DNA of 62,238 bases, the filler included, from Bipalium vagum (Eukaryota): the NCBI GenBank assembly GCA_037834085.1. It is 3 parts of 3 records of this genome, joined end to end, with 100 filler letters (N's around TTAATTAATTAA, not from the genome) between each part and the next. Parts side by side here need not be neighbours in the genome. Positions count along the whole stretch, not along the records: positions 19,226 to 41,531 come from JBBMKC010223896.1; 2 more parts are not named here. One strand, written 5' to 3'. Position numbers and translations under genes: made by a program. Positions 1 through 62,238 of the stretch are shown here, piece by piece. The notes below the pieces were generated by a model. The model had not been told where the DNA came from, ran no database searches, and saw only the letters and a program-made list of their open reading frames with translations. The first letter of the stretch is position 1; every line of letters begins with the position of its first letter.

Positions 1-30
1 AAAATATCAATCAAATCCGATATCACCTTT

Positions 31-1034
31 TGTTATTAATCAAGTCAATTTATTATATTTAAATACAAGTATTAAAATGAACATTTTTCTCTTAGTTAAT
101 TTAATTTTAATCGAACACAACTTAAAGCAACCTTCGACCGTTAAGTCCTAAGAGTTAATCAAACTCCAACATTAGCACCTTTTCTCTTAACATCCTAATC
201 TTAGGTAAACTTAACAAATCAAACAACTACAAACAACACTTTATTACTAAAATAACAAACGCAGTGAATCAAATAATAAAAAAATGTCTTCAATCAAATG
301 TTACAATCGTCAATCACACTAAAAATCAAATGTAGTGAATAATAATCAATTAAATTAAAATCCAATAATTAAATATCAATATCAATTAAATATCAGTAAA
401 GATTAACTATCAATTAATTTAAAAAGAAAAAACAACAAAATCACGATATTCTCACTACTTGTGACGACAGATCCAAAGGGTGATTTGCTGAGCCCAATCC
501 GGTCCGCTCAGAAACACCCTAACAGAGCAGGACAAGTCGTGAGCTCCTGTTGCATAGAGGGCATAAATATGAATTTACAATTTGGAATCCTTGAAAATCT
601 TCGGACAACAGCAACAAATTTTGGGTCTTCCGACAAAATTAAACCAAATGTTCTTGGTCTCTCTTCTGACAAAAAAAAATCAAAAATAATAGTTCTCGAT
701 CTCTCTTCTGTGGCAATCCACTGCGGATTCCAACTCCTCATATACCATTCTGATCAGATGACTAATCAGTCGTAGATCAGCTTTTTAAATGGGGAATGCA
801 AATTCCCTTTTTAGCTCGTTAATTCTAAATTGGTCGCTCCTTGCGGATCCTGATCTAATCTTGGCAATTTAGGTTTTTATGTCTTAATGTACTCTTTAAT
901 TAATTAATTAATTACAATTTATTATTTTTTTAAAATTTATTATTATTATTATTATTTTATTTCTGACCCTTTTGCAGTCTCTAGCATATGTTTTTACAAG
1001 GGTTTACAATGACGTGTCCTTGGCTAACTTAACA
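31..1034 (-). mobile_element. LTR (~1 kb) of a Gypsy-type family, probably the 5' LTR of an element extending off the left edge
   Basis: The minus strand starts TGTTAAGTTAGCCAAGGACAC and ends ...TAATAACA. It is collinear with 21740-22632 (shared TATATAAG/TATATGAG box, GGAATCCGCAGTGGATTGCCACAGAAG, GTCAGAAG repeats). It is followed by GGTGATATCGGATTTGATT, which resembles the Trp PBS at 42920. No TSD. Confidence 0.75.
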
Positions 1035-1220
1035 TATTTGAAAACAATTATGATATTCTTTTGTTTTTATTTGAAAGGTAAATTTGTTATATAAAGCTTC
1101 CCTTTATTGATAGTGAATTTATCGTTATTTATTTTTAAAATACAAAAAATTAATATTTTGTGATATAGTTATTATATTTTCATTTTATAAATATTTAATT
1201 TATCTTTGTATGATTCACTC

Positions 1221-1485
1221 TGTGAGAAAATTGAAATTTCAGAAAATCCCGGTATCTCCGATTAAATTTCAACTAACATGGCGACCACACCAGAACACCA
1301 ACCAGGTCTCGAAAGTGAAAAAGTAAAGTAATGGAATGGAAATTGAAGTAAAGAGACTCGGGGCGGTTAAGGGTATGGATGTGAGCTTTAAAGGAGGGGG
1401 ATGTAGCTCAGTGGTCAAAGCAGTCCATGTGCATGTGAAGGTCCCGGATTCGAATCCCGGAATCTCCGATTATTTTCAACTAACA
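1221..1485 (+). mobile_element. Miniature non-autonomous LTR retroelement (TRIM-like) with tRNA-derived LTRs
   Basis: CACTC TSD at 1216-1220 and 1486-1490. TG...CA ends. Direct repeat 1245-1278 vs 1453-1485 (31 of 34 nt match). PBS TGGCGACCACACCAG at 1279-1293, immediately after the 5' LTR. PPT AAAGGAGGGGGA at 1390-1401, immediately before TGTAGCTC. Confidence 0.8.
1397..1468 (+). pseudogene. tRNA-Ala-derived sequence (A box, degenerate B box) inside the 3' LTR; not a functional tRNA
   Basis: GGGGATGTAGCTCAGTGG...GCATGTGAAGGTCCCGGATTCGAATCCCGGAATCTCC closely follows eukaryotic tRNA-Ala. The anticodon stem does not pair. Confidence 0.75.
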
Positions 1486-1559
1486 CACTCCATTCATTAT
1501 ACTCAATGTATGATTTATTAAAAGAAAAATAAAATATTCGATTTCTAAATAATCATAAA

Positions 1560-3210
1560 TATCTTGTAAAGATTTTATTGTTATATTTTATAATTCAGGA
1601 TATACATTTTTAAATACAAAATTTTGTTTGAGTCAAAAATAGAAACATGTACTTCAACATATTCTATCATATATTTAAATATAAACAGGATTAAAGTACT
1701 TATAATTATATATTTTCATCATGTTATCGAAATTTTAGAGTTAAAATTAATTTTTCAATAAACAATATTTTTGATTTGTTTTTTCTGCAAAACCAACTTT
1801 GTTGGTTTTTCGTTGTTCACTCAGCAGCAATCCTGCTGATAATTACTTAATAATTCATCATTTACTTTAAATTTTTCAGGACAGGATGAGTAATATTTTG
1901 TTTTTTCATGTAATTCTGGAGAAAATCTTAATCCACTACGTAAATAAATCCAACAGGGTTGTTAATAGTTCTGTCATATCTTATGTCTTAACTGAAGACA
2001 AACTTCTTATTCCTTTTTCAATTAATAATAATTAATCATTGAAGCGTAATAGCAATAACAGGGATCAATATCATAATAATTCATACAAGTATTTCTAAAA
2101 TATTCAAAGAAATTTGTCAAGATTAAAGTATCTAATTTCAAATATTGTATCATATATTCTTTTAAATTTTCAAACTTTTTATAATCAGTAAAAAATTGTT
2201 CATATTTAATTTTATTATTTTTTGAATACATGAGAATTGAATTCAAATTATTTTTACTTTGAAATATTTGATTTGTTAATAATTGTTCAACTTCATCAAA
2301 ATCGTTTCCTTTTATATAATGATAAGGTAAAAATGTTTTTACAGGTTTTAAACTAAATAATTTCAAAGTTTCATATATATTTGATTTACATAATTTTTTC
2401 CCATTTCCTTTATTGATAATTGTATAATTCTAAATGAATCTAAAAATTTTATATTTCCAAATGAAAATAATATATATTCCTCATCTGTTTGTGGAATTAT
2501 TTTAAATTTTTCATTTGGATTTTTTTCTAATATATCTTTAAAATATAAATGAAAATCATACTTTGATCCATTATGAAAATAAAATAGTATGGAGAAGTCT
2601 TTTAATGATCTATCATTTAAATTACATGAATAATGTGCTGCTCCTCTATAATTTCCATTTAGATGATCGTGGTAATCAACTTTATTGTCTTTACTTTGTA
2701 AAGGCAGCTTCATTGTATCTATTAGTATTTTATAGAATATACACAAGTGATTGAATTAATAAAATTAATTTCACCTTTTTCATTCATAATTATTGATTTA
2801 TTTGAATATTTTATAATATGTTAAGTGTTGATTAAAATAAGCAAGTTCAATTATTATTTGATATCCAAATGTTTGTTGTTCAAAATATTTATTAATTATA
2901 ATTAGTTCTTTCTTAATATGAAATATATTAGTTTCAATAAATTTTTTAAAATAATTCTAACTTACTTTTTAAAAAATTTTAATTACTATAACTATATCTT
3001 TTATACATACTTTCAAATTTAGAATTTAGATTGTTTAATATGATTTCATTTACTACTTCTTTTGGTAATTCATTAAAAAATATTATTAAATGAATTATCT
3101 TCATGAAGTTTAGATATATGAAAAGTTAAAGCTTTTTAGTTTTGAAATGTTTAAAACATAACTCCCAATATAATTCTTTCATTTTGGATTTGTTTTTCTC
3201 GGTTTTGTTC
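1560..3210 (-). mobile_element. Polinton/Maverick-type protein-primed DNA polymerase B remnant (frameshifted)
   Basis: ORFs 2363-2746 and 2022-2366 carry YHDHLNGNYRGAAHYSCNL (endonuclease VII-like motif typical of these polBs), FHNGSKYDFH, KFLDSFR and YLKLDTLIL. Boundaries are approximate. Confidence 0.75.
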
Positions 3211-3437
3211 ATTTTTATTGTAATGTTTTTTATATATTTATTTTTCGATATATATTAATTCAATAAATGAATACAGATAATAAGATAAGTAGTGGGAAAA
3301 ACAATGATGAAACTCAAGACCTAAGATTTTAAATATAATTATATTTTATAGTTCCTAAAGTCTTTGAGTGAACGATAGGGAGCTAAATAAATAAGAATTA
3401 AAACAAATAAGAATAAAAGTAAAAAATAAAATCTTAC

Positions 3438-3493
3438 GATGCGTCATTTGAAAACGGAAGAGACAGGGGCATCGGAAACGGAGTCTGCAGCAT
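3438..3493 (-). CDS. Candidate isolated 56-nt exon (MLQTPFPMPLSLPFSNDAS) of an unidentified gene
   Basis: GC-richer island bounded on the minus strand by TTTCAG| (ATG follows directly) and |GTAAG. No partner exon found. Confidence 0.35.
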
Positions 3494-5108
3494 CTGAAAT
3501 AGTAATCATAAAAATAATAATCATAATAAAAGAAACAATAATAAAATAAAATATTATCTATGAATGATGAGACTGTAATTTTATAACAAATGCAAATAAG
3601 TGTATTAAGATAAAGTAACGTCCTGGAATAAGGCTTAATAATATAGCATTCAAAGACGTCTTATGATCCTTACCTTAATAAAATAATAATAATATAAAAT
3701 ATAAAAAAATTAATAAAATAAGATGAAATAAAAATTTAAAATTGAATAAAATAAATTATAATATTTTAAATTTTGAATATGACGTCAGTAAAAATAAATA
3801 ACGACAATAATGTCAATAGTATAAAAATAAATTGTCAAATAAAAAAGTCTAAGAAATAATATAAATAGAGCGACAAAAGTCATAATTTCGACGTTTACAA
3901 AATCTTCAAAAAATTAGTTTATAATAACTAATAGCAAAATTTGAAATTATTGAGTTTATTATAACTCTTAAATAGTGTAAGTAAATAATTAGATTCACAA
4001 AAATAATTAATTAAAAATTTTACAGAACTGGAATAATATTTCACGTTTTTGTTTTGTTCAACTTATTAATTTTTCCAGCTTCTTCTTTTTGCTTTAGTTT
4101 CCATCATTTACGGCCTGACAAATCAGTTGTTGGATTCCCTTTTTTTTCAGGGCGTCTGCACTCTCCCTAGTGCAGATTGAGTTCTTCTTTAAATTACAAA
4201 ATTGTCATTTCGATCATAAATTCTACTGTAAAAATCATATTCTGAACATTTTCATAAAAGTAAAATTTTTTAAAAGGTTTGAGTTACTTATTTAAAGAAT
4301 TTGACAATATTTAAAACCTTTTTTAATTGTGATTGGTACCTTCACAAATACAATTTAAGGAATCAGAAATATGACCCAACCATCTCAAAACCAATTACTA
4401 AATAATAAAATTAAAAAATAGAAATTTATTTTTAAAATAATTTTTAAGAGAATCCTTAAGCTGATTTTAATAGGGATTTTTGATATGAAAACAGATAAAA
4501 TCAAGGACTTTGTAAAATATATTTTGTAATTATATTTTATAAAATATTTTTAATAGCTGTTTCCTTCTTTTCATAAATAATATTAAATATAAATTAGTGA
4601 TTATATTCTTATATACAAACAATTGTAATAAGTATTTGTCATAAACAGTTGTAATTGTTATAAAAGATATAACTTAAAACAAATCTTTGGGAGCTTTCAT
4701 TCAAAATACAACAAAAATAATTATCTTCTTAAGACTGTGATTAACAAACCTAAACGTCTGCACAGTTTGTTGATTATATTTGTGTAACATGAGAATTTTA
4801 GGAATATATTTATGAACAATATTAATGTTAAATAGGTATCTTAAAATTGTGTATGAAAAGGTGACCAAATTTGCGAAAAACCAAAAAAATAACCAAACCA
4901 ATGAATTAAATAAAATAAAAAAATTTAATTGACATAAAAACTGTTATGACCAAACACATAAATATATTAAAACCAGTTGAAAATCCAATTAGAATTATTA
5001 TGAGTAAAATTAATATGTACACATCGACACAATTGGTCAAATATAACCAAAGTCTGCAGAAAAGCATCAATTGAGTAAATGATCAAAATGAAATGCCACA
5101 CAGTATCA

Positions 5109-8100
5109 TTATAACAATTTGTAAATGGAGATGCCGACCAGCGTTACGGTCAAGGAAAACATCTTGTGAACCACATTAACAAGATAAGATGCCTTAGACC
5201 TTTGATTGGAGATCATTTTCCCATTTGAATCATAATCCACAACTCTAGGAATCCAGATCTCATTGGGGATCTCTCCGGGATATTCGTGAGGCAACAGAAC
5301 TGAGAAATTGGTATTTTCCTTAATGAGAGAAACTGTGGTACCTAGAAAATGATTAACAGGTGACTTGGATTGGGATATCTGTGGCTTGTATGAGGTCGTT
5401 TCCTCATCGACCGATTGGCCACTTCCTTCTAGAATAGTCGATTCACGACCTTGATTAATTTCTTTCTCAGGCGCCTTGGGTTCAGTAACCGGTGCCAAAG
5501 TGGTTGTGGAAGTAGTGAAAACTGTCACGGGTTTTGTGGACTTTTCCCTATCGACAGAACCACTTCCCTGAAATCAAATTTAATCATATTTACTGAAACG
5601 ATTTCAGAGTCTGAAATCTAAAAAATCAAACAATCACAACAGTGGTCAGTTTAAGTTGATGTTTAAAACTAAGGTTGGTACAAAACAGATAATATAAAAT
5701 GCAGAACTTTATAACCAGCATGAACCTATTCACCTGAAAAGATATTACAGGCATTTGAGATCTTTAAAAAAGATAGTTAGGACACTTTGAGAACTAGATT
5801 ATGAAATTTGACATTACAATATTTTCCAGACTTAGTTGCGACAGATATTCATTGATTCAAACTAACTATCTAATTTATCACGTCTAAGATTTTTGAATTT
5901 AAAAGCCTCTAAGCTTTAAGCACGGTTAAAATGTTGTGAAAAGTATATTAAACTCGACGTAATTGGTTTTCAATAAATTATTTTTATCATTTCTATTTTT
6001 TAATTTGACAGAAAATTCAAAGAAAATCCCATTTATTTTACATGCACTAGCCTACAGTAAAATGGACGTGGAAGGAAAAGAAGTAGACAAATTTAATATC
6101 ATTTCATAAAAAATTGAGTACCATTGATAAATACTAAATGGTTAAAGTGGTTATTTCAACAATAATAGATAACATTTAGGACATAAGTGAAATTAGCCTA
6201 ATACTACACTCTTACTAAAATCTTGTCACTGGAAAAACAGATATTAACCAATGAAAATATCTAAGTATGTATGATTAAGTTTTCATATAACTGAAAATTC
6301 ATTTTTTGCTGCAGTCATTGTAAAATTATGAGTAATTTCGTAAATGCACTATTTCTCATCTGTCATTCGATATTTAAAGATATGAAAGTTACAAGGGAAG
6401 AATCTATTTCCTTATTGAAACATGTCGCCGAAATGATATATAGGCTAAAGAATGTCATCATTTCATCTGCAAAGCATGGGACAATGACTGTATACTTGAC
6501 GACAATTTTCCCCTGGTATTCATATTTCTAATCTGAACAATAAATTTCTTTTGAAGATAATGCCAGATAAGGACTCTTAGTCTTCTCATCATGACGAACT
6601 TGTGAAAATAGCGAATCAATGGATCATGATCTCCATATTACGATAGACAAATTTACTGAGCGTACTGATGCTTCTCTTGGCATGATCCAAGGTATTCAAA
6701 CTTCAAATGTCTTGCGATACCAGACTTGACAGCCGCCATTATTCTCATGTTGTCCACATTGTACTGCTTCTAAAATCAGATTCCTTAAAGAAAAAAAATT
6801 GCTGCATCAGTCACTCTATAGTCTTGACTTTAATATGCTTGATCTGTGGGTTATTGCTAAATTGAAATGGAATCCATGTCATTTTTCAAGCCGCATACGA
6901 AATGGAAAAATGTGTGATAGATGTTGCAAATTTTGAGAAAAAATGATTCTGAATTTTATAATAAAAATTTTATTGACTACTTCTGCATTCATCAATATAA
7001 AAAGATTCAAGCAAAACTAATTGTTTCCGAAACAGTGTAAGAAAACACCAGAATAATTACATTTAAGATATTACCAAGTTTTTTTTGCCGTAAATGAGAA
7101 ATTTTACCAAAAACCAGCTAGATAAATTTTCTGAATCTCAGTATCATGGAAAATGCCATTTTAAGGGTTGGAAAAACGCAATAAGCAAAGAAATCGATCA
7201 TGTGCCTCATGTAATATTGCTCTCTAGGATAACAGGGAGGTGAGCAAGAGTTATAAGGGGACGGTATTTCCTGTATGAAACATGTTGTGTTCGCAACTTA
7301 CAGCAGTCATAGCAACTCGTTTTGTGAAGAGCATCAAATCCATTATCATCAATAGTTTCAGAGAAATTATAAATGTCGTGAAAGATTGAGTTTATTAAAA
7401 GAAAAAAATTAAATATTTTAAACAAAATCTATTTGTGTTAAGTTTTCGTGTGATTAGAAAAAGAGAAGTTTTTTAAAAATATTTTTTCGATTTCACTGCT
7501 TTTAGAATTAAATTTTCGAAAAACTAATTGAAAATCTTTCCTAAAATATGAAAGAAAATAATTTAGTTTGGAAATTCTTAAAATAAAGCTTTATGAAAAA
7601 AATCTTGAATAAATTTTGAGTTTTTCGAGAAGAATTTTTTTAACCGAAGACATTTTTCAAATAACTTTTGAAAAGAAAAATTTTTGTCAAAGTCAGTTTT
7701 AATCGGTCCATTGCTGTTCTGAGATAATGAAATCATCATTGTGACCGTGATTCATGGTTACCATTGAAATTTTATTTGGAAAAAGGTAATTCCAATTACG
7801 TAATTCTACGCCTCGTTGTCTATAATAGATTTAGAAAAAGTGTTGTCTGAAAATGAATGTTCAATTTTTTAATCATTACCAATTTCGTGACACAAATGAA
7901 AAACCCAACCAACTGACAGTTGCTTTTCACGACAAATTTAAAGTTACCGGTCCAAGAAAAAATTAGTCAAATGTGCTAAATACGAACATGAAAATCATGG
8001 AATCTATTTCACATTCCTAAAAAACAGCACTCGGCTGATTCTCCACCTTTGGATGATTCTACCAAAATATAATATAAAAATATTTAAAAATGATTCTTCC

Positions 8101-11100
8101 CTTTGAAATTAATTTTTGTCTATCAAACAATACAACTAACGCCTGATTACGGATCCGGATGATATTTTCAATGTATAAACATAATATATAAAAGTAGAAG
8201 TTTGACAATTTGAAATAACCTTTAATCCATTACACTAATATCATTATTATTGTTCCCCTGATGAGAAATATTATTGATAGATAATCATCACACTACGGTT
8301 TTCCACCAGTTTTATATTATTATTAATAAAATTATGATTCGTTCTATAACCTACAAAAAATATAGAGAACAGTACATGTTTATAGAATGATCGATAAATG
8401 AGATGATATAAATAAACATAAATTAATAACAGATTTTTCCGTTGTATGTCACATCGAAACGGAAGTCCAGGACAACTAATAACTTAAATCAATTTCCTTC
8501 ATTTTTTGTTGATTTTTCAATTTAAATAAGTTAAGATCAATCGATAAGAAAAATGACAATACTAAACAGAATATTTTCCTCAAGAAATATTGTGGATCGA
8601 AATCTTTTTGCAATACATCATCCTGATGTATGAGACCTTAAAAATCCTATAATTCACAATTATATTTTTGGTGATATTTTTAGTTTGAAAAATAAAAAAG
8701 TAAATCATTATTTTTAAAATTATGCACGATAGTGTTATTCAGGCCAGTGATTCGAAAACGAAAAATTTCACTTCGGAGTGCTGCTGCTAAATAATAGAGA
8801 AATAAGGACGTCTTTACATAATAATAAGGAAACTTAAATAGAAAACAGTTGATTATTTTCTAATAATGGAATCAAATAAGGATAATATAAGACCTTTTAA
8901 TATAATTGAAGTTTTAGTGTTTAAAATTTTATTAAAATAATTATAATATAAAAAACGAATTGTTCTTTTAAACAAATAACTACCTCAATCACTGGCTTCT
9001 TTTCATTGGAAATGTCCTTAGTATTGGACCGCTCGTTTTCGTTTTGAATCGAAGTGAGATCTTCATCATCTGGGATGGTTGGTTTTCGAATAGGAGGCTG
9101 TTTAGGCGGCGAAGGATCTTGCTTTTTGGTAGGAAGTTCCGGAAAAGACGGAGTTTTTTTTCCAGTATTAATGTCAGTGGGTACATTTTTATTTCCACTT
9201 CCTTCAATGACCTCCGGTGGTTTTACTGTTACAATAACAGGTGGTACCTCTGGCTTGATTTTTGCATCTTCCTTTACATTTTCTGTATCAATGTTACCAC
9301 CACCACTGCCTTCGATATTCTTCTGCAATTTCCCATAAATTAATAATAGTGGACCGTTAAGATTACCTCTGATATTCGAAATGATCTTACTCGTGGAATA
9401 TCAGCTTTCCTTATTGGTTTCACGTTTTTCACTTTGTAAGCAACAGGATCTCTATTCTTATTATTTAGCAAATCGTTAATTGTTGTGGCAATTTTATTTA
9501 ATTTTGAAATTGAAGTTTTCACCAAAGGATCAATATTCATAGCTTTATTTTTTTTTACATCCTTGGATTCTCCATTCTTACTGGAACGAGTAATGATGTC
9601 AGCATGAACTTTTAATAATAAAACAATCTTTATTAATCTCATCTTCAAATAATCAAACGACCACTTGCAATATCACAATTCTTAATTCAAGCTAGCCTAC
9701 ATAGATCTTTTATGTATCTTATTTTCTTTTCTCATTTTGACGCCTCAACTTTGTTGTGAACAATTAATATTTTTGAGAGACATTTAAAAATAATTGTCTT
9801 AGGATTATACCCAAACCAGATATTATCCTAGAGACTCCGACAACCAAGTGGGCTGTGTAAAATAAATATAGAAAATCTAGACTTGTTTACATATTTTTTC
9901 CAATAGAAATATGATTTTTATCATTATTATTTCGTTTTTATAAGCTTGACACTTTTATGGACATCATCAACAGAAATCATATTATAAGACAAAAAACAGG
10001 AGTATCAATTTCACTGTTTCAAACCATCACTTCTATCATGACTTCAGAGTTGGTTTTTCCAGAACAAATATTTCTGGGTCATTTTTATTTTACTGATATT
10101 CCAGCGATATCGATAATAACCTAAAAGATTTTTTCATTTCCATTCAAATGGTTCTTGTCCACAAAAATATCAAAAATTAATTTTTAATAAAATTGCTTAA
10201 AGAAACAAAATTTGCAATTATCAATTTTAATCGATCGGTAAAATCATTAGAAACAATTTGGTAATTGATTCTTGAAAATAAGAAATTAATAAAATTTCTA
10301 AATATTGAAAATGGTCTTGAGATACTAATTGTACCCTTTCGTTCAAAAATGTAAGACTAAAATCAATTATCTAAATTCAAATATCTGTGAATATATAGAC
10401 GACAACATGTGAAAATAACATATTTGATTGACCATTCAAGTTTTATTATTATCATTTTTAATATAATAAATAAATTAAATTTCCTCTTTTTATTATTACC
10501 TTACTTCTTTTTATCATTAACAATATTATTTATTAAATAACTTTTAAAATTCGATATAGACTGAAATAAAGTCAAGGGAGCAATCTCTGGAGAAATAATA
10601 AAAATAAAGATGGATAATAAAGAAAAAATTATAAATGAGTTTGATTTTATTTTGGAAAAAGCATAACTTTACTTTAAAGTTTCTTTTGAACCATTCCAAC
10701 ATGGTTTTCCGGTTTTTGGTATATTAAGTTTACTGGAACAAATTTTATCAGCATATTTGTGAATAAATTGTATCATTTCTGGAATCTGAATATCAAAAAA
10801 TTCTGTTATTTTAAAAATTGTACCGATTTTGGTTTATTTAAGGAATAAAATATAAAAAATAAATTCCATAGATTTTCGTGAAAATAAATAAGTAATCTGA
10901 ACTATTTATACTTGGTGGCTTCGATCAGTTTTAGATGATGTAGAAACAGAACTATTGAGAGATAAAAGTAAAGAAATTTTTCAAAACTGAAAGATTAATG
11001 AAAATAATTTTTAAAAGATGAGACAAAGATAATGGAGAAATATTGAGATAGAATCTTTTATTTTGGCGGTTCATTCTGAGATCGACAGTCCGAGAACATG

Positions 11101-14100
11101 ACTGAAAAAGAAATTAATCACTTTTCTGATATTCGTATCTGCCATCAACGATATATTGTCGATAACAATTGACAGAAAATGATTTTTATCAATTAATATT
11201 TCAATAATAAAATTGATCCGAAAGATCAACGAACATTACCTGAACTAAGTATACTATCCGATTTCAAAAGTTCTCTTTGTTTTACGATTTTACTTATTTC
11301 TTTTATAGAATCACAAGAGAAAGCTGAGGTATTATTGATCGAAGAAAACAATAATATGAAAATATTTTAATTTTCAAAAAGAATTTTATAATATAATATT
11401 TATTTATTTTCATAATTCAAGTGACACTCTGTGTCCAAATTCAGTGATAATATCTAATTTTGTGATTTTCCAAAACAAACAATTTAATTGAAAAAATTCC
11501 AATTTTTTCCTACATTATTTGCCGCAGAAAGAAAAGCAATACATTGAAAAAATTATTGTCGAGAAAGCAATTGGAAGGAAGGCTAGAAAGAATATAAAGC
11601 CGGCACTGATTAATAATGTACGGTAAATGTCAACAATTTTATATTACATAAATTTAATTTGAAATATCATCTAAATAATTATTTCTATCGAACGATTGAT
11701 TATTAGAAAATTAAACTATTATTTATTTTTAATAGTTTCAAAAAATCATTTATACAATAAAATTATTTTATCAATTTCAAAAATTTATAAATTAATAATT
11801 CAATTTGATTAATATTTTGTTGATAATTCTCCATTGTCAATTGCAGTTTATCAAGATCTGGATAAGTTTGGGCTAAGTTTTAAGATCATTTTCATGAAAT
11901 TAAAAATAATTAATTTCTCTGAGATTTAGATCAGAACTTTGGTAGGCTTTTATAAAGTTATCATATTCTTGTACTGAACAGATAAAATAATTTTGGCTTT
12001 GTCTGAGATCATGATTATCCTGTAACATGTAATCACCATCTTGAGAGACAAAGTTTGTTATAGGACCCATTTCTCTAAGTAACCTCGGAAAACTCTCTGC
12101 TCTTTATTCCTTTGAGATATCAATTAAAAAATTACGTTTGCATTGATAATAAATCATTTATCAATTCAAATGCCAAATTATTAAACCTGAAATTAAACCA
12201 CCCAGGCCATTACAGTTTATATTTCCCTTGATTCTAAGGTAAGAAATGATTATGAAATGCAGTAAGAATTCAGTTTATTTTTTTTACTCTTCAATTTTAA
12301 TGCTCCAAGTTATAATATTAATTTCATGTTATAGTACAAATTTCAAGACAATCTTTAGTTGAACTACAAAGTAAGGAATGCATTTCTATGAAAATCTAAG
12401 CTTTTAAGGTCTTGTTTTTACTCGAAAAATTCCAGAATATAAAACGAAATTTTTAAATTTAAACTGATATATAATAAAAGAGAAGTCACTGACTCTTGGT
12501 AGACTTATAAATGTATGCTCGAAAGTATTATCGAAAAAATATTTGTAATTTTTTTTAAAAAATTGAAAAAATTAAAACCAGAGTTTAATAAATCGATAAA
12601 TTATCAAAAATATTTCCTGTTACAATAACCGTTATGGTAAATTTTAAATATTATTACTTTATCAGTTAAAGCTGTCACCAATGGTGATATATTGGTAACT
12701 TTTTCTGTCGAACCACTTTGAATTTTTGGCACATTCGAAAAGTATTGATTGCCATTCCAATCTTCAGAACGACGATATCGGAATGTCGAACTTTTGCAAT
12801 TTTCCTCCAACTGAAAAACGAAACAATATTCTATATCTAATTACCCTATCAATCATTGCAACAGAGTTCATCAATCAGTTATCTGAATCAATAAAACCCA
12901 TTTTCATTATATAATAACAGATGATATTATAATGACGCGCAAGCTGAGGAGGTCGATATTAAAATGTCTAGATAAAGGAAAGAAATTAATCAAAAGAAAC
13001 GGCAATTTTCTATCTACTAAAACCCAGAAGCAGCAGTTGTTGAATTTGTCGGAATTGGCACAAGCGCGCTGCCAATCTGTTGTTTGGAAGCGCCGCCCAC
13101 AGATTGCTAATAATATCAGTAAAGCGAAGAAATCAAATTAATATCAACACGAAAAGGATATGGTTAAAAACGGAGTGAAATTTTAATTGTAATTCAACTT
13201 ATTGTAAAATGAAAATGAAGTACATTATCGCAACGGATTTTCTTTATACCAATAATCGAAATCATTCATCCAAAATTCGATTAATGAATGAGTAACAGAC
13301 AACATTGACTAGCCGTCAAATTTTGACAGAGCAAAATCAACTTTAATTGGATTCTGGACCAAACGCAGACTCGACTGAACTTCCATTTCATTTCGCTGCC
13401 ATGTCAATATCAATAAATATTGAGGGAATATTAACAAAATTGAAAACTCTGTACAATAATAACAGGAGTGTTCTCGAATTCTTTAAGTAAACAAAAAAAG
13501 AGAGCTGTGACAAAAATCCAATCACAGTCCATTGCAATAGAATGTTCTTATAATAAATTCACGTAGAATAAATAGCTGGGTCTAGGTTAATATTTGTTAA
13601 GTTTAATTAAACAAATAATAACAACGAAAAGATTGTTTTAACACGAAATGAGTTTGCACTGATTATAACAATGAAAATTCGACAATAATGATGATGGTGA
13701 TGATCACCGATTGTTACTATAATGAAAATAAATATAAAACTAAATAGTTTTGCTCTATTTAAATAAGTGTTAAGTTCTTGTTTTAATGATGGAAGGTTTA
13801 TAGAAAAAGACTAGAAATTTAGAGATTTTGTACAAAAATAAAAGAAACACCCAGAACTTGAGTTTATTGAATCAAGAGAAACCATTTGGTGCCCCACACA
13901 ACCATACGATAAAGAGTTTTGTGTTGATTAACTACAAAAAAATTATTTCAGAATATCTCAGCGAAAAATATTCAAATATATTTGGTGAAACCATTGATTT
14001 CCATAGACAGCATATGAGAGTATCGAACATAAATTTATGACTTTCATAAAATTTTATTAGCCGTAAAATATTTTGAAAATAATAATAAATAATTTATTTA

Positions 14101-17100
14101 TCGCTTCTACGTCTACATTTTCGTCGAGGCATAATTTCCAGTTTGGGTGAAGTCAAAAAAGTAATGAAATATTTCGATGAGTTCATATAGCTGAAACAGT
14201 CACAAGTTCAGCATTGAGACTTAATTATTTTTTATGTCCCATTATTTCCCATATATTACTTGGGATTATTAAATGTAATTAGAAATATGTAAGATTTTGG
14301 AATTCATTGATTTTTAATCATATAATAAAAAAATTTTCTGATTTTTGTTTTCACTTTTGAAATATATATATTAAAGTTATTTGATTAAATAAAAACTCGA
14401 TTAAAATAATTTTCTAAAATAAAATAACAATATTATGGACTACAAATTCATCAATCGTAACAATTGAAAATTATATTTATTATTCAATATTTTTTCATAG
14501 AAGTAAAACTATTAACGCTCCACATATTAAAATTTTTAAGAAATTTAAAGCAATCCTATAAAATATGTCTTAATGTTAAGACTCGCGTTTTTCAAGGACT
14601 TGTAAATATAAAAGTAATTAAAATTGATAATCGTTCATAGATGAATTAATGTGACAAAACTGGTGCCAGGCGTTTTAAAATGACCAGAAATATAATTGTT
14701 TAGAAATAATTACAAGAAATTATTATCGAAAAGTAGAAAAGGATTTCACAGGGAATTATACTAAAAAAAAGAAATGGCTGATGTTAGCGTCCAATGGTGA
14801 AAAAATATATGGTATTAAACCTGAAAAATCTTTAACTTCCATAGAAAAAGATATATATTAGGTTGTAAAGAAATAGTTTTGCATTATGAATTGTTAAATG
14901 AAATGTTAATTTATTAATATAAATTTGTTTATATCTTAAAGCGAAATTTTTTAAAAATGTAAGTACACAAAAACTTTTTATAAAGTTAAAACATTTTTTA
15001 AGAATTTGAAAACGATATGAGCGACATCCAATTTAGAGCAGTTTCTTTATGAAGAAAATGGGTTGTAATACTGAACAAACCGCTAGAAATTGTTGCCAGA
15101 ATATTTGGCGAAAGTACCACTAGTGAACATAGCGATCAAAGCTGGTTTCACAGATTTAAATATGGAGATGAACATATTCAAGATAAATATGGTCGTGAAC
15201 GAAAATCTTTCATCTTCAATGACGATTTGAAGATTTTTGTTGAGAATGATCCGCGTAAAACTGTTTGATAGCTTAGCTGTGCACTGGGTGTTTCAGCTAT
15301 GAATTTTTCCAAACATCTGTGAGAAATTGGAAAGTCAAAGAATGGGTTCCATACAATTTGACAGAAAAGCAGAAATTATGTCGTTTTGAGGTATCATCAG
15401 CACTTTATTTGCGCAACAAAAATGAACCTTTCCTCGATCGCATTGTGACATGCGATGAGAAATGGATCTTGTACGACAACCACCGACGTTCTCAGCAGTG
15501 GTTAGATCGACATGAACCTCCTAAACCTAAGAAGCTCCAACAGAAAGTTTTGGTGTCGTTTTGTGGTGTTCCACTGATTTGATTCATTATATATTCTTGA
15601 AATTTGTCATATATTACCCCGTAAGGTATTGTATAGAAATCGAAGAAATTTATCAAAAACTGAAGTTCACCTACTCAGCATTAGTCAATGGAAAAGGCAT
15701 ATTGCTTCTCCATGATAATGCTAGACCACACGTCGCGCAATCTACTTTACAATTTTTGAACCAACTTGATATTGAAATTCTGAATTACCTCTGAAAAGCC
15801 TTTGAAGATTTTATAATAACTAGAATTCCAGATTTCTATAGAATCGGGATAAATAAACTTTTGACTGGTTCAGAGAAATATGTAATGTAATGGCTTCTAT
15901 TTTGATAAATAAAATTGAACCTGTGATTTGAAGTTCAATGTTAAAAACCGCCATTTATTTCTTTATAACCTAATATGTGCTGGAGAGAATAAACAGGTCT
16001 ATTCAATTGAATTATCTAATAAATCTATTTAATTAATAAACATTAAATTAAATTTGTGTTTTACTTAAAATATATTAAATAACGTCCACAATTATAAAGT
16101 ATTAATATCATATTTTTGAGAAAGTAAAAATTAAATTTGATAAAAGCAGAAAATATCTGTTCTTAATATAAAATATGATTACAACGGTTTTAATGATTAA
16201 ACGTTGTTGAAAAGATAATAAACCTCCGACTGATAATAGTCACCGAATGAAAATGATACCACAGTAGAAAAGAACAATTCATTTGTAAAGTGACTGGCTT
16301 ATGTGATAGAGGCTTTAATTGTTTTTCTGTGATTGACAGTATAGCTTCTTCAGAATGATTATAATTGTCTCAACATTTATTTGATAGCATTATAAAATTT
16401 AAATAATAAATGAATTGATTTTTTAAATATCAATATAATAGAATTGATTGGAATTTTATTTCATATTTTAATCATTTTCTGTAAATTTCTTCAGAGAATA
16501 TTCTGCTTAAATTTTGAATAAAAAATGCACTTATGCCCTTTCTCAATATTATCATGTATTGAGTTAACTCTCCACATCAATGATATCTTTCGTTCAAAAT
16601 AAATCTTAAGGGATATTTTCAGAACCATAACATCAAGTAATAAAATGACTTCAACTGTTTGGGGGATTTTTATTTTTTAACAATTATATCATGGTTGATA
16701 TTTAAAAACCAGTACTGACATCTATCAAAGATAAAAATCATTAATAAAATCCCACCGTGATTGAAAATTTTATTTAACGAAAAATATAAATTGGAATTTT
16801 CGATATTATAACTAAATAATGAATTTGAGTGAATATCAAACCAAAAATAATTTTACACTTACTTTTAAAACTCATCAGAAAGACATTAAAGTGACGTTTT
16901 AATAATCTTTCTGTTAAAAAAATCTAAATTTTTCAAATCAATTTTTAAAAAGATGAACATTTTTCTATTTTACTTCGATATTATGTAACAATGCTGAGCA
17001 ACCTCAATAAAACTTTATTCAAAATAACCTCAATTACTGATTACCTCAATCTGGTTTTTTCTGTCAATAATTTATAATAACCATTGGTCGACCAGTGTGA

Positions 17101-18470
17101 CTAAAATATCAGTTAATTTAGCAAAAAAATTATGTAATATAAAGAAGTTAGACATCAGTCTGAGGTAGAAATAGACCACAGAATGGTTTTAAGTTATGTA
17201 ACAAGTTTGTTTCCAGGGACGTTTAGTCAGATTGTACGACCAATTACGAAAACCGCTTGTTTTTATATTATATATATGATTTAGCGTCTCCGAAAAATTT
17301 ATTTTGACCTGCTAATAATAATAATTATATGTTGCCATCTAACGAATGTACAGATGGTAGTTAGTATTTTTGATAAGACTGGATTAAAAATGAAATTCAA
17401 TGTAGCGTCCACAAACCAACAATAACATTTAATAAACAAAAATTTAAAATGTAATTCACTAATAAAACAAAATTAAGTCGACTTTATAAAGAGATTAATG
17501 GTGGGTGTTCTGTAATGAATACAGATGGAAAAGGAACGTGGTCCACTCTGTAAACGATAAAAAGGTTCGAATTCAAACAAAAAAATTAGTTACTATTTGT
17601 CTGGTTGAATGTAAAATCGGTAAAAAGGTACTAATTATAATTCACTAAGAATCTTAATACTAACTATTGATAAGTTAAAAAGATCAACTCTTCCATGGTG
17701 ATTGAACGAGAATAAATGATAAATCATTGGTGATAAAGCAAAACTGAAGAGAGAGCGTGATCAGAAGACACTTCATACCGACCAAATATTATTTTTTCCA
17801 GTATTTACACAACTCTTTTCACGGGTGTAAAAATATTTTCAGAAAATGACGTTTGAATTAAATGGTTTAATATTTTGAGGCCGAGATCATCATTTACCAC
17901 AAATAGGTAAAAAACAAGTTATCAAATGAAATTTAAAATAATGATTTAATCAATTCAGTTTAAAATTTGACAATAAACGTTTTCTCCTCTTTTATAATAA
18001 GCACCAAAACTTTTCTCCAACATGATTTTATCTGAATTTGAAAATTAATTTTCAAGTATTACTGTTGAACTGATCGAAAAAATACATTTTAACTTCTTCC
18101 AAGTCAAATTACCTTTTTACGAACCGATGGAAAATAGTTATTGACATTCATGATTGCATCGGATAACTTTAAGTGGAGATTCTTATTTATTTCCGAAAAA
18201 TTTAACGGATGCTTCAACTTCTTCAGGAGATTTCTTAATGCCACTGGAAAGAAGTAAATCCATTCAGGAAAAAAAATTATTATTCAATCAACTTAAAATT
18301 TTTTTCCACGATCTGCTCAACTTGTCTTTTTCCTTTTGATTTAAAGACCCAAAACAATTGCCCAGAACGGAAGTACACAGACTCTCACATGGCATAAGGT
18401 CAGTTTTCGAGCACAAAGGACAATAAAACGCTTTGGCGTGGTTTTCTGCACAATTCGACGATGGCATCAT
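5109..18470 (-). CDS. Glypican-like heparan sulfate proteoglycan, 5'-incomplete (N-terminal exons lost at the contig gap)
   Basis: GT-AG exons: 18293-18470 (C..FYCPLC..MPCESLCTSVLGNCF..W), 18113-18243 (LKHPLNFSEINKNLHLKLSDAIMN, cf. glypican LEGPFNIE..IDVKISEAIMN), 12658-12810 (C..RYRR furin site), 10673-10785 (ADKIC..PCWNG), 9367-9608, 8984-9322 (two EGSG) and 5109-5567 (GSG, EGSG, hydrophobic GPI-signal-like end). One junction (10673 to 9608) is phase-discordant. Confidence 0.85.
6500..7000 (+). mobile_element. Highly decayed mariner-like transposase remnant
   Basis: YSLDFNMLDLWVIAKLK at ~6817-6867 resembles the YSPDL..D.W.F..LK motif. An HTH-like fragment lies upstream. No TIRs recognised. 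Confidence 0.35.
14858..15973 (+). mobile_element. Mariner (DD34D) element, decayed transposase, in a glypican intron
   Basis: TA-flanked TIRs TTAGGTTGTAAAGAAATA / TATTTCTTTATAACCTAA. Motifs WVPYNL, IVTCDEKWILYDN, LLHDNARPH. Confidence 0.9.
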
Positions 18471-19125
18471 CTAAAAAAAATATCTATAACAGAACGTGTT
18501 GCATTGATACAAATGATCATTGATTAGTCTTAATTACGTACGTGATACCAGACTCATTATCTTAATTAAATGTCAGACAATATTAGATACATTTCTTTGG
18601 AAATTGTAAAATTGTCTTCACTGTTCTTAAAATTAATTAATATTTAATAAAAGGTATTGATCAGCTGTCTCTGATAGCAGTGTTTCTCAGAGTTGATAAA
18701 GAAATTGAAAACAGATTTTATTAATATTTTTTTTAAAAAATTATTTGGAATTCCAAGAATTAATTAAGACAGACTCTTATTTCTTAAAATGAAAAAAACT
18801 CGGTCTAAATGTATTGCAATAATTTTACTGGTACTTTAAAAATGGTTTTTTATAATTTTTAAAATGTTCTTTATATTTTTTTCTTTTTATAATCTTTAAA
18901 AAAATTTTAATTAACAAAAAATTGATTGATTTATTATCGTTGAAAAAAAAATTAAATTTATTGTATTCTAGTAAAAAGAAAATGATTTCAGAGATTTGAA
19001 ATTTTTAAGAATATAAATTAAGAATATAAACACATCCGAGGACAATATGTCTTTAGACACTATTTTGAAAAAATTAAAATAAGTCAAAACAACAAATACA
19101 AGTATAATTAATATTCAAAATACAA

Positions 19126-19225
19126 NNNNNNNNNNNNNNNNNNNNNNNNNNNNNNNNNNNNNNNNNNNNTTAATTAATTAANNNNNNNNNNNNNNNNNNN
19201 NNNNNNNNNNNNNNNNNNNNNNNNN
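19126..19225. other. Assembly gap with artificial six-frame-stop linker
   Basis: N-run, TTAATTAATTAA (19170-19181), N-run; exactly 100 bp and identical to the second gap. Confidence 0.95.
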
Positions 19226-19575
19226 TAATTTTTCACCTAGGCGCCATTGCCAAAATTATTTTTCGTAATAACCGATTTTTTGTAATATCCGGATTCGTAA
19301 TATATATATATATATATATATCCTATGTTAACATCCTTCAATGATGCACTGTTGAGGAAAAATCACTCATATCGGATAGTGGCTTACAACAGTTAAAACA
19401 TCCGTTACTAATGAGTCGACTGATTTTTCTTTTATCAATTTAAATGAGATGATGAAAATGTCTAATAGGTAATTATTCAATATATTTTTATTTTATTGAG
19501 AAAAGTTCTCACGTTTAATACAATAAAAATAAAAGGATAGCTTAAATAAATGGTAGAGAATCTTGAAATTTGATC

Positions 19576-19908
19576 TTAATTTTTATGTAATGGAAATCTA
19601 TTGATAATAGAAATTATATCTCCATCAACTAAATTGAGAGATTCTGGTGTTTCATCAGGACTTATTTCTATGTTATTAAAAGAAAAGACGAATTCTCTAT
19701 AAAACAGAACTCCCATTTTAGTGCAGAATGCATTCATTGCTATATACATGGGTGCTCCTCTCGACATTCTGAATCTCATCGTGGCATTGTTTGGCAATTG
19801 AAAAATCAAAAATGTCCATCGAAAATTATTTGACGAGCCTAAATCCGAACCGTTGACTATATTTTCCGAATAATTACAATTGTTTTCATAACTGTTAAAG
19901 AGGTTCAT
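19576..19908 (-). CDS. Intronless SUMO/Rad60-like ubiquitin-fold protein lacking the C-terminal di-glycine
   Basis: MRFRMSRGAPMYIAMNAFCTKMG..EFVFSFNNIEISPDETPESLNLVDGDII matches the SUMO pattern F.....T.L.KLM.AYC...G.....F.F.G..I....TP..L.MEDGD.I. The ORF ends INRFPLHKN. Confidence 0.7.
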   Translation of the reverse strand: MNLFNSYENNCNYSENIVNGSDLGSSNNFRWTFLIFQLPNNATMRFRMSRGAPMYIAMNAFCTKMGVLFYREFVFSFNNIEISPDETPESLNLVDGDIISIINRFPLHKN

Positions 19909-20516
19909 AAAAATAATATTTTTGATTCATATCAATCCATAAATCGTTTGAAAATCTTTCGAATCAATTTTGCAAAATATCACACTGATAAATAATTATA
20001 ATTTATTAATCATTATTAATAAATTATTATTTATTTATAATTTTCGTTTTTAATATTAATATGCAAGAAGTTATGAAATTTTGTTGATACTGGTAATTCA
20101 ATCTAAACCTCAATTGACCACATAGCCTAATGGTTGAGTTCCTATACTTTTGACAATAACCAACAAAATTATTCACTAATATTTATTATTTATGACAACT
20201 TTACTATCGGTTAGACAAACTAGTGCTATTAACAATATATGCACCAAGTTCACATACATTCGCAACAAAACTAATGATCCCAAAACAGTCAATGTTTGTC
20301 TATGTATCATAAGAATGCTAAATAGATAGCAAATGGTGCTCGAGTGATATGACAATCCAAAATATATCCAGACCCAATCCTTCAGAATTATAATTACTTC
20401 TAAAATTAATGCAATTAGACTCCAAAAAAATTTTACACGGATGTCACCATAGAGTTTAATTTTAAAACCACAAAAATTAACTGAGACAATTCTATATTAT
20501 ATAAAGATGAATAGTA

Positions 20517-21739
20517 CAGTCCCAGTCAAGAGTCTGAGCCAACCTTCAAAAATTGAGTTGATTTCATTATTTATCCATTGGCATGACATCAATTTAGATA
20601 TAGGTATTTATATAACTCTGACCTATATCAATTTATTGTTTTTTCATTAATATTGCATAATTATCAATATTATTCTTGTCAAATAAATACTTTTGTTTAA
20701 ATAATAAATGAATTATATGCTGAAAAAAGGGCTCAAATTTTGATTATGTACGACGAAGGTTATTCGCAGAGACAAATTACGATGAGAATGAATGTGTCAA
20801 GGGGAGCTTTTCGACGTTCAATTCAACGATATGACTTGGATAAATCATTCAAGTCCAAGCAACGATGTAGAAGGCCAAAAGTAACAACAGTTCAAACTAA
20901 TAGATTGATTCATCGGTTGTCCTGTACTCGACCTTTTGCACCGACACGTGAAATTAGATCACAACTTCCTCCAAATGCACCAGTAAGCATGAGTACCATT
21001 TCTTGACGGCTTAGACACGATTTCTCATTGCACTCCAGAAGGCCTACAATAAAGCCGAGACTTTCTTTAAAGAATGTTAAAGAACGCCTACTCTTTTGTA
21101 ACAAATATAAGAATTGGAAGCCCACAGATTGTTATTTTTCAGACGAATGTAAGATCCAGAAATTCTCTCCCAATGTTATACGCGTCTGGAGAACTGACGG
21201 CACAAGTTTGATCCAAAATATACTGTCAAGAATGTAAAACATTTTCCTTCCGTTATGGTCTGGTCATCAATGTCATATGATGGTGTGGGTAATTTATGTT
21301 TTGTTCCTGCTGTTACAACTATTAGATCTACGGAGTACATCGACATATTAAACGAACACCTTATGCCAATTGAAACTGGTAAAATCTTTCAGCATGATGG
21401 GGCCACTTGTCATACAACCAAGGCCGTAAAAGAATTTATCTCTCTTAACAATATGGAGATACTTTGTCCATGGCCTGGAAATTCCCCCGACCTCTTACCA
21501 ATTGAAAACTGCTGGTCCGAATTGAAGAAAAAAGTCCCAAATCTCAATCCAACATCAATTAATGACCTAAAAATTAAAATTAATCAAGTGTGGAGAAATG
21601 ATATCTCGCCTGACTATTGCAAACATTTAATTGAGTCAATGCCTAATCGTATTGTGGCAGTCATTAAAGCTAAAGGATAGATCACAAAATATTAAATTTT
21701 TTTATAATGCTCATTCATGATAAATATTGTACATAATAT
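20517..21739 (+). mobile_element. Tc1-family DNA transposon, decayed transposase, right end interrupted by an LTR
   Basis: TA|CAGTCCCAGTCAAGAGTCTGAG TIR. ORF pieces 20740-21680 contain RRPKVT, YFSDECK, FQHDGATCH and WPGNSPDLLPIENCW (35 residues counted between the second D and E). Confidence 0.9.
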
Positions 21740-22632
21740 TGTTGGGTTAGCCAAGGACACATCTCTGCCAACCCTTGTAAAGTATATGGTAGAGACCGCA
21801 ATAGGGTTTAGATCGATTATTATCAATTAATTATTAAGACCACAAGACGGTCAGAAATAACTTAATAATAATAATAACTTAATAATAACAATTAATTAAA
21901 AAGTACATCCAAACAAAAAAGGGGCAATTAATTATTTCCAAAAAGAATCTGATCTTGACAATGGCGAATCTTAATTGCCAAGATTAGATCAGGGTCCGCA
22001 AGGAGGGACCGATTTAAAATTATCGGTCTAAAAAGGGAATCGATATTCCCTATTAATCAAGCTGATCTACGATTGATTATTCGTCTGATCAGAATAGTAT
22101 ATAAGGAGTTGGAATCCGCAGTGGATTGCCACAGAAGTGAGATCGAGAATTATTATTATTGTCAGAAGAAGGACCAAGAGCTATTATTATTATTTTATTG
22201 TCAGAAGAGTAATAAAAAAGATTTGGTTTTATTTTGTCAGAAGAGTCAAAATTTGCTGCTATTATCCGAAGATTTTTTCGACATTATAATTCATATTTAT
22301 GCTCTCTATGCGACAGGAGCTCACGACGGGCTCTTTGCTGTTAGGGAATTTCTGAGGGAACGGATTGAGTTCAGCTAACCACTCTTTGGACCTGTCCTCA
22401 CAAGTGCTTAGAGTATCTTAATTTTTATTCATTTTTTTCTTTTTAATTAACCCTTACGTACGCACAATTATTCGATATTGATGTTTAATAATTTAATTGA
22501 TTATTACCATTTGATTTTTAGTGTGATAACATTTGTTATTTTTTGTGTAAGATTGCAGACATTTTATTGATCATTTGAAACATTTTGTTACTGTTTGTAT
22601 TGTTATTTTAGCAATAAAGTGATGTTCATAGT
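21740..22632 (+). mobile_element. LTR of the same family as 31-1034, 3'-truncated
   Basis: Starts TGTTGGGTTAGCCAAGGACAC and is homologous to the reverse complement of ~230-1034. It stops where the tRNA element begins. Confidence 0.8.
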
Positions 22633-22752
22633 TGTGAGATATATTGAAAATTAGTCTGGAGATGTAGCTCAGCGGTCAGAGCAGTGCATGCGCATGTGAA
22701 GGTCCCGGGTTCGAATGCCGGTATCTCCGATTAATTTTCAATATATCTCACA
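22633..22752 (+). mobile_element. 120-bp palindromic tRNA-containing element (solo LTR or MITE-like form of the 1221-1485 family)
   Basis: Perfect 21-bp inverted repeats 22633-22653 / 22732-22752 around a tRNA-Ala-like core. Shares the TGTGAGA..TTGAAA start and ATCTCCGATTA..TTTCAA end with 1221-1485. Confidence 0.8.
22658..22729 (+). pseudogene. tRNA-Ala-derived core with intact Pol III A and B boxes
   Basis: A box TAGCTCAGCGG at 22665-22675, B box GGTTCGAAT at 22708-22716, acceptor stem GGAGATG/TATCTCC, TTTT at 22735-22738. The anticodon stem is unpaired. Confidence 0.75.
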
Positions 22753-22919
22753 CAAAAAATTCAAAAAATTTAATACAAATCGGCTAAAATGGTTACGTTC
22801 ATGTTCGTTGGCTCATGGAAATCATATTGAACACCATTTATAGTGTGAATAAATTTTGCTAATAAATAAGTTTTATCTTTTATAATTTTGAATTTTATGG
22901 TTTTTTGTGGGGAACCCTG
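22753..22919 (+). mobile_element. 3' end fragment of a maT/DD37D-like element
   Basis: A HGNHIEH-type transposase C-terminus followed by the TIR ...GGGGAACCCTG|TA. Confidence 0.4.
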
Positions 22920-22926
22920 TAAAATA

Positions 22927-22960
22927 CAGTCCCCGTCAAAAGTCTAAGCCCACCTTCAAA
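22927..22960. mobile_element. Second TIR of the 20517 Tc1 family (same orientation, so it belongs to another copy)
   Basis: TA|CAGTCCCCGTCAAAAGTCTAAGCCCACCTTCAAA vs TA|CAGTCCCAGTCAAGAGTCTGAGCCAACCTTCAAA. Confidence 0.7.
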
Positions 22961-23109
22961 AAATGTATATTCCTATTGTACATTTGAAAAGACGTATTAT
23001 TTCCAAAAATGCACATATTGTTACGATATTATCTCACTATGAACACTTTCGTAACACTTAGCTCGCAAAGTTACTGACCCCTTCACTTTTGCCTATACAT
23101 GTACGCAAA

Positions 23110-23420
23110 TGAATGAATCCATGTATCTCACAATTTGAATTGAGATGCTGTTCCAAATTTCAGTCAACAGTCGTTTTAATGATTTAATATCATTGACTTC
23201 TTTGCTGTAACTGAGATTGATGTAACAGTATTCCCCAAATGGCAAAATGCATCACATTTAGGTCCGGAGTTTTGGATGGTATGATGAAATCCAGTATATT
23301 GTCTTTGAGCCATAAAATTATATCCCTAGCTGTGTGAGCTTTTGCTCCATCCAGTTGCCATGTCTATTCCTTTCCATTCATTGTCTTCTTGATGTCTTCA
23401 AACAGTTGGTGGCAAATGCG
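23110..23420 (-). mobile_element. maT/DD37D-like transposase remnant
   Basis: The minus strand translates WQLDGAKAHTARDIILWLKDNILDFIIPSKTPDLNVMHFAIWGIL. Confidence 0.65.
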
Positions 23421-24241
23421 TATACATTTTTGTACATATTAACTGATTTTCTTTTTGAAGTAGATCTTCTTGATTAGCAGCATATCCTTCAAAAAATTGA
23501 TACTCTGTTTTGTCATACCATACGGCATCGCATAATATAATTGTATACTAATACAATTAACAAAAAAAATTAGTATGGACATTTTAAAAAATAAAAAAAA
23601 CAATAAGTTTCTCATCACCAAAAGTAAAGATGAATTGCCAAACCGTCAGTCGACTTCAATGGTTCACTCATTGGTTCTTCTTGCTTAATTAAATTTTTCA
23701 TTGATAGCTTCTTCGAGTTAGAAATGTTGTAAAAACATGCTTCAACAAGAAGAGAACGAATCATTTGATAATTGTTCTCTTATTTCTTGCAAATATCCAG
23801 GACAAATTACTAAATTTTTCTCCTTTTTTCCAGATTTAATGAATGTTAGATCTTTCCTTTATGAATAATACTGTCATCAATGACCAGTAGAATATTCAAT
23901 CGTTGACTGTCAAAAATAGGTGGAACTATCTTCAAAAAATTAGTTTTTTAAAAAGTTTTTATTTTTGTCAAATAATAATGAAGATAGTTTTTTAAAATAA
24001 TGATAGTGATATCATTTGAAGATAGACATTGAAAAATAAAATTGACTGGAGAAATGAAGAGATCGAAACATGTATCAAATTAGTAGAATAAATAAAATAT
24101 TGCGTGTTCAAAAATGTTTTTAAAAAAGCGTGTATTTGAAAATATATATCGATGATGAGATTTTAATATATTTTTTTGTAATTTTTCGAAAATTAAAATT
24201 TTTTTTTAATTAATATTGTTATTATTAATATTAACAATTTT

Positions 24242-24242
<1 letters not shown>

Positions 24243-24305
<63 letters not shown>

Positions 24306-24343
24306 CACAATCATCACGGTTTGTGTCTTTGGCAAACCCAACA
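24243..24343 (-). repeat. (TTA)n microsatellite attached to an LTR 5'-end fragment
   Basis: Pure TTA run at ~24243-24305. The minus strand of 24322-24343 reads TGTTGGGTTTGCCAAAGACACA, the LTR-family start. Confidence 0.75.
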
Positions 24344-24509
24344 GTTATATATATATTATAAAGGGTTTAATTGATTATAATTATGTTCCGTAAAACAGAA
24401 CTTTGTTCAATCAAAATTAGATGTAAATTAAACGTTTAATTAATTTTAATTTTTAAAATTGATTTTATTTTTATGTACCTGTTGATAGTAATCTTGTTAC
24501 TGTGATTAT

Positions 24510-26082
24510 TAGGGCCACAAAAATTATGTAAAGAAGATCTAAAAATTATGTAAATTGACCAAAAAATTGACCTATAAAATATAAAAATTAACTTTATTGA
24601 CCTTAAACAAACAGAAGTTGACTTTAAAATAACAAAAAATATAATTAAAATAATAACAACATTTCAACATTTACTTCAAGAAAATCATTAGGTTTTTTCA
24701 CTTACATAACACGATGTTACTTAATATTTTCTTTTTCTTTAATTGTCTATCATTACATAAAATCTTTTTAAGCATCGAAAAAATTCTTTCGACACCTGAC
24801 GTACTCGGCTGAGATTTTTGAAGCATATCATAAAGTTCTGGGGACATATCATTTCGATATAATTCCGTAATTGCCTTCATTTAATTTTTCTCTAACCCCT
24901 TTTCAATATACATATTCAGTTCACAAGGGTCTTCTTCAAAGGAAAGAGATTTTAAAATATTGAAGACTGTTATTTGAAATAAAACAGTTTTTTATTGGGT
25001 AATTTATGACACTAACTGATATTAACAATTTCTTATGAGTAAAAGAGTTTGCTCTAGTTCAGTTTGCACGATTGATTTTTAGCATGGGTTACTAATATAA
25101 CATTCCCTGCAAAAGTCTTTACTATATCTCTAACTTCTGGAAGATTATGAGGGTAAAATAAGGTGCCTTCAACTAAGTTCCCCAGCGTGTTTTAAGTGGC
25201 AATCGAAGTTGTTCAATACATGAAAAAAGTCGCTGCCGTTGTTTATTTTTAACGCATGCAGCTTTAATTGTCGCAATTAAGTTATCCATGAAAAAGGCCT
25301 GGATATAAAATATGCAAAGATTTAACCGCACATGTCATATATGTGCTGCATTTGTGAGAAGTAAACAAAAAAATTTTCTCGACTACATCCTAGAAATGGA
25401 ATAGTATCATCTATAATATAACAATACCAGTAGAGTTAATGAATGAATCAAGAATAAGGCATTCACATAAATAAAAGACTCCTGATTTTCAAGAATACCC
25501 GCGAGAATATTAATAAATTTATAATTCAAAACATCTGACTCATCCATAATTTAAAAAATCTGTTTTCTTTATACATAATTCTTTATTCGCTGAACTTCGT
25601 CATTGTAAATGGCTGATAAACGTGATCTACAAGTTTCATCGCTAGGAAGAGGAATAGAAGAGAAAAGTACTCGAAGAGATTAATTTCGCAATTTCCGTAA
25701 TGGAATATTAGCAACTAGGAATGCTTTTGTTATATTCATAGTAAAATCCTCATTGTTCTTTGGCAAAAATTGCTGTTTAAAAAATTTCTTTGAATCTTTT
25801 TTGCTATTATTTAGCAGAAATTCCAAATGTTTAATTGTTGCTCGATATTTATCAACAAAACATTTTATGACATGTGATGTCTATATTAATACACACAACA
25901 AAAAAGATTACCTTCATGTGAAATTGAAAATTCGTCTGGACATTTTCTTGTAATTTCTGGAGTCTTAATCATTAAAGATTTTGCATTTTTCGGCATTTAA
26001 AATAATTAATTATTATTAAAATATTGCTTTATTATTAAAAAATTTTAGTTTTATGGCCTTTATTGACTTTTTAGTAGCCCTA
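24510..26082 (-). mobile_element. hAT DNA transposon (CGGBP1-like transposase), decayed
   Basis: TIR TAGGGC.AC.A at both ends. Degenerate 8-bp TSD GTGATTAT/GCGACTAT. Dimerisation motif STSGVERIFSMLKKIL and N-terminal KAFLVANIPLRKL. Confidence 0.8.
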
Positions 26083-27406
26083 GCGACTATTCTCCATTTT
26101 GATAATTTAATAATACGGGAAAAAATAAAAATTGTTAGTTAAAGATAAAAAACCCAAAGTAAATATAAAATTTTGTATTATTGATAAAAATAGTTATTGA
26201 TTTATTTATCTTCATTAAATATTGATAAAATGATTATCAAAAATTTTACAATTTTGTTTGCATTTATTAATTGATAAACATTGTTGGAATTATTTTTGTT
26301 GTTAGACATTTCAATAAATATAGGTTCCCTGAAATTTATGCGTGCTCAACGACCTCATAAGGACACAAGAGCTTGATTTGTCTTGGAAAAGATATTTGAG
26401 ATAAGTAAATGTTTTTATTAGCTTCTTGACATTAAGCTTGGATTTTTAATAGAAATACAGGAGTTCCTAGGAAATCCCAATTCTCTCCATCACTAAGAAC
26501 AGTGTAATTTTACGGAATTGATTCGATTATTTTTAATGAGTTTGTTTTGTAGACTGAAATCGGAGATCTATGTTGAGAATGATGATTTAGTGAATTATTA
26601 TTAATTGTGTTCTCAGCAAAACGTTTTATAATAATTTCAGGTATAAGTTCAAGGTTGATTAGAATTTCAATTATTAATGTCTTCACCATAAGATTATAAT
26701 AATTTAGAGACTTTCACAATTATTTAAAGATTATATTCAAAATTGAGATATCAAATATTAAACCCTTTACACGATCCTGTTATTCTCATTTCTCCGTTTC
26801 ATTGGTTTTCTAATTTTAATGAAAATAAAACTTTCCTTAAACAATCGAATTTTTCTTTCAGATTTAAAAATCAGAAATCTTTGGAAAAACTCATTTCAAT
26901 CTGGTTCCGTTATGATTCATACATAACCCATAAATATAGCCAGTCTTTCTGTTTATTCTTCTCTAAATGCTGCCAATATTCAGATTATCTTTACTAACAT
27001 TCTAAGGTCAATATCAATAACCTTTTCATTATACGTAGTGACCAACAATTAAGATTCAATAATTGATTGGTGAACACATAATAAAACAGGTAAAGTCAAT
27101 CACTGAAGAAAAAAGATATAGAAGAGATATAAGCAAATAATAATTTTAACAAAATAGCCGACGTCCGTTAAGGTCTTTTTAAAAAACTTCTGAATTGAAA
27201 AAATCAAAACAAAAATGTCACATTTAAAAATCAAAAATTTTATTTTCTCAAAATAATGTTCGAAATCGAATATAAACGGGAGAAACTTGATATATATTTA
27301 CCACCATCAAAAATAAGATTAATAAGAACGAGTATAATCATGAAAATAATTTTACTATAAAAAACCGAGTTTTATATACAATAAAAAATCGTTTCTCAAA
27401 ATCAGA

Positions 27407-30400
27407 CAAATTGAATTTTTCGACAGTTTTCAACTGAATCTTTGATACCATTGCTTTCTAGGTGACCTAGCATTTCATTATCTCTTTTCAGTTTGTCATG
27501 AAATAACTAAAAACAAAACAATATTTTAATATAATAATAACATAACTTTGAAGATGCAATAGGAATAGAAATCAGAATAATGTTTTAAGACAATTTAAAA
27601 TATTAATATTAAATAAATATTATAATATAAGTAACATGAGCAAATAATAATAATAGATATGAAATAATTAATAATTCGAACAATAAATACTGATATTACC
27701 GCTAGTTGATAAATAAGAAATATAAAGAAAAATAATTTATTAATAATAAATTATAATTAATACTAATGTCGTTTAAATAATAATAATGATTTCAGTGTTA
27801 CTGATTTCTGAGTCATGAGTGAAGAACGAGTAGATTTTCGTCATATTATGCTTTATGAATTCCGAAGGTCTTCTAATATTTCGTCAACCATGAACAACAT
27901 TTTAAGACCTTGTCAGGACAAGGGGCCATATGAGATCGCAGTCAATGGATGGTTTGCCAGATTTTGATTTATCTAACAAAAACAAAATCCAGAGGTTCCA
28001 GTAACATTTCAGATCATGAAACCAAGAATATCAACTCAAGAAGTTGCAGTCAGACTGAACTGTGACATATCAACAGATTTCCGGCATGTTAAGAAAATTG
28101 GCTACGTATCAACACTGGATGTGTGGGTTCCTCATTTATTGACAATATTTATTTTTGCAATGACCCAATAAAAATAGTATAATGAAAAATCAGTTTTCTA
28201 TCAAAATTTTATTTATTTGTTTTTATTTGTTTTATTTTGTTTATTTTCATATATAAAGAGCAAATACTTGAACTTTTTAATTTTATATTATCAAAAAATA
28301 ATCAGAATAAATTAAATTAATTATTTAAATTAGTAAAATTATTTTATTTTTTCAAGAGAATTTTAAAAATTTTTCTGAGATTATTGTTATTTACTCTTCG
28401 ATGAAAATTATTTTTGTTCTTAAAAATTAATAAGCATATCTGAGTTCTAAACAAAACAATCACTTTCAATGTTTTGTTCAATTACAAACCAATTAAAAAA
28501 TAAAAAAAACAAAAGAAATAGATAACTATTTCACTTTTTTAAACGAGATCATTAACTGAAGTGTGAATAAACAATACAAAACGAACGCTTACAGGAATAC
28601 ATATTGATAAATCAAGAGTTTCGCTGAATAATCTATCGAACTGTTGGAGTACATCATCTGAGCTATCTTCTTTAAAACGTCGAAACAAGGTAACAATCAT
28701 CTTCTCCAGATTCCTTTGACTTCTGTTGAATTCCGACAGCAGAGACTCACTGGTAGACAAAACATTGACTTGATAATTCATGTTTTCATATAAGTGAGAA
28801 AAATCTTTGGAGAATTTCCACATGGACATCGAAATGACCATAGACGTTAAAAATTTGCTGAGCTCGTAAAATATTTTGTAAATTCGTTCAATTTGAGAAT
28901 GCATTTTGCTGGAATCCCGAGAGCTGTGCAAATATTCGTTCAATGTTTCCTTTAACTATAAAAATAAAATAACAAATTTAATAAAAATAATAAATTTCTT
29001 TTGAAATGAGACAAAATGTATACTTAAAACCTAAACTTAAGTATAACAGCTATTTATAAATATTAATAATAATAATATAAATAAAATAACCACAAGATCA
29101 ATTTAATAAAGTTAATAATAATTCAAATTATATAATCCTTGTTACAGAGGATCAATTAAGTAACTTTACAACTTTAAAGTGTAAAAAATCTATAAATATT
29201 TTGTTTTATTTAGCCGAACTATTTGTCACGTGTATGTTGACATGAAATGTTAAAAATTTTAAAATAGCGGTTTTTTTAGATGTATCGATTATCGGTCAGT
29301 GACAGACTTAGTGTTGAACAGTGGGTCAAAACTGTTGAATTAAAATATAAATTTAACTCACCCATGACAATTCAAAGAATATGGAAATGGGAAATGAATA
29401 TTGATCTAAAAAGTAGGCCAACAATCAAAGTCCTCAAAATTGTGAATGTTTTGGATGAACCAAAAAGTTGACATCAACTAAGCAAGATTGGGAAAATTTT
29501 GAATGAAAAGATTAATCAATTGTTTCTAGAAACGTCCAATTCAACACTTAGACGGGTGTTCAATTAATGTAATGCTTCACATGAAACAGTCCTCAAAGCT
29601 GTGAAGACATTGCATTTAAAACCGTCCATCTCCAGATTAGTTCAGTCGTTGACAAAAGATGGTTTTGACAGGCGGCCCTTACCACTATAAACCTTTTTGT
29701 GTGAGGGCTTATTAAGCAGACAACAAACTCTTTCATTGCAAGATTTGAAACAAAGAATCATTGAAGTACTTACCAATATGCCAATCGAATTTTGTGAAAA
29801 CGTTTGCTTGTCTGTCCCTCTTTAGTTTCAAGGAAGCTAAGTGAGAATCTTTTGAAAATAAATAAATGTTGTGTATGTCTTTGTTTTTATATTAAAAAAA
29901 TTAAGTTAGATTGAGAGGCTCTGTTTCTATTCACTCATAAAGTTGTAAAGCTACTTAATTAACGTAGTGCATATTAATAATAAATAATAAAACCAAACTA
30001 AGACAAGTCAGCTGAAGCATAATAATTGTGTCACCCTCATAACCTTTTTATTAAGTCGTTAGGAGTAAAAATATTTCTCAATTCACTGTTAACAATAAAA
30101 CTCCCAGATTATACCATTAAGACATTAAAGCACTAAAATCGCCGTTAGAACCGATACTTTTTATTTAGATTTTTTTAAAAAATGATTTTGCTAAAAAAAA
30201 TTTTTAGGTTCCGAAATATATTTCAGAAATGCATTCTTCTTGTCACATTCCTTCCTTGAGCATTGTTACTTTCTCAAATGATTAACGACATTAAGTAAAA
30301 TGAATTTTTAAAAAATAATGTCAAAAGATAACAGAAATTTATCACCTCATTCTATTGATATACATGGTGTGACAATAAAGTTCCAGGACTATTATTATAA

Positions 30401-33400
30401 CGCGAATTATACAGTTGTAAATTGAATTTTGTTAATGTTGGCAGCACATAATACAATTCATTGAAATTTCTGATCATTTTATTTCAACTAGCGATTTGTT
30501 TAACTGAAGTAATTTTCTTAATTAATATTCTAACATTTTAAATATTGTCACAATTTCAGAATGGAACAGAGATAGAATATCAAATGTTGCTACAAGTTAC
30601 GCAAGACACCTACGGAGACCTATAAAATGTTAAAAATTGTGTATTGGAGAAATAAAACGTCAAAATTTAGAGTCTTTGAATGACATTCTCGCTTTCGTGA
30701 AGGCCGTGATGATTCTTGCGATAATGACGGAAGTGGCCGCCCATCTATCTCCAGAAATGATGAAAACATGGAAAGATTACAGAGATTGTTGAAGCCGAGA
30801 GACATATTACATTCAGAATTCTCAAAGATAAAACTAGAATCAATAGAGAATCGATTCGAAAAATGTTGATTGAGGATTTAGGTAAGAAAAAAAATGTTCA
30901 CTATTTGTTCCTCACAGCTTGACTCCAGAACAATTGCAACACAGAGTTGACTGCTGCATAAATTTCATTTTCGCTTTTGATACTTACCCAAAATTTACCA
31001 AATCAATTATTGTTGGCGATGATTCGTGGTGTTTTCAATATGATCCTGAAACCAAACGACAGAGCTTGCAATGGTAGCCAAAGAGCTCTTCAAAACCTAA
31101 AATGTTACGGCTACAAAAATCAAAACCCCTCCTGATCACGTTTTTTGATTCTGGTGGAGTTATTAACAAAGAATTCGTACATTCTGATGTTGTTTATGAC
31201 AAAGAAGTGATGTCTCGGCTTTCAGAAAAAATGCGAAAAATTAAACCTCAGTACAGTACTGAAAGAAGCTGAAGTTTACTGCATGAAAACGCACCTTTTT
31301 TTCTGGGTGAAAAAGAAATTATGGTAATCAACTATCCACCATATTTACCGGATTTAGCTCCAGCAGATTTAATGCTATTCAAAAAGCTGAAAGCCATACT
31401 TAAAGGAAGAAAGTTTCAGAATATTGAGAATATTCAGATGAATGTTACAAACCAACTGAAGGGTATTCCAAAAGAGTACTTTTAAAAATTTTTGGTGCTT
31501 TGTATAAAAGACGTACAAAGTGTATTCAAGTCAATTGTGACTACTTTGAGTAATAAAATATGATTTATTGTTGTCTCATGTACCTTGATTTTGTACAGGT
31601 AAAGCCCTGAAACTATTGTCACACCATGTATCTCGACATCCTTTCAGATAAGACATTTTCCAAATATTTTTCTTATTATTATAGTTTTTGTCAAATCAAT
31701 AAAAAAATATCTTTAAACCCTACTTCAAAATTTCATTCTTTTGAAAGGTTTAAAATTTCTCTTATTCAAATTAAGTGGAAGATTCTCATACGACAGAATT
31801 AAAAGAATCTCAATAATCAAAAGAAAATTAAAATAGAAAATTCATAATCAAGCACGTCTGCTTCATGAAATAATTTATTAGTAATAGTATTATTATTATT
31901 AAATATTATTTTCAGTTCACAACATAAAAATGAAAGAATGTCTAAACGAATGTTCTAAGAATGAAATCACTATCAAATTATAATATTAATATTAATATAG
32001 ATTCGTCCCTTAGTTCAAGAAATAGATATAAAATCGATATTAATTAAACATTGATTCAATTTCGTTCAGATTGAAATTATGGAGTAAGGTGATAGTAGAC
32101 TCTCAATAACCAAGTTAAAATATAATAGAAATAAATTTAGCATGGCAAAATAATAATAAAAACATTAATACATTAAAAAACAACACTAATAATGATAATA
32201 GTAATAGAAGTCATTGGATGTTAATGAAAATATAATGTTAAACTATGGCAAGATTATTCATTTACTGGATCAATAAAACAAAACACATTGTTATTTGATA
32301 TATGCCATCGTCAGCAGTTGATTGGTTCTGAATTTATGTCAGCTTCAGTTTTCAACAAACAAGAATTAATAATGGAAACACAACAATTGAAGTCAGATCA
32401 AATTTTATTAATCATTATACTTTGTTATATTACATTTTTTACCAATAATCTCTAATATTTGTAACCTTCATCTGGAATCAAAATTTATCAATGGTATCGT
32501 GTACCATCCCTTGACAACTATTATCAATTTTTAAATTAATAAGCTACACTTTGTGAACTAAATTGTGTAATTAATAAGAACTTTAATTATTAATTTCTTA
32601 GAAAATATAACACCGTGGGGGTATATAAGACGAACAAGTACAACAAAATAAAAAAATCAGATAATTATCTAACAAAAAGAGAAAAATCTAAAATTCAACA
32701 CCTATAAAAAGAGAGAAAATAAGAAAACTAATCGATAATAGTAATAAAAAACAAGTCAAATATTGTAATTGTGAAACAAAAAATAAAAATTACCAATCAA
32801 GATAATGTTTCAGCTTAATCTTTAAACTAATCTGGTATTCAAACGTTTTAACATTTAAAAAGTGTATAACATCAATAATAATATTAATTATTATTATCAT
32901 AATTTATTGATCTGGTCTTTTTTATTTTGCAAGATTTTTTTTATATTGAAAAAAATTAATTGACAGTGATACTATGACATTTTTTAAATACTTAAAAATG
33001 ACGTTTCTTATGAGACTATGTATGTTTTTCTGTTTCCATCACTATTATGAAATAAAAAACACAATCGGAATATAAAAATTTAAAATATCATTTTTTCTAT
33101 AAAAATAAAAAAATCAATAGATTATTACAAAAAATCAATAGTAAAACAAAAATCTTAGACTTAGTCAAAAATTGATATTTGAAACAGAATGCTGATGAAA
33201 CTTTCGACGTTAAAAATGGCTCACGAAAATTATTTATTAGTTTTATTATTATCAAGTGATTGTCACCTTAGAACCAGTTAAAGCCAGTATGATAAATATT
33301 ATTGAAAACGAATGCCAGTTTGAAAAATTCGAGAGTTTTTCATCATTTAGAATTTGTTGAAATTATAGATTATTTTAACTTTCTCATAAAATCATTTAAT

Positions 33401-36400
33401 TATGTCATAAATAATCAATATTCAAATAGAGAAGTATATAAAGATTTTAAATATATTTTAAAAAATCTTATTATAAAACAACAACAAAATAAAACGATGA
33501 TCGATAATAGTTTATAATATCAATAAATGAAATTTTATAGATCGAATAGTGAAGATGTATTAAACTTTATTATTGAAATTGAAAAATTAAAAATCAAACC
33601 AGCCTTTTCTTTGGCTAAGTTGAGATAACTTTTCCTTTCCATGTATTCCCTGATCTGTCCACCCATTTTCTTAATGTTACACTTGATCAAGTTGACAATA
33701 TTATAGGAATTCATGTCGTAATCAATGTCTAATATTTCAGTTCTGAACCAAAAATGAAGTTATATTCAAGCACATTATGTGAGAAATAAAACTGGTGTGG
33801 CTCCAATTAAAGATGGGCATCAAATAATTTTTTTTAGAAACTAAAAAGATTTCAAACTTTAACAAGACTAAATCAATATTACGATGAATGATAGGTAGTT
33901 TTTGACGAGTTTTGACAACGACAATTCAACAGTGACAAACTAATTTTTCTAAACGAGAAAGGTGTCAGTTTTGGTATATTTGTTTTGACGGTCACAATAT
34001 ATTATTTATCATTTTCTCGAATAATAAGTAATCACAACAATATAACATGATTTCTGTTTATTGATTTCATTAGAATTTGTGTATTTTTAAATATTTTCTA
34101 ATATCGATTAAATCACTTTAAAAGTTTTCAAAATTACTATGGATGAATGATCATGTCTTAAATACCATAAAAATTATTAATAATAAACTTTTTATCATTT
34201 AAAAAATCGTCTGATTATTGATAAATAGACATACATAAATTACTTTAATAATTTTTCAATAGTTAATTTTTGTTTTGTCATTTTTATTTGTTTTTAACAT
34301 TGACTTTGATATTAACATTATTAAAATAAATATTAGCGATTGCATAACGAAACTAATCATTCAATTTTCATTTGATGCTTTTGAAAGTAATAAAGTACGA
34401 CTTCATCGTTGAATGTTGTCAATGACCGTAACAACCTCGCTTAAAATTACCCGACAAATATGAATAAATTGATTAAAAAATGTAATCAAACATTTAAGCA
34501 CACTCAAAATTTCGGACAAGCACAAAATATCATTATCTTTTTTGACAATTTCGAAATATTTTGAATATATTTCTATAAAATGAAACAAACAAAATCGATT
34601 TTCAATTTTTTTCTTAAAAATTAGTCAAAAGAAAATAAGAAATGAAGATCAATATTAAAAATTGTAAAAAATGTAACATAAAAAATAAATTTCAATTTTG
34701 TTATAATAATTACAACATGATTAAAACAACTTTAAATAATAATTAGAATTTTCTTTTAGGACACAAAAAGTTGTCGATTGTTTCGAAGCAAATTAAGTGA
34801 AAAATAATAATTTTAAAATTTATTTAAATTTCTATTTTTCATTTAATCATTACTTCTAATAGATTATTTTTAATATTTATTGATTACAATATTATCTATT
34901 TTAAGTTCAATAGATAATTGTTAAGAATATTCTTTTGATCTCTAAATAACAAAACGATCGGTCACTTGAACAATTATTAACTTTTCAACCATTTATCATT
35001 AATTATTACCAATTTTCTTCTCATTTAAACCAAATATTTCAATTAATCAAACTCTTAAATCATTTATTTTATTTATTAATTAATTATTATTATTTTGATC
35101 ATTAATATTATTAATGATTATTAATTTATTAGTATAATTACTATTCATTTATTTTATAAGTCTCGTTTCAATTTATCATCACAAATAATTCCCATACTTA
35201 TTTTATATCGTCTTTCAATTTTTATTTCATATATTTACCAATAATATATAATATATAAATAATGTATCAATTTGTTATTTTATTAATTCAATCAATAATA
35301 TTGATAATAATCGACACAAAAAATTAAAATTCCAAAATGATATTAAAAAACAATATTTCTTTGAAATCATACGAAAGACTAGAATGTGTACCAAATCAAT
35401 TTATTGATTAACATAATGAAATGATATTATCTCTAAAAAAATAATCAATTTTTAATTTTAAACAACCGGAAATTCAATTACATTACCAAAACAATAAATT
35501 TGAGTTATTTGGAATTTTGGTGAACCAAAAAAAGTATATTTAAGTGTGACATTTCAAATCCGGAAAAATCAAAAGTCAATAAACTAAGAAAAAATTATCA
35601 ATAAGGAAAACGAGAAAATTTTAAAAGAAAAGTAACAATGGTGTCGGTTTGTTTTAATTATGCATTGTAGAAATTTTTTCATTTTAATCAGTTAATATTT
35701 GAAAAATGTGATTATGAATAAGAAAAAGATATTTTAAATTTTAAAAAAATCGAATTTATTTTTTATCAATGAAGTTAGAGATAAAAATTATACAAACACT
35801 TACGGAATCTTTTGAATTTCTTCTTGAAAGTCAACCGGTTTTTCAGCTTGTAAAATATTATTAAACACAACATCCAAAACTTTATTGAATGTAACATATC
35901 GGTACATCACATTAACCGGGAAACTGCGCAGATCTGTGTTGTAATTGGTAAAATAGCTGATCAATTCTTTCTCAATATCATTGATCAAAATACAAGACAC
36001 TTTGGAATATATTGCTTTCCAATTAATTTTATATTCCGTAATGTGAGTGCTGTTAACATCATCATCGTCAAAAAGTGACATCATTGAACTGGTATTGTTG
36101 AAAGATTTGGAAATATCGTCTATGTTCACAGTAAACGGGATGTTTTGATATGATTTGCTGAAAGTAGTAAGATTTGTCAACGACTGATTACTGTACATTT
36201 TTTCTGTTTTAGCTTTTTTTCTCAATGATAAATTTAGAACAGGCTGATTGGTATTATTGATGATAGCACTGTCGGTGGAAAAGTCTGGTTTTTCGTACTG
36301 AGGAGGAGGACTAGATAATTCTGCTAACGCCTTGATAGGTTGATAAATTTTACGAATGTTTTTAATTTTATTCACAGTTCTTGGAATGCTGAAAAATAGA

Positions 36401-39053
36401 AAAAATTCTGAAACTGTGTAGAAAAAGTTAAAGAAAATTATGATCTATATAGTCTCTTAAAGTTTTGAAGAGAACTTTTAAATTTAAAAAGAAATTTGAT
36501 AAACTGATTCATTATTACAAAGAAATCTTTGTTAAATATTGTTTGAATAATATCACTTAACATAAATTTCGTTCAGTTATAGATTACCTGATGATCCATT
36601 GTTTCTAGTATATGTTTAAGGAAATAAATCGAATATCTAAACATTTCTCTACCGCTTCCTTACGAGTTACTCATAAACAAAATTGTTAAAAATATTTTCC
36701 TTCCAAAATTCTGAAGTTCCGGTTACACTCGGTTTTAAAGATAAATAAGAGTAATCTTAGCTAACTTAGCTTTATAAAAATAATTAAGCTCTTCCTTTAA
36801 AATATAATCAATAATTTGTCAGGAAATTTTTATTATCTTGAACATAGAACTAAAAGATATACTTTGGTTGGTGTACGATTCTCTACAGGATTGATTTTCA
36901 CAATTTTTTACAAAAAACCTCAAAATAATTCCATTCTTAATTATAATAAGTTCGAGACCACATGGTTGCGATTGAACTTTATGTCTTGTCCAACAATACG
37001 AAGGTTATTTGTGTTATAATGATTTCTGCTTTGTGACTTGATCACGTTTGTTTTCGATGTTCTCAAACCAGTGTAAAAGGTAACTCTCAAATAAATAAAA
37101 CAAAGCAGCATTCCAATTAATCCTTTATTAATATAAATTTGGTAGTTTTATTAATGTCAGAGACTCAATGAAAGGGTTGGCATCACAGCTTAGTACTCAA
37201 CTCAGTTCGGGGAATTATATTTTCTTGTCTCAACTGATGAAAATGAAGTAGACGAAATCGTTGATGATGAAGAAATACGTGTTGATTTGTGCAGATATTT
37301 CAACAGAAATTTTTCTTTAAACCTATATTCGTGGATATAAGCGAGTTCAGGTTGATTTGAGATGTCAACAGGTTCATTGATTTGAACAGCGAAAAACGGT
37401 GATTCTCTTATTTTCTCTAGACTTTAGATAAAGTCAAACAATAGAAAGATGTCTACTGATTTTGTTATTAACATCAATTGAAGAGCAATAACAACTTGAA
37501 GAGAATAGCGACATGTGATCAAAATGGCACAAATATACACTACTGTTATGAAATGGGAAGAATCTTCCCTTTTAGCTTTTAACACCAAACAGTATACACA
37601 GTTGCCTAATTTTGTCACTCTTCTCGCGACTCTACATAAAAAAGTGACTCACAAAAATGCAGGTTGAAAACCTTTCATCTAAAGATTTTTAAATTAATTG
37701 ATTTTAAAATCAATTTAAACTCAATCTACGATCTTTGAGTACAAAACAAAAGTTTTTTTAAAAATTCAAGGCCAATTTCGGAAATCTATTCAATCTTGTA
37801 CAAATCAATGTGATACATATCATGACATCATAATTATAATAATGGGAATTTTCTGTTTCCCAGATAAAATCATTGATTATAATCGATAATTATCGATCAC
37901 AAAAATTTCCCTCAATTATAGATCAGATGATCCATTGGTTCAGCAGGATATAATTGTGAAAATTACTGAACCTCCTAACCCTTGTTCTAAAATTTTCTGA
38001 CATACAAGAAAACTTTAAAAGATAATTTCATTCCGAAAAAAATTAGAAGCTACGATTATTCTCACTCTTAGAGCTTACTGATAAGATAAATAAAAAGTAA
38101 ATTTAGATAACGTGTTCAAAACGAATTTCACAGAGAAACAAATTAGAGAATTTATTAAAATAATTAAAGTACAAAAATATTTTTTTTCAGATAATTTTCC
38201 GGGTCCCATTACATCAGTATTTGGTCGAGTGTTTTATAAAAAAACATTTATTTTTATTGTTATTTACTCTTTATTATTTAAAAGAATTTATTCTAAACTT
38301 ACTACTGACTACTTTGGTCGGTGAACGATTGTGTGAAGATTTTCAAATTAATTGATTTTATAATCGAATTATTCTCAACCTCAAATTGTTTATTCAATAA
38401 TAAAGACAAGAGGATTTAGTACGAAAATGGAAATTTTTATAAAATTCAACCACAAATAAAAAAATATGTATTCTGACGGAACCTTATATGATTTATAATA
38501 CATGTCATGACATCATAATTATAAAATTGGAATTCCTGTTTCCTAGACAAAGTTATTGATTATTGAGTGTCAACAGAAATTATTTTCTCATTTTGACAAT
38601 ATTCTATTTGTTCTACTTAGAAGGAGAGCGTTGATTTACTAATATTTCATGAGTTAACTTGATTTTGTCAACATTACAAAATTAGATCTTTTCAGTAGAT
38701 ATATTCACTTTTTCACTGCTTTAATTTAGCTTTTAATCAATAATTTATTAAGAATCATTACTTAACTCCCAAACATATTGATGATAATTTCAGTTGAAAC
38801 TTTTTTAAATAGAAAAATCTTACTTTTGTATATCATGACAAGAATTTGATTTGTTTATCACATCAATATTCGGATTAGAAACTCGGCTTTCATTATTTAC
38901 TTGGTGATTAACGATACTCCTTCGACAACGAGCACTGTCTTCTTTTGAAAGAGAATTGATACTCTTTTCAAAATATCTGATTCGACTAGCAACAGAGTAC
39001 GAATTAATCGATTTATCATTATCCAAATTTTCTTCTGATTTAGCTTTATTCAT
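27407..39053 (-). CDS. Unidentified multi-exon protein-coding gene (low-complexity N-terminus, helical C-terminal region)
   Basis: Phase-compatible GT-AG exons 38824-39053 (ATG, ends phase 2), 35804-36388 (2 to 2) and 33600-33742 (2 to 1). Then 28593-28955 (0 to 0) and a candidate last exon ending at ~27506 (LFHDKLK..FV*). A phase 1-to-0 exon between 33600 and 28955 was not found. No family recognised. Confidence 0.55.
27815..28170 (+). mobile_element. Internally deleted mariner remnant
   Basis: MSEERVDFRHIMLYEFRR start and KKIGYVSTLDVWVPHLL, then directly a TIR-like TTTTGCAATGACCCAA|TA. Confidence 0.7.
29145..29969 (+). mobile_element. maT/DD37-41D-like TIR element, internally deleted
   Basis: Inverted repeats AATTAAGTAACTTTACAACTTTA / TAAAGTTGTAAAGCTACTTAATT. 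HTH-like N-terminus LSVEQWVKTVELKYKFNSPMTIQR and C-terminal SLQDLKQRIIE. Confidence 0.65.
30363..31628 (+). mobile_element. Full-length decayed mariner element
   Basis: TA-flanked TIRs CATGGTGTGACAATA / TATTGTCACACCATG. Motifs MEQR.NIK, GSGRPS, VGDDSWCFQYDPETKRQS, LLHENAP, YPPYLPDLAPAD. Confidence 0.9.
37255..37423 (-). mobile_element. hAT (Buster/ZBED5-like) transposase fragment
   Basis: SLEKIRESPFFAVQINEPVDISNQPELAYIHEYRFKEKFLL resembles the FAxQLDESTD(I/V)SN..L...RY......EEFL motif. Confidence 0.55.
37817..38563 (+). repeat. Pair of ~60-bp imperfect direct repeats (37817-37880 and 38501-38563)
   Basis: TCATGACATCATAATTATAA..GGAATT..CTGTTTCC.AGA.AAA.T.ATTGATTAT occurs twice, ~685 bp apart. 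Confidence 0.7.
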
Positions 39054-41531
39054 TAGAAAAAACAAAGTTTTTATCAGAAAAAAGTTTGTTTCAGGATATG
39101 CAACACAAAATTGAAAAAAATGAAATATTAGATTTCAATTGCCAAACAACATCCATTTGAAAAGCTTATGTCATACTTAGAACGGATTGGTTGATAAAAA
39201 TAGAATTCTGTTATTTGATAGGTTGTGAAATTAATAACAGAAAAGCATGTTCACTTGAGTACGTTAGTATTATTGACTCATGGTGCAGTATATGAATCGG
39301 TGTGCCCATTGTATGTATGTGTGTGTAAACAATCATGTATCTGTGCATGTTGGAATGTGTGTAATATTTAAATTTAAATTGATAATAGGATAATGTGACA
39401 ACAAAAATTAAAAATAAGTCAAATTAATTTTTCATTAATGTTAAAAAAAGCCATTTTCTCAAGTTTAAATCAATAATTAGGTAATAAATAATGTAATAGT
39501 GTCAATAGTTCTCTGGACAGAAACAGTTATCATTCGACACGGTTATTGATAGAAGGTAATTTAATTAAAAAGATAATTTTGAAATAATAATATTTCTTTC
39601 TTTTAGGAGTAAATTTTCTTTTACTGATCAAATTTAAATTATGAAAACTTTATCGAATTTTGATTGATAAAAAAGATAACAGAAACCGAAACTTTCAGTT
39701 AACAGACCAAAGGTAAAGTTCTTTTGTGTTCATATTTTAATGTCATAATGTGAAATTTCATCATTGTGATCGTATTAATTATCTTTTTTAAGAATCTCCA
39801 ACACGAAATCAAATGAAACGAAAAGTTCCAATTAATAACTAGACCAAAAACGTCGGTTGGTGAGAGTTAACATCTTTCACTAGAAATTTGTTTTCAATAT
39901 AAATATTCTGAATTATGAAGCTTTTTTTTATTAGAAAATAGCTTCCTATGGGGCCAGGAAGAATTTCTTGCTTCATTAAAATTGAATTCTTTTAGAGAGG
40001 AACAATATCAGAGTTTATAACAAGGAAAACAAAAGAGTAAAAGTAAGTAAGAGAGTTTGTAATTTTTTTAACAATATGGTCTTGAGCTGGTGATAAATGT
40101 AATGATCTGTTTTGATATAACTGTCGCATTTTCTGTCGATATCCTGAAGAAAAGAAGATGTTACCCGCTGCACATAAATTTCAATCCAGCACGCCAATAG
40201 ATGCAAGATGTCGAAAATTAGTAATTGAGTAGCTGACGGTTTAAATTAAACAACCCGAAATGATACTATTGAAGCACAAAATCTGGGACCAACACTAACG
40301 GGGAATCCTATCTTTCGTACCAGGAGTATCAACCTGCGACAACTCCATACTCAATGATCCAAATTGCCAAACGCAACAGACAGGTCGCAGAGGAGTGGTT
40401 CTATGAAGAGCCAAAGTTACCAGATTTTCAGAAAATAAAAAATATATAAATGTAACAGTTTAATCAGATTTCAGCCTAATCATTTGGTACTTAGAAAACC
40501 AGTGGTTTAAGGATATCTGAAACATTTTAAAATTCATTTCTAAATACAGGACAGCAGATAAATTATGAACAGGATTATATTATTGATTTATCTCATTACA
40601 TTAAATAAAATTAAAAATAAATTATAAAGGAACACGTGTAAGCAGTACCTGTGTCGGAACCCTTATATATTATCAAAAATTATTAATGGTTTTTAACTTC
40701 CAGGAGAATAAAGCTTAATAGTGGCTGAAAAATAATTACTTGAAGAGAGGCATCAATGAATAGAGAACTAAATCTATGGTAGTATTGATGAAAAGTAGAA
40801 AAAACTAAAGAATCTGCGTATATTAAAAGGAGACCTAACAGTTGAAACCCGTATTGTTTATACCAATTATTTTAATCATGATTTTAAATAATGTTATATT
40901 TAATAATGATAAATCTTGTTTTTAAATAAGCATAAATACTTTGATTGTATTGGTTAATTAAGAATAAAATCATAATATTCTGTAAAGAGATAATAATAAT
41001 AATAAAGACAAAGGTTTTCAAAATTATCATCAATTATAAAATACCCTTGAAGCTATGTTACTTAAGAAAATTGGACCTAAACCGTTATTTAACCGATTAA
41101 TAAAGCAGATTTGTAAAAACATTTATTCGTAGCTATAGTAATTATATTTTCAAAAAACATAATATTTGTAAAAAATTCGTATCAATAACCGAGACAAACA
41201 TCGAAAATTCCCCATGTCAATGACAACCATATCTTTGGTTTGAAATAAATCACTGTTTTGGTTTCTTTTTTCGAATATCTGATGATGCTGAGCATAATAA
41301 CAAAGATATTTGTGCGTTCTATTTTAGAAATTGTAAAGGTCTTAAATTTGTTTCGGAACATACATATACTCCAATAATTATCAGTACGATAATAATAATA
41401 CAAATAAAAAAACAACAATTTCACTAAAAAAGAAAACATTTTTATAAAAGTCTGTTGTTTCCAAGTATAATAGCTATCCCGGATATATAAAATAAGAATA
41501 AGAATATGTAAATAGTTGTTTTTAGAATTGT

Positions 41532-41631
41532 NNNNNNNNNNNNNNNNNNNNNNNNNNNNNNNNNNNNNNNNNNNNTTAATTAATTAANNNNNNNNNNNNN
41601 NNNNNNNNNNNNNNNNNNNNNNNNNNNNNNN
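41532..41631. other. Assembly gap with artificial six-frame-stop linker
   Basis: N-run, TTAATTAATTAA (41576-41587), N-run; 100 bp. Confidence 0.95.
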
Positions 41632-41714
41632 TCAAATTCACATAAGCGAACACGTAAAGTCAACCTTCTAACCGTTAAGCTCTTAGTCTTTGCTCCAATT
41701 TAAGAGACTTAACA
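41632..41714 (-). mobile_element. Fragment of the LTR family seen at 31-1034
   Basis: CGAACAC..TAAAG.CAACCTTC.ACCGTTAAG...CTCCAA aligns to positions 112-190. Confidence 0.55.
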
Positions 41715-42919
41715 ATTATATTATGCGAATTCGATTTTTATGGTCATCCGTTTAAAAAATCAATGGGCTCCAATTGTGAGCATTTCAAGAAATATTATTA
41801 TTTAATAACAATTTCTTAGACTACGTGGTACAACCAAACAGTGTGAATGGAAATAAAACTAATTCTCTAAAGACGCAAGCAGGTTACTAACAACACTTAA
41901 CTATCATATGTAAGGAGGTCTGCATTAGACTAACTATAAGTGAAATGAAAATTATTATTATCATTATTTATTATTATTATACCATTCATTCATTGCTTAT
42001 TTTATTTTTATCAATCTTTGTCGTTTTTCTGTTTTAAAAATTGTTGGGTTTACCCAAGACACCCCCGGGGAAATATAACCAAGGAAAATCATAAAAAGAG
42101 TATAGATGCTAAAAATAATAATATTAATAATTAAAATTAATTAACACTTCAAAAAAAATAAAAATTTAAAGATATTTTTTTTGAAAATACTTAGAAAATG
42201 AAACAACCCTCCAAAAGTAATTTTTATTTTTAAAGAAGTTCAAAAAAGATAATTTACAAATATTAATGGTCAACAGAAAATAATTTTTTAGGGAATTCTA
42301 GAGTTTTAATAAAATTTTGAGAATTTTAAGATTAATATTGAGATTATTTCAAGAATAATCTCCAGATGAAGATCAGTTTCAGAAAAGTATATAAGCGGAG
42401 GGATTCTAGCATAATTTCACCTCTTCAGAGAACGTGCGAAATATCTGCGACAGAATATTGTGCTTCGACAGGAGAATCTTTGAAAGAAGAATCTTTATTT
42501 TTGCTACGACTATTTACAGGAGATATAAACTGTAAGATTTTTTCTTTTTGTTTTATCTTATTATTTTAAGTAAACATTAATATTGATTAAATAGTGTATA
42601 AGTAATATTTTGTTTTAATTTGACTTTGAATTAAATATTATATTTTAATTACTTTTTGATATTAAAGTACTTATTATTCTATTAATTCAGTTGATTTTAT
42701 TGTTGTTCGATTATATTTTATTTTGAGAAGTAGTTTGATTGTGAAACATTTCAGACATTAATTGTGATCCCAGATTCTTGATTATTTTTCTGTATTTCTG
42801 TGTATTTTTGTGATTGTGAAATAAATACAAATGTTGCTTTACTGATTGTTATTATTTGCACCACCAAAGAGTTGGAGTCAGGTCTAAATTTTGATACACT
42901 AAATAGTGAACATATTTAT

Positions 42920-42942
42920 TGGTGAGACCGACGTGATTCGAA
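42920..42942 (+). promoter_or_regulatory. Primer-binding site, tRNA-Trp type
   Basis: TGGTGAGACCGACGTGATTCGAA is complementary to TTCGAATCACGTCGGTCTCA-CCA, close to the animal tRNA-Trp 3' end (..AATCACGTCGGGGTCA-CCA). Confidence 0.75.
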
Positions 42943-44088
42943 AATCAGTTGGCAATTGTGAAATTTTGGTGCGTGATTGTGTTTATCGGTTTTTGTTAAA
43001 AGTTTGGTGGTTTTGTTTTGATTTTGTAAGTCCTGAGTGGCATTAGATAAATTTTTGGAACTTTTAGTAAAGTCCGCAGAGGTGTAAAAGTTATTGGTAT
43101 ATTATTAGCGTTTGAGGAAGAAATCAGTTAGTTTTCAGAAACTAGTCTGGCTAGTGGAAAGAAATCAGTTACAGATATTCGAGGAGTTATAACCAGAAGT
43201 TTAACAAAGATAATTAAAGAGAAAGGTATAGAGGAAAATAATTTAGAAATCAAGGAGAATAACCGAGAAGCAACAGTAGAGGATATCAATACAGGTGTTA
43301 AAGAGATAGAAAGAATGGATTACGAATTAGTAAAGTTACCGATTAGAACATTTAATGGGGAACGAACAGAACTTTCAGATTTTATGGCCGAGTATAGGCA
43401 AGTAGCAGAAGCTTTAGGATATGATGAAGCACGGATGATAAGAAGATTACCAATTCATTTAAGTGGAATGGCAAGGAGTGCATATTATGACATAAATGTA
43501 GCAAACAAAAATTGGGCAGAAGTAGTTAAGGAATTGACGAAGAAGCTAATTCCAGGAGACATAGGCAGAGTAAATATGCAAATGTTCCACCAGAGGAAGC
43601 AAGGAGCAGAAGAGCCAGTAGGCGAATACGCATACCAAGTAGAACTATTAGCACAGAGAGAATTCAGACCCAAGAACCAGTGGACCGAAACAATTAAAAA
43701 GATAGTGGAAGATTAGTTTTTCATTGGAATTCTACAACCATTAAGAACAGCGTTAGGATTGAGAGATCATAATGATTTCGAAGAGTTACTGCAAAAGGCA
43801 CGAAAAGCGGAATTGAATATTAAAAGAAACCCAACGATGATTTGTGAAATAGGAGCAATTAGAGGAGACAGCAGTAGGACTAGAAACATAGTGTCGAAGT
43901 GAAATGAGACTAGTGAGCAAATGGTAAAGAAATGTTTTAATTGTCAGAAACCAGGGAATTTAGCGAAGCAATGTCGAGCTAGGAAATTAGAATTTAGTTC
44001 AGGTCCAGGAAGGGATCAGAGGCGGAATACAGATATTGTTTGTCGAAACTGTAATGAAACAGGTCATTTCCCAAAAGAGTGTAAAATA

Positions 44089-44258
44089 TTAGGTTTCCGA
44101 AAAAGTAATTGCGGTTGTATATATAGACTTCTTAATAATTGGCAAAAAATTGTTGATTCTGATGGAAATTATTTGGTTTAATAAAGTTGATTTTTTAAAA
44201 AGTTATGACTTCTTAAAGTATATGGTTATAAACCGCAATTACTCTTTTGGAAACCTAA
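44089..44258 (+). mobile_element. 170-bp mariner deletion derivative (MITE) inserted in Gypsy gag
   Basis: TA-flanked TIRs TTAGGTTTCCGAAAAAGTAATTGCGGTT / AACCGCAATTACTCTTTTGGAAACCTAA (Hsmar1/MADE1-like). The interior encodes the transposase tail WQKIVDSDGNYLV*. Confidence 0.9.
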
Positions 44259-47200
44259 TAATCCGAATCCGTATTTTACTAACATCAAGCTCGAAAACCA
44301 AAAATGAAGAAGATAAAGAGGAGAATACCAACAGCGCCAGTTGGCGCCAAATATCTCAAGATTAATAGGAAATTACCGAAGGTGTCGGTTCGTTACACAT
44401 CATTAATCGGACTGTGTCCAGCAATTTATCCGACATTGGATCCATTTATATACGACGAAATATCAGGAAAGGAGCACGATGCAGATGAAAACCTGGAAGA
44501 GAAACCACAAGACCGTGAACTTGATGAGGAGGAAGTAGCTAGGTTAGGAATTCCAATATATAAGCCTAGGGTAGACATGATTAAAGCAAGTATAGGGGAG
44601 AAACGGAGGGTAGATGACAAAAGTGTAATAAAAGTCAAAAATAATGGAAGAATGGTATCAGCCTTATTAGATAAAGGAGCTACGGTATCAATTATTAATG
44701 ATAAAATTTTAACAGATTACAAGAACAACAATATGCAGCCAGCATCAGGACCCCGAACATTAACAGGGCAAAATTTCGAGTTTCAAGGAAAGGTGGTACG
44801 CGTAATCGAACTAGGAGTCCACAAGATAGAACATGACATGTGAGTAATGACCAATTGTTCATAATCAGAATGGATATTCTATCGTAACTACAAGGAGTAG
44901 CGTTCGATTTAGTCACAAGAAATCTTATTCCAGTTCACGACAGCAGAGGACAAAGACGAGCGGTGAACGATATAGTATTACATGAAAATCTGCTATTACC
45001 AGCGAGAGCAGAGACAGAATGCTTTATTACAGCAGGAATACAAGGAAAGAGAGCGATGCATTTCAAATCAAGCATCGAGTTACGATGGTTACATGGAGCA
45101 GTAGATGAAGTAGTGGAAATCAAAGACGGAAAGATCCCAGTAAGAGTAGTCAATTTTGACGTAAAAGAAAAACAGTTATACACAAAAATGAAGATTGGAC
45201 AATTACAGCCTCTAACAAATGAACTCTATGCAGATTCCATCAATGTATTACGACCAAGTATGATTAAGAAATATAAATCAACAATTACAAGGAGCCCAAA
45301 TTTGACAGAACGACAGCGAGAATATTTGCAAAAAGTAATTTGGAAATTTGACCATGAATTCGCTAAGGATCATTACACTTAGTGTGTACGCATATACTCA
45401 AACACAAAATTATTTTGACAGATTCAGCACCCATTAGACAAAGGGTCTATAGATAACCGTACGCATTAGAAGAAGAAATAAACCAGCAAATTAATGACAT
45501 GTTGAAAGTGGGATCTATTGAGCCAAGTTCCTCACCATGGGCGTCACTCGTAGTAATGGTAAAGAAGAAGGACGGATCAATCAGAATGTGTATTGATTAT
45601 AGGAAGGTTAATGAAGTAACCAGGAAAGACACATATCCTATACCAGTGATAGAAATGATGTTTGATAAAATCAAAAGGTCAAAAATATTTACCGTAATGG
45701 ATTTACAAAAAGGATATAATCAGGTGGCAATGCATGAAGACAGTAAAGAAATCACTGCTTTTGTAACAAGTAAAGACCTATATCAATACAATAAGATGCC
45801 CTTTGGATAAACAGGCGCTCCAGCGATTGATGAACTTGATATTAATGGATGTAGAACATGCAATGATTTACTTAGATGATATAATAATCTTTTCTTTGAA
45901 TGGAGATAAACACATAAAGAACATAGTGGCAGTCTTGCAAAGACTAAAGGTAGTGGGATTAAAAGTAAAGCCAACCAAGTGTGAATGGACAAAAAGTGAA
46001 GTCAAATATGTGTGTCATATAGTATCAGGATCAGGAATTCGACCGGAACCCGAGAATATAAAAAAGCAGCAAATTTTACTTTACCAAAGAATACAAAGGA
46101 AGTCAGAGAATTTATTGGATTAGTGGGATATTATAGGAGATTTATTAAGAATTACGCGAAAATTGCAGCACCGTTGACGATTTATTAAAATAGGAAACAA
46201 AGGCTCTTAAAAGAAAAGTGAAGCGAGAAAAGGTAGTCAATATAATAGAAAACAAGTGAACAAATTGGCGTGGGGAGGGGAACAACAAAAGGCACTTGAA
46301 CAGTTAAAAGAAAAATTAATTAGCGAACAATATTGCGTATCCGGATATGGCAAAACCATTTCTTCTAATGACGGATGCAAGCGGATATGCAGTAGGAGCA
46401 ATTTTAGCACAAGCAGAAGGCGAAAAAGTCCATGTCATAGAATACGCAAGCAGAGGATTGTAGAAGCACGAGATTAACTATGCAACAATAGAAAAAGAAG
46501 CGTTGCCAATAGTGTTTGCCTTCAAAAAGTTTAGACATTACTTGTGGGGGCGGAAAATTACTCTATTTGCAGATCATAGACTGTTACAGTGGTTGTTGAA
46601 AATTAGAGATACTGCAAGTCGACTGATCAGATGGGCTTTGAGATTGCGGTAATATGACATCAAAATTCAGTACTGGAAAGGAAGAGCAAACGCAAACGCG
46701 GATACATTATCAAGGATGAAGCAGGACGAATTAACAAGGGAGGAAACACAGTTGGGGAAGATGATGAAACAATATTAGCAGTAATCTGAGGAGTAAACAC
46801 TAGGGAATTCTAGGGAAGAGGATCAAAGAGAAGATGAGGATATAGTATTGATTAAAGAATGTATGACGGGACAAGTTCCGGAAGATTGGCAAAAGAGTTG
46901 GGAGAAATTAAAAGACAAATTCAAAATTAAAGAAGGCATTTTATATTTTATCAAAGACAAAGAGTTATGCTATGTAGTACCCAGTAAGGACATGGATCCA
47001 ATCATGATACAATATTATGACGGGGCGCTAGGTGGACATCTATCAGCAAGAAAAACGTTATCAAGAATTTTAAGGAAATATTTTTGGCCGAAGATGGAAG
47101 AAAACATTAGGAATTGGTGTCAATCTGTCAGACACGGAAAGGAACAGGAGGAAGAGCAAACGTACGCTCAAACTAATTACGAAATGGCCGGAAGCCTATG

Positions 47201-49715
47201 CAATGAAAACTCAGAAGGCTGCGCTCAATAGCAAAGATTCTCTTAGAAGAAATTATTTTTAGATATGGAGCTCCTAGAAAATTGCTCACGGACAGAGAAA
47301 CAAATTTTATGAGCGAATTGCTAAAAGAGATATATGTTTTATTTGCTATACTTAAACTTAATACATCACGGTATAGACCGCAAACGGATGGGCTAGTAGA
47401 AAGATTTAATGGAACATTACTCAAGATGCTATCTTCATACACTAAAAAAATGTCAAACAGATTGGGATGTACACATATCGTCATGTTTATTTGCATACAG
47501 AAACGCAGTTCATACTGGTACACAAGAGACGCCATTCTATCTAATGTATTTAAGAAACAACAATATGCCGATTGATTTAGAATATGTAAAATCGACTTCA
47601 CAATATCTGAAGGAAGGAGATTATAAAGTAGTAATGCATAAAAGACTACAGGAAGCATGGGAAAAAGCGGGACTCAATATAAGATACGGACAGGAAAAAT
47701 ACAAAGAACGATACTATAGAACGGCGAAAGAACATAATTTTAAACGCGCTTTTATAGCCGATTACAGAGCCACTGACCACGGAATAATCCAAGAAATAGC
47801 TCAGGGACAAATGGACGAGTTGGTAGCGAAATTAGACTTAAGCAAGTTGTTGGAGGAGAAAGTAGTAATAGGATATGAGGTTAAGAAGGCTTTGAAAGCA
47901 ATAAGAATCGATAGAAGCTGGCTAAGAGGGTATAGGGATTTGGTAACCTTACTCATCTTAAAGAAAGACAAATTGATTGCGTTAAGAAGAATGGAACAGC
48001 CTCCTTGAATTTATTGGTCCAATACTATGATAACAAGAGGATGACAGAAAGAAGAGAATATTTGGTCCTAACCAGAAATGCATCTTTCATGCAAGGTGTA
48101 TGGGCAAGTGTAGCTGAAAGATAAATCGAAAATGCAAGAAGAAAGAAGAAAGAAGGACACTATCCAAAAGGTGGAAGAAAAGAAGCCAATTTTGGAGCAA
48201 ATTAGAATGAATAGGAATGAAGTAATTAAAGAAATTGGCAAACATTTAATGCAAAAAATAGAGGAAAACCAACAACCAGCAGAATGTTGGAGGAAACCAT
48301 AATAGATGTTTAAGAGTCCTCAGATGAGAAACCATAGGAACAAATGCAGGTAGAAGAAGCAAAAAATAACACACCAAACAATGAGGATAATTTTTCAGAA
48401 AATAGTGAAGACGAACGAGAAAGAGAAGACTTGGCAAAGAAGTATGAAAAGTTTAGAAGAAGGTTTAAATCACCACCGGTGGATTTAGATGATAGTATTG
48501 AGGAATTTGAGGTGATATTAACTGGGGAAGAACATACCAGGAGGCAACGAGAGAAAGAAAAAAGAAGGAAACCGAAGTAAAAGTAGTAGTAACCGATTTT
48601 AAGCGGAAAGTAATGATTAAGAAGTTTCCTGAGGATAGAAGAAAACCAAAAGCAGATAAGTCGGAAGATGGTGAGATAATTATATTGACTGAGACAATAG
48701 ATTTGTCAAACAATACAGCAGAAGAAGAAGAGAATCAGGGGTTAATAGATTCAAGTATGGAAGAATTACAGAGAACTGAATTGCGGTTAACTTCATCATT
48801 AGCCGACATACACAGGATGAGTAAAACCAGCGGATAGTTTTAGAAAGAGATAATACTCGAATCGAACAAAACAGGCCAAGAGTTAGTATTGATCAACGAT
48901 TGGAAGAGGAAACACATAGTAAAATCACAACAAATGGAAGGAATAGAATATAACCGGGTCAGAGCTACAGAGAAGACGAAGAAGACCTAAAAGAAGAACC
49001 CAAAATAAACAATGATTAATAAACTTTTGTCTTATGATTACTTAGCTTTGGTGATGATAATACCAAATAAAACTTTCCGCTATTATGTATTAGTTGATTA
49101 CTATTACCAAATTCGGAGGATCAAATTTCTTTAAATCGGGAGAGTTTGTTGGGTTACCCAAAACACCCACTCGTTCGAAATGAAAATTGTAAAATTCTGC
49201 TCAAAATAATAATAATAATAATTAAATAATAATTTTAGCTAATTAAAATGTACAAAAGTTAATTAAAACGGAAAAAAGGCAATACATTATTTTTTTGGGA
49301 TCTAATCTTGCCAATGGCGAACCTAAAAAACTCTGTATACTAAAACTATTTCAATATATTTTACTTTGGATTAAATTATGATATTTCTTTATTATTTAAA
49401 ATATTAAAAAATTAATTCTTACAATATTTAGATTCCTAAAATAAATTTGTTCGCAAATTACATCACATGTTTTTAACCAAATTTAAATTATTGTTAATTA
49501 ACCCAATCTATATTATCAAAAGCTTTTATTAGCCCATTAAGCAAGAATATCTTTTAAATTTAATCATGATGAATTTTAAAAAATGATCTTGGAAATTTAA
49601 CAAAGATCCAAAATATTAGTTTTACTGTTTAAATAATAATCTCAAAGCAACAATTTTGAAAGTTTTTTGAATTTATTTGATAAAATAGTTTATTAATTCA
49701 GACATTTCTCTAATA

Positions 49716-60401
<10,686 letters not shown>

Positions 60402-61089
60402 ATTGAATAAAGAAGCATTTTGTGGTGGGTCAGACATTATTGGTTTTGATATTTTTTTAATATAAATTTAACTATATAATTGTTCACAATTAAGTTCACC
60501 AATATTTTTTGTGATTTTTATGTTTGACGAATATTTATTTTGCGGTATTCGATAAAATATATTTGATTGATTTTTAATTGTATTTTTGAATAATGACCAA
60601 TTGTGTAATTTGAAGAATAAATAAAAATTAGAGAACATGTGCAAAATTTTTTGATATTTATAGTACATTAAAACTTCAAGTTTTAAAACAATCTATGTAT
60701 CGATAATAGTAATAAGTATAGTAAAATTGTAATAAAAAGCTATTGAGGATTAAAAATTTTTTATAGAAATACCATAAAATGATATAACAAAATAGAGAAT
60801 TTTTATTGAAAATGAAGCATTTTAATATTATTTATAATTAAAAACGTTAGCTATTTTTATGTTATTGATTTCCCACTGACGTGTTTGATATTTTTAGTCT
60901 TTCACGTACTGCTAGGCATTTAGGATGAAATTTCATCGATTATAATTTTTGACAGAAGTTAAATAAATCTTGCTAGAGCTACCAGAGTGGTGCGAACGGA
61001 ATTGGCTTTCTCTATTAAGCGAAGTTTTTCAAAATATTTCATATTCCTGTTATATAATCCTTAAAATAAAATATAACATTAAAAAGTAA

Positions 61090-61330
61090 AATAAAAATAA
61101 TTTATAATTAATGCAAATATTCACGCCTACTGTAGTAGCTGCATGAAACCATTTATTTAATTCCTTTTCCACGGTGTTCTTTTCTTTGTGTTTTTTGTAT
61201 GTGTTCATTTTCCTCAGGTATCTCAAAATTTTCATGCAGCCAATATTCTTGTAATACATGACGTTATATTGTTGATTTCGAAACATCAGTTAAAATTGCA
61301 ACATCAGAACTGATTAAATTGCTGAAGATT
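61090..61330 (-). mobile_element. Possible pogo/Tigger (CENP-B HTH) fragment
   Basis: VEKELNKWFHAATTVGVNI resembles the LE..L..WF......G.PI CENP-B HTH pattern. Nothing else supports it. Confidence 0.35.
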
Positions 61331-62238
61331 ACCAGGTTCCTTTTTAATTTTATCCAACAACGCAATTGATTTTTTTTGAAAAGTGAAATCATTTCTTGGC
61401 ATATTAAAAATTAAAAACACTGAAAATGATATTATTTAAACAAAAACCACGAATTTTTCAAAAAACAAAAATCTTGTCCATATTAAACGAAGTAAATTAA
61501 TATGTCAGTATTTTCTGTTTTCGTTCTTTAAGTGTTATCCCAAATACACAGCAGTTTCGATTATGTGGTGTGTCAAATAAGCGAATCTACAGTATTAACA
61601 ATTTTTATTTAATCTGATGGCCGAATCTTTAATTAAGGTTATGTTTTACTGTAACTTTATGGGTGAAATGAATATCTATTGAAAATAGGTAATTCATTAA
61701 ATTCCGACACAAAATCACAATGATGTCCATTTTAATAACAAAGTGTCACAAGTTTCAGTCAATAACTCTGAATCAAACTCAATGCACGTTAATAGCCCAT
61801 TAAGATAACACCAATTGCCTTCCATTCAGAAACCTTAATTATTTACTGACATCTCATCTCCAAAATAAAATATTAATTAAATAATAAAAATAACTAATAT
61901 ATAAAGAAAATCAAAGAAGATTAATTTTTAATAAATCGATTTGAACTATTAATTTCATTAAATGGAGATAAAACCAAAATTTTAAATAAAATCAGGATAT
62001 TAAAATTAAAATACTATTGACCTTAGCAACATAAAAAATAGATGAGAAAAAATAAGATTACAGGTTTGATATTGATGGAATTTTTTTCATATACCACATA
62101 TTTTTGCCAAATTTCTGTAGTAACAATTTATTTTAAATGTAATATTATAGTGTATTAATTATTGGGTTTGAACACCGACAAAGATTTATTTATTACTTTT
62201 AAAATTACGACTTAACTTAGGGCTCACCAACTCCCGTT

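Follow-up and report, generated by a model that had tools for sequence, protein, structure and literature searches.

The 120-bp unit at positions 22633 to 22752 of the window analyzed here (62,238 nucleotides of Bipalium vagum DNA in three joined stretches) is a solo LTR of a high-copy, tRNA-bearing TRIM, and its perfect arms probably arose through a polymerase template switch that copied the 5′ end of the LTR over its 3′ end. The locus lies on contig C223896 of a 441-Mb short-read assembly of 272,664 contigs. As the first-pass annotation had seen, exact 21-bp arms flank a tRNA-like core: 22633-22653 is the exact reverse complement of 22732-22752. This palindrome is the longest inverted repeat in its 22.3-kb stretch, where all others are 13 bp or shorter, and none of 100 dinucleotide shuffles of that stretch gave an inverted repeat of more than 17 bp. 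The long hairpin expected from these arms was recovered by RNAfold, which folds 22633..22752 into a single long stem (-54.5 kcal/mol, z -6.7). The A and B boxes and the following TTTT were likewise found in place (starting at 22665, 22708, and 22735, respectively), and the view of the unit as a solo LTR is supported by the structure of the family, its TG..CA ends, and its TSDs. The parts of the unit are as follows.

22633..22752, plus strand: solo LTR of the tRNA-bearing TRIM with converted 3′ end, 120 bp (ordinary copies, 114-115 bp)
22633..22653, plus strand: 5′ arm (U3 end), like that of ordinary copies, T-type allele
22658..22729, plus strand: tRNA-like core; acceptor, D, and T arms pair; A3 and G73 in this copy
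22665..22675, plus strand: box A, putative Pol III promoter element, with the motif TRGCY..YGG as in the consulted portion of PMC10886601
22708..22719, plus strand: box B; in other copies a LINE 3′ junction lies at the 5′ edge of the motif
22732..22740, plus strand: inner part of the 3′ arm, including the T4 tract (22735-22738), kept in ordinary copies as part of a 13-bp imperfect inverted repeat
22741..22752, plus strand: converted tract, 12 nt complementary to the 5′ end, replacing the ordinary 6-7-nt LTR end

The TRIM family and its LTR

The family to which this unit belongs is an approximately 360-bp TRIM with a tRNA-derived LTR, of the Helenus/TRIMp3 type. A genome search with the 120-bp query returned 2147 first-look candidates, and among the 40 of these that were scored, the match almost always stopped at query base 108-111. 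An exact 20-mer at the 3′ end of the core occurs 994 times in the genome and served as the family anchor. Ordinary LTR copies start with TGT, end with ACA, and lack the perfect arm, their only inverted repeat being the imperfect one of 13 bp just outside the acceptor stem. Of 55 complete ordinary-ended copies in the loci analyzed, the 40 without an adjoining PPT or PBS formed the solo set, from a sample that mixes best hits with an unbiased set; the remaining complete copies adjoin a PBS or a purine tract. A perfect 5-bp TSD flanks 30 of the 40 solos, and at least four of five positions agree in 34, while perfect TSDs are found at 4 bp in none and at 6 bp in one; a cross-locus control gave 26 matches in 5000. 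The TSDs are unbiased in sequence.

The internal domain measures 130-132 nt in seven loci, with the purine tract of the PPT abutting the 3′ LTR, and the PBS in L016 is complementary to a tRNA-Arg(ACG) gene of the same genome (L122) plus CCA at 18 of 18 nucleotides. Two-LTR copies with 5-bp TSDs are present in L016, L124, and L150 and in the window itself.

1221..1485, plus strand: degenerate two-LTR copy of the same TRIM (LTR, PBS at 1279, PPT, LTR) with a perfect 5-bp TSD, CACTC

The 3′ LTR of this degenerate copy is without U3, through a deletion between the end of the PPT and the similar start of the tRNA core. A conventional LTR, of at least two types, stands before this tRNA-Arg PBS in 9 of 30 loci, and in L162 the PBS borders directly on an RT_RNaseH region. 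Judged by this shared PBS, these conventional elements are candidate autonomous partners of the TRIM. Both types end in TAACA before the PBS; one is found in L162, L181, L186, and L188, and the other in L164, L172, L176, L177, and L187.

Several copies have unusual boundaries. In L120, L121, and L128, further complement of tRNA-Arg, including the CCA end, follows the PBS, as read-through into the primer tRNA would produce during reverse transcription. In L038, L039, and L059, the LTR is followed by a short PBS piece and then by unrelated flank, with a repeat of the last bases of the LTR between the two in L038 and L039. L038 and L059 have a PPT to the left and a PBS to the right of the LTR, which suggests that they are products of tandem or aberrant integration. 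On the two contigs of L018 and L059, one and the same mariner-derived flank stands before the PBS, where the 5′ LTR would be.

We also observed a second tRNA-bearing TRIM family (L046:1694-1811, L160, L175, L180, and L183-L185), with a 118-bp LTR, the same PBS, a 5-bp TSD, and no T4 tract. Its acceptor stem has a 9-bp extension that differs in sequence from that of the first family, and a joint alignment of both families did not recover the stem extension, the registers being different.

We propose that Pol III would transcribe the TRIM from boxes A and B, that an autonomous LTR element that shares its PBS would reverse-transcribe it from a tRNA-Arg primer and integrate it with a 5-bp TSD, and that LTR-LTR recombination would leave the solo LTRs.

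The tRNA-like core

The core, putatively Ala-like in identity, matches the Rfam tRNA model (RF00005) over 22658-22729 at 40 bits against a gathering score of 29, with the anticodon arm unaligned; this arm is one base shorter than in the core of the second TRIM family. The first-pass annotation had proposed that promoter and fold are retained and decoding is lost, and this is supported: boxes A and B are present, ARAGORN reports no tRNA gene in the window, and it calls a tRNA in three of three ordinary copies, none with a definable anticodon. The replacement of the identity pair G3:U70 by A3:U70, which had been noted along with this, is true of the present copy but does not hold as a trait of the family, in which 44 of 49 scorable cores carry G3 with G3:U70 intact. 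A3:U70 is a minor variant and not part of the family design. Because ARAGORN finds no definable anticodon and A3 is such a variant, decoding was likely lost through the anticodon arm.

The Rfam score and the G3:U70 pair kept by most copies would suit a working, charged tRNA gene, a reading to which we give almost no credence: neither the present copy nor the ordinary ones presented the combination of a cloverleaf, a 7-nt anticodon loop, and a definable anticodon to ARAGORN, position 73 is G in 58 of 59 cores, and the core sits within LTR ends associated with a PBS and TSDs.

Comparison with Helenus and related elements

Several parallels are offered by Helenus (TRIMp3; Kojima 2024), as described in the consulted portion of PMC10886601. 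Both are TRIMs of less than 1 kb in which each LTR contains tRNA-derived sequence, with conserved boxes A (TRGCY, YGG) and B (GGTTC). Helenus likewise has a PPT and a PBS directed at the 3′ terminus of a host tRNA, which is tRNA-Arg also in wasp families, and it shows many solo LTRs, a likely nonfunctional tRNA, and several families per genome (PMC10886601, same portion). In keeping with this type, the family has two LTRs around a short noncoding internal part of less than about 1 kb, boxes A and B in the LTR, a PBS and a PPT, a TSD in the range of 4-6 bp, and solos. The same portion of PMC10886601 gives a 4-bp TSD for animal Helenus and 5 bp for the fungal and plant families, and in this respect the present family, with 0 of 40 solos at 4 bp and 30 at 5 bp, differs from its animal counterparts. 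It differs also in that both families here extend the acceptor stem and in that the LTR is a fixed target of a LINE. Cassandra and Ajax similarly have the Pol III promoter of a small RNA in a TRIM LTR, and Ajax is an animal element with 5-bp TSDs, but the promoter in those elements is 5S rRNA derived and that of the present LTR is tRNA derived (PMC10886601, in the portion consulted). A term search of PMC10886601 returned no "inverted," "palindrom," or "hairpin," and flatworms were absent from a term search of its text and supplement. Our search of openly accessible papers found no report of palindromic Helenus LTRs or of flatworm Helenus.

A TSD displaced by a probable inversion

The first-pass annotation saw no TSD and attributed this to deletion of a neighboring LTR, regarded as the host of the insertion. 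Neither point was borne out. A TSD matching at four of five positions flanks the unit, its two copies now parted by an inversion; the insertion target was a Tc1/mariner-like element; and the neighboring LTR has lost only 0-2 nt at its break.

22753..22757, plus strand: right TSD copy, CAAAA
23133..23137, minus strand: left TSD copy, CAAAT, displaced by the putative inversion
23118..23132, minus strand: remnant of the LTR 5′ end at the far breakpoint, 13/15, with 9 nt exact (23124-23132)
22753..22921, plus strand: Tc1/mariner-like element B, 3′ part and terminal repeat, the true insertion target
23133..23541, minus strand: element B, 5′ part, in the opposite orientation to the 3′ part
21740..22635, plus strand: conventional multicopy solo LTR with 4-bp TSD ATAT, first part; left breakpoint at TGT microhomology
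23019..23119, minus strand: last 100 bp of the conventional LTR, inverted
20517..21739, plus strand: Tc1-like element A with HTH and DDE_3 fragments; its 3′ end is inverted at 22925-23018

We take CAAAT/CAAAA as a TSD because both flanks carry a private C at its first position, where in-register intact copies of element B have G in 13 of 13 cases. Together with the U3-type ends on both sides, the shared TSD implies that the unit sat in element B with U3-type ends at either side. Flipping one segment restores the conventional LTR with its 4-bp TSD and closes element A, so that all three nested elements regain their own TSDs. From this reconstruction we infer an inversion of about 490 bp, with microhomologies TGT and TTGA and 8 nt of U3 duplicated, that would have moved the left TSD copy. 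It would have followed or accompanied the perfection of the arms, and the position of one breakpoint at the foot of the hairpin suggests that the hairpin caused the break.

Two other arrangements were considered and rejected. The right arm is not the 5′ end of a second, opposite copy, since the element B flanks share the private base and both abut U3-type ends; and the unit was not inserted into the neighboring LTR, which is split by the inversion (21740-22635 on the plus strand, 23019-23119 on the minus strand). Another copy of this conventional LTR family lies at 217-1036 of the window, on the minus strand.

Perfect arms as probable products of recurrent template switching

The palindrome had been treated as a feature of the family, but the perfect end is exact at only 4 of 994 anchors and present at nine sites with up to three mismatches (about 0.4-1% of copies); nine is a lower bound, as the search missed L159. 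Both ends are U3-type in six of the nine sites, and in none does a PBS follow the perfect end. In three (L072, L074, and L076), the other end is lost or lies off the contig, and these may be spacer inversions. The TSD agrees at five of five positions in L069, at four of five in L071, L073, and the present copy, and at two of five in L033. The 3′ arm reproduces the copy's own 5′ allele in all five informative copies, one of T type and four of A type. Perfect-ended copies thus include both 5′ alleles, and they also include both core types; some contain a LINE or an internal deletion or belong to a two-LTR element. L075 is such an element; its 5′ LTR is ordinary, and its 3′ LTR is converted. In L073, each arm has drifted since conversion, and hence that event is old. 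The share of LINE-bearing copies (3/9 against 2/30) is not a significant enrichment (p 0.07).

MITEs are short, noncoding elements with terminal inverted repeats, and the present copy resembles them on all three counts. It was suggested in the first-pass annotation that the unit might move in a MITE-like manner, in which case the perfect-ended copies would be a sub-lineage that a DNA transposase mobilizes or that is amplified as a unit. The perfect end does occur at nine sites, several with TSDs, and the starred branches of a 61-row core tree are by themselves compatible with as few as two origins. Against this stand its rarity among the anchors, the mixture of 5′ alleles, core types, and contexts, and a TSD length that is the 5 bp of the parent. 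In the core tree, the five converted cores need five changes and are grouped in 0 of 200 bootstrap trees, though the tree is weak (98 columns, with 2 of 44 branches starred, which force only two origins) and leaves out L069, L071, L074, and L076, whose cores are incomplete. No homogeneous multicopy family defined by these ends was found, nor do TSD and terminal repeats together fit a DNA transposon superfamily; the arms are the U3 end of the LTR, and in TSD, PBS, and PPT the family agrees with an LTR element. Nothing indicates that perfect-ended copies move as such, and we consider a MITE-like sub-lineage highly improbable. The evidence fits recurrent template switching instead, the perfect palindrome having most likely arisen as a by-product of mutation. 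Local fold-back, which the first-pass annotation had set against its own reading as an event unique to this copy, is thus largely what we find, except that the event recurs.

Template switching at quasi-palindromes has two known products, homogenization of the arms and inversion of the spacer (PMC8604942, in the part consulted). Both occur in the present family: L153 and L159 belong to a two-LTR TRIM on contig C194546 in which the core of the 5′ LTR, together with a 1.9-kb LINE, is flipped between the same inner arms. We propose that the nascent top strand, once past the 13-bp inner repeat, would fold back on itself, use its own 5′ end as template for about 12 nt, and return at the shared terminal ACA, most likely in chromosomal replication or repair. 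The inner inverted repeat of the LTR would in this way sometimes lead a polymerase to rewrite the 3′ end or to invert the spacer. As in the quasi-palindrome cases treated in the consulted parts of PMC8604942 and PMC3820800, imperfect repeats are recurrently perfected or their spacer inverted; what differs here is the setting, a repeat of about 1000 copies with a 72-nt spacer of tRNA fold and a 12-nt tract replacing a 6-7-nt end.

The conversions found run in one direction. A search for the reverse event, with the 5′ arm overwritten, gave no exact match, and the counts of 0 and 2 at up to two mismatches included no true case: of the two matches, L154 proved to be an ordinary LTR with mutations and L153 the spacer inversion. 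Six forward conversions against no reverse one correspond to a p of 0.03 at equal sensitivity and of 0.09 at a 2:1 sensitivity. Unbiased chromosomal switching should give both directions, so this asymmetry leaves room for a strand-biased process or for a route through reverse transcription. In the latter, plus-strand DNA would fold back in the 3′ LTR, integrase would take the U3-like end, and later LTR-LTR recombination would yield a palindromic solo. Besides the direction, the fact that conversion halts exactly where the LTR ends and leaves the TSD in place (L069, L071, L073, and the present copy) would agree with such a route, as would L075, where only the 3′ LTR is converted and the next bases weakly resemble a reversed PPT (11/16). 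However, the spacer inversion of L159 includes the LINE, which entered after integration, implying that switching or recombination between these arms does take place in the chromosome. Further, the right flank of L072 mirrors 10 nt of its left flank, and chromosomal quasi-palindrome mutations in transcribed DNA are also known to be strand biased (PMC3820800, in the part consulted). We regard perfection during reverse transcription as unlikely and retain chromosomal template switching as the preferred explanation.

Finally, a short-read assembly of 272,664 contigs might create a perfect arm or an inversion as an assembly or library chimera. One sequencing run provided no exact (100% likeness) cover of the far junction at 23115-23156. 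In contrast, a contig from the same run spans 22723 to 22823, across the converted arm, at single-copy depth (21.8 against 22); that run is probably the source of the assembly itself, and the bridging contig has fewer than 31 letters to the left of both junctions. The words shared at the junctions are only 3-10 nt long, the same end is present at eight other loci, and the flipping of a single segment, described above, reassembles all three nested elements with their own TSDs. A chimera accordingly has very little probability.

A LINE that ends at box B of the LTR

At five loci the core is broken just before box B by a common sequence. A genome search with this interrupting sequence alone gave 334 candidates, of which 40 were scored and 30 fetched; LINE copies are present in L052, L124-L152, L159, and L190. 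By alignment, the 3′ end lies at one and the same base before the box B motif (equivalent to window position 22708) in 30 of 30 fetched copies; a strict recount gave 28 of 30, with the LTR trailer following in 26. The 5′ ends vary, from about 150 to more than 5000 bp. Seven copies that retain the 5′ half of the LTR join it 2-4 target bases short of the site, and three more show larger losses. The longest copy, of about 5.3 kb (L190, on contig C82091), encodes an Ulp1-like protease, RT, CCHC, and a restriction-like endonuclease (RVT_1, E 4.9e-14; Peptidase_C48 above cutoff; R2 structures, E 8e-6). A homolog search returned no match, and the Atlas yielded nothing beyond generic zf-RVT look-alikes. 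Earlier readings of the interrupting sequence as a Dada DNA transposon or as the long LTR of the partner were rejected once the RT and restriction-like endonuclease were seen.

By this domain layout, which is that of NeSL elements in the consulted portion of PMC4640811, the element is a LINE of the NeSL type (Ulp1-RT-RLE). With NeSL-clade LINEs it shares the domains, the fixed 3′ junction, variable 5′ truncation, and a tRNA-type target (PMC4640811, same portion). Among these, the planarian LIN15_SM and LIN25_SM insert in tRNA-Arg and tRNA-Glu genes, respectively, and in these true tRNA genes their junctions fall in the D arm or acceptor stem (PMC4640811, same portion), whereas the LINE described here joins the 5′ edge of box B in a TRIM LTR. 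A LINE ending at a fixed site of this LTR is new here; our search of openly accessible papers found no report of a TRIM-targeting LINE. A second LINE lineage, about 67% alike, occupies the same site in L159, L071, and L074, and the second TRIM family is also hit by the NeSL-type LINE (L134, L137, and L167).

Other features of the window

Outside the TRIM copies, the window contains a broken coding region of an LTR retrotransposon at 43132-48008, with gag-, protease-, and integrase-like pieces and an Integrase_H2C2 match, and a mariner transposase fragment at 57174-57557. On the minus strand are a Polinton-like DNA_pol_B_2 fragment at 2022-2755, below cutoff, and a SUMO-like domain at 19576-19926. 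Two identical 300-nt copies, 405 nt apart (53178-53477 and 53583-53882), represent a recent tandem duplication or an assembly artifact. Two ORFs with Ser-Gly and Thr/Pro-rich stretches (5109-5573 and 8921-9400, minus strand), neither with a Pfam match, are possibly exons of one proteoglycan-like gene.

Implications

Taking these findings together, we lean modestly toward a picture in which the TRIM occupies the middle of three levels of parasitism: it would depend on an autonomous LTR element and would itself be the dedicated landing site of at least two NeSL-type LINE lineages that cut at box B, and not in true tRNA genes, while its LTR repeatedly perfects or flips itself in one direction and seeds local inversions. 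The family extends Helenus to a host group that is not listed in the consulted portion of its defining paper, and its TSD length breaks the 4-bp rule given there for animals. Such copies can inflate counts of tRNA genes, as ARAGORN calls ordinary copies undetermined tRNAs. With about 1000 copies of one quasi-palindrome, the genome offers a natural assay for template switching, covering its rate, strand bias, tract ends, and link to inversion. If the LINE targets the tRNA promoter that the TRIM has borrowed, its target would have shifted from tRNA genes to a transposon that mimics them.
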